NCBI GenBank assembly: GCA_937998305.1
Contig: CALLDL010000033.1
Coordinates: 6,094 to 70,093 of the forward strand
Source of the DNA: an uncultured Desulfobacterales bacterium
GTDB lineage: Bacteria; Desulfobacterota; Desulfobacteria; Desulfobacterales; UBA11574
DNA: 64,000 bases
Direction of reading: 5' to 3'
Within the stretch, counting starts at the first letter, position 1. The number at the start of each line of letters is the position of its first letter. Shown here piece after piece: positions 1 through 64,000 of the stretch. Both the position numbers and the translations under genes were made by a program. The notes beneath the pieces are model-generated. The model ran no database searches. It had not been told where the DNA came from and was given only the letters and a program-made list of their open reading frames with translations.

Positions 1-957
1 GCAGCGCACATCCCGATGATACATCTTGCTCTGGGTGAACGATCCGTAAACATAGACCTCCTCCAGAATTTGACCGTCGGCAAAGTACAAATTTTCGGTG
101 AGTTGGCTGGGTAGCAGGCTGTCCAGAAGATCAGGTTCTGCATGGGTATAATCGCCCAAAGCCGCCCGTCTGGAATGACACGGCGCACACAGCTCCACCA
201 TTTTGCGCGAGTTGATCCCGGAAGTTTTTATCACCAGTTCATAGTTCTCCACTTTCGGCCGAGCCATATCCGGCAGCTGGGCCCATTCCACATGTCTGGA
301 ACCGGGTCCGTGGCAGGCCTCGCACCCCACGTCGATATCCGACCAGGTTGTCTTATAGGTATCTGTTTTTAAGTCATAATTCTTTTTTAAATTAGTGGAA
401 TGACACTCGGCACACATGCCGTTCCAGTTTTGTCCGGCATTGGTCCAGTACAACCAGTCCCTTGGGGCAAGGGTTTCCTTTGGGTAAAGGTGATACCATT
501 TTTTTTCTCTTACATCCCAGGCAATGGGAAGGCATTGCAAGCGGCCGCCTGGAAACGGAACGAGGTACTGCTGCAACGGATACCAGCCAAAGGTGTGAGT
601 AATCTCAAACTTCGCCATCTCGCCGTCAGGGCCCTGTGTGTGAACAAAATACCTGCCGTCCTTTTGATAAAAGAGAGAAGTGACCCCAAGGTTTTCAAAA
701 ACAGCGGTGTCAAAATCTCCTAAAACGGTGTTCTTATCGGCAACCTCCATGGCATGATCGTGGTGAGAATTCTGCCATTTGTCGAATTCTCTTTTGTGAC
801 AGTCCTTACACTTTTGTGTGCCGACAAAGGTAGCCGATGGCTTTGATTGAACTCCCTCTGAACCCGGTGCGATATACTTATGTTTCAGAAGATAAAAGGG
901 TACTGAAAGGACGATGACGATGGTCGCAACAACACCGGTGATTTTCCATCTTTTCAT
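1..957 (-). CDS. multiheme c-type cytochrome (cytochrome c554/NrfA-like family), N-terminal part; 3' end lies beyond the window edge
   Basis: Absent from the ORF track because it runs off the edge. My translation from the ATG at 955-957 gives MKRWKITGVVATIVIVLSVPF...FVGTQKCKDCHKREFDKWQNSHHDHAM... It has four CxxCH heme motifs (CKDCH, CAECH, CEACH, CAPCH). The start lies 3 nt after the Rieske stop. Confidence 0.8.
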   Translation of the reverse strand, partial: MKRWKITGVVATIVIVLSVPFYLLKHKYIAPGSEGVQSKPSATFVGTQKCKDCHKREFDKWQNSHHDHAMEVADKNTVLGDFDTAVFENLGVTSLFYQKDGRYFVHTQGPDGEMAKFEITHTFGWYPLQQYLVPFPGGRLQCLPIAWDVREKKWYHLYPKETLAPRDWLYWTNAGQNWNGMCAECHSTNLKKNYDLKTDTYKTTWSDIDVGCEACHGPGSRHVEWAQLPDMARPKVENYELVIKTSGINSRKMVELCAPCHSRRAALGDYTHAEPDLLDSLLPSQLTENLYFADGQILEEVYVYGSFTQSKMYHRDVRC

Positions 958-959
958 AT

Positions 960-1490
960 TTAAGCCTTTTTAGCGTACACAACCTGATCAGTACGAAAAC
1001 CACTACGTTTGATCCGCTTACCGGTGTCCACTTTAACGATGTTGTTCTCGACATATAAATGATAAACATCCAAGGCACGGGGAGCAGGTGGGCTGATCAC
1101 CTCTCCTCTGATGTCAAATGCCGAAGCGTGACAGGGACAGACGAATTTCTTCTCTTTATCTGACCAAGGAACAGTACATCCGAGGTGGGTACACTTACGG
1201 GAAACAGCCAGAAAACCACCGTCTTCCAATCTGCATAGGTAAAATTTGCCCCGAATGAAGGCCGTTACGGAGTTGAGAGAGAATTTGTCAGCCTTGCCGG
1301 CTTCGATAATGGTTCCAAAGTCGCCGGTTTTTGTCTTTTTTTTTCGAGGAAGGAGAAAGGCGGTCACAACACCGATGAATTCGATAAAGGCAACAATCCC
1401 CAGGCCGACCCAGAATATAAAGAGAAAAGAGCGACGAGAAGGCATTTGCTCAGTTTCATTCATTTTATGTTGTTTTTTCGTTTCAGACAT
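960..1490 (-). CDS. Rieske 2Fe-2S protein of a cytochrome bc-type complex
   Basis: 176 aa. N-terminal TM helix followed by Rieske motifs CTHLGC and CPCHAS. Confidence 0.9.
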   Translation of the reverse strand: MSETKKQHKMNETEQMPSRRSFLFIFWVGLGIVAFIEFIGVVTAFLLPRKKKTKTGDFGTIIEAGKADKFSLNSVTAFIRGKFYLCRLEDGGFLAVSRKCTHLGCTVPWSDKEKKFVCPCHASAFDIRGEVISPPAPRALDVYHLYVENNIVKVDTGKRIKRSGFRTDQVVYAKKA

Positions 1491-1601
1491 GATGATTATA
1501 TCTGTGCCCTTCTCAGTGATCAGTAATCAGGTCTTTCTCCACAAAACTGCTTTGCTTTTCTCATCATGGAGTTTAGCATGCGCCCAATTTCTGATTATGG
1601 A

Positions 1602-2990
1602 TCAAAACGGCCATGTTAACTTCATTCCCGGTCCTCTGAACCATGTCCCGGTTACAGTCAATATGAGAAATACCACCAAAATAAAAACAAAAAGCGCTTG
1701 GGTGGTTTCATTATTCGAAGCGGAATACCGGTGTTTTATGAGGATGTAAAATCCTGCACATCCGAAAAAAATGAATGCAAACGGGATGAGACCGTTGCCG
1801 AAAAAAGTCGGAATACCGCTTAATCCGGCGGCAAAATCGATGAGGTACTCGTCCGCCAGAATTCCCATAGGTCCGGCGGCTATTGCGATAAGACCCGCAA
1901 TCAGGGCCATCTTTCGCCCTTTTATAGAAGCAAACCAGATACCCTCGGTGTTGGTGTCGTATTTCAGATAGGGTATTCCCATCAAAGTGACAAACAAAAC
2001 CAATGGAATGATAAACACCGCAAACAGCGGATGAAGATGCAGCAGGAGTTCTTGAAGCCCGGCAAAATACCATGGCGCTTTGGTGGGGTTGGGGCTCAAT
2101 CCGGGATTGGCTGAATCTCCCAAAGGGGTATCAAAAGAAACGGACACCACCATCACAACAGCGATAAGCACCAGGGCCACCACTACTTCACGGAGAAGTA
2201 GATGAGGCAGGGTCGGTACTCGAACCGGTTTTTTTTCAATATCTTCTCCCGATGCTCTGGGAATAACCAGGCCACCTGTTTTACGGATTCTCCAAAAATG
2301 AAAGGCCATTAGTATGATCAGGCCCACCGGAACTACAGCCGTGTGTATGGCAAAAAATATGCTTAGCGTAGCCGGACCAATTTCATTGCCGCCTTGAATT
2401 ATTTCTTGCAGTCGGTTACCAACTACAGGGATGTATTCCAGCATGCCAGTGGAGACTGTTACCGCCCAGTAAGCCAGTTGATCGTAGGGCAACAAATAAC
2501 CGGTAAAATTGGCGGTTAACACCAGGCCAAACAACCCCAGACCGATAATCCAGCTAAACTGCCGCGGCGGATGAAAGGCACCGGTGAAAAATACCCGCAA
2601 CATGTGCAGAAACACGATCAGCACCAGAAAGTTGGCACACCAGTGGTGAATGTTGCGAATCAGGTATCCGAACATCACCTCGTTTTGCAACATCTGAATC
2701 GATGAATAGGCGGCAACAGGAATCGGCTTATAGACAAACTTAAGCAAAAGCCCCGTTCCAAACTGTAGAATTATCAACAGAGCCGCCATTCCGCCCAACC
2801 CCCATGTTAGGGAAAATTTCAGTGTTTTTTCCGGAACCGTAGGGGGTCTAAAATGCAGAATGAGATTCTTTAACAGGTAGCGCTTGCGCTCCTGGTCAGA
2901 TTTTGGAATAAGTGGATAAGGGAAAATGGAACGAAATAGTTGATGGAAAAATCCTGTGGTCTCCGGTGATGGCTTATGTTTTGGTTTCAT
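1602..2990 (-). CDS. cytochrome b (b6-like N-half fused to subunit-IV-like C-half)
   Basis: 462 aa polytopic protein. Heme-ligand His pairs occur in NIHHWCANFLVLIVFLHMLRVF and FFAIHTAVVPVGLIILMAFHFW. It is followed in the same direction by the Rieske and cytochrome c genes. Confidence 0.9.
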   Translation of the reverse strand: MKPKHKPSPETTGFFHQLFRSIFPYPLIPKSDQERKRYLLKNLILHFRPPTVPEKTLKFSLTWGLGGMAALLIILQFGTGLLLKFVYKPIPVAAYSSIQMLQNEVMFGYLIRNIHHWCANFLVLIVFLHMLRVFFTGAFHPPRQFSWIIGLGLFGLVLTANFTGYLLPYDQLAYWAVTVSTGMLEYIPVVGNRLQEIIQGGNEIGPATLSIFFAIHTAVVPVGLIILMAFHFWRIRKTGGLVIPRASGEDIEKKPVRVPTLPHLLLREVVVALVLIAVVMVVSVSFDTPLGDSANPGLSPNPTKAPWYFAGLQELLLHLHPLFAVFIIPLVLFVTLMGIPYLKYDTNTEGIWFASIKGRKMALIAGLIAIAAGPMGILADEYLIDFAAGLSGIPTFFGNGLIPFAFIFFGCAGFYILIKHRYSASNNETTQALFVFILVVFLILTVTGTWFRGPGMKLTWPF

Positions 2991-3149
2991 TCAAATGCTA
3001 AAAATAGAGAGTACAATTGTTAAAAGCACCTCCTATTACCATCGACAGAGTTTCCGGTCAAGCCATGATTTATCAAGGTTAATATCACAAGGCTTGGGGT
3101 CACTTTTCAGATGAAATATCCAAAAGTTTTGAATTGATGATTTGGAACC

Positions 3150-3247
3150 AAGGCCGAATCCATCATCAGGGTGTTCTGGATTTAAGGTTTAAAGCATAAA
3201 CCTATCATTCTGATGTTTCCAGAACTCCTGATGACAAATTCGGCCTT
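3150..3247. repeat. imperfect 31-bp inverted repeat (long hairpin) in intergenic region
   Basis: AAGGCCGAATCCATCATCAGGGTGTTCTGGA (3150-3180) pairs with TCCAGAACTCCTGATGACAAATTCGGCCTT (3218-3247). An inner AGGTTTA/TAAACCT stem is also present. Confidence 0.5.
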
Positions 3248-3378
3248 CAGTGAACTTTAAATGATGATCAGTCCTTTAGACCGGTTCAGGTTTTCTAGTA
3301 ACCACGACATGTTTTTATCATTTGGCAAGCAAATTTGAACTTTTTTTCTAAAAGCGCTTAGCAAAGTGAAGCGGACAA

Positions 3379-4464
3379 TTAATCAAGACCCATCACAATA
3401 CTTTCAACCCGCCTGTTTTGCTGGCGTCCCTCTTCCGTGCTGTTGCTGGCCACCGGATCTTTTTTGCCGTACCACTGGGTGATGATTCTCCCGATACTCA
3501 CCCCAGAGTATTGGGTCAGGTAATCCTGAACCTTTTCGGCCCTGCGTCTGGCAAGCCACAGGTTGTATTCTTTAGAACCGGTAATGTCGGTATATCCTGA
3601 AAGAACAACATATGTTTTAGGATGCTCTCGTAAGAAATCCCCCAGTTTGTTCAGTTCCTCATTAAACGAAGATGGTATGACCGAACTGTTGAAATCAAAC
3701 TGGATGTTGTCGACCTTTAAGCCGGCAAGATAATCTATGGTTTCAATTGTTTCAATTGTTTTAACATCAATTTCATAAAGGGCGCCGGTCATGTATTCCG
3801 GTCTTCCCAGCAAATATTCAAAAGGAACCACCCGAGAACACTGGTTGATCGATGCCAAAGCCTTCAATATTTCTTTATGATGGCCACCCTTGGCAGTGCT
3901 GATGACATAAAAGCAGACATCTTGTTTGTCGGCGATTTCTTTTGCGATGTCAACCGGCTTTTTCATGCCGGGGGTGGGTGTGTAATAGCCGTCGGTAAAG
4001 AGAAAAACCACCGTTCTTCCTGAAAGCCCTGCTAAAACACCACGAAGCTTACTCAGACTTTCCACCATCAGCGTTGCGCCACTTCCCTTGGCCGGTAATT
4101 GATCCAGAGCAGCAGCAACTTTTTCCCGGTCATATTTCTGCACCGCGTAAATGGGTTTGAAGTTCGAAAGCAAATATAACCCGGCATTGTATCCCAAATC
4201 CGGCAAGGTTTTGTTTTTTTCTTTGAGAATTTCCTTGGCTGCTTCTAACTTTGACATGCTGGTGTTCCGGTATGGCTCTTTCATAGAGCTGGATGAATCA
4301 AACAGAATAATAAAATTGTCTGCTGTTTTTACAATTTCTACTTCTTGTGCGACGGTCGTAACCGTATCTTGTTCTATGACCTTTTCGGCGGCCATGACAT
4401 GGGGCCCAGTTAAGCCGAGAAACACCAGACCTAAAGCACTTAAAATTATGAACAGTTTTTTCAT
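3379..4464 (-). CDS. secreted vWA domain protein with C-terminal OmpA-like peptidoglycan-binding domain
   Basis: Signal peptide MKKLFIILSALGLVFLGLTGPHVMA. vWA-like block FIILFDSSSSM. C-terminal OmpA signature SGYTDITGSKEYNLWLARRRAEKV...NRRVE. Confidence 0.8.
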   Translation of the reverse strand: MKKLFIILSALGLVFLGLTGPHVMAAEKVIEQDTVTTVAQEVEIVKTADNFIILFDSSSSMKEPYRNTSMSKLEAAKEILKEKNKTLPDLGYNAGLYLLSNFKPIYAVQKYDREKVAAALDQLPAKGSGATLMVESLSKLRGVLAGLSGRTVVFLFTDGYYTPTPGMKKPVDIAKEIADKQDVCFYVISTAKGGHHKEILKALASINQCSRVVPFEYLLGRPEYMTGALYEIDVKTIETIETIDYLAGLKVDNIQFDFNSSVIPSSFNEELNKLGDFLREHPKTYVVLSGYTDITGSKEYNLWLARRRAEKVQDYLTQYSGVSIGRIITQWYGKKDPVASNSTEEGRQQNRRVESIVMGLD

Positions 4465-4700
4465 TGACGAACCTCCTTTTGTTTGATTTTCATTGATAAA
4501 GTTGGCCTATTTTTTCATTTTTGCAAACTTTTAAACCCTCTATGGTCAGGTTGTACATCAATCTCTTTGGCAGTGGCGGCTTAAACGTCAGCTGACTGAA
4601 AAACTGCAAATCATATGACCATGAGAGCAATAACGGCAACGATTGTCAAGTTGCTTTTTTTTCAAACCGTGTAATAACGACAGAGGCGGATAATCCCTAT

Positions 4701-7121
4701 TTACCATTTAAACTGGGAATCCGATTTCAATGCAATCCGGTTGAATCGGTACATATCAAACAGACCTGCTTCAACCGGTTCGTCCTTGAGAAACTTCTCG
4801 TAATGCCAGTCAGATTCTGTCCAGAAACTGGGATCGGTTCTTCGTATGGCATACTTTCTGGCAAAATTGTAATAGCTGAGTTGATCCTTTATTTTGAGAA
4901 AATCTTCAACAACATCCTCTATCTGTTCGATGTGAACACGACAGAACGCGTTTGGATAGCTGCCCACGTAACCCTTTACAAGTGTAAGAGTGTCGTCATC
5001 GACAATGCGCCTTCTCTCTTCACTAAACATGATTGAATTATTGCTCAGCGCCTTGTTTCGGATAACGGTATAGGCCAAGTCATTATCCTTATCACCGGTA
5101 ACAACATGAATAAAGGTCACATCCGGGACCACCTGTATCTCAGGGCCGCGAATCCTCGTCATTTTTCTCAGGGCAAGATCTGCTCTCTGTTCAAGAGGAC
5201 TTGAATTTTCATCAACACAGTTTTTTTCAGGACAGCGGTTCAAATAGTCGTTTGCATTGGCAGCCGGACCTACATACTTGTGTATTTTTTCAAAAAACTC
5301 CTTTTTAGGGTCGTCTGTTGTGTAGACAATTTGGGTGTCCCATTTAAGCCCCCGAAAAGGGTTCTGCAGGTGACTCTTAAATTCAGCTCTTGCACCCTTA
5401 TACCATTCTGCCCGGATCTCCTTGCGCTTATCATTTGGAAGGAAGCTTAAAAAATTGTTTTCTCCCTCCATGCGGAGAAAGTCCATATAGAGACGGGTTT
5501 CGAGTTGATGCCCCACATTGCCATACACGTTGAAACCGGCAACCAGCAGATAATGGATACGCTCAAAAAGTGGAAAGTCAATTACCCAACCGGTTTTGGG
5601 AATTTCTCCCACAAACCCCTTGACAACGCTGGCGCTATCAAAATGTCTGAAAACGGTCAACAGCGCATTGTCATTGTAACCATCGCCGTTCCAGATATGG
5701 GTTATATCATTTCCCCTTTTATCCGGATCCAGTTTGGCAAGATACTGTCCCTTGGCATCCAGGTATTTTTTTTGTTTCCGGTAATAGTCCCACCAGATGC
5801 TCATGATTTTGATATTGCTCTCTCTTTCGGCCGGCAAGTCTAAAAAATCACTTACATTGGCAAGAAAGGTTGTATCATTGCTGATGGTGTCCTTTTTTGG
5901 ATCAAAAAAGGACACAAAGAAGTGGTCGTTAATGACATTAAGGGCGACCTGGCCGCGGCAAACAGGCCCTTTGATAAACCCCATATAGAAAAACTGGGCA
6001 TCATCCAGCAAAAACCTGTAACGGGACCCGGCAGGCAGATCTGCAAATGTCTTGAAGGGATTGGAGGCAGTTTCAGGATCATAGGAGGGCAGTTTATTAA
6101 CCTCATAATCGTTTTGCAGAAAGAGCTGCCGATAGCGATCCATTTTTTGCCGGTTCATGCGATAAACCGTGTGATTTTTTACAACAATGGTTGTTTCTAT
6201 TTTACGAAACCGATAGTAGAATTTTTCAATCCCGGGATCATCATAAGGTCTATCCGTATTGATCTCAACCACCGGTTCTCCCGGAGGTGTTTCAGATCGA
6301 ACTAAACGGTAAAATTCCCGGTCCGGAAAAGAATCAAAATGGATGTGGGCGATGAATAGATGTTCATAAATATAGCGTGACACAAGCTGCTGCTTTAAAG
6401 AACTGCCGTTAAAAAACTCCTCCCACGGATCTATGACCTGTTTTGCCTGATCCGACATCTTAGGCCGAACAGTAACCACGGCCCCCTGAATCAGCCAGTC
6501 AACGATGGTTTTATGTTCCTTGTCAGTCAAACCGGGTAATGCATAGGGCATTCCCCAGAGCGGATATTTTTTCTTGTATTCATTGAAATCTTCTGCAGTT
6601 GTACATTCCTGTTTTCGATCAAGGCTGATATCAAAGGCGGCCGGCAGTAGTTCCGTTGTTGGCTGAGGATGCTCTTTTTTCAGCTCGAGCATCATATTCA
6701 CCACGGAGTTTTCAAGATTTGCCTGGGGCGTCTGATCCCTCTCGTTGAGAACCGGATGAAACTCCATCCTTCGCCATTTTTCCACTGAATCGGCATCAAT
6801 AAAAAGACGGGTCGGTTTTACCCGTTTTAACCTGCTTGTGTCATAAACCAGCTTTTTAGTGCCGCCGCGCTCGATTCCTTCAAAACAGGTCAGTTTTAGC
6901 TGACATGGCGCATCATAACAGCCGTGGCACACATCACAGCGACGTTCCAGTATAGGCTGCACATCATCATAAAAAGAGATCTCACCGGGCGCAAGAAAAT
7001 CAACACGCCGATCTACGGTCTGCACCGGCCCGAATTTTTTGTCCAGCTTTGCAGCCCTGTACGCAGTGCATCCGGCCAGAATGATCAGGGCCGTGATGAA
7101 AAAGAGAAAGGTTTTTTTCAT
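4701..7121 (-). CDS. cti: fatty acid cis/trans isomerase (CTI family, heme c)
   Basis: 806 aa. Lipoprotein-type signal ...IILAGC. N-terminal RCDVCHGCYDAPCQLKL matches the conserved CxxCH-containing CTI signature known from Pseudomonas Cti. Confidence 0.8.
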   Translation of the reverse strand: MKKTFLFFITALIILAGCTAYRAAKLDKKFGPVQTVDRRVDFLAPGEISFYDDVQPILERRCDVCHGCYDAPCQLKLTCFEGIERGGTKKLVYDTSRLKRVKPTRLFIDADSVEKWRRMEFHPVLNERDQTPQANLENSVVNMMLELKKEHPQPTTELLPAAFDISLDRKQECTTAEDFNEYKKKYPLWGMPYALPGLTDKEHKTIVDWLIQGAVVTVRPKMSDQAKQVIDPWEEFFNGSSLKQQLVSRYIYEHLFIAHIHFDSFPDREFYRLVRSETPPGEPVVEINTDRPYDDPGIEKFYYRFRKIETTIVVKNHTVYRMNRQKMDRYRQLFLQNDYEVNKLPSYDPETASNPFKTFADLPAGSRYRFLLDDAQFFYMGFIKGPVCRGQVALNVINDHFFVSFFDPKKDTISNDTTFLANVSDFLDLPAERESNIKIMSIWWDYYRKQKKYLDAKGQYLAKLDPDKRGNDITHIWNGDGYNDNALLTVFRHFDSASVVKGFVGEIPKTGWVIDFPLFERIHYLLVAGFNVYGNVGHQLETRLYMDFLRMEGENNFLSFLPNDKRKEIRAEWYKGARAEFKSHLQNPFRGLKWDTQIVYTTDDPKKEFFEKIHKYVGPAANANDYLNRCPEKNCVDENSSPLEQRADLALRKMTRIRGPEIQVVPDVTFIHVVTGDKDNDLAYTVIRNKALSNNSIMFSEERRRIVDDDTLTLVKGYVGSYPNAFCRVHIEQIEDVVEDFLKIKDQLSYYNFARKYAIRRTDPSFWTESDWHYEKFLKDEPVEAGLFDMYRFNRIALKSDSQFKW

Positions 7122-7155
7122 AAATCAACTCCCGTTGTTCGTTAACATTTCGCAA

Positions 7156-8766
7156 TCAGCGGCGGCCAACAATCCGTATCTTCTTAATGGCCTCCGGTCC
7201 TATATTGACAAACTCCGGTACATTGGCGGCATAGCGGTTATCACTAAAACGGGATAAGCATATCGGAGGACTGTCAACACCGTTTTTATCGATATGTGTC
7301 AGGAAAATTTCCGTAAAAGGGGTGTTGGTTTTGGAACTGAACAGCATCCAATTTCCATTGGGCGAAAAACTGTGCCAGGAGTTGAAAAGCTTACGGTTGC
7401 ATTTCATCCTTCGGGGATCACCGCCGGCAGCAGGTATAATGAAGAGCTCGCTGTCCGGCTGCAACATGATGCCGGTTTTACTGCGAGTAAAGACAATCCA
7501 CTTCCCGTCCGGGGAAAATCTCGGGAAATAGTTGCTCATTCCATTATGACTCGCACCTCTCAGAGGTTCAGGAGTCCCGCCGTTTCCCTGATTGAATGGA
7601 ATTCTGTAAAGATCGAACTGTATGGGAAACCTTTGATTCAACGCATGAATATCAGCATCTTCGGTATGGGTTTGGATGTTTGAGATGTCTTTGTGGTATT
7701 CATTTTTTGTGTTTGCTCTGGCAAATACAATATGCTTTTCATCCCAGCTCCAGCTCGGGTCTGTCTGTACAAAGTCATAATCATCCGCTCCAGGGAGGAG
7801 ATGAAACGCCTTTTTGTCAACCGAATACCAGGCCAGCACGCCGTAAGTCGGGAAGAAGAGCTGGCAGAAGGCAAAATCGTTGGTCAGAGCAGCATAGGAT
7901 ATCTCATGTACCGTACTTACGATGTATTTTCCGGTAGGCGACATTTTTGCAAACAACCCCCGGGTTTTTGGCAGAAGTTCCGGTTTCGGGAAATCATTCC
8001 AGGAGATAAAGTTCGCTTCAGACAATTCGATTTTTTCTTTGACCTTAGTGATAAAATGAGCACCGCTGTCATTATTGTAGTTCATCTCCATACTGATTAA
8101 AGCGCCGTCTTTCGAGAAGAGATGGCAGCTTGCACAAACAGAAAGATTCTTCATTACCACCGCCGGTTTTTCATATGAAGAGATATCGCCAAGACGCCAC
8201 TTTATCTTTTTGAAGTTTTTTTTCCCGACCTTAAACGGGAGCTGAACCTGGCGATAAAATATTGATGCATCAACAGGATCTTTTGAAGTGGAGATGCGGA
8301 TGCTATTTTTTGCAGTGATGTTGCATGCATGTTTGTTGTCAAAACCGTAAACAATGATTTTTGCTGAACCACGGACTGAGTTGGCTTTGATGATCTCCCA
8401 GGTCGGTTTGTCCGGTTCCCAGTAGTGCTTATCCGCAAATGCATAAATCGGCGCATGCTCACCGCTGAATTCAACCATGATAAGCCAGTGTTTCGAGGCA
8501 GTGTTGGTGTCATTCCATGTAATAACAGGTGCAGCGATTTCAGGAGGGAAAACAGCTCCGTCATAGGGGTATGTGATGAGCAAACCGCTGTTGTTTTCGA
8601 TTTTCTCACCATTTTTGATGAGTTTCTGTACCTGATGCAGAGTTTTTTCCGACATCCTTTCCGGTTCGCTCATCCGGCTGTCCCCATTGTTGTCCCCGGA
8701 AAATGCGCTATGGCCCATTGCAATACTTAACAGCAGAATAAAAAGCAGGCTCGATGTCTTTTTCAT
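7156..8766 (-). CDS. periplasmic protein with one CxxCH heme motif and TolB-like (PD40) beta-propeller repeats
   Basis: Signal peptide present. CASCH motif in LSVCASCHLF. PD40-like repeats FSPDGKWIVFTRS and FSPNGNWMLFSS. Lies 34 nt upstream of cti on the same strand. Confidence 0.65.
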   Translation of the reverse strand: MKKTSSLLFILLLSIAMGHSAFSGDNNGDSRMSEPERMSEKTLHQVQKLIKNGEKIENNSGLLITYPYDGAVFPPEIAAPVITWNDTNTASKHWLIMVEFSGEHAPIYAFADKHYWEPDKPTWEIIKANSVRGSAKIIVYGFDNKHACNITAKNSIRISTSKDPVDASIFYRQVQLPFKVGKKNFKKIKWRLGDISSYEKPAVVMKNLSVCASCHLFSKDGALISMEMNYNNDSGAHFITKVKEKIELSEANFISWNDFPKPELLPKTRGLFAKMSPTGKYIVSTVHEISYAALTNDFAFCQLFFPTYGVLAWYSVDKKAFHLLPGADDYDFVQTDPSWSWDEKHIVFARANTKNEYHKDISNIQTHTEDADIHALNQRFPIQFDLYRIPFNQGNGGTPEPLRGASHNGMSNYFPRFSPDGKWIVFTRSKTGIMLQPDSELFIIPAAGGDPRRMKCNRKLFNSWHSFSPNGNWMLFSSKTNTPFTEIFLTHIDKNGVDSPPICLSRFSDNRYAANVPEFVNIGPEAIKKIRIVGRR

Positions 8767-8874
8767 TATTATTATCTTAAAACAAAGTAATTACTCAAGG
8801 TTTGCACTCTTCATTTTCAGCAACGCCAATACAGCATAGCAGTCCGGAAAATATTTTTGTGTTTCTAACTTTCA

Positions 8875-10752
8875 TCATGCATCTTCTTCGGTGGAGAACT
8901 TATCGATACCGGGCAGCAGGCCGGCCTCACCCGCGATCCAGACGACCAGGCGTCCGAAGGGACTAAGCTGCTTCCGTAATTCCATAACCTGACGTGCAAG
9001 CGCTGGTTCGTCCGTAATGATCCCATCGATTCCACGGCTCATCATCACGGACATCTGGACCGGGTCATTGATGGTCCACACGTAGACCTTCATCCCTTGC
9101 TTGTGGGCACGGTGGATCATGGTGGCCGATGCCGCCACGGAATTGAGCGCCAGAAAGTTAAGATTCAGTCGGGTTAGGTCACCGATGCTGGCGGTGTTGA
9201 GCAGACCGCGGGTCCAGGCCGGCCGCAGAGCGGCGACCTTGCGCAGGCCATCGATTTTGAGGGACATAACCATGATGTCCGATTCCATACCGGTTTGCTC
9301 CACAATATCCGCGACCCGTGATTCGAGGTTCCGATCGTGACCGTAATACTTGAGTTCTATCACGACTCCCAGCTTATCTTTGGCCAAGTCCAATGCCTGG
9401 CGCAGCGTCGGGACCCGCTGGTTTGAGTATTCAGGAGCATACCAACTGCCGATGTCAAGGTCGCGAAGGTTTTCATTCGTGGCGTCCCAGACTTTGAGGT
9501 TGCTCCGCGCAACCTTCAAAAAATCGCTGTCATGGGCGACCACGATGACATCGTCGGCATTTTCCTGAACGTCGAGCTCAATCCAATCCGCATTGTCGAC
9601 GATTGCTCGCTGGAACGACGCCATCGTATTTTCCGGCGCTGTTCCTGAAGCGCCGCGGTGCGCAATGATCTCGATTTTAGCTTCCTCGTCGATGCTTCGG
9701 CTGACAGCATAGCCGCCCAGGATAATCAGGACCAACGCCGCGGCACTGAGTCCGATAATTATCTTGCCCGGAATTTGCAGGGACGCCTTTTCACCGAGTG
9801 AACCTCGTGCAGCGAGTTCCGGATCGAGTCGGCCGGGACCGGCCAAGGATTGATAGAGGCGGACGATTAGCAGGGGGAACAACGCCGTGCTGAGTATCGC
9901 AATCGCAAGATTCCCCAATCCCGCCAGCATTAGGGTAATCCCTAACCCTATCGCGATAATAGCGAAATTCCCCCCGAGGTCTGGGATCAGGACATTGCCT
10001 ATTAGGCCGACGAGGAACGTGACGAGTCCCGAGAGAAGGGCAACCCCGGCGAGCCACGAGGCGAGCAGGAGTGCCATTTTCCAGCCGAACACCACCAACT
10101 TTCTAGCACTCTCGCGCAGTGCCTGCCTAGCGCGATTACCCTGGAACAGTATCAAAGGCATAGTTATAATCCAACTCGAACACTTTTTTAGCACGATGAC
10201 CGCCATGATCATCATCAACAGCCCGGCAATCGCTATCGCCCACCAGAACTCGGGCGGTTTGTCGGCCAGGTAGAAATTGATGTCATGCTTGTTCAGTAAA
10301 AGCAGATAGACACCGCCTACACCTGCGAGAAACGGGGCGGAGATGAGCAACAAGCGAACGATAACGTGTCCGGCCAGCTTCACCAGCTCAAAGGCGTATC
10401 TTGTCACGTAGCGCATCGAGTCCAGCCAGGTCACCCTGCGGTCTTCGACGGCCCCAAATCCGACCACCATCAGAACGCTCTGTTGTGCAAACAACACACC
10501 GAGGGAAACCGAACACACGATTATAAGTGCCGTGATGCCGAGCGGATGGAGCAGAAACAGGATGATATCCGTATCGCTCAAGACACCGTCGTCCGTCTGA
10601 AGGAGGAAGAGCTTTATAAGAAGACCGACCATTGGGGTCAGAACCACCATCACGATTGTCCGTGCGAGCAGATCGGTAAGCAACAGTTGGGGCCATGTAC
10701 GGCGAAAATCATTTCGGGCTTCGAGCAGATCGAGCCACCGGATCGGTTTCAC
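8875..10752 (-). CDS. membrane-anchored glycerophosphodiester phosphodiesterase (N-terminal multi-TM domain plus C-terminal GDPD domain)
   Basis: GDPD catalytic motifs IAHRGASGTAPENT and ELDVQ...VVAHD. About 340 aa of TM helices precede them. GTG start overlaps the TAG stop of the upstream protease gene. The gene is visibly GC-rich. Confidence 0.85.
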   Translation of the reverse strand: MKPIRWLDLLEARNDFRRTWPQLLLTDLLARTIVMVVLTPMVGLLIKLFLLQTDDGVLSDTDIILFLLHPLGITALIIVCSVSLGVLFAQQSVLMVVGFGAVEDRRVTWLDSMRYVTRYAFELVKLAGHVIVRLLLISAPFLAGVGGVYLLLLNKHDINFYLADKPPEFWWAIAIAGLLMMIMAVIVLKKCSSWIITMPLILFQGNRARQALRESARKLVVFGWKMALLLASWLAGVALLSGLVTFLVGLIGNVLIPDLGGNFAIIAIGLGITLMLAGLGNLAIAILSTALFPLLIVRLYQSLAGPGRLDPELAARGSLGEKASLQIPGKIIIGLSAAALVLIILGGYAVSRSIDEEAKIEIIAHRGASGTAPENTMASFQRAIVDNADWIELDVQENADDVIVVAHDSDFLKVARSNLKVWDATNENLRDLDIGSWYAPEYSNQRVPTLRQALDLAKDKLGVVIELKYYGHDRNLESRVADIVEQTGMESDIMVMSLKIDGLRKVAALRPAWTRGLLNTASIGDLTRLNLNFLALNSVAASATMIHRAHKQGMKVYVWTINDPVQMSVMMSRGIDGIITDEPALARQVMELRKQLSPFGRLVVWIAGEAGLLPGIDKFSTEEDA

Positions 10753-13700
10753 TAAGTTCTCTCCTCACTCGGATTTAACATGAACAGAACAATTCGCATG
10801 AAACTCGAGACAAAGAGAATTAAGAGTGTCATTGTGAATAAGGGTCCGAGTTTTAAGATAACCCAGCTAATTCCCACGACAGGTAACAGACCCATGCGAA
10901 CCGCCGTTCTTAAGCTGTCATGTTTTGCGATGAAATCGGCTATAGGCGGTGAATAGATGTAGTAAAGACGAACGAAACTCTTTCCTACTTTATTGCCAAG
11001 CAGAAAACGGTCACGGAAATCACGCAGAATCTTGACATGTGGCTCCATCAATGATCCATAAGCTGCGGTGGCTATGAAGCATCCGCCTCCGCCACCACTA
11101 TCACTTTCTGTAATAACGGTAGTGCTTCCACTGGAACTTTTGATAGGCGTGGCTGGACCACCGACATCAACAATTACTCCATTGGCTGTTAGATCATCAT
11201 CACCTCTTGCACCATCTAAGAAATACAACGTGATGACATTTCCATTGATCTCTGCACCCGTCTGACTATCATAAAAGAATTCGTACCAATGGTTAGTGTT
11301 ATTATCAGGAGTTGGGCCATACTTGTAATAGGTATCAAAGGTCGCACCATCTTGAAAATACAAGGTGATGGTTACAGGATCTCCTATATTGATACCGTTT
11401 ATAGTAAACTCAAAGAACCCGTAAGAAAACTCCACATTTGAAGGTGCATCTGTCGCAGAAGGATTGGTAACAGCTTTGATGTTGTTGATTGTTGTGCCAA
11501 TGGGCGACGTCATAGTAACGTATTCATGACCATCATAAGTACGAAATGATGCTACATTATCTTGAAGCAAGTCAGCGATACCGTCATTATTACCGTCATA
11601 ATTTGGATCATCTCCACCGGGTCCTTGTTCTTCTTCGTCTGGTAAGCTGTCACCGTCATCATTCGTATCCGCACAGTCAAGGATTTTATCTCCATCTGAA
11701 TCCGTATCAGCTACACCGCAACCACAGATGCCGGGACCAATTTTGTTGGGATCGCTCGGGCAATTGTCATTACAGTCTAAAGTTCCGTCGCCGTCTGTAT
11801 CAAATTCAGGCACACCACATCCGCAGATACCGGGTTCAGTCTTGTTGGGATCATTTGGGCAGTTATCATTACAATCTGGCGTTCCATCTTCGTCAGCATC
11901 AATTAAATTGTTACAATTATCATTACAGTCAGGTATTCCATCACTATCACTATCAATATCAGCGACACCGCAACCGCAGATGCCGGGTCCAATTTTATTG
12001 GGATCGCTGGGACAATTGTCGTTACAGTCCAAAGTACCATCACTGTCTGTATCAATATCGGATTCACCGCATCCGCAGATGCCAGGTTCAGTCTTGTTGG
12101 GGTCGTTGGGGCAATTGTCGTTACAATCCAAAGTGCCGTCACTGTCTGTATCAATATCAGGTTCACCACATCCGCAAATACCAGGTTCAGTCTTGTTGGG
12201 GTCATTAGGACAATTATCTAAATTTACCAGGCCATAACCATAGATGTTGTCCTTTCCGCTGCTTCCTAAATCTATTGCCAAAGATATTAAAGCATCTCGT
12301 AATTGTGAGATTGAAAAGCTTGGATTTCTGGACAACATGAGTGCTGCTGCTCCTGCAACATGCGGACTTGCTGCACTCGTTCCGGCGAATGTGCTATAAA
12401 TATTATTTGTAACAAAATCGGGGCCCATTAAATCTGGCTTGGTTCTGCCGTCATTCGTAGGGCCCTGAGAACTATAGTATTCTTGCGGGCCTGTTCCCCA
12501 ATTATTATAGTTAATCGCACCAACAGTCATCACGCCAGTAGCATCCGCAGGATTAATCAGGCTGCTTGATCCCACCGATGGGATCAAAACATGGGATACA
12601 CTGTAAACCTCAAGTTGATGATTTGAGGTGGCATTATATTTGCTGATTCCCAGATAATAACTGCCTGTTGCCGGCACAGAATAAACAATTCGTTCACTTG
12701 GTAATTGCGTTCCTGTTTGCGAGTTAACGCTGCCGGCTACGACATTTAAAGCACTGTCTAAAAGATAGAGGTCATAGTCCTGATCGGTCAAGGGCCAGGC
12801 ATTCCATGTTAAATATGCAACAATAGTGTCACCAGAATATGCATAAATATTTATGGATTCGTCGGAGGCAGAAACATTGTGCCATCCATCACTGTCAGAA
12901 TCCATGAACGTTGCTTCGTAATGCCGAGTTGCCTGGTTTCCGGCAGAATTGACCCAGAGGATATCATTTGCATAGGCATCGTTGGCAGTACAAACTGAGT
13001 TGCTATAATAGCATTCACCATCATAAAAGTTGCTGTTAAACCATCCGCCGGAAAGATTTATAATTTTAATTCCATTGTCGATGGCGTAATCTTTAGCATC
13101 CTTCAAATCGAGTATGTCTGAAATTTTTATTAGATAAAGCTGGGCATCCGGAGCCATATCGTAAACAATCCCTGCTACGCCTGTCCCGTGTTTTTCTGTT
13201 TCTGATGAAAAATCAGTCGATACACATTTTGGCCCTGTGCAATCGACCTTTATGACATTGTTTGGAAGTTCGCCGTTGGATATAGCTGAAGATAATTGAG
13301 CAAAACCCGAATCTATTACGGCAACTTTTACACCAGAACCCGCATATCCTTCAGAATGATAGGCGGAAGCCCCGATTAAATCTACACCTTCGCTTTCCAC
13401 TGTTAGCGGAATAAATTTGTCGGGCAGTGTAACGAACGAGACCTCTATTGTACTATCAGCTATAAGACTTAGCATGTTGATAGGAACTTTTATCTTCGTT
13501 ACATTATCAACACGTTTGATGATTTTAGCGCCAAAGGCCTGAATGGATACCTCATCGATAGTAAGCCCTGGTTTTGAAATCAAAAAAACTGTGACGTTTT
13601 CCTGATCATCCATTTTTATATTTCTATTCTTAGCAAACATCCGAGCAGCTTTTAGACTCTTTTGATATTCTTTTTCCAAGTTTAATAGATTACCCTCTAC

Positions 13701-13832
13701 TTTAGGGTGAACACCTCCTTTTTTAAGAACTATATTCAGGTCTTGAGCACCGGCAATAGTAAAAAAGATGATGCTAAGCAGTACGGCTGAGGTAAGTATA
13801 CTTAGAGGCGTTTTAAATCTATTTCTATTCAA
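10752..13832 (-). CDS. secreted subtilisin-like (S8) serine protease with thrombospondin-type-3-like Ca-binding repeats and a hydrophobic C-terminal tail
   Basis: Signal peptide present. Catalytic triad contexts [17 protein letters not shown] and [16 protein letters not shown]. Five copies of [29 protein letters not shown]. C-terminus reads [14 protein letters not shown] followed by TM helices. Confidence 0.85.
11670..12216 (-). repeat. in-frame tandem repeats (about 105-bp period, about 5 copies) inside the protease gene
   Basis: Repeated DNA blocks such as CCGCAGATGCC(G/A)GG..TTGTTGGG(A/G)TC..GGGCA(A/G)TT(G/A)TC. The protein-level module is repeated. Spurious repetitive antisense ORFs in the track also reflect it. 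Confidence 0.8.
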
Positions 13833-14354
13833 AGCTTTATTTACTCCGGCTATATAGCTTATCTACTACCAATAGAAATTTAATTGTGGTTACAGTTTTT
13901 GAAAGGTTTATATACAACAGACACAATTAAAACAAGGACAAATTAGTTGGGTGTCTTAGTAATTCTATAGCTTAATCCGGTCTAGTACAGCAATAGTTGT
14001 GTCAATTAAATGCCATCGAATAATTATAAGTATTTTAGGTGATTTTGAGAGATATGTCGATATGCAAATCTATCATAATGTGTGAGAAATTTAAGATATT
14101 ATTATATCGAGAGGCGATGTGACTGAAAGATAGATAGCGTTAATTCTTAGAAATTATGGAAAATTCCATATATTGTGGTTCGCCCAAAACTTAAAAAGTG
14201 CATATAAATTGAGATTGTTCCATAAACTTTCGTTTTTCAAAACATGAGTGATCTTGCCAAAGCCTCAAGCAAACAACAATTTACATCAATTACATATACC
14301 TAAAATTTCACAACATTTAAAAAGGGGCGAACTTTCTAAATGGATTGTAGGTTT

Positions 14355-15233
14355 TTACTTAGATTCGATATTTTTAGGCCTTTTTACTACGGTCAAAAGC
14401 ATCTTAAACCGTTTTACAGCGGTGACAGAATGGGGAATGTCCGCCGGCATAACCACGACCTGTCCTTTACCAACAGTCATTTCTTTTCCATCAATATTAA
14501 CCACCGCCTCACCATCCAAGATTTGCACCATTGCATCACCAGGCGCCGTATGCGTGCTGACTCCCTCTCCCTCGTCAAATGAAAACAGAGTTAAGCTAAG
14601 GGATGAATTTTGAGAAAATGTCCTGCTTACAACTCGTCCCTCTTCATATGCAACCAATTCATCGAGATTATGGGGTTCTGAGAATTTTATGTTTTTTATA
14701 AGTACGGGTTTGTCCATTTTTCCTCCTGAGCATTTTTGAAAGCCGGTTTCTTCCAGCCGGTTTCTGATGATAGTTTTTGACGGCACTCTACCCGAACATA
14801 TGACCTTTCCATTAATAATCAAGGCAGGTGTCCCCTTGACGTTGTATTTTGCGATTTCTTCCACATCTCTAACATGTTCAAGATCAGCAGTTAAGTTCAT
14901 TTCTGATAAAACTTCCATAACATCATTTTCAAGACTGTTACATAGGACACAACCTGCGCCAAGAACTTTAATTTCAAGCCCTTGATCGTTTTCATCATCA
15001 AAAGGCTGACCGAGAAATTTTCTAAATTCCCTGACAAACGCACGCCCATATTCTTTTTGAACCTTGTCGGAGATGTAATTCTTTTTTGACAGCCGGTTTA
15101 ATAATTCTTCGGCGACCACATCATCAGGTTGTTTAGAATATAACCCTGCTATGTCCTTAAAGGTTTCTTTAAGTCCCACAAAGCCGACTTTGTGTTTACC
15201 GATTTTTATCTGGGTTACATCAGATTTCGTCAT
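14355..15233 (-). CDS. fusion ORF: N-terminal domain plus thioredoxin-like (redox-active disulfide, Thioredoxin_3-type) domain plus C-terminal cupin domain
   Basis: GAGCVLC motif within KVLGAGCVLCNSL...INGKVICSGRVP. Cupin-like C-terminus HTAPGDAMVQILDGEAVVNIDGKEMTV...VMPADIPHSV. An internal AGGAGG-N4-ATG sits at the domain junction. Confidence 0.6.
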   Translation of the reverse strand: MTKSDVTQIKIGKHKVGFVGLKETFKDIAGLYSKQPDDVVAEELLNRLSKKNYISDKVQKEYGRAFVREFRKFLGQPFDDENDQGLEIKVLGAGCVLCNSLENDVMEVLSEMNLTADLEHVRDVEEIAKYNVKGTPALIINGKVICSGRVPSKTIIRNRLEETGFQKCSGGKMDKPVLIKNIKFSEPHNLDELVAYEEGRVVSRTFSQNSSLSLTLFSFDEGEGVSTHTAPGDAMVQILDGEAVVNIDGKEMTVGKGQVVVMPADIPHSVTAVKRFKMLLTVVKRPKNIESK

Positions 15234-15568
15234 GGTTTAATAATACTCTAATTGATCGTAAACAAAATGGGAAAAATGTTTTATGTGTTTATTGTATTTT
15301 TCATTATAGTGGATTCAGATGCATTTTCATAGCTCTTCTTTAAATGAGATATAGATTTATTAAAAAAAGCTCATTTTGTTTACCTCTTATTACACTTGAA
15401 CCCTTACTCCCAAATAATTGGGAGAAGAACCAAATATGAAAATCGAAATCCAGAATAATAAACAAACCTGAATGATCAAAATTTAAACGATTGAAATATG
15501 ATTCACTATTTGCTAATTTTCAGTATCGGAAGCAGCATGGATCCGGAAAAAAGGAGTTTCAAGTTCAT

Positions 15569-16225
15569 ATGATTGACATCAGCAACTTAGAGTTTTCGTA
15601 TCTTACCGGAGATTTCTTTCTGAATATACCCGAATTTTCGGTTGAGAAGAATGAGAAGGTCGCTGTGATAGGTCCCAGCGGAACCGGAAAAACAACGTTG
15701 CTGAACCTGATCGCCGGTATCATCGTGTCGAACCAAGGGAGCATCAGTGTCAATGATACGTCCGTAAGTCAACTCAATGATGCACAGCGCAGACAATTTC
15801 GAATAACCCATATCGGGTTTGTGTTTCAGGATTTTGAACTTCTCGACTATCTCAATGTTTATGACAACATTTTACATCCCTACCGGATAACAGACGCCTT
15901 GAACCTGGAATCATCTGTAAAACAGCGTGCCCGGTTGATGGCCCAAGAGATGGGTATCGGCGATAAACTCGAACGAGGGTCAACTGATCTGTCCCAGGGT
16001 GAAAAACAACGGGCTGCAATTTGCCGGGCGTTGTTGCCGCAACCCAAGCTGATTTTGGCGGATGAGGCCACCGGCAACCTCGATCCTGAGAACAAAACGC
16101 GCATTCTGGATCTGTTGTTTCGTTCGGTAAAGGAACATGATACCACCTTGCTGGCGGTAACCCATGACTATGAATTGCTTGAACGATTTGACAGGGTCTT
16201 TGATTTTAAAGATTTTAGATTTTAG
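15569..16225 (+). CDS. ABC transporter ATP-binding protein (LolD/MacB-type)
   Basis: Walker A GPSGTGKTT, signature LSQGEKQRAAICRAL, Walker B ILADEATGNLD. I prefer the ATG at 15569 (MIDISNLEFSY, AAGGAG upstream) over the TTG at 15491 in the track. Confidence 0.85.
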   Translation: MIDISNLEFSYLTGDFFLNIPEFSVEKNEKVAVIGPSGTGKTTLLNLIAGIIVSNQGSISVNDTSVSQLNDAQRRQFRITHIGFVFQDFELLDYLNVYDNILHPYRITDALNLESSVKQRARLMAQEMGIGDKLERGSTDLSQGEKQRAAICRALLPQPKLILADEATGNLDPENKTRILDLLFRSVKEHDTTLLAVTHDYELLERFDRVFDFKDFRF

Positions 16226-16243
16226 ATTTTGGATTTTGGATTG
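16202..16243. repeat. GATTTT(A/G) heptad array
   Basis: gattttaaaGATTTTAGATTTTAGATTTTGGATTTTGGATT. It overlaps the last codons (FKDFRF) and the stop of the ATPase gene. Confidence 0.8.
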
Positions 16244-16322
16244 CCGGACAAATCACTATTTCAAGTAAATTAGGATTTACATATCTGCAGCGAAGAAACT
16301 GTATTTATAAGAGGGGGTATTA

Positions 16323-16760
16323 GTGAACGAAGAGAAATTGAAGAAAAGGACCAAAGAATTTGCGAAGAATATTATTCATCTCTGTAGAAAATTACCAACC
16401 AATCGCGAAGGAAGACGGATTGGAAATCAATTGTTTAGATCCGGCACTTCAGTGGCTGCAAATTACAGGTCAGCCTGCAGAGGGAGGTCTAAAGCCGAAT
16501 TTATATCAAAACTGGCAATTGTGGAAGAAGAGGCCGACGAGACCCTGTTCTGGCTCGAATTAATCAAAGAGATGGACATCTTAAAAGAATCGATAGTGGA
16601 TGCTTTGATGAAAGAGAGCAATGAAATTATCGCTATAATTGTATCATCTATCAAAACCGTAAAGCTGAAAAATCCAAAATCCAAAATCCAAACATGTTTG
16701 ACAACTTATACATCGCCTGGAAGTATGTCAGCTACAATCGGGTCAAAACAACGGTTTTGA
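16323..16760 (+). CDS. four-helix-bundle protein (23S rRNA intervening-sequence protein / Avd-like family)
   Basis: EFAKNIIHLCRKLPTNREGRRIGNQLFRSGTSVAANYRSACRGRSKAEFISKLAIVEEEADETLFWLELI is typical of this family. The 3' end reads through the heptad array and overlaps the permease gene start, so the C-terminal roughly 25 aa look like an accidental extension. Confidence 0.8.
   Translation: MNEEKLKKRTKEFAKNIIHLCRKLPTNREGRRIGNQLFRSGTSVAANYRSACRGRSKAEFISKLAIVEEEADETLFWLELIKEMDILKESIVDALMKESNEIIAIIVSSIKTVKLKNPKSKIQTCLTTYTSPGSMSATIGSKQRF
16668..16692. repeat. AAAATCC heptad array (inverted copy of the 16202-16243 array)
   Basis: AAAAATCCAAAATCCAAAATCCAAA. Its reverse complement shares the exact 18-mer GATTTTGGATTTTGGATT with the left array. 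Confidence 0.8.
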
Positions 16761-17875
16761 TTGCCTGTATTACGCTGATATCCTTTCTCCCGTTTTCACT
16801 GCAACTGCTGCTCAATGAAAGCGAGCGGCAGCTGATGTCCAGGGCCGTCAACACGCCGCTGATCGTGGGTGCTAAAGGGAGCTCTCTGGATCTTGTGATG
16901 AACACCCTTTATTTTGGGGATGATGTTCCTGAATTAATATCCATGGAGGCGTTGGACCGGATTGCCGAAACCGATCTGTCGCTGCCCATTCCAATGTATG
17001 TCCGCTTTAAGGCACGGGGACATCCCATCGCCGGCACCACGCTGGATTACTTTGAATTTCGAGGATTAAAGATTGTTCAGGGGCGACAGTTTGCGGTGCT
17101 GGGCGATTGTGTCCTCGGCGCAAAGGTTGCCAAAAGCCTGGCATTAAAACCCGGTGACAGCCTGATATCTTCGCCGGAAAGTCTGTTTGACCTGGCCGGT
17201 GTCTATCCTTTGAAGATGAAGGTGGCAGGGATACTAGAAAAGAGCCATACCTCTGATGATCTGGTCGTTTTCGTGGATCTGAAAACCACCTGGGTGATTC
17301 AAGGATTGGGACATGGCCATCAGGATGTTACCAAAATTAAAGATCCGACGTTGGTCCTCAAACGAACAGACTCCAACGTGGCGGCCACCGCCAAGCTGTA
17401 CCACTTCACAGAAATTACGAAAAAAAACATGGACTCATTTCATTTTCATGGAAACTTGTCGGCTTATCCCATCAGCGCTGTGATTGCCGTACCTTATGAT
17501 ACCAAATCCGGCACGATCCTCAGGGGAAGATATCTGTCAAAGGAAGAAACCCAGCAAATCGTCAAGCCTGAAGAGGTGATCGACAGTCTGTTGCAAAATA
17601 TTTTCCGAATCAAAAACGTAATGGATGCCGTCATTGCAGTGGTGGCCCTGGCAACTGTTCTGGCCGTTGTTCTCGTCTTTGCCCTTTCGTTAAGACTCCG
17701 GCAGCGTGAGATTCAGACAATTTTCAAAATAGGTTGCAGCCGGATGACCATTACAAAACTTGTCGCCGCAGAAATCATGATCATCGTTTGTTCGAGTGCC
17801 GTTCTATGCGGTATCATGATGCTGGCGATACACACGGTTTCCAATGATCTGGTGAGGATGTTGTTTATACGATGA
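16694..17875 (+). CDS. ABC transporter permease (FtsX/MacB-like)
   Basis: 393 aa. One N-terminal TM helix, a large extracytoplasmic domain, and three C-terminal TM helices (VIAVVALATVLAVVLVFALSL..., AAEIMIIVCSSAVLCGIMMLAI). Confidence 0.8.
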   Translation: MFDNLYIAWKYVSYNRVKTTVLIACITLISFLPFSLQLLLNESERQLMSRAVNTPLIVGAKGSSLDLVMNTLYFGDDVPELISMEALDRIAETDLSLPIPMYVRFKARGHPIAGTTLDYFEFRGLKIVQGRQFAVLGDCVLGAKVAKSLALKPGDSLISSPESLFDLAGVYPLKMKVAGILEKSHTSDDLVVFVDLKTTWVIQGLGHGHQDVTKIKDPTLVLKRTDSNVAATAKLYHFTEITKKNMDSFHFHGNLSAYPISAVIAVPYDTKSGTILRGRYLSKEETQQIVKPEEVIDSLLQNIFRIKNVMDAVIAVVALATVLAVVLVFALSLRLRQREIQTIFKIGCSRMTITKLVAAEIMIIVCSSAVLCGIMMLAIHTVSNDLVRMLFIR

Positions 17876-17904
17876 ATTTAGATTTTGGAATTTGGATTTT
17901 GGAG
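17875..17904. repeat. third GATTTTG-type heptad array (same orientation as the first)
   Basis: AATTTAGATTTTGGAATTTGGATTTTGGAG, starting at the permease stop codon. Confidence 0.7.
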
Positions 17905-18035
17905 TGGGTATTGGGTCACTGTGAAACATTGTGCGTAAAGATAAACATATCGCCTTTTTTGAAAACATATATCGATGATTTTTCACTGCTAACATTAGGT
18001 GAAACCACTTTAAGGCTTATTTTGGGAGGTGATGC

Positions 18036-18968
18036 ATGATTACTAAACGATCATTTCTAATTCAACAATCAAGAGTTTATTCGTGGTTAATCATAACCGC
18101 AATATTCATCCTTATTTTTTCAGTAAGACATGGCTCGGCTGCCGAAATACTTACTGTTTACGCGGTGAACTATCCGTTGAAGTATTTTGCCGAGCGTATC
18201 GGCGGAGACCACGTGAAGGTGGAATTTCCTGCACCGGCAGATGTTGACCCGGCCCACTGGAACCCGGATCTTGAAAACATTTCAGCCTACCAGAAGGCCG
18301 ACCTCATACTGATCAATGGTGCCGGGTATGCCAAGTGGGTAAACAAAGTCAGTCTGCCGCGATCAAAAATGGTGAACACTTCCAGACAATTTAAGGATCA
18401 GTATATCACATCCAAAGAAGTCATGACCCACAGCCATGGCGGAGAAGGCAAACATGCCCATGAATCCCTTGCCTTTACCACCTGGCTTGATTTGGAACTT
18501 GCCGCTCGACAAGCCGAAGCGATCGCAGCTGCTATGGGTCGAAAACAGCCGGCATTGCAAAAAACGTTTCAAGCGAACCATGCATCGCTGGCAAAGGAGC
18601 TGAAGGCACTGGATCAAAAAATTCAAGCCATCGTATCTAAGAACCCCTCGATGCCTTTGATTGTATCCCATCCGGTGTACGACTATTTTGCAAGGCGCTA
18701 CAGGCTAAATATAGTAAGTGTCCATTGGGAGCCGGACGAGGCACCGGGTGACGAGCAGTGGTTGGAACTTAAAAAAATATTGAAGCATCATCCGGCCAAA
18801 TGGATGATCTGGGAAGGGGATCCGTTAAAGGCCACCATCGAAAAACTAAAAGGGCTGCAAATCAACAGCATTGTTTTTAATCCTTGCGGGAATGTGCCGG
18901 CTGAGGGTGATTTTCTTACCGTCATGCGGCAAAACATCGAAAACCTTAAAATGGCTTTTGACTACTGA
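18036..18968 (+). CDS. metal (Zn/Mn-type) ABC substrate-binding protein, ZnuA/TroA family
   Basis: Signal/TM segment, then VYAVNYPLKYFAERIGGDHVKV...DVDPAHWNP...ADLILINGAGYAKW, with a His-rich segment MTHSHGGEGKHAHE. Confidence 0.75.
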   Translation: MITKRSFLIQQSRVYSWLIITAIFILIFSVRHGSAAEILTVYAVNYPLKYFAERIGGDHVKVEFPAPADVDPAHWNPDLENISAYQKADLILINGAGYAKWVNKVSLPRSKMVNTSRQFKDQYITSKEVMTHSHGGEGKHAHESLAFTTWLDLELAARQAEAIAAAMGRKQPALQKTFQANHASLAKELKALDQKIQAIVSKNPSMPLIVSHPVYDYFARRYRLNIVSVHWEPDEAPGDEQWLELKKILKHHPAKWMIWEGDPLKATIEKLKGLQINSIVFNPCGNVPAEGDFLTVMRQNIENLKMAFDY

Positions 18969-19045
18969 ATTTCGGTGATTTTCTTCTCTAGAGCTACCTA
19001 CATTTTAATTCAATAAAAATATTTAAACCAGAGACTGAGAACCTG

Positions 19046-21412
19046 ATGTCAACGGAAATTATTATAGTTTTGGCGATTTTGGCAGTGGTTATCGTGCTGC
19101 TAATCACAGAGTGGATGCCTTTAGAGGTAATAGCGCTGCTGGTTTTAGGTGTTTTGGCGGTCACGGGAATCCTGAGCCCCATCGAAGCCTTGGCCGGATT
19201 CAGCAACCCTGCCGTGGTGACCATCTGGGCGGTTTTTATTCTCAGCGGCGGCCTAACGCGCACCGGTATCGCAAATATCCTCGGCCGCCAATTGCTGAAG
19301 GTTGCCGGACGCAAAGAATCGCTTTTGGTGGTGACCATAATGGTCATTGCCGGCGCACTTTCAGCGTTTATGAACAATGTTGCCGTGGCTGCCCTCATGC
19401 TGCCGGTGGTCATGGATATTGCCCGCAAAACAGATCGTTCACCTTCAACATTGTTGATGCCGCTGGCTTATGGATCATTGCTTGGGGGGCTGACCACCAT
19501 GATCGGCACGCCTCCCAATATTCTGGTTACTGAAGCGCTGCGCGAAAATGGACTGACACCCTTTACGCTCTTTGATTTCACCCCGGTGGGGCTGGTGATT
19601 ATGTTTTGTGGTATTGCATTTGTCACCTTCATCGGAACACGTATCCTGCCGAAACGAAGTATGACCAAAGAAGCATCCGGAACACACCCGGATTACCGCT
19701 TACAGTATGAACTGCAGGAGCATTTGTTTCAGATTAAAATACCCCCGGGGTCGGCTCTGGTTGGCAAAACATTGGCCAAAAGCCACCTGGGATCCGGACT
19801 GGGTCTCAACGTGGTGGGGATCACCCGGAGTGGTCAAATGTTGTTGGCACCGGAGATAAGCGAAACCATTGAGCAGAACGACGTGCTCATTGTTAACGGA
19901 CGTTTGGAGCGGATTCAAGAATTGAATCATTGGGGCCAATTGCTCACCGAAAACCGTGCTGTCGGCGTCGATGATCTTTTTACCCATGGGATGCAAGTCA
20001 CCGAGCTTCAACTCAGCCCAACCTCTGCTTATGCTGATCAGACGTTATCAAAAATCGACTTTCGCAATCGATTTGGGCTCAACGTGCTGGCTATTCAACG
20101 TGATGGTCGCCAAATCGATGAGGAATTAAAAGCCGAGCCGGTTAAAGTCGGCGATGTTTTGACTGTTCATGGTCCGGCGGCGCAAATGGCGACACTCACA
20201 AACGATCCCCATTTTTTGCCGCCTAAACCATTGACACAAGCCATGTTGAAGGACAACACTTCGCTGGGTGAACGCCTGCACCAACTTCGAGTACCAAAGA
20301 CTTCTAAACTCATCGGGATAACCCTAAACGAAAGCCGTCTCGGAGATGCCATTGATGTACAAATCCTTTGCATAGTACGCAAAAATGGTATTACCTTGAT
20401 TCCCACATCTGACGACCGCTTTGAACCCGAAGATTGCCTGGTGGTATCCGGGGCTTCCGACATGATCTCCATCCTTCAAATGCAGGGCCTTGAAGGTGTT
20501 TTGGTGGAAGACCCGTCTCACCCCCCGGATCCGTCGATACTTGAGGATGATCAGGTGGGACTCATCGAGGTAATGCTCTCTCCACATTCGGCGCTGTCCG
20601 GTATCACTCTGAGGCAGTTGAATTTCCGCGAAAAATACGGCTTGACCGTACTCGCTATTTGGCGAAAAGGTCGCGCCTATCGTTCCGACCTGCGCAACAT
20701 GGCCCTTCAGTTCGGTGACGCCTTATTGTTGTACGGATCATGGAAAAAGCTGATGGTTTTGGGTCGGGAACCTGATTTTCTTGTGCTCACCGAAACCGCC
20801 CAGGAAGTGCCCAGAAAAGAAAAAGCCAAAGTTGCCCTGAGCATTATGGCGGCTGTGCTATGGCCGGTAATTATGGGCTGGATACCGATTTACATTGCTG
20901 TGGTCATCGGAGCTGCCGTCATGGTCTTAACCAAATGTCTGACCATGGAAGAAGCCTATCGGTATATTGAATGGAAAGCCGTATTTTTAATTGCCGGAAT
21001 GTTACCACTGGGGACGGCTTTAGAAAAGTCCGGTGCAGCCCGTCTATTGGCCGAAGTCGTTGTGGGTTCACTGGGGCCTTTCGGCCCGTATGCGGTCTTG
21101 TTCGGACTTTTGGTGATCACTTTTATAGGTACCAGTATTATTCCTACTGCTGCCCTGGTGGTGCTTATGGTGCCCATCGCCCTGAAAACCTCAGCCAGTC
21201 TGGGAATATCTCCACACGCCTTGATGATGGGCATTGCCATGGCCGCATCTTCCAGCTTCACATCCCCCATCTCCCATCCAGCCAACGTCCTGGTGATGGG
21301 ACCGGGCGGCTACCGTTTTATCGATTATCTGAAGGTCGGTGTCCCACTGACACTTATCGTTCTGCTGGTGTTGATGGTGATTATGCCTGTTTTCTGGCCG
21401 TTAACACCCTGA
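19046..21412 (+). CDS. SLC13/DASS-family permease with four central TrkA-C (RCK C-terminal) domains
   Basis: 788 aa. TM-rich N- and C-terminal parts. Four repeats of the pattern ...L.V...S.L.G.TL......R...GLNVLAI.R.G... (for example FRNRFGLNVLAIQRDGR and FREKYGLTVLAIWRKGR). Confidence 0.85.
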   Translation: MSTEIIIVLAILAVVIVLLITEWMPLEVIALLVLGVLAVTGILSPIEALAGFSNPAVVTIWAVFILSGGLTRTGIANILGRQLLKVAGRKESLLVVTIMVIAGALSAFMNNVAVAALMLPVVMDIARKTDRSPSTLLMPLAYGSLLGGLTTMIGTPPNILVTEALRENGLTPFTLFDFTPVGLVIMFCGIAFVTFIGTRILPKRSMTKEASGTHPDYRLQYELQEHLFQIKIPPGSALVGKTLAKSHLGSGLGLNVVGITRSGQMLLAPEISETIEQNDVLIVNGRLERIQELNHWGQLLTENRAVGVDDLFTHGMQVTELQLSPTSAYADQTLSKIDFRNRFGLNVLAIQRDGRQIDEELKAEPVKVGDVLTVHGPAAQMATLTNDPHFLPPKPLTQAMLKDNTSLGERLHQLRVPKTSKLIGITLNESRLGDAIDVQILCIVRKNGITLIPTSDDRFEPEDCLVVSGASDMISILQMQGLEGVLVEDPSHPPDPSILEDDQVGLIEVMLSPHSALSGITLRQLNFREKYGLTVLAIWRKGRAYRSDLRNMALQFGDALLLYGSWKKLMVLGREPDFLVLTETAQEVPRKEKAKVALSIMAAVLWPVIMGWIPIYIAVVIGAAVMVLTKCLTMEEAYRYIEWKAVFLIAGMLPLGTALEKSGAARLLAEVVVGSLGPFGPYAVLFGLLVITFIGTSIIPTAALVVLMVPIALKTSASLGISPHALMMGIAMAASSSFTSPISHPANVLVMGPGGYRFIDYLKVGVPLTLIVLLVLMVIMPVFWPLTP

Positions 21413-21423
21413 ACTTGTCCGAC

Positions 21424-21458
21424 AAAAAAAGGGCAAATCCTGTTAAATGGATTTGCCC
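21424..21458 (-). terminator. rho-independent terminator downstream of hup (between convergent genes)
   Basis: GGGCAAATCC-tgttaaat-GGATTTGCCC stem-loop (21431-21458). It is followed on the minus strand by a U-run (AAAAAAA on plus, 21424-21430). Confidence 0.7.
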
Positions 21459-21492
21459 TGCAGAAGAAGATAAAAAAACTGTGGAAATTTTT

Positions 21493-21756
21493 CTATTGAA
21501 GATTTTTCCCCGCCTTAAAAGTAACAGCATTTTTGCCCTTAATCTTGATTTTTTCACCGGTCTGTGGATTACGTCCCATTCGGGTTTTTCGATAGACCTT
21601 TTTGAATGTTCCAAAACCGACTAAGGTTACTCTGCTGTTTCTTTTCTTCAGGCCACTTTTGATACCGTCAAGAAATGATTCTAATGCCGCTTTAGCTGCA
21701 ACCTTTGTAATACCCGCATCTTTAGCCATCTTTTCGACCAAGTCAGCTTTTGTCAT
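21493..21756 (-). CDS. hup: HU-family DNA-binding protein
   Basis: 87 aa. MTKADLVEKMAKDAGITKVAAKAALESFLDGI...GFGTFKKVYRKTRMGRNPQTGEKIKIKGKNAVTFKAGK. Confidence 0.9.
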   Translation of the reverse strand: MTKADLVEKMAKDAGITKVAAKAALESFLDGIKSGLKKRNSRVTLVGFGTFKKVYRKTRMGRNPQTGEKIKIKGKNAVTFKAGKNLQ

Positions 21757-21943
21757 TTGTTTCCTCCCTTTGTTTGTTATTGTTTATCCCTAATAATGCT
21801 TGCTTGTTTTGAAGATGCAGGAACAAAAACAGAAAGTCAATACTTAAAACGCTTTTATTGCAGTATTTATAGTAAAAACTTAAAAAAATGCTGTCATAGA
21901 ACACTATTTGGGGAAAATACTGCCTTAGAATGATCATTTTTTT

Positions 21944-22227
21944 GCCTGAATCTTTCACGAGCCAGAGGCTTTCACGTGCAAGGCACTTAAAGGCGAAGCC
22001 ATAGTCTGCTATCGCGAGCCCTTAATAACGCAGCATGTGAAAGCCTCCAGCTTGCCCTTTTGGGTGAAAATTGATGAGAAAAAACATCATCCGACCTGCC
22101 CGCTCGTGCCTCGCAGAAGCAGGCGGGTTTACCATTTGGGTAAATTGTATGAGGCTATGATGTTGTTTAAACCCGCTTCAATTAAGGATTATAAAGATTT
22201 TCATTAATTTTCATACAAGATTCAGGT
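21944..22227 (+). mobile_element. MITE-like repeat, family A copy 1 (contains a 33-bp nested hairpin insert at 22094-22126)
   Basis: Aligns over its whole length with 47844-48097. Termini are CCTGAATCTT...AAGATTCAGG. Internal hairpin GAGGCTTTCAC.TGC...GCA..TGAAAGCCTC. Confidence 0.65.
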
Positions 22228-22235
22228 ATTATATT

Positions 22236-23219
22236 TTATGACTTGGAGTGAGAACAAAAATACAGAAGCAAACTCTTTACCAGTTCGGCCATGAAGGTAT
22301 AGTCCAGCTTTTCCATAGTGTCCGAGATCCGGTGATAATGGGGGTTCCGGTAAAAGGCCGTGTCGGTCACCATGACAGCCTTGTAACCTTTGTGCCAGAA
22401 TGACGAATGATCGCTGAGTCGAACAGAAGGAAGCAGGAATCCTCCTGCTGGAACTGTAAGTTTGATTGCAGGAAGATCCGGATTCCTGGCAAACGCTTCA
22501 AATAAATCATTTGTAAATTTTCTCGATTTAAAATTGCCAACAATGCCGATAAAATCTCCCTGCTTGGGGTAGTCGAAAAACGTCAATGGAAACGGATAAT
22601 CCTGGCAGCCTTCATCATGACAGGTATAACCGACCATCTCCAGGCAGATCATGCCGTCGATCTGTTCGTCTGATTTCCTGGCATTGTGCGCGTATACACT
22701 GCTCCCCATGTGCCGGGTACCGAATGTCGGCGGTTCTTCGAGGGGGAACGAGACAAACTTTACTGCCAGATTCAGCTCATGGTGATCTTTTTGCATCATC
22801 AAATGACGGGCCGTCTCCAGTTGAACCGCAACGGCACTGGCATTGTCGTCAGCACCCACGGTTCCGGCCACCGAATCATAATGGGCACCAACAAGATAAT
22901 ATTTCGTGGGGTTTTCGCAAAAAGAAACTTGGGCCACGACATTTGAAACCGTAAAATTCCGATACGGATAGGGCTCACAGTGCACCGGAACATCGATATC
23001 CTGGTAGAATTTTTCGATGTAGGCTCTGGTTTTTTCGAGATTATCGGGTAATAAAACACTCCGTTCACCGATGGTGGTCGTCAGCGTTTTTACATGATCC
23101 TGCAATCGTTGTTTGGTTGTTTGAATATCGATCATCAATATCTCAGCTCTTGCGGAGTCCATGGAGTATATGGAAAAAACCATAAGGCATATGCAAAAAA
23201 AGATAAAGCGCAAATTCAT
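22236..23219 (-). CDS. M28-family metallopeptidase (aminopeptidase-like), secreted
   Basis: VGAHYDSVAGTVGADDNASAVAVQLETARHL is the M28 zinc-site context. I prefer the start at MNLRFIFFCICLMVFSIYSMDSARA (signal peptide) over the track start at 23255. Confidence 0.8.
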   Translation of the reverse strand: MNLRFIFFCICLMVFSIYSMDSARAEILMIDIQTTKQRLQDHVKTLTTTIGERSVLLPDNLEKTRAYIEKFYQDIDVPVHCEPYPYRNFTVSNVVAQVSFCENPTKYYLVGAHYDSVAGTVGADDNASAVAVQLETARHLMMQKDHHELNLAVKFVSFPLEEPPTFGTRHMGSSVYAHNARKSDEQIDGMICLEMVGYTCHDEGCQDYPFPLTFFDYPKQGDFIGIVGNFKSRKFTNDLFEAFARNPDLPAIKLTVPAGGFLLPSVRLSDHSSFWHKGYKAVMVTDTAFYRNPHYHRISDTMEKLDYTFMAELVKSLLLYFCSHSKS

Positions 23220-23272
23220 CAAATTAATGTTAATTGAAATCCAATGAAACATCAATTATAATTCATATTGTT

Positions 23273-24382
23273 ATGGGTGAATGCAATTACTGCGATAAAA
23301 GCTCAAAAAACATATCCAATACCATCGGCTTTTGCGCCGACTGTATCCGTGCGCATTTCGACGATGTCTGGCCGCAAATCAAGGCCATTCATGATCGCAG
23401 CCGTAGGGCCTATGGCCTTCCGGAGAATCCCCCGAGTGCGGTAGACGGCGTTACCTGTGGCCTGTGTGTCCATGATTGTAAAATTTCTGAAAACAGCGTT
23501 GGCTTTTGTGGACTTCGACGGGTTCAAAACAGCCGAATTTGCGGCGGGAGACCGCATGAGGGGAACCTGTCCTACTATTATGATCCCCTTCCCACCAACT
23601 GTGTGGGGGACTTTGTCTGCCCGGGAGGTACGGGCTGCGGATATCCCAAATATGCGGCGACCAAAGGCGCTGAATACGGTTATAAGAATTTGGCCGTATT
23701 TTATCATGCTTGCGGGTTTAATTGTCTGTATTGTCAAAACTACCATTTTAAGACGAAGACGTTTTACTCTCAAAAGCTTACTGCAAAACAACTCGCTCAT
23801 GCGGTGGACCAAAAGACCAACTGTATCTGCTATTTTGGCGGTGACCCCACCCCCCAGATTCTCCATGCCATTAAAACATCCAAAATGGCTCTTAAATATG
23901 CTGATCATCGCATCCTGCGCATATGCTGGGAAACCAACGGTTCAATGCAGTTGCCGTTTCTCACCATGATGGCGGATCTGTCTTTAAGATCCGGGGGCTG
24001 TATAAAGTTTGATCTAAAGGCCTGGGATGAGGGCATTCATCTTGCTCTTTGCGGCGTAACAAACCAAAAGACTTTGGATAATTTTCGAATGTTAGCCAAG
24101 TGGACAGATCAAAGACCCGAGCCGCCGTTTCTCATTGCCAGCACGCTGCTTGTTCCCGGGTATGTGGATGAACCTGAAGTCGAAAAAATCGTTGCGTTTA
24201 TTTCATCCCTCAACCCGGAGATTCCTTACAGTCTGCTGGCGTTTTACCCGCAGTTTTATCTCAACGATCTTCCCACAACGTCCAAATCCCATGCCCTGCG
24301 TTGCAAGGCGGTCGCTGAAAAGGCCGGTCTGAAAAATGTCCGTATAGCGAATGTGCATTTACTTGGCCCGGATGTTTCATGA
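23273..24382 (+). CDS. radical SAM protein (PflA/AmmeMemoRadiSam-related) with N-terminal Cys-rich zinc-ribbon-like segment
   Basis: CxxxCxxC motif CGFNCLYCQNY. N-terminus MGECNYCDK...FCADCIR. First ATG in frame is at 23273 (the track starts at a TTG). Confidence 0.75.
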   Translation: MGECNYCDKSSKNISNTIGFCADCIRAHFDDVWPQIKAIHDRSRRAYGLPENPPSAVDGVTCGLCVHDCKISENSVGFCGLRRVQNSRICGGRPHEGNLSYYYDPLPTNCVGDFVCPGGTGCGYPKYAATKGAEYGYKNLAVFYHACGFNCLYCQNYHFKTKTFYSQKLTAKQLAHAVDQKTNCICYFGGDPTPQILHAIKTSKMALKYADHRILRICWETNGSMQLPFLTMMADLSLRSGGCIKFDLKAWDEGIHLALCGVTNQKTLDNFRMLAKWTDQRPEPPFLIASTLLVPGYVDEPEVEKIVAFISSLNPEIPYSLLAFYPQFYLNDLPTTSKSHALRCKAVAEKAGLKNVRIANVHLLGPDVS

Positions 24383-24494
24383 AAATTTTTCAGCAAACTT
24401 ATTTTATAAAATAAAGCTATTAAATTAATTTAAATAATAGCAACAACTTCCGGATAACACTTTGATCACCGCATTTTTTCTTCTTTAGATGAAA

Positions 24495-24620
24495 TATTTT
24501 CACCCCTTGGGCGCTGTCTGATGCGTCCATTTGCTGCGTTGTCAGGAGCTTGCAGTAGGACAACTACGGCGGCGCCCCTGAGCGCCTTATAAATGAACGC
24601 ATCAGACGCGTGAAAATCCG
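24495..24620. repeat. long-hairpin repeat, family E copy 1
   Basis: ATTTTCACCCC..GGGCGCTGTCTGATGCG...AAATGAACGCATCAGACGCGTGAAAATCCGG. The arms are complementary. Related to 35436-35525. Confidence 0.6.
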
Positions 24621-24825
24621 GTTTAGGAAAGATTACTAACAGACATTGTATATGTTGACAGGGTTTGCTTTCCCGTTAAACGATACCTGCCCGCTCGTGC
24701 CTTGCATGGCAGGGGGGTTGGCGGAGCGGGCCGGAATGCCATCCCTGCTAAGTCTTTGAAATGAACAGTCACGTAGACACCCGAGTGAAGCGGGGGAGTA
24801 AACCCTGTGAACGCATACACCGGCA

Positions 24826-26022
24826 CTATTCCCGAAATGCCGTAATCGGTTCGTAGATCAGATCGTTTTCCCTAAAGCGGGTTGGCCGTAAAGGGTAAAT
24901 ATCTTCGGTTTCGGCCTTGCCGTTTGCAATGAGTTCGGCAACGATCATGCCGGTTGCCGGTGCGTGCTGGAATCCGTGGCCGGAAAAACCGGCAGCGCAG
25001 ATAAAATTTCGAAGTTCCGGAAATGTGCCGATAACTGCATGATGATCCGGCGTCATTTCATAATGTCCCACCCAACCCCGGATAATTTTTGCGCGCTCAA
25101 GAGCAGGGATGCGATGCATCGATTTTTCGGCTGTCCATTCCTCGGCATCGAAATCAACATGTTGGCTGAAGGATTTATTGCCTGTGGGACCACCTAAAAT
25201 CAGTCCCGGGCCCTCCCGCTTCATGTACCATCCGGAATCAACATCGATTACCATGGGAAAGATATCCGGAATTTTATGAAAGATATCGGTAAAAAAGAGA
25301 TGGCGCCTTAAAGGACCTATGGGTAAATCCAGTCCGGCCATGGAGGCCACTCGACCGGCCCAGGGGCCGGCTGCATTCACAACAATATCAGCTTTGATTT
25401 TGTGTCCATCTTTTGTTTGTATACCAACGACACTGTTGTTTTTAATCGAGATGCAGGTGACCTGAACTTTTTCCATGAAAACAGTGCCCCCCTGACGGGC
25501 CTTTTTGACATATGCCTGAAGGATATCTATGGGACTATAAAAGCCGTCTTCTTTGGTATAAGATCCGCCTGAAAGATCATCGACTCGGATAAACGGCCAG
25601 CGCCGGGAAACCTCTTGAGGTGAAAGTGATTCAACAGGAACATCCAACACCTTCATCAGACGAGACGTACTTTTGAAAATCTTCCACTGTTTTGGTGTTG
25701 TTGCCAGAAACAGGTATCCGTAAGGTTTGAAGTTGGGATCAACCCCGAATTCTTCTTTGAACCGTCGATACACTTTCCGTGAAATCAACGAGAACCGGAT
25801 GTTCACGGCGGTAGAAAACTGGGTTCTCAAGCCCCCCAGGCAGGCGGAGGTGGCACCTTGAGAACCGATTTCTCCCTGCTCCAGAACGAGCACGTCGCTT
25901 ATCCCCTTTCGGGTCAGGTAATAAGCGACGACGGCACCGATAATGCCGCTGCCGATAATGATCGCCTGTGCTTTTTCGGGACATTCAGATCTCATATCAT
26001 TGTCGCTCAAGTTAGGTGTCAT
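24826..26022 (-). CDS. FAD-dependent oxidoreductase (DadA/sarcosine-oxidase-beta-like)
   Basis: Dinucleotide-binding motif AIIIGSGIIGAVVAYYLTRKG. A start at 26022 gives an ATGA overlap with the prmA stop. The start is uncertain (alternatives at 26049 and 25995). Confidence 0.8.
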   Translation of the reverse strand: MTPNLSDNDMRSECPEKAQAIIIGSGIIGAVVAYYLTRKGISDVLVLEQGEIGSQGATSACLGGLRTQFSTAVNIRFSLISRKVYRRFKEEFGVDPNFKPYGYLFLATTPKQWKIFKSTSRLMKVLDVPVESLSPQEVSRRWPFIRVDDLSGGSYTKEDGFYSPIDILQAYVKKARQGGTVFMEKVQVTCISIKNNSVVGIQTKDGHKIKADIVVNAAGPWAGRVASMAGLDLPIGPLRRHLFFTDIFHKIPDIFPMVIDVDSGWYMKREGPGLILGGPTGNKSFSQHVDFDAEEWTAEKSMHRIPALERAKIIRGWVGHYEMTPDHHAVIGTFPELRNFICAAGFSGHGFQHAPATGMIVAELIANGKAETEDIYPLRPTRFRENDLIYEPITAFRE

Positions 26023-26936
26023 TTGGAACGGCAAGCGATTGAAATCCACTCTTCTTTGGTCAGGATTTCAACGCGTTCAAAACCCAGATCTTGCATTTTC
26101 TTTAAAACCTCATCCTTATCTGTTTCAAGGATACCGGAACAGACAAATATGCCGTCTTGATTCAGCACTCTCTTGACATTGTCAAGTAGGATTAAAATCG
26201 TTTTAGTTGTTAGATTTGCCGCAACAAGATCAAACTGTTCCGCTATCTGATCGACAAGATCGGCGGCTAAAATTTTAAAACTCGATTCTGAAATCCTGTT
26301 TTGTATTAAGTTTTTGTAGGCGGTATCCACAGCGATATTGTCATTGTCGGTTCCCCAAACCTTTATTGCGCCAAGCTTTGCGGCGGCAATCATAAGGATG
26401 CCCGAACCGGTCCCTATATCCAGAAACGCACCGTTTCTTTTCAGATATTTTTCAATCATGGTGATGCACATACGGGTTGTGGGATGGGTGCCGGTCCCAA
26501 AGGCCATTCCCGGATCAATTTCAAGTACGATTTCATCATGTTCTCGAATATATTCCCGCCATGTGGGTTTTACGACGATATTTGCTGTGATTTTTTCAGG
26601 CCGAAAATAAGTTTTCCATGTTTGAGCCCAATCTTCTTCATTCATGTCAGAGTAAACAATTTTGCTTTTGATACCGTTTGTTTTTTCGAGCCGTGACAAA
26701 TTTTCTTCAACGAATTTCCGCCTTTTATCTAATGTATCATCGCAGGGGAGATAGCCGATGACGGCATGTTTTTCGGGTATGATAGCATCGCTTCCCCAAT
26801 CTTCGAAAGAGTCAATCTCCGGTGTTTCGATAACAACGCCTTTAAGGTCAAGGTCATAGAACAGATTGGATATGAGATCCACAGCCAACTGCTTGTCTTT
26901 GAAATCAAAAATGACTTTTGCTTCGATCCATTTCAT
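26019..26936 (-). CDS. prmA: ribosomal protein L11 methyltransferase
   Basis: 305 aa. MKWIEAKVIFD... N-terminus. IDPGMAFGTGTHPTTRMCI and SAM motif LDIGTGSGILMIAAAKLGA. Confidence 0.9.
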   Translation of the reverse strand: MKWIEAKVIFDFKDKQLAVDLISNLFYDLDLKGVVIETPEIDSFEDWGSDAIIPEKHAVIGYLPCDDTLDKRRKFVEENLSRLEKTNGIKSKIVYSDMNEEDWAQTWKTYFRPEKITANIVVKPTWREYIREHDEIVLEIDPGMAFGTGTHPTTRMCITMIEKYLKRNGAFLDIGTGSGILMIAAAKLGAIKVWGTDNDNIAVDTAYKNLIQNRISESSFKILAADLVDQIAEQFDLVAANLTTKTILILLDNVKRVLNQDGIFVCSGILETDKDEVLKKMQDLGFERVEILTKEEWISIACRSK

Positions 26937-26939
26937 AAA

Positions 26940-28232
26940 TTAAAACTTTTCCTTTGGCGGATTAAAGTAGCCGTGTTTTACATCCGGAAAAGATTTTTTC
27001 ACCTGCCGGATGACCCGATGCACTCCCACCGGCGTCCCAAGCTCAGCGGCAGCAGACATAAACTTCCAATATCTTAGCGGGTCAAAGTTCAGATTTCGCC
27101 ATTGGATCATATTTATGGGGTACTGATTAATAAAATTTATCAGTGCTTCCACTTCTTCCGGTGTATCTGTAAAACCGGGGCAATTTAGATAATTTATGGA
27201 AACAAATTTTTTCTTATTAAGTGCAATCTCAATACTTTTTATGACATCGACAAGTGTATACCCTGAGGGTCGAAAATAGGCATCATAGCAGTTTGTTCTG
27301 ACACTGTTGAGACTTATTCGAATGCTGTCGAGACCTGCCGCGAACAACTTTTTCAGAATTTTAGGTTTGCTTCCGTTGGTGTTCATGTTGATGGTGCCTT
27401 GCCTGGTTTTGGATCGTATCTCTTTTATGGCGGGTTCGATGACATCGGCGGCCAACAAAGGATCTCCTTCACATCCCTGACCAAAGCTCACAACGCTTTG
27501 CTTAACTCGCTTGATGTGACAAAGTGCGACTTCAGCAATTTCTTTAGAAGATGGTTTAAAATCGATTCTGTCCTGGCTGTGTGGAATTTCACTGTTTTTT
27601 TGAAGCGACAAACAGCCAAGGCAGTGTGCATTACAATTTTTGGATGTCGGAAGCGGCGCCTCGTATCTTCCCAGAAAAAAATTCTTGGCAGCCGGACAGC
27701 CGTATTCCATGGCGCATTTTTCAAGGTGCTTTGCAAGCCGGTTGTCCGGCATTTCTTTTTGAATTTCTCTGATTCCCGCAACGATATTTTCAGCTTTCAT
27801 CAGGCGCAAGTCTTGCCGTCTTTCTCTATCCACACGTATGACGGCGGCTCTAAATTTATCGTTGTGCCATCCTACGGCACCGTATGAAAACAGGGGAAGA
27901 AAGCCGGCATTTTTATTTTCTTTAAAAGCACTTACAAAAGAGACGACATATCCGGGAGAATTAAATGCAGCCACCGGAAAGATCAATTCGCCGGGAGTGT
28001 AAGGATTCTCCGATAGTGATTCTATCCGGTGATTCTTAATGTTATACAGTAAAGGCTTCCTGTCCGGCATCAACATAAGCTCTCCCCCAAAAGGGATTTG
28101 GATGGTGTCATCCGATTTCAAAGGAACCAGAGAAGAACCGGCCATTCCCACAGCCGCATATCCATCAAGATCAAAAATCTCTCCTGCTGTATTGGATACG
28201 ATCGCTGTTACAAATTTTTTTCTCTTTTGCAT
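26940..28232 (-). CDS. radical SAM protein of unknown function
   Basis: CxxxCxxC motif CNAHCLGCLS. Stop lies 3 nt before the prmA start. I prefer the ATG at 28232 (MQKRKKF) over the TTG at 28253. Confidence 0.75.
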   Translation of the reverse strand: MQKRKKFVTAIVSNTAGEIFDLDGYAAVGMAGSSLVPLKSDDTIQIPFGGELMLMPDRKPLLYNIKNHRIESLSENPYTPGELIFPVAAFNSPGYVVSFVSAFKENKNAGFLPLFSYGAVGWHNDKFRAAVIRVDRERRQDLRLMKAENIVAGIREIQKEMPDNRLAKHLEKCAMEYGCPAAKNFFLGRYEAPLPTSKNCNAHCLGCLSLQKNSEIPHSQDRIDFKPSSKEIAEVALCHIKRVKQSVVSFGQGCEGDPLLAADVIEPAIKEIRSKTRQGTINMNTNGSKPKILKKLFAAGLDSIRISLNSVRTNCYDAYFRPSGYTLVDVIKSIEIALNKKKFVSINYLNCPGFTDTPEEVEALINFINQYPINMIQWRNLNFDPLRYWKFMSAAAELGTPVGVHRVIRQVKKSFPDVKHGYFNPPKEKF

Positions 28233-28253
28233 GGACGTGTTGCCTCTTACCAA

Positions 28254-28327
28254 TGTAACATTTGTGCCTTTTTAAAACATTACCACTTCTTTGAAATCGA
28301 TTTGTTTCAAAGGATTAAACTGTTACA
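28254..28327. repeat. 74-bp palindromic element, family D copy 1
   Basis: TGTAACATTTGTGCCTTTTTAAAACATTACCACTTCTTTGAAATCGATTTGTTTCAAAGGATTAAACTGTTACA. Copies are at 48689-48761 and 51569-51836 (the latter interrupted). Confidence 0.7.
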
Positions 28328-28422
28328 TTATCAAATTTGGCTGGTTGTGTACATCCGAACTTAAAATTATATAATATTTGCAAAGGAAAAGAGAGTCGAC
28401 TATTATGAAATTGATACAACCT

Positions 28423-28518
28423 AAACTGAGCGTTTCAAATTTTAAAAGAGGATAAAATATCTTTTATTTTTAATGAATTATTTTGATTTATATTTTTAAA
28501 ATTTGAAACGCTCAATTT
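28423..28518. repeat. 25-bp inverted repeat pair with about 46-bp AT-rich spacer, upstream of yjbQ
   Basis: AAACTGAGCGTTTCAAATTTTAAAA (28423-28447) versus TTTTAAAATTTGAAACGCTCAATTT (28494-28518). 24 of 25 positions are complementary. Confidence 0.7.
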
Positions 28519-28548
28519 AGATGCAAAATAATTTCGGAGGATAAACCC

Positions 28549-28965
28549 ATGAAAACGTATCGAAAAGAATTGTGGTTTGAAGTGCCGACCCGGCGCGCAC
28601 TGATCAATATTACGCCTCAGGTGGATGCCTGTCTCAAGGAGAGCGGCATCAGAGAGGGGCTTGTGCTGGTTAACGCCATGCACATTACGGCCTCTGTATT
28701 CATAAATGACGATGAATCCGGTCTTCATCATGATTACGAAATCTGGCTTGAAAAACTTGCGCCCCACGAACCGGTTTCACAGTACAGACATAATGTGGGA
28801 GAGGACAATGCAGATGCGCATATGAAAAGACAGATCATGGGCCGTGAAGTGGTTGTGGCGATCACAGAAGGGCGACTTGACTTTGGAACTTGGGAGCGAA
28901 TATTTTACGGCGAGTTTGACGGTAGACGACGCAAAAGGGTTCTTGTGAAGATCATCGGAGAATAA
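28549..28965 (+). CDS. yjbQ: YjbQ/UPF0047-family protein (secondary thiamine-phosphate synthase-like)
   Basis: 138 aa. ...INITPQV...[36 protein letters not shown]...[47 protein letters not shown]. Confidence 0.85.
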
Positions 28966-29536
28966 CCAGTTTCATAGATTTCGAAAAAGTTATCTCAAGC
29001 TGGCATGGTTTTAAAAATGAGTATGGTTTGACTTCAACTTTATAGAAACTTGAAAACCGGATGGCTCATTAAACAGGGGAGCTTCACCTTTTTTATTTGA
29101 ATTAATCTGATTAGGGGGGAATTTTAGACTTAAATCCCCGAGCAGCAGAGTTGGGGAGACTCCGCGAGCTCGCCTAAAAGGCTCGCTTGCCTCCCCAACA
29201 TCTACCTCTCGGAAAGGTACCAGATATCAAAGTTTATCGGATTGAAGATTTCGTACCAAAATCATGTAAATTTCAGGCTTCAAAAAGTGAACCTTCAAGG
29301 CACACATTATCACACCCAGCTTATATTTTATAAATAGAAACATCTAAAATTGGATTTGACTCATCATAATACAATGAATATTTTTATGTTTTGCATTTCT
29401 TTTTCCACCTGATCTGAAGCACGTTTTTTTGTAAAATTAAACCGGGTCTGACATCTCAATTCGCATTTATCTGATACAATTTACTTCTAAAGCTGAATTT
29501 AATCTCTGTTTTAAAACTTTAAAAGTGGGTGACCCC

Positions 29537-31423
29537 ATGACGAAAGAAGGCTTTAAACGTAAACTATCCGCTATTTTCAGTGCTGATGTCAAAGGGTATA
29601 GCCGTCTGATGGGTGAGGATGATGAGGCGACCGTTCGCACTCTGACCGCCTATCGTGAAGTGATGTCTGTAGTCATCCAAAAGCATCGAGGACGAGTGGT
29701 GGACTCTCCGGGCGATAACATACTGGCTGAGTTTGCCAGTGCAGTGGATGCGGTGCGCAGCGCTGTGGAGATGCAGGAAGAGCTCAAGGTCAGGAATGCT
29801 GAACTACCTGAAGACCGCAAGATGGAGTTTCGCATTGGGATAAACCTTGGAGATGTGATCCATGAAAAAGAGCGAATTTATGGCGACGAGGTCAACGTTG
29901 CTGCCAGGATTGAGGGTTTGGCCGATGCAGGTGGCATCTGCATTTCGAGGAACGCCTATGATCAGGTTAAAAAGAAACTATCTTTAGGTTATGAGTATTT
30001 GGGAGAGCACTCTGTCAAGAATATCGATGAGCCCGTGCGGGTCTATCGAGTCCTGCTTGAGTCAGAAGCGGTTGGTAAAGTGATCAGCGAGAAAAAGGAG
30101 AGGCCGAGACGGTTGCAATGGGCAGCCGTGGCTGCAGTTATTCTGATTCTTGTTGTTGCAGTGGTGGCAATCTGGAATTTTTATTTGAGATCCGCCTTTT
30201 CTCCTGAGAAGGTTGCATCTTTAGAGAAAACGTCTATTCCTTTAACTGAGAAGCCTTCCATTGCAGTGCTGCCATTTAAAAACCTGGGTGGAGATCCAGA
30301 GCAAGAGTATTTCAGCGACGGAATCACCAACGACATTATTACCGACCTCTCAAAATTCCGCGAATTGTTGGTCATCGCCAGCAACACAGTATTTACCTAC
30401 AAGGATAAGTCGGTAAAAATTAAAGACGTAAGTCTGGACCTGGGTGTACGGTATGTATTGGAGGGAAGCGTCCAAAAGACAGGTGGTAAGGTGCGAATCA
30501 ATTCACAGCTTATTGATGCTACAACCGGTCATCATCTTTGGGCTGAACGCTATGACAAAGATTTAAAAGATCTTTTTAAATTACAGAACGAACTCGTCCA
30601 AACAATTGTATCAAAATTAGCCATTCAAATTGGCGAGATTGAACGTGGACGGGTAATGCGAAAGGACACCGACAACCTCCAGGCATATGATTATTTACTA
30701 CGCGGGCGGGAATATTTTTATCGAGGTACACGAGAAGACAATAAAAATGCCCGTTTAATGTTTCAACGAGCCATTGAAATTGATCCCCGTTATTCATCGG
30801 TTTACGCTGCTCTTGCATGGACCCATCTCAATGATTTCTTTTACGGTTGGACCATGTTTCCCAATAAACATCTTCAACGAGCACATGATATAGCAAAAGA
30901 GAGTTTAAACTTGGAAGAATCCAACGCCCTCGCTCACTCCGCACTCGGAGCCATTTATCTTCGCCGGGCGCAATATGACCTTGCTCTAAGCGAATTACAG
31001 CGAGCGATTGAACTTAATCCCAATGATACCCAAAGTCAAACTATGCTCGGTACGGTCATGCTATATTCAGGTCGAAAGGATGAGGCCATTTTTTGGAAAG
31101 AATCCGCTCTTCGCTTAAATCCACATTTTATTTTGGGGCCATACATGACTCTCGGGCAGGCATATTATCTAAATGGGCAATATGAAGATGCAATAACAAT
31201 ACTAAAGAAAGGATTGGCCAAAAAACCGGATTTTGTTGGACACTATATCATGTTGGCTGCAGCATATGCTCAAACCGGCTTTACCGTAGAGGCAAAGCGT
31301 TCGGCAGTCAAGGTACTCCGGTTGGACCCATTCTTTGAACTCAGCTCTTATGGAACGGTATTCCGCAATTCGGAAGATCGAGCCAAAATTGTCGATGGTC
31401 TGCGGAAAGCCGGTCTTAACTGA
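29537..31423 (+). CDS. class III adenylate/guanylate cyclase with TM helix and periplasmic TolB-N-like plus TPR domains
   Basis: Cyclase motifs LSAIFSADVKGYSRLM, GDNILAEFASAVDAVRSAVEMQ and FRIGINLGDV...GDEVNVAARIEGLADAGGICIS. TM helix WAAVAAVILILVVAVVAIW. C-terminal TPR-like repeats. Confidence 0.85.
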   Translation: MTKEGFKRKLSAIFSADVKGYSRLMGEDDEATVRTLTAYREVMSVVIQKHRGRVVDSPGDNILAEFASAVDAVRSAVEMQEELKVRNAELPEDRKMEFRIGINLGDVIHEKERIYGDEVNVAARIEGLADAGGICISRNAYDQVKKKLSLGYEYLGEHSVKNIDEPVRVYRVLLESEAVGKVISEKKERPRRLQWAAVAAVILILVVAVVAIWNFYLRSAFSPEKVASLEKTSIPLTEKPSIAVLPFKNLGGDPEQEYFSDGITNDIITDLSKFRELLVIASNTVFTYKDKSVKIKDVSLDLGVRYVLEGSVQKTGGKVRINSQLIDATTGHHLWAERYDKDLKDLFKLQNELVQTIVSKLAIQIGEIERGRVMRKDTDNLQAYDYLLRGREYFYRGTREDNKNARLMFQRAIEIDPRYSSVYAALAWTHLNDFFYGWTMFPNKHLQRAHDIAKESLNLEESNALAHSALGAIYLRRAQYDLALSELQRAIELNPNDTQSQTMLGTVMLYSGRKDEAIFWKESALRLNPHFILGPYMTLGQAYYLNGQYEDAITILKKGLAKKPDFVGHYIMLAAAYAQTGFTVEAKRSAVKVLRLDPFFELSSYGTVFRNSEDRAKIVDGLRKAGLN

Positions 31424-31475
31424 TACGAGACGATCTTATATAGTTCCAAGGGCGCCCCAAAGTTTTTTACGGCTA

Positions 31476-31967
31476 TCAATTCTCTTCGTTAAGCTTCACC
31501 CAGTTTTCGTCTGCCTTCTTTATAAATTCGTCGCCTTTTTCAGCAAATTTGTCTCTACCGTCCATGTTCCAGTTTAGATACAGTTTTCCATCGATAATTT
31601 TAAAAGCCTCAGGATCTACACCAGCAACCTGACCGGTTGCCGCTAAGCTCCCCGCTCAGTATCCCCCATATTTCGGGGCATAGCGGTCAGGATCAGCGAT
31701 AAAAAGATCCCGATTTTCAGCACTGGCAAAATACCACTTGGCATCATTCCAATTGTAAGAGAACTTGCCTCTGCCTTTCACTGCACGTCCTTCTTTAAAA
31801 TACGCAACGGTGTCGTATCCTTTAATCGCAACGCCAAGTATGTTGGTATTAATCTTCTTTTTTAAGGGTTTAGCATTCACCCACGCTGGTAGAGCTCCTG
31901 CCAGAACGACGGCCAACAAAAAGCCCAGAGTAACTTTTGAAACTTTATTTGAGCTTATATTTATCAT
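31476..31967 (-). CDS. periplasmic YHS-type domain selenoprotein (in-frame UGA = Sec at 31656-31658)
   Basis: The track ORF stops at ...YAPKYGGY. Read-through gives U-AGSLAATGQVAGVDPEAFKIIDGKLYLNWNMDGRDKFAEKGDEFIKKADENWVKLNEEN and ends at TGA 31476-31478. Cys-containing family members read GGYC at this point. A hairpin follows the UGA. Confidence 0.8.
31622..31642 (-). promoter_or_regulatory. SECIS-like hairpin downstream of UGA
   Basis: RNA CGGCAACC-GGUCA-GGUUGCUG: an 8-bp stem with a GGUC-containing apical loop, starting 14 nt after the UGA. Confidence 0.65.
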
Positions 31968-32586
31968 TCCAGAGCCTCCTTAAAATTAACATTGACGATA
32001 ACGTCAAGTGCTATAATTATGTAAATTTAGAATGAGAGAGGTAGATCATTATATTTCTTAAGATACGACAATGTGGTATGCGTGTCAAGGCGGGTATTTG
32101 ATTCCTGCAAAATAGAAACACATCGGAAAATAGTAAAGATCAGTGTGAACACATTTATTTGAAAGGTCTTTCTGTTCATTTGTTTTCAGATTTTAAGAAA
32201 ACTTTAAAGGGGTGATATAATACAGATACCTTATTTTAATGAAAACCTGGTCATTTCCTCAACACTATATATTGTATAATGTTGTTCCGATTCAAACCGA
32301 TTTTAATTTCACGATGCCTTGCCTTTATTAGTTCTCCGTTTAATTCAGTCAGAATGATAATCTGATCTCTTCTTCACCCCGATAAATATTCAGGTAGTCA
32401 TCTAAAAGATGAAAATATCATCCACCTCAAAACCCTTTGATATGTCTGACATATGGAAGCGTAAATCCAAGGTGCTCATGTTGAAAATATGGTCTCACAG
32501 ATCGTTTGAATTTATTCAGTTTTGATGATAGGTAAGAGTATCAATAAGATCTTACGATAAATGAAAAATATTGGAGGTTATATCAA

Positions 32587-33168
32587 ATGGATAAGATCAA
32601 CCTGGGATCAACTATACCCGCGTACCCCATGCCTGTTTCCCTTGTGGGAACCCATGTGAACGGCAAGCCGAACTTTTTGGCCGTTGCCTGGTTTACAATG
32701 GCCAGCTATAAACCACCACGGATTTCCATTGCCCTTGGGAAAGGCCATTACAGCAATCCTGGAATTAAAGAGAATAAAACCTTCAGCGTTTGCCTGCCTT
32801 CGGAAGATATGGTGGAGGTGACCGATTATTGCGGAATTGTATCGGGTAAAAAAACCGATAAATCGGAAATCTTTGATCTTTTCTATGGAGAGCTGAAAAC
32901 AGCCCCAATGATCAAAGACTGTCCTTTAAACATGGAATGTAATCTGGTGGAAATCGTGGAAGGCGGTTTAAATGAGATCTTTATAGGCGAAATAGTGGGA
33001 ACCTACACAGAAGAGAAATTTTTGACTGATGGTAAAATGGATTTTAAAAAAATGAAACCCCTGATACTCTCACAACCGGACACCTCCTATTGGAGCCTTG
33101 GTGAGCCGGTGGCAAGGGCATGGAGCATCGGTAAAAGATACAAAGCCAAACGCAAACAACACCGTTAG
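32587..33168 (+). CDS. flavin reductase-like (FMN-binding split-barrel) protein
   Basis: 193 aa. PMPVSLVGTHVNGKPNFLAVAWFTMASYKPPRISIAL... is typical of flavin reductase-domain proteins. Confidence 0.7.
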   Translation: MDKINLGSTIPAYPMPVSLVGTHVNGKPNFLAVAWFTMASYKPPRISIALGKGHYSNPGIKENKTFSVCLPSEDMVEVTDYCGIVSGKKTDKSEIFDLFYGELKTAPMIKDCPLNMECNLVEIVEGGLNEIFIGEIVGTYTEEKFLTDGKMDFKKMKPLILSQPDTSYWSLGEPVARAWSIGKRYKAKRKQHR

Positions 33169-33379
33169 CATGAAGAAAGGAAACCCTCGAATGAATTCAT
33201 AGGGTGGGGCGCCCCTAAGCTTCTAAAGTTCATGAATATAAAAAAAATCACCACGGAATTTGATCGTTCCAGATATCTCTCCAACCCCCTTACCCCGTAA
33301 ACAACCGGGATTTGAGACAAGGGGAAAAAAGCCTATAGTTCTCCCCCGGGTGGCGGGATCTAAGATGGGCCAAGATTCT

Positions 33380-35269
33380 TTACTCTAAAAACCCTTCTTT
33401 AATTGTGATTTCACTTCTGCTTTTGATTTGCGCCAGCAGTGCATCAAAAATGCTGGACTTTTTCTGCTCCAGCAGTCTATTCTTTATGTCGCCTTTTTCT
33501 TCGTTAAAATTTTCAGTCGATATTTTTCTATCTTTGAATTGAATAACATAATACCCTTTTGAACCCTTTAGAACGTTTTCCGGCAGTTGTTTTTTGTCTG
33601 TCAGCTGAAAGGCAACTTCAGCAATATCACGTTCAAAACCAATTTCAGGGATTGAACCATTACGTTTGAAAAAGCCGGTGGTTTTCGGCGTCAGATTAAA
33701 ATTTTTGCTTTCAGTATGCATGGTTTTGCCGCTTTTTAATGCAGCTAACAATGTTTCTGAATCCGCTTTTGCTTTTTCGTCCTGTTTTTCTTTAATTAAC
33801 TCAAGTTTCACCTTTTCCTTGACCTTGTCAAATGCGGGTATCTCGGGTTGAATTTTATCAACTTGCTGAAGAATATAATATCCATTATTTAATTCCTGGA
33901 CATTACTGATCTCCATGTCTGTAAGATTGAAAGCAACCGATGCAAATTTTGAGGGATTGTTTATCCCTTTAATTGGGCCTTTGCTTGAAAAGAAATCTGT
34001 GGTTAGAATTTTCATGTTTCTTTCTTTTGCCGCGTTTATTAGGTCCTCTCCTTCGAACGCATCGTCAGAAACCGTCTCTGCTTCATCATAGGCGAGGCTT
34101 TTGGCCATATCGTCGGTGAGTTTTTCCCGTATGTTCTTTTTGGCATCATCAAAAGAAGTGATAGATGCTTCATTTACTTTTTCCACCTTTATAAGATGCC
34201 ATCCGAATTGGGTGCGAACCGGTTCGCTGATTTCTCCGGCTTTCAATGAAAAGGCCATATCTGCAAAGGGTTTTACCATGGCATCCTTTTTGAATTTGCC
34301 CAGATACCCTCCCTTGTTTCGGGTTGGCCCTTCTGAATACTGTTTGGCCAATTTAGCAAAATCTTTGCCTTCTTTGGCCAATTTCAAAATGTCAAGGGCC
34401 CTATCTTTTGTCTTTTTAACTGTCTCCGGATCGGCATCCCGATTAACTTTTAGCAGAATATGTCTGGCTTCAACCGTTTTCGGTATTTTGAACGTTTCTA
34501 TATTTTCATCATAATACTCACGAACCTCTTCATCGGACAATGCTACTTTGGATCGAAACGCATCCGGATTAAAGTCCAGATAACGAACTTTTACCATGGC
34601 GTCTGTTTTATATTTCTCTTTATGGTTTTCAAAAAAAGTTTTTATTTCTTCATCAGAAGGATGGAGATCTTTATAACGGTTGGGGTCGAAAAATACGAAA
34701 TCAATATTGACCGAAGCATTGACCCAATTGTACCATTCTAAAACTTCCTGGTCTGAAATTTTGGCACTGCTCGTAATGAGCGTTCTGAGTTTATCAATCA
34801 ACATCGCGTTTGTCTGGGCTGCTTCAAATGCCTCAGGGGTCATTCTCAGACGATCCAGAACATTTGTATAAAGGCGACTGTCAAACATTCCGGCTCTCTG
34901 GAAAGCTGTAATATTTGAAATTGCGTTGGCAAGCTCTTTTTCGGAGACTCGAAATTTAAGCCTTTTGGACTCCTGAACCAAAAGTTTATTGTCAATCAGC
35001 TGGTTTAAAGCCTGTCGTTTCACCTGAAGCTGTTTGAGCATATCCTCATCGAGGTTGTTCCCGAATCTTCTGCGGAGTTGTTCAATAAGATTATTGTAAG
35101 TTTCTCTGTATTCATCCAGTGTAATTTGATCACCATTAACAAGTGCAACCCTGCCGCCTCTCTGTGACCGGAAGCTTCCAACACCCCAGAAAACAAATAC
35201 AATAACAATGGCGCCCAAAAGGATCTTGATCAGCCAACTCCCAGCCTGTTTTCTCATTAACCTGAGCAT
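33380..35269 (-). CDS. ppiD: periplasmic chaperone / peptidyl-prolyl isomerase PpiD
   Basis: 629 aa. N-terminus MLRLMRKQAGSWLIKILLGAIVIVFVFWG (membrane anchor). SurA-N-like region. Parvulin motif ARHILLKV...FGWHLIKV. Confidence 0.85.
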   Translation of the reverse strand: MLRLMRKQAGSWLIKILLGAIVIVFVFWGVGSFRSQRGGRVALVNGDQITLDEYRETYNNLIEQLRRRFGNNLDEDMLKQLQVKRQALNQLIDNKLLVQESKRLKFRVSEKELANAISNITAFQRAGMFDSRLYTNVLDRLRMTPEAFEAAQTNAMLIDKLRTLITSSAKISDQEVLEWYNWVNASVNIDFVFFDPNRYKDLHPSDEEIKTFFENHKEKYKTDAMVKVRYLDFNPDAFRSKVALSDEEVREYYDENIETFKIPKTVEARHILLKVNRDADPETVKKTKDRALDILKLAKEGKDFAKLAKQYSEGPTRNKGGYLGKFKKDAMVKPFADMAFSLKAGEISEPVRTQFGWHLIKVEKVNEASITSFDDAKKNIREKLTDDMAKSLAYDEAETVSDDAFEGEDLINAAKERNMKILTTDFFSSKGPIKGINNPSKFASVAFNLTDMEISNVQELNNGYYILQQVDKIQPEIPAFDKVKEKVKLELIKEKQDEKAKADSETLLAALKSGKTMHTESKNFNLTPKTTGFFKRNGSIPEIGFERDIAEVAFQLTDKKQLPENVLKGSKGYYVIQFKDRKISTENFNEEKGDIKNRLLEQKKSSIFDALLAQIKSRSEITIKEGFLE

Positions 35270-35435
35270 ATAATTCCTTTCTATCGAGATAACAAAATCG
35301 ACCTATTCCGAATGTTTCATGAAAATTTTCGAGAGATCTTTTTATTATTGATGAAAACAGTTTGTTATTTACAATTTTGGTTCTTGTTATAAGATGACAA
35401 TTTGCCCGAAGATTTTCTTGTTCAATTTCTCAAAA

Positions 35436-35525
35436 ATTTTCACCCTGCGGGCGTGTGCGAGACGCTCATTAGCCGCGTTATAAAGGGCATGCAAATGAAC
35501 GCCTCGCACACGTGAAATATCCGGG
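35436..35525. repeat. long-hairpin repeat, family E copy 2
   Basis: ATTTTCACCCTGCGGGCGTGTGCGAGACGC...AAATGAACGCCTCGCACACGTGAAATATCCGGG. CGTGTGCGAG and CTCGCACACG are complementary. Confidence 0.6.
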
Positions 35526-35774
35526 CTAGACAATGACCGATAGCGGTTTTGCCTGCCGGTCGATCTTGGTACCAACAGACTCGGAACAAACCGCACACAG
35601 ATATTCATACTTGTCTCCTTCTGGGAGAACGATCAAAAGACGTTTGCGGACTGGAACGGGACGTTTGCACCTCGGGCAGTACAGCTCTGTGGCATCAAAT
35701 TCCTTGAACATTCCATTACCTTTGGTCTTTGGAGTATATGCACCCAGTGGTCCTGTAAGGTTTTTCGGATTCAT
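35526..35774 (-). CDS. small zinc-ribbon-like protein, function unknown
   Basis: 82 aa with paired Cys motifs CPRC...CAVC. No overlap with other calls. Lies upstream of ppiD on the same strand. Confidence 0.5.
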   Translation of the reverse strand: MNPKNLTGPLGAYTPKTKGNGMFKEFDATELYCPRCKRPVPVRKRLLIVLPEGDKYEYLCAVCSESVGTKIDRQAKPLSVIV

Positions 35775-36063
35775 TGTCTTACCTTATCAAAAATATTTAA
35801 CAATAATACAGTTATTAAAGAAATTATTTTGGGTTCAATATGTTAGAACTCAAGTTTCGTACCCCAATATGGTAAAGAAGCCTTTGAAGCAGCCGGCCGA
35901 AAGAAATTTTTTAATATGAAATATTTCTCCGGCCCTCTGAACCATACTGGCGTTGCTGGGAATTAAGGGTGCGAAATTGAGTTCTAATTTATAAGCTACA
36001 GATAATATTTATTATGTATATTTTTGTCAATACTTTCACGCCACAATTTATCCGAAATATTTA

Positions 36064-36093
36064 TTGACATCCTTACCGCCTTTTGTTTAATTT
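36064..36093 (+). promoter_or_regulatory. candidate sigma70-type promoter for tRNA-Ala
   Basis: TTGACA (36064-36069), then a 17-18-nt spacer, then TTAATT/TAATTT. About 12 nt upstream of the tRNA 5' end. The -10 match is weak. Confidence 0.4.
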
Positions 36094-36105
36094 AAATGCA
36101 CATTT

Positions 36106-36181
36106 GGGGCTGTAGCTCAGCTGGGAGAGCGCATGACTGGCAGTCATGAGGTCGACGGTTCGATCCCGTTCAGCTCCACCA
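36106..36181 (+). tRNA. tRNA-Ala (anticodon GGC), CCA encoded
   Basis: GGGGCTGTAGCTCAGCTGGGAGAGCGCATGACTGGCAGTCATGAGGTCGACGGTTCGATCCCGTTCAGCTCCACCA. Cloverleaf folds. G3:U70 Ala identity pair present. Anticodon loop CTGGCAG. Confidence 0.95.
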
Positions 36182-36190
36182 AGGATTATA

Positions 36191-36221
36191 AAGGGTTAGC
36201 CAATTCGGTTAACCCTTTTTT
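36191..36221 (+). terminator. rho-independent terminator after tRNA-Ala
   Basis: AAGGGTTAGCC-aattc-GGTTAACCCTT (11-bp stem) followed by TTTT. Confidence 0.7.
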
Positions 36222-36517
36222 AGTTGAATTATCATGACTGGGTGCAGGGGGGTGCAAGTGGGTGCAGTTTTAGAGTCTAATTGATCGACTTCCGATTTTT
36301 TATGATTCATAGCTGAATATGTGTCAATGAAAGATTCAGCATATAACTTGAAGGAAGGTATTGATTTGGCTTTCTTTTCCTCAAAGCCAAACTCACCGAG
36401 CTGCAGCTTTGCCCGGATTGTACTTGCTACGGCCTCGGCTGATTTCCTGTCACCCTCTTTTCGGGACGTCCGTTTCCCGTTATGGGATATGAACACCCAC
36501 CAGGGATTTCCCCTGCC
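36209..36517 (-). pseudogene. tyrosine recombinase (phage-type integrase) N-terminal remnant
   Basis: ...GRGNPWWVFISHNGKRTSRKEGDRKSAEAVASTIRAKLQLGEFGF... resembles integrase N-terminal (arm-binding/SAM-like) regions. An upstream in-frame TAG sits at 36518-36520. There is no catalytic domain. It lies directly adjacent to the tRNA. Confidence 0.65.
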
Positions 36518-36822
36518 CTAAGTTTTTTGTCTGACTCTTACTTCCATAATAAACCCCTCACTTTCTCCCTGAGGTTAATCCACGGGCAGGGACGTCCTTT
36601 TCAGCCGTATGCGCCTATCCCGTGGGGTTAGTATTATGTAAAACTTTTCATAAATATTATGGAGTATACCCCATAATCTCATGTACTTTGCCATAAATCA
36701 GTGCTTTAAATCAGATCTTTTAATTAATGTAACCATCTAATTTAATTGCAATTTAAATTGATTTGCGCCACAATTATCTGATTTTGCATGGTTTTTGCAC
36801 GTTTAAATAGAAAGAAGCCATC

Positions 36823-36933
36823 ATGAGAAATTCCATTAAAGATTTTATTAAAGACTTTATTCTTTTAGCATTTTTCATAGTTTGCATTATAGCTTCCTTT
36901 TTTTATGCTTTTAATATGACTTCTTTTTTATAA
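36823..36933 (+). CDS. possible 36-aa hydrophobic peptide (below ORF-track cutoff)
   Basis: My translation: MRNSIKDFIKDFILLAFFIVCIIASFFYAFNMTSFL. A strong hairpin terminator follows at 37006-37048. No clear RBS. Confidence 0.25.
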   Translation: MRNSIKDFIKDFILLAFFIVCIIASFFYAFNMTSFL

Positions 36934-37005
36934 AGCAATAAATAACCATATGGCATTATTTTTTGAGTGTTAGGCTATAAATTACTTCTTCGCAGCCTAA
37001 CCTTC

Positions 37006-37048
37006 TATAGCCCCTGGGTACATGTAGCCCCAGGGGCTATATATTTTT
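37006..37048 (+). terminator. rho-independent terminator-like hairpin
   Basis: TATAGCCCCTGGG-tacatgtagc-CCCAGGGGCTATA (13-bp stem) followed by TATTTTT. Confidence 0.55.
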
Positions 37049-37344
37049 CCAGGACAAGCCCGAAAGCTCATCCTGGGCGGTTGATGGTTTTAGTTCATAA
37101 AAGAAGGCTCCGGCCTATGGTTCCCCCCCTTCAAAAACAAAAGCGCCTGAAGGCTTTCCACGGTCCAAGATAATAAACCGCCCACAACGTCACCGCTGCA
37201 AGTGCCTTCAAGCGCTATGTTTGATAATTGGTGTTTCATTTTACTGTGGAATTGGGTTAAATTAGCGGTGCTTCATTTATTCATATAAATATAATGCCAC
37301 CTTTTTTTATTGATTTGAATATATGAATATTGTAAAAGGTGTGT

Positions 37345-37497
37345 ATGGCACGAAAAAACATGACAACAAGTATTGAAAATGACCTCCAGAAAGAGATTAA
37401 AAAGCTCGCCATCGATTTAGAAAGACCTCTAAATGACCTTATAGAAGAATCCTTCCGGGATCTTCTCAAAAAATACGAAAAGAAAGATAAAACATAA
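37345..37497 (+). CDS. ribbon-helix-helix (CopG/Arc-like) small protein (below ORF-track cutoff)
   Basis: My translation: MARKNMTTSIENDLQKEIKKLAIDLERPLNDLIEESFRDLLKKYEKKDKT (50 aa). It has the beta-strand, helix, helix pattern typical of RHH proteins. It replaces the antisense 37281..37544 track ORF. Confidence 0.55.
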   Translation: MARKNMTTSIENDLQKEIKKLAIDLERPLNDLIEESFRDLLKKYEKKDKT

Positions 37498-37536
37498 CAT
37501 TCTAAGTCAGAGATATTCTTATTGAGAGGATCTATA

Positions 37537-37719
37537 ATGAGCATGGGCGATTTTCAGGCTGACCAAGTTGGATATTATGGGAAACCAGTGTCTTCTTTAA
37601 CCAAGGATGAACTACTTAAAGCTGTATTGGAGATATCCGAGATAATTTATAATTGCCCTGTAAAAGGCAAATGCAGTGAAATTTTAGAACGTATAGAGCA
37701 GGAAAAACTCAAAAAATAA
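37537..37719 (+). CDS. small hypothetical protein
   Basis: MSMGDFQADQVGYYGKPVSSLTKDELLKAVLEISEIIYNCPVKGKCSEILERIEQEKLKK. GAGAGGA lies 6 nt upstream of the ATG at 37537. Confidence 0.4.
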   Translation: MSMGDFQADQVGYYGKPVSSLTKDELLKAVLEISEIIYNCPVKGKCSEILERIEQEKLKK

Positions 37720-37814
37720 CCTGTAACCGAGAGGTTGACATGGACTGATTACCAAGACCCCATTTCTCATAGAGGTGGGGTTTTGTATTTGCATTGAACT
37801 AGGGAGGATGATTA

Positions 37815-38264
37815 ATGGGAAAATTTTATGTTGATGAAAACAATCAAGCTAGGATTAACTGTCACAACTGCGGATTAAATAAGAATTTAGATGTAACAAA
37901 ATTTAAGGATACTCATAAAAGGCTGAAGGCCAAATGTCGATGTGGCGAAGTTTTTCGGCTTACCTTGGATTTTCGAAGGCATTACCGTAAGAATGTCAGG
38001 CTTGCTGGTGAATACTTTGTCCAGGGAAAAAATGAAAAGGGAGAAGTACTCATCGAAGACATTTCAATGACCGGAGTCAGATTTGCAACTCTTAAGCCAC
38101 ATAATATTTTCAAAGATGATACAGTTGAATTGAAATTTACTTTAGATAATCCAATGAGAACGAAAGTCCAAGAACTCGTCAAAATAATAAGGACTATCGA
38201 TCGCAATGTTGGTGCACAGTACATCAACCAAAGTCGGATGCAAAGGATTTGGTTTTTTGTATAA
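37815..38264 (+). CDS. PilZ-domain (c-di-GMP-binding) protein with N-terminal zinc-ribbon
   Basis: CHNCG...CRCGEVF zinc-ribbon. PilZ motifs RRHYRK (RxxxR) and EDISMTGVRF (D/NxSxxG). Confidence 0.75.
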   Translation: MGKFYVDENNQARINCHNCGLNKNLDVTKFKDTHKRLKAKCRCGEVFRLTLDFRRHYRKNVRLAGEYFVQGKNEKGEVLIEDISMTGVRFATLKPHNIFKDDTVELKFTLDNPMRTKVQELVKIIRTIDRNVGAQYINQSRMQRIWFFV

Positions 38265-38615
38265 AAACTTAATTTGTCCTTAGACAGAGACGTTTTGACA
38301 ATTTTCAAAAAACAGAATTTGCCTAACCTGACACCAGAAAAATATGATATCTGTAGATCAATTGTTGTTGTGAATGGTGTCGATACTGATAAGATATTCA
38401 AAGAAAGGACAGGGTATAATTTTTGCGATGCGATATTTCCGCATCACAATTTCGAATGAACAAAGGTAATTGTTAGATATCTGGCATCACACATCAAGCC
38501 AAACGACATATTCCTGTTTTTTCGAACAAACTTCTATATTCCTGACGATATGTTCGAATTCAAAATGCATTTATTATACTGTTTTAATTGGGTTTATTTT
38601 TTTCGATAGTTTAAT

Positions 38616-38902
38616 TTAAACATTGGCACTACTTGTGCGCCAGGTCCGCTCTTTCTTGATCTCAGTGGGAAGCTTGCCTATACGACAGTATTTACGCGCG
38701 GTTTTCTCATCCATATCCGCCTTGGCAGCTGCTGTCGCATATGTCTTTTCTGTCTGTATCAATTTCATCAGTCTCCTCACCTGATTGTTTGTGACCATCC
38801 AAGTCTCCTCCGTTGTTTTGATTAAGACTCGGATGTTTTATCGACTTCTTCACTCAACGGGAATTATAATTGTCGTCAGGTGGGAATTATAATTGTCGCA
38901 CA
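38616..38902 (-). mobile_element. truncated IS end: terminal repeats plus N-terminal 60 codons of a DDE transposase (IS21-like, family assignment tentative)
   Basis: The end reads TGTGCGACAATTATAATTCCCA (minus orientation). The 17-mer GGGAATTATAATTGTCG is repeated at 38859-38875 and 38882-38898. The ORF MVTNNQVRRLMKLIQTEKTYATAAAKADMDEKTARKYCRIGKLPTEIKKERTWRT... has an HTH-like N-terminus and then stops. Confidence 0.6.
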
Positions 38903-39002
38903 TCACCATACAGAGCCGTCTCTGACATCGCTCGTGTAACGTTTCGTTTTTGCACGTTTAAATGCGACCCCTCATTTTTTTTAAAAAAAACAAATAATTA
39001 GC

Positions 39003-39031
39003 TTGCTTTCTTTCTCAATAATGATTATTAT
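39003..39031 (+). promoter_or_regulatory. candidate sigma70 promoter of the cold-shock gene (long 5' UTR)
   Basis: TTGCTT (39003-39008), 17-nt spacer, TATTAT (39026-39031). This leaves a leader of about 120 nt before the ATG at 39158. Confidence 0.45.
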
Positions 39032-39157
39032 GCCTCTAATCAACTAAGTCCTGTTTAATCTTCGGGACGGTTTTCTCTCTGAAGGAATAATCCATTTGTC
39101 AAAGTGGCACCCTCCAGTTTGCGAAGTTGAAAAATTTTAAGAAAGGAGGATGTTATC

Positions 39158-39358
39158 ATGACCAATGGAACTGTTAAGTGGTTTAACGACCGAAAAGGGT
39201 TCGGATTTATTGAGCAGGAAGACGGGCCGGATGTGTTTGTTCATCATTCAGCGATCAACGCAAACGGTTTTAAATCCCTCAATGAAGGCGACCGAGTTTC
39301 CTTTGATATAGAGCAAGGACAAAAAGGTCCTGCCGCTGCAAATGTCACTGTGATCTAA
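39158..39358 (+). CDS. cold-shock protein (CspA family)
   Basis: [33 protein letters not shown]... with RNP1/RNP2 motifs KGFGFI and VFVHH. AGGAGG RBS present. Confidence 0.95.
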
Positions 39359-39376
39359 CCTTATGTTCTAAATAAA

Positions 39377-39417
39377 AAGGGCATTCCTTCTAATATTGAG
39401 GGGATGCCCTTTTGTTT
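39377..39417 (+). terminator. rho-independent terminator after csp
   Basis: AGGGCAT...ATGCCCT stem (39378-39384 with 39404-39410) followed by TTTTGTTT. Confidence 0.7.
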
Positions 39418-39530
39418 GGTTTGAATTTTATTTTCCCGATTCGCTATCATCAGACCTTAAACCTCAAAATTCCCTCATAGATCCTGTTCTTGTTGTCATT
39501 ATCAAAAATAACAGCCAAGGAGGTAACAAA

Positions 39531-39683
39531 TTGGCAAGATCAAATTATTCATTTAAAAAACGCCAGAAAGAATTAGCAAGGAAGAAAAAGAAAGAACAAA
39601 AAAGACAACGCAAACTGGATAAAAACGCTATAAATTCAGAAGAGAATCCAAATCAGCCCCAGAATGAAGGAGAGAATCTATAA
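39531..39683 (+). CDS. small highly basic protein (50 aa)
   Basis: AGGAGG-N6-TTG start. LARSNYSFKKRQKELARKKKKEQKRQRKLDKN... The upstream part of the track ORF (from 39396) overlaps the csp terminator, so I shortened it. Confidence 0.4.
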   Translation: MARSNYSFKKRQKELARKKKKEQKRQRKLDKNAINSEENPNQPQNEGENL

Positions 39684-39714
39684 GCGTAGAAACAGGATGA
39701 AAAGGAGAAAAGAT

Positions 39715-40065
39715 ATGCGTCAAAAATATGTGATTTCTCGAGATGATGCTAAAAACAAACTCAAAATCAGGGAATATGCAATCATCGACAAAAATCTGAA
39801 AAAAGTGGCGTCTTCAATGCTGCAAAAGGGAAGTTTTTCATTTCTCTGTGAAGAAACTTATGAAAGTGAAATTATCGTGAGTTCCATCTCCAAAGGAATG
39901 AACGCCTTGGTTGCAATCCTTCGGACCCACAATATATTTCCTATCGAACCATATGCCACCAAAATCGCCGAATCAGTCACGGCGTTATACAATTCATCCG
40001 AAGATAATTCGGTGGAGCTGTTTTTTGACGACGTCGATTTGGTATCTGCTTTGGTACCTGGCTGA
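39715..40065 (+). CDS. hypothetical protein
   Basis: AAGGAG lies 7 nt upstream of the ATG at 39715. MRQKYVISRDDAKNKLKIREYAIIDKNLKK... No recognised motif. Confidence 0.5.
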   Translation: MRQKYVISRDDAKNKLKIREYAIIDKNLKKVASSMLQKGSFSFLCEETYESEIIVSSISKGMNALVAILRTHNIFPIEPYATKIAESVTALYNSSEDNSVELFFDDVDLVSALVPG

Positions 40066-40258
40066 TATGTTATCGATATTTGAAACCAGATAATTTGAAA
40101 TATCAAAAACTAACCTTGGACAATTAAAGGAACGGTACTAAATAAACTGATATCCACCGAACAGAGATAATGTGCCTGAACACAGCACTCTGGCAGGTAG
40201 GTGCTGCCCTTGGTATGAGTGATGACTTAAAAGAAGGGTTTATTGAGGAGACAAAAGG

Positions 40259-40474
40259 ATGGAAAACAGATTGGATGATTTATTTCTGAAGTTTCAAACA
40301 AAGGGGTTTATGCCCATTGAAATCCAAGGACTCATTAAAGATGTTTTTAATATTTTAAGTAATGGTGGATATTGCTCTATAACCGCTGTTAACCAAGAGA
40401 TGGAGGAACTGGGCTGGGGGATAGAAATCATGGATAATGTTACGTACGAATTAGTAAACTCCCTGGTTCAATAA
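40259..40474 (+). CDS. hypothetical protein
   Basis: 71-aa ORF with GAGGAG upstream. No recognised motif. Confidence 0.45.
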   Translation: MENRLDDLFLKFQTKGFMPIEIQGLIKDVFNILSNGGYCSITAVNQEMEELGWGIEIMDNVTYELVNSLVQ

Positions 40475-41000
40475 AAAATGGCAAACATTCTTATCATAAT
40501 GGATATGTGGTCAAAAGCCATTTTGTTTGTGATGAGTTAAAACATAAGATGCCCACCTTAATAATAACAAAATCTTGCACCACGGAGCAATACTTAAAAA
40601 GGGGTTTTTCGATAGTCTCGCTATAGATGGCAGGTTTTTAAGACCTTTAAATTGTTGTGATATATAGTTTTAATAGTTTCAGATTGTCACCGAATAAGTT
40701 TCAATAAAGCCCTGCACATGCAAAAAAAATGTGCCAGATCACTGAAACTTATTCATTTACAAAAATCACCGTATCTCTCCATTTGTCATAACCATTTCGC
40801 AACCTTTCGACCCCAAAACCTTTATCGCGCTAGTGTCCCCGTTTATCCATCCCCCCTCAATACAAACGAAAAATATCCGCTTATAGGGTGAGCCTGGAAT
40901 GCATTTGGCCTTGAGGATTTCGAAAATTTGTTATGATCCATTAGGTTTAAATCTTTTAGTTCAGGATAGTCGATTGATTTCATTGTATTAATTGGCCATT

Positions 41001-41034
41001 CTGGCAGTCATGAGATCGACGGTTCGATCCCGTT
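41001..41034 (+). repeat. direct repeat of the tRNA-Ala 3' half (att-site-like island boundary)
   Basis: CTGGCAGTCATGAGATCGACGGTTCGATCCCGTT matches tRNA positions 36137-36170 at 33 of 34 nt. Similarity decays afterwards (TACTCCAGCA versus CAGCTCCACCA). Confidence 0.8.
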
Positions 41035-41188
41035 TACTCCAGCAATAGAAAAAAAAGGTTGGCTTATGAGGCTGCCCTCTTTTATTATTTGCTCATTTTT
41101 TTAAACGCAGATTTCCCTTCTTGTCTTGACATAATAAGTATATTGGCTTAAGAAATTTTTAATTTTATCAATGATAAATGGTTAAGTC

Positions 41189-41758
41189 ATGATGAAAAAC
41201 CACAATATATGCAATGTATTTTTTTTCGTTATTGCCGGAATCGTCATATGCGTCGCTTTTTTGAATGTGCCCGTAGTATCATCGGGTATGGATCAAGTTG
41301 AGCGAAACACAAGAATTATAGAAACTAAACAATCAAAAAACCCCGTTGTCCATCTATATTTTTCCGACAAAGAGAATTCGTTTCTCAAAGCTGAAACAAG
41401 GGATCTTTTTCATTCAGACAATCCAGTCGAATTTGGCAAAAACATTGTCGAAGCCCTGATAGAAGGCCCTAGGACCGGGCTTATGCGGACAATTCCTGCA
41501 GATACGACACTTAAGGCATTTTATATTTCCCGGGATGGTACAGCTTATGTCGATATGTCTGATACCATTAGAGATGCTCATCCCGGCGGGGTTAAATCGG
41601 AACTTTTTTCGATATATTCGATGGTCAATTCATTAACATTGAACATTCCCGAAATCGATGCGGTAAAGATCCTGATCAGCGGAAAAGAAGCGATGACCCT
41701 GGACGGTCATATAGATGTGCGTTTTCCGTTTAAAGCCAACATGCTTTTAATACGATGA
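41189..41758 (+). CDS. GerMN-domain protein (secreted/membrane-anchored)
   Basis: N-terminal TM/signal segment. [39 protein letters not shown]...[44 protein letters not shown]. Confidence 0.7.
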
Positions 41759-43788
41759 AAAAAAAGGATCACATTAAAAATATAAGAAATATCGGTATTA
41801 TCGCCCATATCGATGCCGGAAAGACAACGGTAACAGAGCGGATGCTATACTATACCGGCCGTTCTCACAAAATCGGTGAAGTGCATAACGGTGAAGCGAT
41901 TATGGACTGGATGCCTGATGAACAAGAACGGGGAATTACCATTACCTCCGCTGTTACCACTTGCCACTGGAAGGGAAGTGATGTCCAGATCATAGATACA
42001 CCGGGGCATGTCGACTTTACCATCGAGGTTGAACGTTCTTTAAGGGTACTTGACGGGGCCGTCGGTGTCTTTTGTGCAGTTGGTGGTGTGGAACCTCAGT
42101 CGGAAACGGTATGGCGACAGGCTGACAAGTACCTTGTCCCAAAGATGGCCTTTATCAACAAACTTGACAGGGTTGGTGCAGACTTCTTTGGCTCAATTGA
42201 GATGATGAAAAAAAGGTTAGATGCCAATCCGCTGATTTTACAGCTGCCGGTGGGCTTAGAAGATGATTTTTCAGGCGTTATCGATCTCATTAACATGAAA
42301 CAAATCATCTGGGAGGATGAAGCTTTAGGAGAAACTTTTACGAAAGAAGATATTCCTCAAAACTTGCTTGGCACCGCAACAGAATATCATGAAAAACTTA
42401 TCGAAGCCATCGCTGAAGTTGATGATGATATCATGGAGGACTATTTATCAGAGACACCCGTCACTCTGGAAAGATTGATTGGCGCTATCAGAAAGGCGAC
42501 CATAGACCTGAAACTGGTGCCGGTCCTTTGCGGCAGTGCTCTGAGAAATAAAGGAATACAACCGCTTCTTGACGCCATTGTAAAATTTTTGCCAAGCCCT
42601 TTAGATGTACCCCCAATTAAAGGCGTACACCCTGAAACCGGCCAACATATTGAATGCAGAGCGAATGATGCCGATTCTCTTGCAGCCCTCATATTCAAAG
42701 TATCGATGATAGAGGGTCGTAAACTATCCTATGTCAGAATTTACAGCGGAACCATGAATGCCAAAGCAGACACCTACAATTCTTCTCGAAAAAAAAGTGA
42801 GAAACTTTCACGCATATTAAAAATGCATGCCAACAAGAGAGAACGTATCGATTCCGCCGGCGCCGGCAGCCTGGTCGGGGTTATTGGATTAAAAGAGTCT
42901 TCTACGGGAGAGACGCTCTGCTCCATCGATCATCCTGTTTTATTGGAAAAAATAGAGTTTTACGAGCCGGTTATATCTGTGGCTGTTGAGCCTAAAACCC
43001 ATGCTGACCAGGAAAAACTTGATCAAGTCCTCGAAAAATTTATGGCTGAAGATCCGACACTTAAACTTCAAAAGGATGAAGACACCGGACAGACAATTTT
43101 ATCCGGTATGGGAGAACTTCACCTCGAAGTTATCATCAGTCGTATGCAGCGAGAATTCAAGACCAATGTCAATGTGGGAAAACCACAGGTTATGTACAGG
43201 GAGACCATCGAAAAAGAAGGGCATGCATCTGCAGTATTTGACAAGGAAGTGGCGGGACAAAGACATTTTGCCAAAGTAATGTTAAAACTGACACCTTTGG
43301 AACGGGGTACTGAAAACAGATTCAGGTCTGAAATTACTGACGAAACAATACCTGATATGTTCATCCCGACTATCAAAAAGGGTGTGATGGAATCCCTGGA
43401 AAGCGGAGTATTAATGGGGTATCCTGTTGTTGATGTTGAGGCCGTTCTCACCGGAGGAGTAAATAAAGAATCTTTGAGCACTGAACTGGCCTATACGGTC
43501 AGTGCATCTATGGCTTGCAAAACAGCACTGACGAAAGGTGAATCGTTTCTCCTTGATCCGATTATGAATGTGGAAGTTTTTGTTCCAGAGGCTTTTGTGG
43601 GAGACGTGATAGGGGATCTCAATTCGCGAAATGGAAAAATTGAATCTATCGAGCACAAAATGGGCGTACAGGTGATAAAGGTTGTGGTTCCACTGGCGCT
43701 CATGTTCGGATATTCAACATCATTGCGATCAGCCACACAGGGCAGAGGGACATTCACCATGCAATTTTCTCATTTTGACCGATGCTAA
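41755..43788 (+). CDS. fusA: elongation factor G family GTPase (EF-G paralogue)
   Basis: G motifs [17 protein letters not shown] and NKLD. 677 aa. The start overlaps the GerMN stop (ATGA). Confidence 0.9.
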
Positions 43789-43903
43789 CATTCCTCTTCA
43801 AACGTTACACCCCGGATTTCTCGAACAGTACACGCTTTTTTAAAAAGGTTACCCATTCCGTTTGTAAATAAGTTTTTACAATAACAACTCTCCGAATACT
43901 CAG

Positions 43904-45337
43904 TTAATTCTTTTGTGCTTTATTGTCGTCATCCTTTTCTGATTTACTCTTTTTCTTTCTGATTTCCTTCAACAATTTCTCTACTTTGACTTTTTTATAT
44001 GGTTCGTTGATGTACTCCAAGGCTTTTTTTAGATGGAAAATGGCATTTTTAAAATCCCTTTTATTTTTGTAATGAATACCCAGGTAATAATGCGCATCAC
44101 CTTTCTTCCCAAGCTTCCAATACGTTTCCCCAAGGGTAAAAAGTGCACGAGGATAATTTTGTTGTTTTGAGATAAGTTTTTCAAACGTTGCGACTGCATC
44201 CGCGAGATGGCCGAGTTCTACCTGGGTACGCCCCAGATAAAAAAGAATATCAGGATCATTCGAGTTAATGCTGGCAGCGCCATCCAGAATGCTGAATGCT
44301 TGCTGGTAATTGCCATCGAGAAAATATAAGCGCCCAAGATCTTTTAAAATATAGGGATCAAATGCCCTTTTCCCCAATGCCGCCTTTAGGTATTTTTCAG
44401 CAGCTTTGTGGTCGCCTTTTCTATCCAGGATCAGGCCGTATCCATAATATGCCAAAGGGTCGTCGGGATGATTATGTACATCTGATTTAAACTTTCTTAA
44501 TGCAACATCCTCATCTCCGTAAATGGCAACGAGTCGTGTATGGGCCCTTTTAAAATAATAGTCATTGATATTGGGCTCTGTTTTGTTGTGTTTCTCAAGC
44601 CAGGTATCGATATACGCCATTCGTTCCTCTGAAGCCGGATGGGTGGTCAGATAAGTCGGAATCTGGTTTGAATCGAACCAGCGTTTGCTTCGCATTTTTT
44701 TCAGTGTAGATATCAGCCCTTTGCCGTTATATCCAGCTTTTCTCAGAACGTTGAGTCCGATCTGATCCGCTTGTCTTTCGTCTTCACGGCCATATGCAAG
44801 TGCATAGGATTGGCCGGCTGCCATAGATCCAATGGTGACTGCATTGGCAGCTGCCGAGGCTCCGGCGGTTCCAAGAAGCACGCCGGCAACAACCCCGGCA
44901 AGTGTGGCGTAGTTTACTTTTTCAGCCCTTTCAATTTTCTTGGAAATATGGCGACAGACCACATGTGAGATTTCATGGGCCAGTACACATGCCAGCTCTT
45001 CCTCATTATCCATTGCTTCCAGCAATCCGCTGTGTATAAAAATGTGACCTGCGGGGGTGGCAAAAGCATTGTAGGTATCTTCCTTTATTACATAGAAATG
45101 GTAGGAAAAAGGCTGGGGAGGAAGCGTTGAGACGATTTTTTGACCGACGTCGTTGATGTAATTGGTGATAAGCGGGTCTGTGATAACTTCGTAGTGCGAT
45201 AAAATGAGTTTTATAAACTCATTTGCCAGTTCCTCTTCCTGTTGTATCGTAATTCCTGAAGCACCTTTAGGGGAGATGATGCCACACGCAATAATGAGAA
45301 CAGTGCATAGCAAAATGCATTGTTTAACAATTTTCAT
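43904..45337 (-). CDS. M48-family zinc metallopeptidase with C-terminal TPR repeats (BepA/YfgC-like)
   Basis: Signal peptide present. HEISHVVCRH (HExxH). TPR-like C-terminal half. Confidence 0.85.
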   Translation of the reverse strand: MKIVKQCILLCTVLIIACGIISPKGASGITIQQEEELANEFIKLILSHYEVITDPLITNYINDVGQKIVSTLPPQPFSYHFYVIKEDTYNAFATPAGHIFIHSGLLEAMDNEEELACVLAHEISHVVCRHISKKIERAEKVNYATLAGVVAGVLLGTAGASAAANAVTIGSMAAGQSYALAYGREDERQADQIGLNVLRKAGYNGKGLISTLKKMRSKRWFDSNQIPTYLTTHPASEERMAYIDTWLEKHNKTEPNINDYYFKRAHTRLVAIYGDEDVALRKFKSDVHNHPDDPLAYYGYGLILDRKGDHKAAEKYLKAALGKRAFDPYILKDLGRLYFLDGNYQQAFSILDGAASINSNDPDILFYLGRTQVELGHLADAVATFEKLISKQQNYPRALFTLGETYWKLGKKGDAHYYLGIHYKNKRDFKNAIFHLKKALEYINEPYKKVKVEKLLKEIRKKKSKSEKDDDNKAQKN

Positions 45338-45503
45338 GAAAACCTCGACAAAAGAGGGTGCCGGTTTCAGATATGAATATAAAAGAAACCGAAACCATAT
45401 GGTTTTGCTGCATACCCTATAATTTATTACTCAATTGGTTAATAGTCAAATCATATCCTTATATACTTTTCAAACATCACGTTTTATGGTAAAGTTCGTC
45501 ACC

Positions 45504-46271
45504 ATGACTCATATCATATGCATAGCCAACCAGAAGGGTGGTGTGGGAAAAACGACGACGGCCGTAAATTTGTCGGCGGCCATGGCAGTTTCGGAAAAAA
45601 GAATTCTCCTTGTGGATTGTGATCCTCAGGGAAATGCAACCACCGGTTTGGGAATAGATAAAAATCGTATTGAAAGGTCATTATATCACGGCATGATTGG
45701 TAATGTCGATGCCGAGAATCTCATTTTGGATAGTGACATAGAAACCTTGAAAATTATACCCTCAAGGGTTGAGCTGATTGGTTTTGAAGTGGAGATGATG
45801 TCAAAACCCAAGCGTGAAATGGCCCTAAAAAAGCTTTTATCCCAAATTAAAAATTCATTTGAATACATCATAATCGACTGTCCACCCTCCTTGAGCCTTT
45901 TAACGGTTAATGCACTAACTGCAGCCGATGTTATGCTAATCCCGCTTCAGTGTGAATTTTATGCATTAGAAGGCCTTGGACAGCTTCTTCAAACCATGAA
46001 GCGCATCAAGTATAAGTTGAATCCTAAACTTAAAATTGCCGGTATACTTCTCACCATGTTTGATAAAAGAACAAATCTGTCTCATCAGGTTGCCGAAGAT
46101 GCCGAAAAATATTTCAAGCAACTCGTATTCAAGACCATGATTCCCAGAAATGTCAGACTGGGCGAAGCTCCGAGTTTCGGAAAGCCGATCTTGTTGTACG
46201 ATGCAACCTCCAAAGGGGCTCGCAGTTACTTTAATCTTGCAAAAGAGATCATGAAAAATAAATCCTTCTGA
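45504..46271 (+). CDS. parA: chromosome partitioning ATPase ParA/Soj
   Basis: MTHIICIANQKGGVGKTTT deviant Walker A. I prefer the start at 45504 over the track start at 45435. Confidence 0.9.
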   Translation: MTHIICIANQKGGVGKTTTAVNLSAAMAVSEKRILLVDCDPQGNATTGLGIDKNRIERSLYHGMIGNVDAENLILDSDIETLKIIPSRVELIGFEVEMMSKPKREMALKKLLSQIKNSFEYIIIDCPPSLSLLTVNALTAADVMLIPLQCEFYALEGLGQLLQTMKRIKYKLNPKLKIAGILLTMFDKRTNLSHQVAEDAEKYFKQLVFKTMIPRNVRLGEAPSFGKPILLYDATSKGARSYFNLAKEIMKNKSF

Positions 46272-46386
46272 ACAATTCGTTCATCAGGGGGCATATCTAA
46301 AGCCTGTTAACACCGATGAAGTGATCAAAACGAACTTTCAAAATTCGTCGTGTAACACATGTATTGACGAAATTAACGCCATCACA

Positions 46387-47289
46387 ATGAAAAAAGAAAT
46401 GAAAAGTAAAAAAGCCGAATCAGGTTTAAAAAAATCCAAAAAATTGGTCCTAGGTAGAGGTCTTGATGCTTTATTGCCTGATATTGAATCCATGGAAGAT
46501 ATTTCAAAGGAATATTTTACGTGTGATATCGGGCTGATTCAGCCCAATCGTTACCAGCCTCGTTTGCGATTTTCCGACAATGAACTGGAGGATATGGCCC
46601 GTTCCATTCGTCAGCAAGGCATTATACAGCCCCTTTTGGTTAGAAAAGACGACAATGGATATGAGCTTATAGCTGGTGAAAGACGCTTGCGCGCTGCTAA
46701 AAAAGCAGGATTGAAACAGGTGCCTGTGCTTGTCAAAACCATCACAGACACAGATATGCTGGAAATGTCTATTGTTGAAAATGTACAACGGTCAGATTTA
46801 AATCCCATTGAAGAGGCTGAAGCCTATTACCGGCTCATCACAGAGTTCGGTCTCACCCAGGATCAGGCTGCAGATCGCGTCGGGAAAAGCAGATCTGCTG
46901 TTGCCAATTTTATAAGACTTCGTCAGTTGCCGGAGCAAATAAAGGGCAGCATTATGGATGGAGACTTGAGTATGGGTCATGCCCGGGCCTTGCTGGGCAC
47001 TGTCACTTCAGCCCAACAAAATTCGGTATTCCGGGCGATAATTGCAAAAGGACTTTCGGTCAGGGAAACAGAACGTTTGATTAAACGTTTGAAAGCAGAA
47101 AAAGAAAAACCTAAAAAACCTATATCGAGTTCGGAACAAAGATACTTGTCAGATGTGGCCGATGATCTTTCCGGTCGCTTCGGGACCAAGGTTCAGATCA
47201 AACGTCGGGGACAAAAGGGTAGAGTTGAAATCGAATTTTTCAGCAATGACGATCTAGACCGTCTGCTAAGCTTGCTAAAGCAGATATAA
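46387..47289 (+). CDS. parB: chromosome partitioning protein ParB/Spo0J
   Basis: LGRGLDALL, ParB box GIIQPLLVRK...YELIAGERRLRAAK, and HTH region. I prefer the start at MKKEMKSKK (46387). Confidence 0.9.
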   Translation: MKKEMKSKKAESGLKKSKKLVLGRGLDALLPDIESMEDISKEYFTCDIGLIQPNRYQPRLRFSDNELEDMARSIRQQGIIQPLLVRKDDNGYELIAGERRLRAAKKAGLKQVPVLVKTITDTDMLEMSIVENVQRSDLNPIEEAEAYYRLITEFGLTQDQAADRVGKSRSAVANFIRLRQLPEQIKGSIMDGDLSMGHARALLGTVTSAQQNSVFRAIIAKGLSVRETERLIKRLKAEKEKPKKPISSSEQRYLSDVADDLSGRFGTKVQIKRRGQKGRVEIEFFSNDDLDRLLSLLKQI

Positions 47290-47810
47290 TGTCTATTCAT
47301 ATTATCATCGATGGCTACAATCTTATCCGACAGTCCAATTCACTCAGCGATCTTGACCGTCAGGATATTCAGCTGGGCCGAGAGGCACTTCTCGACATGC
47401 TTGCTGCATATCAGAGAATAAAACGTCATATGATAACCGTTGTTTTTGACGGAACCAATGCTCCTCCTTTTTCCCAGCACGAAAATCGAGTCAAAGGGAT
47501 TAAGATCAAATTTTCTCGCAGTGGTGAGTTGGCTGATTCGGTTATTAAACGGATGGCAAACCATGAAAGAGAAAAAGCCTTGGTTGTTAGCTCGGATATG
47601 GATATTGTGAATTTTGCAGCTGCCAAGGGAGCTGCTACAATTAGTTCTTCCAATTTCGAAGAAAAAATCACCATGGCGGTTTATATGGATACAAAGGGGG
47701 TAGAAAGAGAAGACGAAGTCGGGTGGGTCCCCACGACAAAAAAGAAAGGCCCCAGAAAACGACTTTCCAAAAGAAAACGTCGAAATAGGATCAAAATAAG
47801 AAAACTGTAG
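47289..47810 (+). CDS. NYN-domain (YacP-like) predicted RNase
   Basis: MSIHIIIDGYNLIRQS...VVFDG...SGELADSVI...VVSSDMDI. The ATG overlaps the parB TAA (TAATG). Confidence 0.75.
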   Translation: MSIHIIIDGYNLIRQSNSLSDLDRQDIQLGREALLDMLAAYQRIKRHMITVVFDGTNAPPFSQHENRVKGIKIKFSRSGELADSVIKRMANHEREKALVVSSDMDIVNFAAAKGAATISSSNFEEKITMAVYMDTKGVEREDEVGWVPTTKKKGPRKRLSKRKRRNRIKIRKL

Positions 47811-47843
47811 TGTACAGACACCCCACGTAATTAACAAAATATA

Positions 47844-48097
47844 ACCTGAATCTTGCACGAGTCGGAGGCTTTCATATGCAAGGCACTTAAGGGCGAAGCC
47901 ATAGTCTGTTATTGCGAGCCCTTAATAACACGGCAGATGAAAGCCTCCGGCTCGCCCTTTAGGGTGAGAATTGATGAGAAAAAAGATCATCATCCGATTT
48001 ACCATTTGGGTAAAATGTATGATGCTATGATGTTGTTAAAACCCGCTTCAATTTAGGATTATAAAGATGCTCATCAATTTTCAGGCAGGATTCAGGT
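47844..48097 (+). mobile_element. MITE-like repeat, family A copy 2
   Basis: Termini ACCTGAATCTTGC...GCAGGATTCAGGT. Collinear with 21944-22227 at high but imperfect identity by eye. The 67-aa track ORF inside it is not conserved in copy 1. Confidence 0.65.
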
Positions 48098-48209
48098 GAA
48101 ATTCGGAAAACAGTGAGACAGATCGCTGTTTTTATTGACGTTAATCCTGTTATCTGATAGCAAAAACATTTCCGAATAGTTATTGCCAAAAATTAAAAAA
48201 TAATAAGGT

Positions 48210-48668
48210 ATGAGTCATACAGATAAAAAGCCAGTTTTGCAGCGGATATGTGTCATCGACGGGCAGGGCGGAGGCATCGGAAGCGCGGTCATTAAAAAGC
48301 TAAAGGATCTTTTTGGAGAGGCCGTTGAAATTATTGCTCTTGGGACCAATGCCATTGCAACGGCTCAGATGCTGAAAGCCAAAGCTAACAGGGGTGCATC
48401 TGGAGAAAATGCCATTGTTCAGACAACAGCAAAGGTTGACATTATTATCGGAACCGTTGGAATTATCGTGGCCAATGCCATGATGGGAGAAGTTACACCC
48501 AAAATGGCAGAAGCCGTGGCCAACAGTTCGGCAAAAAAACTGCTTATACCACTTACCCAAGAAAATATTGAAATTATAGGTTTATCGCCAACTCCCCTCC
48601 CTCATCTTATCGAGACACTTTTACAGGAAAATTTAAAAAATTTCTATGATGAGGTTCAACACGTATAA
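48210..48668 (+). CDS. DUF3842-like protein
   Basis: ICVIDGQGGGIGSAVIKKLK...IIALGTNAIATAQMLKAKANRGASGENAIV resembles the DUF3842 family as I remember it. Not verified. Confidence 0.5.
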   Translation: MSHTDKKPVLQRICVIDGQGGGIGSAVIKKLKDLFGEAVEIIALGTNAIATAQMLKAKANRGASGENAIVQTTAKVDIIIGTVGIIVANAMMGEVTPKMAEAVANSSAKKLLIPLTQENIEIIGLSPTPLPHLIETLLQENLKNFYDEVQHV

Positions 48669-48688
48669 ACTGTAAATTAAAAATAAAT

Positions 48689-48761
48689 TGTAACACTTTC
48701 TCCTTTTGAAAACATTACCGCTTCCTTTGAAATCGATTTGTTTCAAAGGGCTAAACTATTA
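48689..48761. repeat. 74-bp palindromic element, family D copy 2
   Basis: TGTAACACTTTCTCCTTTTGAAAACATTACCGCTTCCTTTGAAATCGATTTGTTTCAAAGGGCTAAACTATTA. Confidence 0.7.
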
Positions 48762-48800
48762 AAATAAATTTTATTTTTAGAAATTATAAAGGAAAACATG

Positions 48801-48986
48801 ATGTGTGAAGCAAACGCATACTTAATTGAAGGAGATGAGAGAATACTGGTAATGGAAGCGGTTGATACCGTCGAACCCGAAGATGGTGGCGTACGATTGG
48901 TCAGTATTTTTGGGGATCAAAAATTTATAGATGCCCACATTCATTCATTGGCCCTCGTAGACCACCATATTTTTTTAAAAAAATAA
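48801..48986 (+). CDS. cooT: CooT-family nickel-binding protein
   Basis: MCEANAYLIEGDERILVMEAVDTVEPEDGGVRLVSIFGDQKFI... The family signature is the N-terminal Met-Cys, so I start at the second ATG (48801). Confidence 0.7.
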   Translation: MCEANAYLIEGDERILVMEAVDTVEPEDGGVRLVSIFGDQKFIDAHIHSLALVDHHIFLKK

Positions 48987-49071
48987 TATCCCCTATACGA
49001 TTTGTTTCACATGGTTTGATTGTGTGAGAAGGTTTTAAGGTAATGCGCAGCGTCGAAGCTGCATGATATAG

Positions 49072-50799
49072 ATGAAAATATTAATTGCTAAGAAGGCCGG
49101 TTTCTGCATGGGAGTACGAAGAGCCGTTGAGATGGTTCTGGATGCTCCGAATAAACACGAAAATCCGATCTGTACGTTTGGACCCCTTATCCACAATCCG
49201 CAGGTTTTAGATCTATTAAGAGAAAAAGATATATCCACATTAGAACATATACCGGAGTACGGAACAGGTACTGTTTTAATTCGTGCTCACGGCGTTCCCC
49301 CCCAAACCAAAAAGAATCTTAAAAAAGCAGGTTACAAAATTATCGATGCCACCTGTCCCCGAGTTATTAAAGTTCAGACTATCATCCGGAAACATGCCCA
49401 AAAAGGTTTTGCATCTATAATTATCGGAGACAAAGATCATCCTGAAGTCATCGGACTTTTAGGATATGCAGAGGGAAAAGGGTTTGTCGTTGACAATTTA
49501 GATGATCTTGACTCCCTTCCATCCTTTGAAAAAGCGATTATTGTTGCTCAGACCACTCAAAACACACTTTTTTTTGAGGAAATAAAAAAATGGGCAAATA
49601 ATAAATATTCCCACTATAAAATCTTTGAAACGATTTGCGATTCTACCGCAAAGCGCCAGGCTGAGGTCCAAAACCTGGCAGATTCAGCAGATGCTGTTAT
49701 TGTTGTTGGTGGACAAAACAGTGGAAATACGAAGCGGCTTGCTGAAATTTCAAAAAAGACCGGCAAACCGACATATCACGTTGAAACTGAATCGGAAATT
49801 GATGTTGACGCTCTTTCTGAAGCCAAATGTGTCGGGATTACAGCAGGGGCTTCCACGCCGAATTGGGTTATTAAAAAAATATACAGAACCCTTGAGGCCC
49901 TGCCTTATAAAAAGAAGCAAGGCTTGCAAAGGGTTATTTTTCCCATCCAGCGTGTACTGCTTCTTACCAACATCTATGTATCCATCGGCGCCGGATGTCT
50001 GTGCTATGCCTGTATCAAAATTCAGGGGATTACAAATAATTTGCATCATGTGCTTATATCCATGCTTTATGTTCTATCCATGCACATTCTCAACAATCTC
50101 ATCGGTACAAAGGCAGACAAATATAACGATCCTGACAGATCCTCCTTTTATAACAAAAATAAGATATTGCTTTCTTTTCTTGCGTTTACTGCAGGCGGCA
50201 TTGGTTTGATGACTGCCTATTCAGTGGGCTGGGTCCCTTTTTTAATCCTTTTCGTTATGAGTATAATGGGTCTTTCTTACAATCTAAGGCTTATTCCGAA
50301 ACGTTTTGAATACGATAAATACTCACGGCTTAGGGATATCCCTGGATCAAAAACGGTTCTGATTGCAATGGCATGGGGAATCGTGACTTCTGTTTTGCCT
50401 CGATTGTCTGTATCGGGAGGTATTCATCTGAATACGGCCATCATATTCTTATGGTCACTGAGCCTGGTCTTTGTCAGAACAGCATTTTTTGATATTCTTG
50501 ACATGCAGGGTGACCGCATTGTGGGTAAAGAGACGATTCCCATACTGTTAGGAGAAAAGCGAGCTTTGCGTCTTTTAAAAACGATACTGGCCATAAATTT
50601 TGGCATTTTGTTTATTTCAAGCACATTTCAACTTATATCAAGTTTAGGTTTTATACTTTTAATCTGTCCGGCTTTTGTTTTCATAATGCTTTCAGCGCAT
50701 GAGCGAGGCTATATGCTTCCCGGCATACGGTTGGAATTTCTGGTCGAAAGTAATTTTGTTGTTGCAGGTGTTATGACATTGATCTGGTCGCTGCTATAA
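49072..50799 (+). CDS. ispH: 4-hydroxy-3-methylbut-2-enyl diphosphate reductase (IspH/LytB) fused to a UbiA-type prenyltransferase-like membrane domain
   Basis: N-terminal half: MKILIAKKAGFCMGVRRAV...FGPLIHNPQV...ATCPRV...VGGQNSGNTKRL. C-terminal roughly 290 aa: multiple TM helices with Asp-rich motifs NNLIGTKADKYNDPDR and FFDILDMQGDRIVGKETIP. Confidence 0.8.
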   Translation: MKILIAKKAGFCMGVRRAVEMVLDAPNKHENPICTFGPLIHNPQVLDLLREKDISTLEHIPEYGTGTVLIRAHGVPPQTKKNLKKAGYKIIDATCPRVIKVQTIIRKHAQKGFASIIIGDKDHPEVIGLLGYAEGKGFVVDNLDDLDSLPSFEKAIIVAQTTQNTLFFEEIKKWANNKYSHYKIFETICDSTAKRQAEVQNLADSADAVIVVGGQNSGNTKRLAEISKKTGKPTYHVETESEIDVDALSEAKCVGITAGASTPNWVIKKIYRTLEALPYKKKQGLQRVIFPIQRVLLLTNIYVSIGAGCLCYACIKIQGITNNLHHVLISMLYVLSMHILNNLIGTKADKYNDPDRSSFYNKNKILLSFLAFTAGGIGLMTAYSVGWVPFLILFVMSIMGLSYNLRLIPKRFEYDKYSRLRDIPGSKTVLIAMAWGIVTSVLPRLSVSGGIHLNTAIIFLWSLSLVFVRTAFFDILDMQGDRIVGKETIPILLGEKRALRLLKTILAINFGILFISSTFQLISSLGFILLICPAFVFIMLSAHERGYMLPGIRLEFLVESNFVVAGVMTLIWSLL

Positions 50800-50813
50800 T
50801 CGGATATATTGTC

Positions 50814-51419
50814 TCATTTCCAAATGGGAGGCTCCGTGCCTGCCAGAAGCCTTTTGATGTTATCCATATGGCGAAAATAGATGATTATAGTCATTATAAC
50901 GGCACATCCAAGTATGACTTCCGAGCCGGTAGCTTTCCAGATTGCAACAGGCAAGACGGCAGCGGTGGCCAGGGAGGCGAGCGAAACACGGTTCGACCAG
51001 CAAACAAACATGATAAAAACCAGAATCAGAATTACCAGTGCAACAGGTGAAATGACGCCAAAGCATCCTGCTGCGGTTGCAACCCCTTTTCCTCCGTTTT
51101 TGAATTTCAGATAGACAGGATAAAGATGCCCCATAAAAGCTGCAAAAGCTACTAGTGCAATGTAGAGGGCACCCCATACTTCATTTGGAGTGGTCATTGA
51201 TACAGCCAACCAGACCGGGAAGGCCCCCTTTAGGATGTCGCCGGCAAGGGTCAGGACTCCGAGCCTTGGTCCTGCCATGCGCCCCACATTCGTTGCACCG
51301 ATATTTCCACTTCCCACCTGTCTGATGTTAATGGGGGTAAACAGCCGGGTCAGAATGAGTCCTATGGGAATGGAACCCAAAAGATAACTGAAAATAGGTA
51401 GCACGAGGTACTTGATCAT
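50814..51419 (-). CDS. plsY: glycerol-3-phosphate acyltransferase PlsY
   Basis: LGSIPIGLILTRLF...IRQVGSGNIGATNVGRMAG...LAGDILKG. Confidence 0.9.
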   Translation of the reverse strand: MIKYLVLPIFSYLLGSIPIGLILTRLFTPINIRQVGSGNIGATNVGRMAGPRLGVLTLAGDILKGAFPVWLAVSMTTPNEVWGALYIALVAFAAFMGHLYPVYLKFKNGGKGVATAAGCFGVISPVALVILILVFIMFVCWSNRVSLASLATAAVLPVAIWKATGSEVILGCAVIMTIIIYFRHMDNIKRLLAGTEPPIWK

Positions 51420-51568
51420 TTAACATCCATTTTGCTATTAGGTGTTGGGTATCTTGATACTATACCAGATCAACTCGAAATTTAAAGCCTAAATATTTCT
51501 GGGATCGCGGTGTTTTAATTTGCTAAATTGCTTCATAGACAACTCTTTTTTTCAAAAGCTATGATTGA

Positions 51569-51836
51569 TGTAATAGTTTAGTCTTTTGAAAACATTACCG
51601 CTTCAGGTATAATTAAATTTTTGCTGAAAGAACTCGTGAACAAAGGAACGTAATGAAAGAACCTGCCCGGACTATTCATAAAGGTCTCTGCTTTAACAGC
51701 GGCTCCATCCATAAAGTTAAATCGCCTATGGTTCTTTCAAAACGATCCCTAATTCACTCAGAAAGCTTCCAGCCAAAAATTTAATCATACCTGAAGCTCC
51801 TTTGAAATCGTTTGTTTCAAAGGACTAAAGTGTTAC
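51569..51836. repeat. family D element copy 3, split by a MITE insertion
   Basis: Left part: TGTAATAGTTTAGTCTTTTGAAAACATTACCGCTTC. Right part: CTCCTTTGAAATCGTTTGTTTCAAAGGACTAAAGTGTTAC. The two are separated by about 195 bp. Confidence 0.65.
51601..51796. mobile_element. MITE of about 196 bp with 23-bp terminal inverted repeats, nested in a family D element
   Basis: CTTCAGGTATAATTAAATTTTTG (51601-51623) versus CAAAAATTTAATCATACCTGAAG (51774-51796). 22 of 23 positions are complementary. Confidence 0.65.
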
Positions 51837-51849
51837 GAATTTATTAAGT

Positions 51850-52119
51850 ATGAAACCTGTAAAAATACCCATAGAAGATGTTTTAGATCTTCATACCTTT
51901 AAACCCAAAGAGATGCCGGATCTTCTTGCAGATTATTTTGCCGCCTGTATTGAAGAGGGAATATATTCAGTACGAATTATTCATGGAAAGGGCCGGGGAA
52001 TACTGAGGGATCGCGTTCGAAGGCTTTTGAAAAAAAATCCAATGGTGGCATCATTTAGCAATGCTCCTCTCGAAGCCGGTGGTTGGGGAGCGACCCTTGT
52101 TGAACTTAGACATAAATAA
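51850..52119 (+). CDS. Smr-domain protein
   Basis: LDLHTFKPKEMPDLLADYFAACIEEGIYSVRIIHGKGRGILRDRVRRLLKKNPMVASF. Confidence 0.8.
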   Translation: MKPVKIPIEDVLDLHTFKPKEMPDLLADYFAACIEEGIYSVRIIHGKGRGILRDRVRRLLKKNPMVASFSNAPLEAGGWGATLVELRHK

Positions 52120-52150
52120 TGAAACGATTTATGTTGTCAGAGGCAAAGGG

Positions 52151-52400
52151 CTAACTATTGTCCATCCATAAATGGTCTTTTTGTCCAATCTCTGCGCTTG
52201 CCCTGTGAAATGCAGAGCCTATTTCTCTGGGGTTATGCTCAAAAAATAATCCTCGGAATATTAAACATATGCCTGCCTGTCCCGATAGATTTTCCATCGG
52301 GGCGGTTATTTTTTTCGAATGCCCCTCCGGGGCGTAGGCCCTACGGGCCGGAGGCTTGATCTTGAACAAAAATCCTAATTTATGGATTGACACTAACTAT
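52151..52400 (+). mobile_element. MITE family B copy 1 (234-bp core 52159-52392 flanked by 8-bp direct repeat CTAACTAT)
   Basis: TIRs TGTCCATCCATAAAT... and ...ATTTATGGATTGACA. Identical CTAACTAT at 52151-52158 and 52393-52400. Internal GC-rich palindrome CCTCCGGGGCGTAGGCCCTACGGGCCGGAGG. Confidence 0.8.
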
Positions 52401-52671
52401 ATATTTTTTCTTGCAGTTTTTCCTGTTACCTGAATTTCCTAATGTGTAACAAATGTAACAGAAATTGTGATATTCATTTCACAATTTTTAAAGTTGTTGC
52501 TTTTTAATATTTGCTAACTAATTGAAATGTATGGGACTAAAAAAAATGATTTTTCCTGCATGATTTTTGCATAATGACAGTAAACAATTTTGAAAAACGC
52601 ATTTATAAGCAAGCCGAATCTTTTGCTTGCTAAATATCTATAGAAAGATTCGAAAATAATCTGTATTTATC

Positions 52672-52824
52672 ATGATTCAAATTTTGCCCGATAACGGAGG
52701 CCGGCGGTCAGGTACGGATAGACGGGAGTTTAGTTATACTTCTCACATACCCGAACGGAGATCTGGCAAAGAAAGAAGAAGTGGTTCAGATCGAAGGCAA
52801 AAACCAAGAACATACAAAAAATAA
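52672..52824 (+). CDS. possible 50-aa Arg-rich peptide with three RRSG-type repeats (below ORF-track cutoff)
   Basis: My translation: MIQILPDNGGRRSGTDRREFSYTSHIPERRSGKERRSGSDRRQKPRTYKK. Two hairpins follow, including a strong terminator. No obvious SD. Confidence 0.35.
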   Translation: MIQILPDNGGRRSGTDRREFSYTSHIPERRSGKERRSGSDRRQKPRTYKK

Positions 52825-52899
52825 AGATAGTTAGAACATAAATTTAAAGTTAAAAAAGCAGCGCCGGTAATGGCGCAAACCCTTATATTAAAGACGCTA

Positions 52900-52940
52900 A
52901 AAGCAAATCCCGCCAAAAAAATGGCGGGATTTGCTTTTAG
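52900..52940 (+). terminator. strong rho-independent terminator (bidirectional shape)
   Basis: AAAGCAAATCCCGCC-aaaaaaat-GGCGGGATTTGCTTTT. Confidence 0.7.
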
Positions 52941-53063
52941 GCTGTTCAGCTATCCACTCCCGTTCAAATTTGTCTTTTACAGATTTCAAGAGTTCTCAAG
53001 TAAGAACTGTTTCCATTAGATGATTAATGTAACAGGTTGACAATTTGAGCAAACCATGGGTGT

Positions 53064-53597
53064 CTATCGCTCGATTCCGGTTCGCGCTTTAACCCCCCGG
53101 TTATAATAATGTTTGATTTCTTTTACATCACTGACCAGATCGGCCATTTCTAAAAACGCTTCAGGAGCACGACGACCGGTCAAAATAAATTCGACATTTT
53201 TCGGCCGTTCATTAAGGAGTTCGAGCACGTCTTCGGTTGTAATTAAATCAAACCATACCGCAACGTTAATTTCATCGAGAATGATGATGTCGTATCGATG
53301 GGAATGCATCGCTTTCCGTGCTTGTTTAATGCCTTGTTGTGCCTGGTCGATATGTTTTTGCGTTATTTCTTCTCGATGAACACATTCTACATCTCCATAT
53401 TGTTCAATGGTAATACAGGGGTGGTCACGCAGCGCTGTCAATTCACCATAGTGCTGGCCCTTCATGAACTGACCGATATAGGTTTTCATTCCATACCCGG
53501 CAGCTCGTATGGCCAAACCTATAGCTGCGGTTGTTTTGCCTTTTCCATTACCGGTGTATATTTGAATACATCCTTTATTGTGTGTCTGTCGGTCCAT
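53064..53597 (-). CDS. cobO: cob(I)yrinic acid a,c-diamide adenosyltransferase (CobO/BtuR type)
   Basis: GCIQIYTGNGKGKTTAAIGLAIRAAGYG...YDIIILDEINVA...ILTGRRAP. A start at MDRQTH (53597) avoids overlap with the upstream gene. Confidence 0.85.
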   Translation of the reverse strand: MDRQTHNKGCIQIYTGNGKGKTTAAIGLAIRAAGYGMKTYIGQFMKGQHYGELTALRDHPCITIEQYGDVECVHREEITQKHIDQAQQGIKQARKAMHSHRYDIIILDEINVAVWFDLITTEDVLELLNERPKNVEFILTGRRAPEAFLEMADLVSDVKEIKHYYNRGVKARTGIER

Positions 53598-53611
53598 TTT
53601 TAGAATGTTTT

Positions 53612-54952
53612 TTATATTTTTTTTAGCAACTGATTGGCTGCCGTCAATGTTGGATCCCATGTGGGTCCAAAAGGTGGGGCATATGCCAGATCGGTTTGAC
53701 AGTAATCTTTAACAGTCATTTGGTTATGAAGTGCAACGGCAACGGCATTGATCCGATGGGCGACGCCTTCCTTACCCACCATCTGGATGCCTAAAAGACG
53801 TCCGGTTTTTGTATCACCAACCATATGAACATGAATCTTTGAAGCACCGGGATGAGCATGGGCCCGGGACCGGGTTTTGATCGTCACTTTTACAGGGCTG
53901 AAACCAAAAAATTTGGCTTCGTCCACGGTCAATCCAGTTCGCGCCACTTCTAGATCGAATACTTTAAAAACTGCTGTGCCTGCGATACCTGGAAGCTCTA
54001 TCAATTTTCCGCAAACATTATCTGCAACCGCCCAACCGGCCCGGTTGGCCCTTAAGGCCAAAGGTATCCATGTTTTTTCTCCTGTGACCACGTGATATGC
54101 ATCGGCACAGTCGCCGGCGGCATAGATGTTTTCGTTCGAAGTCTGAAGTTTTTTGTTCACGGCAATGGCGTTCTTTACGCCGGGATCAAGACCTGCCTGA
54201 GCGGCCAGTTCACTGTTCGGTTTTATTCCAATGGCGACTAGCACCATATCTGCCTCAAGTACAAGATCCGAACATATGACCTTTAACCGTTCATTTTCAA
54301 CATCGATTTTTTCAATAGTGTGCCCCAGGTATAATTTTATTTGATGGGCTTCCGTTTCATTTTTTACAACATCGGCGAGTTCTTTTTCCATCCACGGCAG
54401 AAACACCGGTCGGGGTTTGACCATATCGACGTCAATGGATCGGGCCCTGAGGGCTTCACACATTTCAAGAGCGATATAGCCCATACCAATGATAACGACT
54501 TTTTTAACATAATTGGATTGGATATATGCTTTTATTTTTCTCCCGTCATCCAGACTTTTTAGTGCCATCACCCCCGGAAGATCAAAACCCACCAGATTCG
54601 GGATGATCGGAGCGCCTCCGGTTGCAATCAGCAATTTATCATAGGGAACGTCAAAGGTTTTGCCCCGCAAAGATGTTCCGGAAACAGTTCTGCCGACTGG
54701 GTCAATGGATTCAACACGATGCCCGGTCAACAGATTGATGTCCTGTTTTTCCCTGAATACATGGGCCTGTCGAACCACAAGGTCTTCGATCTCCCTTTCC
54801 GGATCCGCAATATTATACGGCATGCCGCAAGCGCTGTAGGAAACATCCATGGTCCTTTCCAGCACCGTGACATCGAGATCCGGATTATTTCTCTTCGCTC
54901 TACTTGCAGCACTCATACCGGCAGCGTCACCGCCGATAATTACAAATTTCAT
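53612..54952 (-). CDS. FAD-dependent pyridine nucleotide-disulfide oxidoreductase (NADH oxidase / CoA-disulfide reductase family)
   Basis: MKFVIIGGDAAGMSAASRAKR. Redox Cys context SYSACGMPY. Second dinucleotide fold VVIIGMGYIALE. Confidence 0.8.
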   Translation of the reverse strand: MKFVIIGGDAAGMSAASRAKRNNPDLDVTVLERTMDVSYSACGMPYNIADPEREIEDLVVRQAHVFREKQDINLLTGHRVESIDPVGRTVSGTSLRGKTFDVPYDKLLIATGGAPIIPNLVGFDLPGVMALKSLDDGRKIKAYIQSNYVKKVVIIGMGYIALEMCEALRARSIDVDMVKPRPVFLPWMEKELADVVKNETEAHQIKLYLGHTIEKIDVENERLKVICSDLVLEADMVLVAIGIKPNSELAAQAGLDPGVKNAIAVNKKLQTSNENIYAAGDCADAYHVVTGEKTWIPLALRANRAGWAVADNVCGKLIELPGIAGTAVFKVFDLEVARTGLTVDEAKFFGFSPVKVTIKTRSRAHAHPGASKIHVHMVGDTKTGRLLGIQMVGKEGVAHRINAVAVALHNQMTVKDYCQTDLAYAPPFGPTWDPTLTAANQLLKKI

Positions 54953-55209
54953 AAAACCCTCTTAATTGAACATACCGATTCATTGATTGAGCCGAAAATT
55001 GTCACCGATAATTAAGCACATTCTAATCACAAAAGCAGCAATTGTCCAATAAACTCTTCAACCATTCACCTTATCATAAAATGATCAACCATATAAATAT
55101 GGGTGCGACACTTGAGTCATCAGTTTGAACCCATATAAAGGTTTATGTTTTCATAAGTAACTTGACATAAAGGATTTTTAACCATAGATTTGCCTGGTAA
55201 ATTATTAAA

Positions 55210-55752
55210 ATGAACTTAACATCAGGGAGTTGCGCTATGGCCTCATTAAATCGTGATGAAAAAAGTCAATCCGAAATTTTATTTAAGAAAGATACCGGAG
55301 ATCAACAACAGATGCTTTTGGATTGCGGTTATTCGGAAAAGGCGGTTCAATATTTTATTGAGCAGCCGTATATGGGAAGTCTGCCGGATGCCGATCAAGT
55401 ATCCGATATGCTGGGATCATGCGGGGACACCATGAAAATCTTTCTTAAAATCGATGATAATACAATCACGGATATCAGATACCAGGTGCTCGGCTGCCCG
55501 GGTGCGATTTCTGCTTCAATGGCCGCTGTGGACCTGGTAAAAGGTAAAAGTATTGAACATGCCAGAAAGTTGAATGATGGAGATGTGTTCAACCAACTTG
55601 CTGATATTCCGGTGAAAAAACACCACTGCATACAGCTTGCCGTTAAAGCGCTTCACAAGGCCATTGATGAATATAAAAATGGGCACAGTGATTTAAAGGA
55701 TGTAGAATGCCCGTCGACCTGCTCTGAACCGCAGGATTGCTGCAAAAAATGA
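55210..55752 (+). CDS. NifU/IscU N-terminal-domain-like Fe-S scaffold protein with Cys-rich tail
   Basis: GSCGDTMKIFLKID...YQVLGCPGAISASMAAVDLVKGKS...KKHHCIQLAVKAL. C-terminus CPSTCSEPQDCCKK. Start uncertain. Confidence 0.75.
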   Translation: MNLTSGSCAMASLNRDEKSQSEILFKKDTGDQQQMLLDCGYSEKAVQYFIEQPYMGSLPDADQVSDMLGSCGDTMKIFLKIDDNTITDIRYQVLGCPGAISASMAAVDLVKGKSIEHARKLNDGDVFNQLADIPVKKHHCIQLAVKALHKAIDEYKNGHSDLKDVECPSTCSEPQDCCKK

Positions 55753-55760
55753 TTAGTTTT

Positions 55761-57022
<1,262 letters not shown>

Positions 57023-57026
<4 letters not shown>

Positions 57027-57496
57027 GATCTTAATGTGGCAATCAGTCTCAATGGATTTGTTAAGAGCGACAGGGCGGATAAAATATCTGTACAAACGAT
57101 ATCCGCAGAAGCTATCGTTTCAAAAACGGCCCCTTCTCCTTGAATAACAGCCACACCCAGGGCCGACGCTTTGAGCATCAAGCGGTCGTTTACGCCATTA
57201 CCCATGCTCACGATTTGTTCACATCCAAGGTTTTTTACATATTCCAGCTTAGCCACATCCTGATGGTCCAAAGGTATAACGGCCAGTTTGCAATCGATAT
57301 CCTCCAGTGCTTTTTTGACACTGCCGAATGTATCGGCGGTTATAACATGGATGGTTAGCATTTGTGAAAGTTCGGTTAGACACTCCTTGACACCGTCAAT
57401 CAAAGCACCGTCAAATGCGATGGTGCCGTTGTAATCCAGAACAAGGTGTTCAAGCTGCAGTATTTTAGTCCCTGGGATATCAATTTCAATCATCAT
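57023..57496 (-). CDS. HAD-superfamily hydrolase (soluble P-type-ATPase-like, COG4087 type)
   Basis: LVLDYNGTIAFDG...IHVITADTFGSV...GNGVNDRLMLKASALGVAVIQGEG. Confidence 0.75.
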
Positions 57497-57817
57497 TTAA
57501 CCATTTTTATGTGCATTTTATAAATGTGATTCACTTTTTCTGTGTTTTGTTGACGCATATTTGGGGTTGTATATGGTTTCAATACTAGGGTAAAGGGAAA
57601 AATGATTCGGGTCCTTATGATGAGTAATAGCCGATCGAGCTATTTTTGTTAAATACTTGAGGGGTCGGGGAGTTTTTTTCAAGCCGCACCATGAATGATG
57701 AAAAAAAAATTATAATAAAAACTCTCCAAACGCTGAATTATTTTGCCTTTATACTTGCAATTTGTTTTGAATTACGAGTAAATTTCGGTTTTTGAGAAAA
57801 GGAGCTATGGCTTTAAT

Positions 57818-59062
57818 ATGAAGGATAAAAATGTGTTGATTATCGGTGGCGGCGTGGCCGGCCTTTCTGCGGCGGTCGAACTCGCCGATTTAGATGTCCA
57901 AGTTGAATTAATTGAAAAATCAAATTTTCTGGGCGGACACGCCATCGGGTATGCCTGTAAGGCCATTAACGATACCTGCGTAAAGTGTGGCGCATGCATG
58001 GTGGAAGAAAGATTGCAACGCGCGGTTTCTCACCCAAACATAAAAATATTGCCCGGCAGTCAGGTACAAAACATATTTAAAAACCATCGATTCTCAGCAA
58101 GTCTCCGCCAAGAACCTCTGCATATAGATTCCAAGAAGTGCACCAACTGCGGGTTGTGTTTGGATCGTTGCCCGGCAGATGGGGCTGTTCTTCAAGGTTT
58201 TTCAAAAAACAACATCCCATTTTATGCAATTTCTGAAGAAAAATGCCTTTATCTCAAAGACAAATCCTGCAGCATCTGCCGGGATGAATGCCCTGAAACG
58301 GCCATTGATCTGGACAATGAAGAATTTGAACATTCCATTGAAGCAGATGCTGTATTGATTGCTACCGGATTCAAACCGTTCGATCCTAAAGACAAACCAT
58401 ACGGGTTTGGGCTTTTTAAAAATGTTGTTACCGGTCTGGACCTGGAAAGGATGATAAAACGGACCGGATGTGTAAAAAAGCCAAGCGATAACAAAACACC
58501 GGGACTAATCGCCTTCATACAGTGTGTGGGTTCAAGAGATTCAAAGCTGAATCATCTGTGGTGCTCGAAGGTTTGTTGCAGTTCGGCATTGCGGACGTCA
58601 CGGCTGATCAGAGAAAGGCATCCGGAAACCGAAATCACCTTCTTTTATATGGATGTGCAGACATTCGGAAAGGATTTCGAACCATTTTATGAAGAGACTC
58701 AAAAAGAAATTCGAATGATACGCGCCATTCCCGGAGATATCTACGAAACAGACGGGCAGCATCTGAAAGTAAATTATATAGATAACCATTCGCATAAAAC
58801 TCTGGAAGAAATTTTTGATCTGGTGGTGTTGTCCATCGGAATCACACCGTGTGAAGATATTCAAACCATATCTGGATTATTGGGGATAGAACCTGATGAC
58901 ACCGGGTTTGTCAAAACCGATGATAAAAAGACATCGGCTTTTGTTAATGGCATATTTGCTGCAGGAACCGTCCAGGGACCCATGAGCATTGCGGACACCA
59001 TTGCCAGCGCCGGGAGTGCTGCGTGGAAGATCGCCAGATATCTTGGCCTGAAAATTTCTTAA
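57818..59062 (+). CDS. HdrA-like FAD/Fe-S oxidoreductase (heterodisulfide reductase subunit A family)
   Basis: VLIIGGGVAGLSAAVELA. Inserted ferredoxin motifs CTNCGLCLDRCP and CSICRDECP. CVGSRD...CSKVCC. Confidence 0.8.
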   Translation: MKDKNVLIIGGGVAGLSAAVELADLDVQVELIEKSNFLGGHAIGYACKAINDTCVKCGACMVEERLQRAVSHPNIKILPGSQVQNIFKNHRFSASLRQEPLHIDSKKCTNCGLCLDRCPADGAVLQGFSKNNIPFYAISEEKCLYLKDKSCSICRDECPETAIDLDNEEFEHSIEADAVLIATGFKPFDPKDKPYGFGLFKNVVTGLDLERMIKRTGCVKKPSDNKTPGLIAFIQCVGSRDSKLNHLWCSKVCCSSALRTSRLIRERHPETEITFFYMDVQTFGKDFEPFYEETQKEIRMIRAIPGDIYETDGQHLKVNYIDNHSHKTLEEIFDLVVLSIGITPCEDIQTISGLLGIEPDDTGFVKTDDKKTSAFVNGIFAAGTVQGPMSIADTIASAGSAAWKIARYLGLKIS

Positions 59063-59180
59063 AAGAGATAAATATACATTGTAAAAACAAAAAGTTTTCA
59101 AGGTGGCTTATCGCAATTGGATTTGCGCCCGAAATTGAAAAACGTAGTGTTTATATCGATGTGTGAATCGGTTTATAACA

Positions 59181-60365
59181 TCAACGGACAATGGCAAATC
59201 CGAGACGCAGCGCTTCTGTTCGATCCCTATAATTGAGTAGACTTTCCGCCAGAGCGTTGACATACTGAGCCTGAAAGTACAGGTTGAGATTTTTAAATAT
59301 AAAACGATGCAGCGGGTAGGTTAGATCGAGCTCGATGGAACCGCCTTCCTTTGCCCAGCGAAAATGGGATCCCAGAACAAAACTGTCTGCCTTACCTAAT
59401 TTTGTCTCCAGATCGAAATAGCCTCTGTAATATTTCAAGTCAGGGTTTGTTTCGTCTTGGTTGGAAATATAGGCCCAAATCTTCGGCGCAATCATTATGC
59501 CCAGTTTGGTATTCTTATCGTAGGCAATATATATGGGCTTGATATACAAAAAGTTGGTGCTCCGTGAATCTTCCCCTCCACGGCCGTTGGATTCATGTTG
59601 AAAACCGCCCTTCACAAAGAATCCTCTGGCCCATGGAACTCCGATATTGGGCGACAGAAAAAAAAATTCCGGCTTATAGCTGGTGTCTTCAAATGGTTTG
59701 GATTCTGATTTCAGATCCCAGAAAGATGTCTGGGTGTAAGCAAAATGGAAACCCTTTACCCATGGATATTTTTTTCCCAAGGTGCTCTCGGGATTGAAAA
59801 AACGATATTTGAAACTGAATTGAAACTTGCTTTTTTCGGGGTTGGTTCCAACGAGAAAATACATAGGTTGGTATGCCGCGATATTTTTTAAATACGGCTG
59901 ATACAGCTCATAAAGTGAGTCCAATGTGTCAAATTCCTGATATGCAATTTCATCGCTTTTCGACTCTTCAAGTGAAGAGGTGCTGTGGACCGCAAACATG
60001 GTACGGGCGTTTTCAAAATCCGGTATTGCCATGGTAACTGCGCCTTCAATGGTTGAGGGAAGGGCCAGTGTGTATTGCACTTTTTCAAAACAACCCGCAC
60101 AAATGATGATCTTGTCTTTGGATGTCGACAGTACAGAATATGCTTTTACATCCAAGGATTGATCATTAGCGGTTAAACGGCAAATAATACTGTCCGGCAC
60201 ATCCACTTGCACAGACTTATCTTCTGAATTGTGAAAGTACACGGCAAACACCGTCGTTTGTCCGGCCTGAAGATTTTTTTTCGGAGGATCGATAACCGTT
60301 TCGATACCACCGGCAAATGAAATCGTGCTAAAAAGAATGATCAACAAGGCTGTAAAAGCTTTCAT
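59181..60365 (-). CDS. pldA: outer-membrane phospholipase A (PldA/OMPLA-like) with an N-terminal extra domain
   Basis: Signal peptide present. Catalytic context GGFQHESNGRGGEDSRSTNFLY (HxSNG). YTQTSFWDL. Confidence 0.75.
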   Translation of the reverse strand: MKAFTALLIILFSTISFAGGIETVIDPPKKNLQAGQTTVFAVYFHNSEDKSVQVDVPDSIICRLTANDQSLDVKAYSVLSTSKDKIIICAGCFEKVQYTLALPSTIEGAVTMAIPDFENARTMFAVHSTSSLEESKSDEIAYQEFDTLDSLYELYQPYLKNIAAYQPMYFLVGTNPEKSKFQFSFKYRFFNPESTLGKKYPWVKGFHFAYTQTSFWDLKSESKPFEDTSYKPEFFFLSPNIGVPWARGFFVKGGFQHESNGRGGEDSRSTNFLYIKPIYIAYDKNTKLGIMIAPKIWAYISNQDETNPDLKYYRGYFDLETKLGKADSFVLGSHFRWAKEGGSIELDLTYPLHRFIFKNLNLYFQAQYVNALAESLLNYRDRTEALRLGFAIVR

Positions 60366-60568
60366 ACAAAAATTCCTCCTTCACCAACACAGTTCCTGTA
60401 TCAATCTGTTTGGGGCAGCTGGTGCTCCAAAAATAGTAGCACCTGGATTTGTGAGATGTAAATAGAAAGTGGATGTCCCGCCGTTTAAAAAGGGTTTATA
60501 TTTGCTAAAAATTTGAGAATTTGCGAAGAAAGTCTCTGTTGACAATCGATTTCGTCTTTTATATTTGA

Positions 60569-62191
60569 ATGGAAAATCAAATTTTGAAAAGGCGGGCGAT
60601 TTTGAATAAAAAAATATTTATATTTGGAAACGGATCGTGTGCCCATCACCTTGCCAAAGAATTTCTGTCTTCGGGCGTAGATGTTATCCTTGCCACTTCA
60701 GATAAAACAGCTGATGTTTCTTCAACCATGGATTCTGTGGCATTGGAAATCCTCACCAACACAAAACTCCTTTCGTGCCAGGGGATTGTGGGGAATTTCA
60801 GGCTGACTGTAGTTTGCAATGGTGAAAGAGTAACAAAACGTGTTGCTGAAATTATTATTGCTGAAGAAGATCGGCGAAAACCGAATTTCTCGTTGTATGG
60901 TTTAAAGGCGGCTTCTAACGTTATCAGTCAATCCCAAATGAAAACGTTGCTGTTGGGATCATCACATGAAAAAAACATCCTTTCAGAAGCAAAAACGGTA
61001 GGTTTTTTTACCGGGCTTGTTAACGAAAGCCATCCGGTTGTCGCAGAAGAAATTATGCATTTGGCGCTTAACCTCCAGTCTGACTTTAATGTACAAACAT
61101 ATATCCTAACTAAAAATCTCAAAGTCGCAGGAAACGGTCTTGAAGCCCTTTATCGAAAAAGCAAAAAAGCCGGTGCAGTTTATATTAAGTTTACAGACAA
61201 TATTCCCGCCATCCACCAGAAAAGGGATAACGATATCCAAATCGAGTTCATCGACGAAATAACAACCAAAAAATTCAGACTGTCTCCGGATATAACGGTT
61301 GTAGATGAAACCATCGTTCCTTTTGAAAATGCTGCCCATCTTGCAGGGATATTGAATGTCGATACCGATCCTGGTGGATTTGTTCAGACGGATAATGTTC
61401 ATAGATATTGTGTGTTGACGAACAGAAAAGGGATTATGGCGGCAGGTCCTTCAAGAAGTATTCAGAATCGGGGTGATCAGATAATGGATGCTGAAAACGT
61501 TGCGCTTGCATCCGCCGGTATTCTGGTGGACCGATTGGCGCTGACAGCAGACAGGGCTGAAGTTGACACGGGACAGTGCATACGGTGTCTGACCTGCTAT
61601 CGTCTTTGTCCATACCATGCAATAACACTGAACACTCGGGTGACGGTTGTACCGGATGCCTGCGAACGGTGCGGCATTTGTGCCGCCCAATGCCCAAGGG
61701 GCGCTGTCCGTATAAAAGATCTTGAACCTGGGTCGGTCTTAGATGTGATTAAAATCGGCGACCCCATTCAAACCGAAAAGGCGTTTACGCCCTCTATTGT
61801 GGCGTTCTGCTGCAGCCGCTCGTCTGCCCAGGCCGGTGATCTGGCGCTGTGCATGGGCCATAACCTGCCTTCGGGGTTAAAGATCATTGAGGTGCCATGT
61901 GCGGGGAGTATATCTTATGATCACATCTTTGCAGCGTTTAGAAACCATGCTGACGGAGTTCTTGTGGCGACCTGCCATAAAGGAAACTGTCATTCAGAAC
62001 GGGGGAACATTTTTGCAGAACAAACTGTGGAACAGATAAAGGAGGTGTTCTCTCAAATCGGTTTTGAAAATGATCGTTTGCTTATACAAACCCTTGCGTC
62101 CAATATGGGAACGGAATTTGCTCAGATTGTAAATCGCTTTGAAGAGACCATTGTGGAGCTCGGCCCAAGCCGGCTTAAGAAGAATCAATAG
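60569..62191 (+). CDS. fusion protein: HdrA-like Rossmann-type N-terminal region, 2x[4Fe-4S] ferredoxin domain, and MvhD (hydrogenase iron-sulfur subunit D) domain
   Basis: CIRCLTCYRLCP and CERCGICAAQCP. MvhD-like C-terminus IVAFCCSRS...EVPCAGSISYDHIFAAFRNHADGVLVATCHKGNCH. Confidence 0.75.
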   Translation: MENQILKRRAILNKKIFIFGNGSCAHHLAKEFLSSGVDVILATSDKTADVSSTMDSVALEILTNTKLLSCQGIVGNFRLTVVCNGERVTKRVAEIIIAEEDRRKPNFSLYGLKAASNVISQSQMKTLLLGSSHEKNILSEAKTVGFFTGLVNESHPVVAEEIMHLALNLQSDFNVQTYILTKNLKVAGNGLEALYRKSKKAGAVYIKFTDNIPAIHQKRDNDIQIEFIDEITTKKFRLSPDITVVDETIVPFENAAHLAGILNVDTDPGGFVQTDNVHRYCVLTNRKGIMAAGPSRSIQNRGDQIMDAENVALASAGILVDRLALTADRAEVDTGQCIRCLTCYRLCPYHAITLNTRVTVVPDACERCGICAAQCPRGAVRIKDLEPGSVLDVIKIGDPIQTEKAFTPSIVAFCCSRSSAQAGDLALCMGHNLPSGLKIIEVPCAGSISYDHIFAAFRNHADGVLVATCHKGNCHSERGNIFAEQTVEQIKEVFSQIGFENDRLLIQTLASNMGTEFAQIVNRFEETIVELGPSRLKKNQ

Positions 62192-62297
62192 CCGGAAAAT
62201 CCAGCGTCGTCCAAATCATGAAAGGGAATATAGGAAACAGGATAGGGGAAATAGGAAAGAGGTCGGCTGAGGGTATAACGTTAAATGAGGTAGTCAT

Positions 62298-63521
62298 ATG
62301 ACATCACCATCTGAAATCATCGATATGGATCAACTCGATCACACCAGATGTAGAACCTGGCCGTTTTCCCAAGATTTTTGCGTGACTTGCGGCCTGTGTG
62401 CAAGTTCTTGTCCGGCTTCTGGAATCGATGGATTTGACCCGCGCATGCTGGTCCGAATGGTTTCTCTGGGATTTGTCGAGGATCTGGTAAACGCCCGATG
62501 GCCGTGGATATGCACCATGTGCGGTAAATGCGAAAATGTTTGTCCCATGCAGGTCGACATTGCCGATCTGATACGAAAAATTCGATCCAAAAGAGAACGT
62601 GAAAAGGTTCCGGGAATTTTACACAAGGGTCTTGCGGCGGCTTTGGAGACCGGCAATAATCTTCGCCTGCCAAAGGAAGATTTTATGTTCATCATCGAGG
62701 ATGTGGCCGAAGAAGTCGCCGAGGAACCTGGTTTTGAAGGGTTCAAAGCGCCCATTGACAAAAAGGGGGCAAACATACTGACCACCATACACAACAAACT
62801 GGTAAATACCCATACCGAAGATTTAAAACACTGGTGGAAGATTTTTCATGCGGCCAAAGAAGACTGGACCGTAACCTCGGAAAACTGGGAGGGTACCAAC
62901 TGGGGATATTTTACGGGTGACGATGATGCCATGAAGGTCATGGTCGGCCGGATCGTGGAGCAGATGAAGCGACTGGAAATAAAAAATCTTCTTTGCCCTG
63001 AATGAGGTCACTCCTATCTTGCGACCCGGTCGGGTCTTGAAAAATATTATCCTGAAGCACTCAAAAAAATTAGTGTGACCACGGTTTTTGACCTAATGAT
63101 CAAATATATTAAAGAAGGTCGCATCAAACTCGACAAATCGAGATTTATACAACTTGCCGCTTATCACGACCCATGTAATTACGGGAGAAAGGCCCAGAAG
63201 CATTTTGGACACGGTTATTTTGACGAGCCGCGCTGGATTATGGATCAGTGCCTTGAAAACTGGGTCGATCTTTATCCCAATAGAATGGATCAAATATGCT
63301 GTGGCGGGGGCGGTGGAACCATGACCACCGGATATAACGATGAACGTGTTTTTTATGCCAGAAAAAAAATCGATCAGATCAGGGCCACAGGGGCAAAGCT
63401 GATTGTGGTTCCCTGCCACAGTTGCCACGGTCAGTTTAATAATGTGAAATCCGAATACGATTTTGATGATCTTGAAGTGAAGTATCTGTGGGAACTGGTG
63501 GCCGACTGCCTGATTTTATAA
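62298..63521 (+). CDS. HdrD/GlpC-like Fe-S (2x[4Fe-4S] plus CCG-domain) selenoprotein; in-frame UGA = Sec at 63003-63005
   Basis: Track ORFs 62298..63005 and 63075..63521 are in the same frame, and the only stop between them is one TGA. N-terminal part: CVTCGLCASSCP and CTMCGKCENVCP. C-terminal part: CCGGGGG and VVPCHSCHGQ. The junction reads LLCPE-U-GHSYLA. A hairpin follows. Confidence 0.8.
63023..63036 (+). promoter_or_regulatory. SECIS-like hairpin downstream of UGA
   Basis: GACCC-GGTC-GGGTC, with 17 nt separating it from the UGA. The apical GGUC matches the hairpin after the other UGA (31622-31642). Confidence 0.6.
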
Positions 63522-63522
63522 C

Positions 63523-63909
63523 TTAAGTTTTTTGAGCTTCTCTCTTTGTGCAATCCGGACAAAATCCTTCAAATTCAAGCCGGTGCCCAATTATGGAAAA
63601 AACGGTGGCACCGTAAAGCTCATCTTCCAGTTTATTCAACGGCGCAATGGGAGCATTATCTACCTTTCCACAGCATAAGCACCGGATATGGTAATGTTTA
63701 TTCGGATTCCAATCAAATCTTTTAATGGTTCCGCCAAGTTCCAGTTTCTGTATTATCCCCATATTAGCAAGGACCTCCAGATTTCTATAAACCGTACCCA
63801 GACTGATACGGGGGAGCTGTTTTCTAACCGATTCATAGATTTCGTCAGCACTGGGATGGGAATTTGTTTGTCTTAAAATATTAAGAATCGTTTTCCGCTG
63901 GAGCGTCAT
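63523..63909 (-). CDS. Fur-family metalloregulator (Fur/PerR/Zur type)
   Basis: MTLQRKTILNILRQTNSHPSADEIYESVRKQLPRISLGTVYRNLEVLANMGIIQ...HYHIRCLCCGKV...CPDC. ATG at 63909 is preferred over the TTG at 63933. Confidence 0.85.
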   Translation of the reverse strand: MTLQRKTILNILRQTNSHPSADEIYESVRKQLPRISLGTVYRNLEVLANMGIIQKLELGGTIKRFDWNPNKHYHIRCLCCGKVDNAPIAPLNKLEDELYGATVFSIIGHRLEFEGFCPDCTKREAQKT

Positions 63910-64000
63910 CCTACGGGATATTTTTTCAGGCAAAACGTTTTTGTCCTTTTCTTTATAAAAATGAAAAAATTTTTAATAAATGACTTGACTAATGAATCCC

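Follow-up and report, generated by a model that had tools for sequence, protein, structure and literature searches.

In the 64-kb window (the whole stretch of DNA analysed), two open reading frames follow each other on the plus strand. ORF 62298..63005 encodes 235 aa and ends at the TGA at 63003-63005, and ORF 63075..63521 encodes 148 aa from a GTG start. The initial annotation had joined the two across the UGA, and a frame check confirmed that they share a frame and that the 69 nt between them (63006-63074) are free of stops. The junction reads NLLCPE-U-GHSYLATRSG, as had been proposed, and the letters preceding the GTG at 63075, cactcaaaaaaatta, contain no Shine-Dalgarno sequence, again as described. 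On the evidence below, 62298-63521 is very probably one gene for a 407-residue iron-sulfur disulfide-reductase-type selenoprotein, in which the internal UGA encodes selenocysteine (Sec) (Table 1).

Table 1. Features of the predicted selenoprotein gene and its upstream partners (window coordinates)
Feature	Coordinates	Strand	Details
HdrA-like FAD/Fe-S flavoprotein, first of conserved trio	57818..59062	+	414 aa, Cys-type; Pfam Pyr_redox_2, Fer4
Upstream partner, HdrA C-terminal part fused to MvhD/FlpD domain	60569..62191	+	540 aa, Cys-type; Pfam FlpD E = 2.8e-36
Shine-Dalgarno GAGG	62287..62290	+	7 nt upstream of ATG at 62298; read from sequence
Complete gene, predicted HdrD-like Fe-S selenoprotein, Sec at codon 236	62298..63521	+	407 codons + TAA stop; single frame, one internal TGA
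HdrC-like ferredoxin domain, two CxxCxxCxxxCP	62373..62558	+	Pfam Fer4_8/Fer4_17, aa 26-87; 8 Cys invariant, 80/80
Degenerate N-terminal CCG-like half of HdrB-like module	62745..63032	+	cluster-ligand Cys lost except Sec position
UGA as predicted Sec (U236), motif PE-U-GH	63003..63005	+	TGA 80/80; Cys in 44/49 distant homologues; published UGH motif; (T/G)ECGH motif, its Cys proposed as catalytic
Putative bacterial SECIS hairpin	63023..63036	+	stem 63023-63027/63032-63036; apical loop GGUC 63028-63031
Intact C-terminal CCG domain (C293, C334, C335, C373, C376)	63159..63437	+	PF02754 E = 2.2e-12, aa 288-380; HdrB matches

Both halves carry the motifs ascribed to them in the initial annotation. 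The first contains two ferredoxin motifs, C28xxC31xxC34xxxC38P and C72xxC75xxC78xxxC82P; the N-terminal domain, as read from its motifs, has two ferredoxin-type [4Fe-4S] sites, and its best PDB sequence matches are the HdrC chains 8rvv_C and 5odc_C. The second contains the CCG motif, I-CC-GGGGG (C334, C335), within Pfam CCG (PF02754). All five Cys residues of the C-terminal CCG domain are invariant in the 80 orthologues described below, and the domain is predicted to bind a noncubane [4Fe-4S] cluster. Cys318 is invariant as well. On the other hand, no Cys runs through the 80 orthologues between aa 83 and 235. A CxxU redox motif (C233-P-E-U236) was considered as a family feature and rejected, since only the window, L001, L002 and L027 have C233 and all others have Trp there; as aligned, the CxxU arrangement is peculiar to the small clade to which the window belongs.

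A structure model made on the Cys homologue P0105, which is 48% identical to the window protein (pLDDT 81), gives matches to EtfD, to LutA and to HdrB, the last along entire chains (~283 columns). The alignment of this model over the whole of HdrB suggests that the HdrB-like module would straddle the UGA. Among the NCBIfam profiles matched over nearly full length, HmcF is best (1.8e-53), followed by TmcB and DsrK. The GlpC profiles TIGR03379 and NF008369 stay below cut-off (20.7 vs 279.9 and 27.9 vs 278 bits) and match the ferredoxin part only. Thus, of the HdrD/GlpC-like label first given to the protein, the HdrD-like part stands, and by profile score the closest type is DsrK/HmcF/TmcB, not GlpC proper. 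From its domains, we assign the selenoprotein to the HdrD-like proteins (HdrC + HdrB fusion) of the DsrK/HmcF/TmcB architectural type.

The orthologue set (n = 80) was taken from the best 80 genome loci and comprises 79 species-level genomes plus the window, at 70-95% amino acid identity. Orthologues in the 79 genomes cover query residues 1-407 in one frame. Each of the 80 genes contains exactly one in-frame stop, always TGA and always in the same column, within the context [W/C]PE-U-GH[A/S]YLATR, and no Cys-type close orthologue occurs among these best 80 loci, all of which are Sec-type. With coding sequence conserved on both sides of this TGA in 80/80 orthologues, the proposal of a single read-through gene is upheld. 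The 23 codons that lead from the UGA to the window's GTG have an amino acid conservation of 0.81, as compared to 0.80 and 0.82 in the flanks, and we take this stretch past the UGA to be translated.

The UGA could instead be a genuine stop, the locus then coding for an HdrC-like subunit of 235 aa and, from a start of its own, a CCG subunit of 148 aa, much as methanogen HdrC and HdrB are separate polypeptides; public gene callers annotate the locus as split in this manner. Such an arrangement seems very improbable. The internal stop is TGA in 80/80 genes, whereas the terminal stops of the same genes vary (TAA 34, TAG 25, TGA 21), and the supposedly intergenic 23 codons are conserved as protein to the same degree as their flanks. 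No start codon downstream of the UGA is conserved in the 80 orthologues (the best column reaches 16/80), and the window's GTG is itself unconserved and lacks a Shine-Dalgarno sequence. Furthermore, homologues continue through the position with Cys, and, according to the model, a stop there would break the HdrB-like fold midway through the first of its two halves.

Since TGA is one base away from TGC or TGT, a pseudogene, or a sequencing or assembly error in a Cys-type gene, might also produce the observed frame. We give this explanation practically no weight: the identical TGA recurs in 79 assemblies made independently from different species, purifying selection is seen on both sides of it, and frameshifts are absent in 79/80 loci. 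The one exception is L027, whose reading frame is broken in the 5' part; it nonetheless retains the same CPE-TGA-GH junction and the hairpin. As far as sequence comparison goes, the conservation of the TGA in 80 orthologues effectively refutes a pseudogene or error.

Cys had been expected at the UGA position in Cys-type homologues, and when 49 diverse full-length homologues were aligned, the UGA column held Cys in 44 of them, in the motif tECGH. The HTH-fused paralogues (~50% identical) have Cys in this column in 11/20 cases; the others have S (5), L, G, I or A. The column is therefore not always Cys in these paralogues, suggesting that the residue is dispensable in some relatives. Thirteen of the best 150 library representatives stop exactly one position before the Sec column. 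Eight of these early-ending representatives were read, and all end in ...[LWY]PE, which indicates, at the level of sequence, several Sec lineages. In a divergent YPE-U lineage, a hairpin with a GGUCA loop is retained in this position.

The GACCC/GGUC/GGGUC hairpin pointed out after the UGA was located at 63023-63036, 17 nt from the UGA to the stem and 22 nt to the loop. Its proposed SECIS-like character is supported both by the published constraints on bacterial SECIS (bSECIS) elements and by covariation. The bSECIS consensus model asks for an apical loop of 3-9 nt, an upper stem of 4-16 bp, a G at loop position 1 or 2 with, in most cases, G or U next to it on the 3' side, a distance of 16-37 nt from the UGA to the apical loop, and an MFE of -7.5 kcal/mol or lower. 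The loop of 4 nt (GGUC), the stem of 5 bp and the spacing of 22 nt (63006-63027) all lie inside these limits. The loop opens with G-G-U, in line with the G rule; a 26-sequence alignment shows no variation at G26 or G27 and at least 90% conservation at T28. The 21-nt window hairpin folds at -8.5 kcal/mol, within the MFE limit; the A:U variants of relatives reach only -6.3 kcal/mol for the same short segment.

In 81 sequences, the loop-closing pair is C:G in 38, A:U in 31 and mismatched in 3, with 9 register-shift variants. The C:G/A:U compensatory switches occurred at least four times independently on a neighbour-joining tree. Overall, 89% of the cells in the stem are paired, a value reached by 0/500 shuffles. 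Synonymous sites are frozen at Thr243 (ACC, 80/80) and Arg244 (NGG, 80/80), unlike in the other conserved Thr and Arg columns. The folding energy itself is unremarkable against shuffles (-10.7 kcal/mol for 43 nt, z = -0.79), and it is thus the comparative evidence, not the thermodynamic, that marks the hairpin as more than chance. Rfam gave no SECIS match, either at gathering thresholds on the whole window or in an E-value search on 62950-63120; as the comparative evidence is independent of Rfam, this null result carries little weight. RNAalifold on 26 sequences recovered only 3 central pairs, because the register-shift variant AACCC-GGUCC-GGGUU disrupts the column alignment. A longer fold of 62995-63070, pairing the UGA region with the 5' arm of the hairpin, was also considered and rejected (-13.2 kcal/mol, z = -0.43, not significant); its GGUC/GACC pairing is not conserved, since most orthologues carry GGG-CAC after the UGA.

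The SECIS of E. coli fdhF is a hairpin just past the UGA, within the coding region, with a GGUC apical loop that starts about 18 nt after the UGA and whose G-U is required for SelB binding. Like this familiar element, the window hairpin lies just past the UGA, inside the coding region, and has a GGUC loop. On the other hand, its loop starts at 22 nt, and its 5-bp stem has no evident bulged U.

Sequence alone does not decide which amino acid is inserted, and the UGA could be translated as something other than Sec, either under a genetic code that assigns UGA to Trp or Gly, or by near-cognate read-through with Cys or Trp. We consider this highly unlikely. In 21/80 of the orthologous genes the terminal stop is itself UGA, just two in-frame UGAs fall inside recognisable genes of the window, and a GGUC(A)-loop hairpin stands at SECIS distance after both. 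What homologues carry in the aligned column is Cys rather than Trp or Gly, and a selenoprotein family with the UGH motif is already documented.

Decoding as Sec also fits the second candidate UGA that had been noted in the window, on the minus strand at 31658-31656, where a hairpin with a GGUCA loop was confirmed. The gene concerned encodes a YHS-domain (seleno)protein (NF041384, 149.9 bits vs a cut-off of 70), and its own hairpin has z = -2.86. A second selenoprotein gene in the same window suggests that the organism uses Sec. Within the 64 kb, selA, selB, selC and selD were not seen and no tRNA-Sec was found; the 10 ORFs of SelA/SelB/SelD-like size all encode unrelated proteins. A scan of the window for frames of at least 80 codons returned two further TGA-joined frames, which match no recognisable gene.

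The gene neighbourhood is largely preserved. The HdrA/MvhD fusion, which covers positions 421-774 of the NCBIfam HdrA2 profile, is the immediate upstream neighbour of the selenoprotein gene in 75/80 loci, and the HdrA-like flavoprotein gene (HdrA2 profile positions 139-559) lies upstream in 63/80. This agrees with the placement of a Sec enzyme in an Hdr/MvhD-like cluster by the initial annotation. The neighbours of the selenoprotein gene are HdrA-like, HdrA/MvhD, PLA1 and Fur, and no membrane cytochrome b or other complex partner gene is adjacent to it.

From Deltaproteobacteria, a family of "Fe-S oxidoreductase (GlpC)-like" selenoproteins has been described, with the Sec motif UGH and with genes beside hdrA and frhD/mvhD (PMC1794560, PMC13188914). 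By sequence, the window gene matches this family, known since the mid-2000s, and does not found a new one, as the initial annotation had held; a Sec-containing HdrD4 has been reported as well. The window protein and the family share ferredoxin-type 4Fe-4S and CCG domains (Pfam Fer4_8/Fer4_17, CCG), a U-G-H Sec motif followed by a bacterial SECIS (PE-U-GH in all of our orthologues) and an in-frame UGA aligned with the Cys of homologues. In gene context the likeness is partial: the window has HdrA-like and HdrA/MvhD genes upstream of the selenoprotein gene. The published operon of the family, glpC-hdrA-frhD-frhG-frhA, includes hydrogenase subunits (PMC1794560, PMC13188914), whereas the window has the order hdrA-like, hdrA'/mvhD fusion, selenoprotein, with no frhG or frhA seen. 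The HdrA and MvhD proteins of the window are Cys-type, and the family likeness is judged by motif and domains. In the Desulfobacteraceae, Desulfobacterium autotrophicum HRM2 encodes the Sec-containing HdrD4 in a genome with selA, selB, selC and selD (PMC2702500); compared by description, HdrD4 is a soluble HdrD-type (HdrC + HdrB domains) selenoprotein like that of the window.

DsrK, HmcF and TmcB are the single-CCG HdrD-like catalytic subunits of membrane complexes of sulfate reducers (PMC10861901). They have in common with the window protein two cubane sites and one complete C-terminal CCG motif. Their lone conserved Cys, in (T/G)ECGH, is a remnant of the missing second cluster, and the window protein has Sec at this very position, in PE-U-GH. 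However, the window protein scores far below the equivalog cut-offs (HmcF 182 vs 750, TmcB 156.7 vs 735, DsrK 141.8 vs 400 bits), and its neighbours are soluble HdrA-like and MvhD proteins, without a membrane partner. Set against methanogen HdrABC (PDB 5odc, 8rvu, 7bkb), the window protein resembles HdrC in the sequence of its N-terminal half, and the whole HdrB chain aligns with the last ~280 residues of the homologue model at its C-terminal end, so that the window protein appears as a fusion of both. HdrB carries two CCG motifs, with two noncubane clusters, whereas the window protein keeps just one Sec of the first motif; the two complete CCG motifs that define methanogen HdrD/HdrB are not found, Pfam CCG matching only at aa 288-380. 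The best structural and profile match over both halves is Mycobacterium smegmatis EtfD (PDB 9ojn; E = 1.1e-12, 460 columns), and in the 9ojn_A alignment the Sec column falls on the first Cys of CPHC. Unlike the window protein, EtfD is large and membrane-anchored and receives electrons from ETF; the identity is 19%, and no Sec has been reported for EtfD.

Sec/Cys interchange in nature is typical of redox-active catalytic residues. The Sec described here is found exactly at the lone (T/G)ECGH cysteine of single-cluster HdrD-like reductases, and together these points lend independent comparative support to a catalytic Cys there. That the ECGH Cys is catalytic has been proposed for DsrK/HmcF/TmcB in a 2024 study of DsrMKJOP, which does not mention Sec (PMC10861901). 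The selenoprotein family and its Cys homologues offer a natural Sec/Cys pair for testing this proposal. A tentative mechanism can be outlined. SelB with Sec-tRNA(Sec) would bind the GGUC-loop hairpin, so that the UGA is read as Sec. Electrons may come from the co-encoded HdrA-like flavoprotein and HdrA/MvhD fusion, as gene order suggests, and would reach the noncubane cluster by way of the two cubane ones. The selenolate, turned towards the noncubane cluster, would attack a disulfide or trisulfide to give an Se-S intermediate, which the cluster would reduce in one-electron steps. The substrate might, as a guess, be a DsrC-type or low-molecular-weight disulfide.

A broader reading, which we regard as rather unlikely, is that the Sec lineages mark the (T/G)ECGH residue as the nucleophile used in catalysis by every single-CCG HdrD-like reductase (DsrK, HmcF, TmcB), and that the conserved soluble trio is a cytoplasmic, possibly electron-bifurcating reductase. 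If so, the trio (HdrA-like, HdrA/MvhD, Sec-HdrD) would have as its substrate a DsrC-type trisulfide, or else a disulfide of another protein or of low molecular weight, and would work in parallel with membrane-bound DsrMK. In place of the two-cluster chemistry of methanogen HdrB, it would use one selenolate together with one noncubane [4Fe-4S] cluster.

Given that the gene belongs to an already known selenoprotein family, its significance lies mainly in a widespread annotation error. Essentially all public gene calls examined split it into two fragments, "4Fe-4S dicluster / HdrC" of 235 aa and "CCG" of ~141-148 aa. Among these calls is a named Desulfonema magnum entry in NCBI/nr, and the warning of a mis-annotation trap proved justified. 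As a consequence of the split annotation, metabolic reconstructions of Desulfobacterales miss a full-length HdrD-like enzyme. Truncated clusters of the selenoprotein number in the dozens.

As the initial annotation had proposed, the two open reading frames within 62298–63521 share a frame, and the 69 nt separating them contain no further stop. Read through the TGA, they encode a product of 407 residues with both of the expected sets of motifs: two CxxCxxCxxxCP motifs (C28–C38 and C72–C82) in the first half, where Pfam places 4Fe-4S dicluster domains (residues 26–87), and CCGGGGG (residues 334–340) in the second, within a CCG domain (PF02754, residues 288–380, E = 2.2e-12). A GAGG lies 7 nt 5' of the ATG at 62298, and no SD was found in the sequence upstream of the GTG that opens the second frame.

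Coordinates of the features in the window
Feature	Coordinates	Strand	Description	Basis
First ORF	62298..63005	+	235 aa; stops at TGA 63003-63005	sequence reading
Second ORF	63075..63521	+	148 aa, GTG start; same frame as 62298..63005	sequence reading
Hairpin after the UGA	63023-63036	+	GACCC-GGUC-GGGUC	sequence reading
Codon 233	62994-62996	+	Cys
Codon 318	63249-63251	+	Cys
Second selenoprotein gene	31476-31967	minus	UGA 31658-31656; hairpin about 31642-31622
Phospholipase A1 gene	59181-60365	minus	between the HdrA-like and HdrA/MvhD genes
Fur-family regulator gene	63523-63933	minus	convergent with the selenoprotein gene

When one genome was scanned for each species, the best 80 loci came from relatives 70–95% identical, and all of them match query residues ~1–407 in a single frame. 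They are mostly Desulfobacterales MAGs, and also include Desulfatirhabdium butyrativorans, Desulfocicer vacuolatum, a Desulfonema and an Olavius symbiont. Exactly one in-frame stop, always TGA and always at the same alignment column, is present in 79 loci and the window, in the context [W/C]PE-TGA-GH[A/S]YLATR; in L027, the 80th locus, the tblastn coordinates show a break of frame, yet the junction is identical. The terminal stops of the 80 genes are mixed (TAA 34, TAG 25, TGA 21). Over the 23 codons from the UGA to the window's GTG, the mean column identity is 0.81, as compared to 0.80 and 0.82 in the flanks. No downstream column holds a conserved start codon (at most 16 of 80), and the column of the GTG is Phe in most orthologues. 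A true stop followed by a separate start is excluded by the conserved TGA, the varied terminal stops, the conserved spacer and the lack of a conserved start. Likewise, the single conserved TGA with its conserved flanks and spacer excludes a pseudogene, and the occurrence of TGA at one column in 79 loci and the window excludes a sequencing error. The region is very probably one Sec-encoding gene, its fragments joined through the UGA as first claimed, and from the gene structure and recoding signals observed in these sequences we infer Sec insertion at this codon.

Codon 233 encodes Cys (C-P-E-U, CxxU) only in the window, L001, L002 and L027, and the other 77 orthologues have Trp at this position, −3 relative to the UGA; Cys233 may be either a resolving cysteine particular to this lineage or neutral. 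L001 (CAXMTB010000009.1), the nearest relative of the window (95% amino acid identity, same gene neighbourhood), carries the label 'uncultured Nitrospinaceae bacterium', and the remaining relatives are Desulfobacterales or Thermodesulfobacteriota; its contig is probably mis-binned or mislabelled.

A word-indexed protein search returned two classes of match: ~235-aa fragments with 77–95% identity, which represent this gene as cut short in gene calling, and full-length proteins of 450–513 aa with ~50% identity and an HTH domain at the N-terminus. In 20 HTH-fused proteins, the UGA column is occupied by Cys (11), Ser (5), Leu, Gly, Ile or Ala (one each). A profile search over 1.84 billion cluster representatives yielded 8,156 relatives, and in 49 diverse full-length ones (23–43% identity) the aligned column is Cys in 44, Ser in 3, Ala in 1 and Asp in 1, the Cys being embedded in a conserved tECGH motif. 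Both sets bear out the prediction of Cys at this position in Cys-type homologues. Among the 150 best representatives, 13 stop exactly one profile position short of the column, and the C-termini read, eight in all, are ...LLLPE, ...LMYPE, ...ILYPE, ...LLWPE or ...LVLPE, which points to the use of Sec in several sub-lineages, HTH-fused ones included.

In the ~50%-identical HTH paralogues (P0050, P0054, P0066, P0067, P0071, P0086, P0095, P0102, P0107 (alignment A1) and P0122), a MerR/excisionase-type HTH is joined N-terminally to the HdrD-like body. At least one of them, P0122, is truncated at the Sec/Cys column, which makes it Sec-type, and in some paralogues the column is Ser, Leu, Gly, Ile or Ala; by the genetic code, rather than from codons read, UGA is a single base away from a codon for Ser (UCA), for Leu (UUA) and for Gly (GGA). 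A Cys at query position 228 is kept in the HTH paralogues and absent from the Sec orthologues. These paralogues may be redox-sensing regulators.

The published bacterial SECIS model comprises a 3–9-nt loop on a 4–16-bp stem, a G at loop position 1 or 2, usually with G or U after it, 16–37 nt from UGA to loop, and an MFE at or below −7.5 kcal/mol (PMC13188914). The hairpin that had been reported after the UGA is present and agrees with the model on all four points, with a GGUC loop, 5 bp, 22-nt spacing and −8.5 kcal/mol. In stability, its fold does not stand out from shuffled sequence (z = −0.79), and the case for it is carried by the comparative data, not by fold stability. The loop-closing pair in 81 sequences is C:G (38), A:U (31) or a mismatched combination (3), and nine of the 81 are register-shift variants (AACCC-GGUCC-GGGUU) with the folding intact. 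In a 26-sequence alignment, 89% of cells are paired; the observed pairing or covariation score was reached in 0 of 500 shuffles, and slid controls collapse. At least four independent C:G/A:U switches were counted on an NJ tree made without the hairpin codons, and the switch is synonymous on both sides (CGG/AGG Arg, UCG/UCU Ser). Frozen synonymous sites are confined to the hairpin codons: all 80 sequences use ACC for Thr243 and NGG for Arg244, as compared to mixed codons at ten other conserved Thr and ten other conserved Arg columns, and NGG at 36% of Arg codons over the whole gene. In L084, from a divergent YPE-U lineage, CAACCC-GGUCA-GGGUUG stands at an unchanged offset. E. coli fdhF likewise has GGUC as the apical loop of its SECIS.

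Neither a sel gene nor tRNA-Sec was found within the 64-kb window. Among cultured Desulfobacteraceae relatives, Desulfobacterium autotrophicum has selA-D (PMC2702500) and Desulfococcus multivorans has selA, selB and selD (PMC5109826). The second candidate UGA with a similar hairpin loop, anticipated in the initial annotation, was located in a gene that the ORF finder had called as two pieces, of 103 and 59 codons. The product is a YHS-domain protein with a signal peptide and the junction ...KYGGY-U-AGSLAATG; against NCBIfam NF041384 ('YHS domain-containing (seleno)protein'), it reaches 149.9 bits, where 70 is the cut-off. Its UGA is followed, 21 nt downstream, by a hairpin of 8 bp with GGUCA in the loop (−18.1 kcal/mol for a 43-nt fold, z = −2.86). 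This second in-frame UGA lends indirect support to Sec decoding by the organism. On the contig of a close relative (L081), a peroxiredoxin gene (5571-6293) some kb 5' of the Sec-HdrD cluster was called as two pieces of 84 and 152 aa. They belong to a single ORF whose in-frame stop falls in the active site (GDFTFV-*-ATE), at the position of C in Cys-type peroxiredoxins; it is evidently a Sec-peroxiredoxin, another mis-split selenoprotein. HdrC-like, HdrB-like and DsrE genes are present just upstream on this contig.

In sequence comparisons with solved structures, the window protein matches HdrC over residues 24–122 and HdrB over residues 288–385, and both of its halves match EtfD of M. smegmatis (9ojn), an 'iron-sulfur-binding reductase'. 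The top NCBIfam profiles are HmcF (1.8e-53, residues 15–403), TmcB and DsrK, all far under equivalog cut-offs, and the profile of GlpC proper covers the ferredoxin part only. The structure predicted was that of the Cys homologue P0105, not of the window protein (pLDDT 81, pTM 0.78), and it matches EtfD (460 columns), LutA and whole HdrB chains (~283 columns). Given that the model aligns with whole HdrB chains, the HdrB-like module straddles the UGA and neither ORF fragment makes up a complete domain, in line with the initial statement that neither half is a complete protein. The Cys/Sec position lies between a strand and a helix N-terminus in the model, and corresponds to the first Cys of the CPHC of the first CCG motif in the 9ojn alignment. 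The invariant Cys residues of the 80 Sec orthologues are the eight ferredoxin ligands, five of the C-terminal CCG motif (293, 334, 335, 373 and 376) and Cys318; none occurs between residues 83 and 235, which leaves the Sec as the only remnant of the first CCG motif. Cys318 (MDQ-C-LENW), which is nearly invariant in the HTH paralogues and lies outside the five CCG-motif ligands, is a candidate Sec partner for selenosulfide formation.

DsrK, HmcF and TmcB possess a single CCG motif and, within a (T/G)ECGH motif, a single strictly conserved Cys left over from the absent cluster; this residue, Cys329 of A. fulgidus DsrK, was proposed to be essential for DsrC-trisulfide or disulfide reduction, in a study that does not mention Sec (PMC10861901). 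The window protein has the same architecture, with Sec (PE-U-GH) at that Cys. Since Sec occupies the proposed essential position, the selenolate would serve as the nucleophile or redox partner beside the single noncubane [4Fe-4S] cluster, and electrons would be supplied by two co-encoded proteins, an HdrA-like flavoprotein and an HdrA-C-terminal/MvhD fusion; the gene structure, recoding signals, domain content, residue identity and synteny are observed, and the catalytic role, electron path and substrate class are what we infer.

The gene had been described as a mis-annotation trap within a known family, and the literature concurs. The 'Fe-S oxidoreductase (GlpC)' selenoproteins of Deltaproteobacteria have been catalogued since the mid-2000s, the published gene adjoining hdrA, frhD, frhG and frhA (PMC1794560); the family is present in Olavius symbionts (PMC1976440), its Sec motif is given as 'UGH' in a 2026 review (PMC13188914), and a Sec-HdrD4 is annotated in Desulfobacterium autotrophicum (PMC2702500). 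The window gene shows every testable feature of this family, but its gene order differs and the hydrogenase subunits are missing. The observation is real, its interpretation was correct, and it is not new; what stays useful is the scale of mis-annotation and the connection of the UGH Sec with the proposal of a catalytic Cys in ECGH.

The Sec-HdrD gene forms a conserved trio with those of the flavoprotein (414 aa) and the fusion (540 aa). The fusion gene is immediately 5' of it in 75 of the 80 loci and the flavoprotein gene is upstream in 63, consistent with the placement of a Sec enzyme in an Hdr/MvhD-like cluster. In L032 (6001-7876, Desulfobacterales HSG2) and L077 (2891-4777, Desulfatirhabdium butyrativorans), the Sec-HdrD gene lacks the preceding HdrA-like and MvhD genes and instead has a small gene for a PocR sensory domain after it; the trio is therefore not universal. 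The phospholipase A1 gene that interrupts the trio in the window lies downstream of the selenoprotein gene, beside Fur, in the closest relatives (L001, L002, L005 and L006), and its position looks like a local rearrangement within an otherwise conserved three-gene cluster. In relatives (L081, 13069-15700), a hybrid-cluster protein (Prismane) gene comes next and peroxiredoxin genes lie upstream; together with Fur, these neighbours hint at a link between the cluster and oxidative or nitrosative stress.
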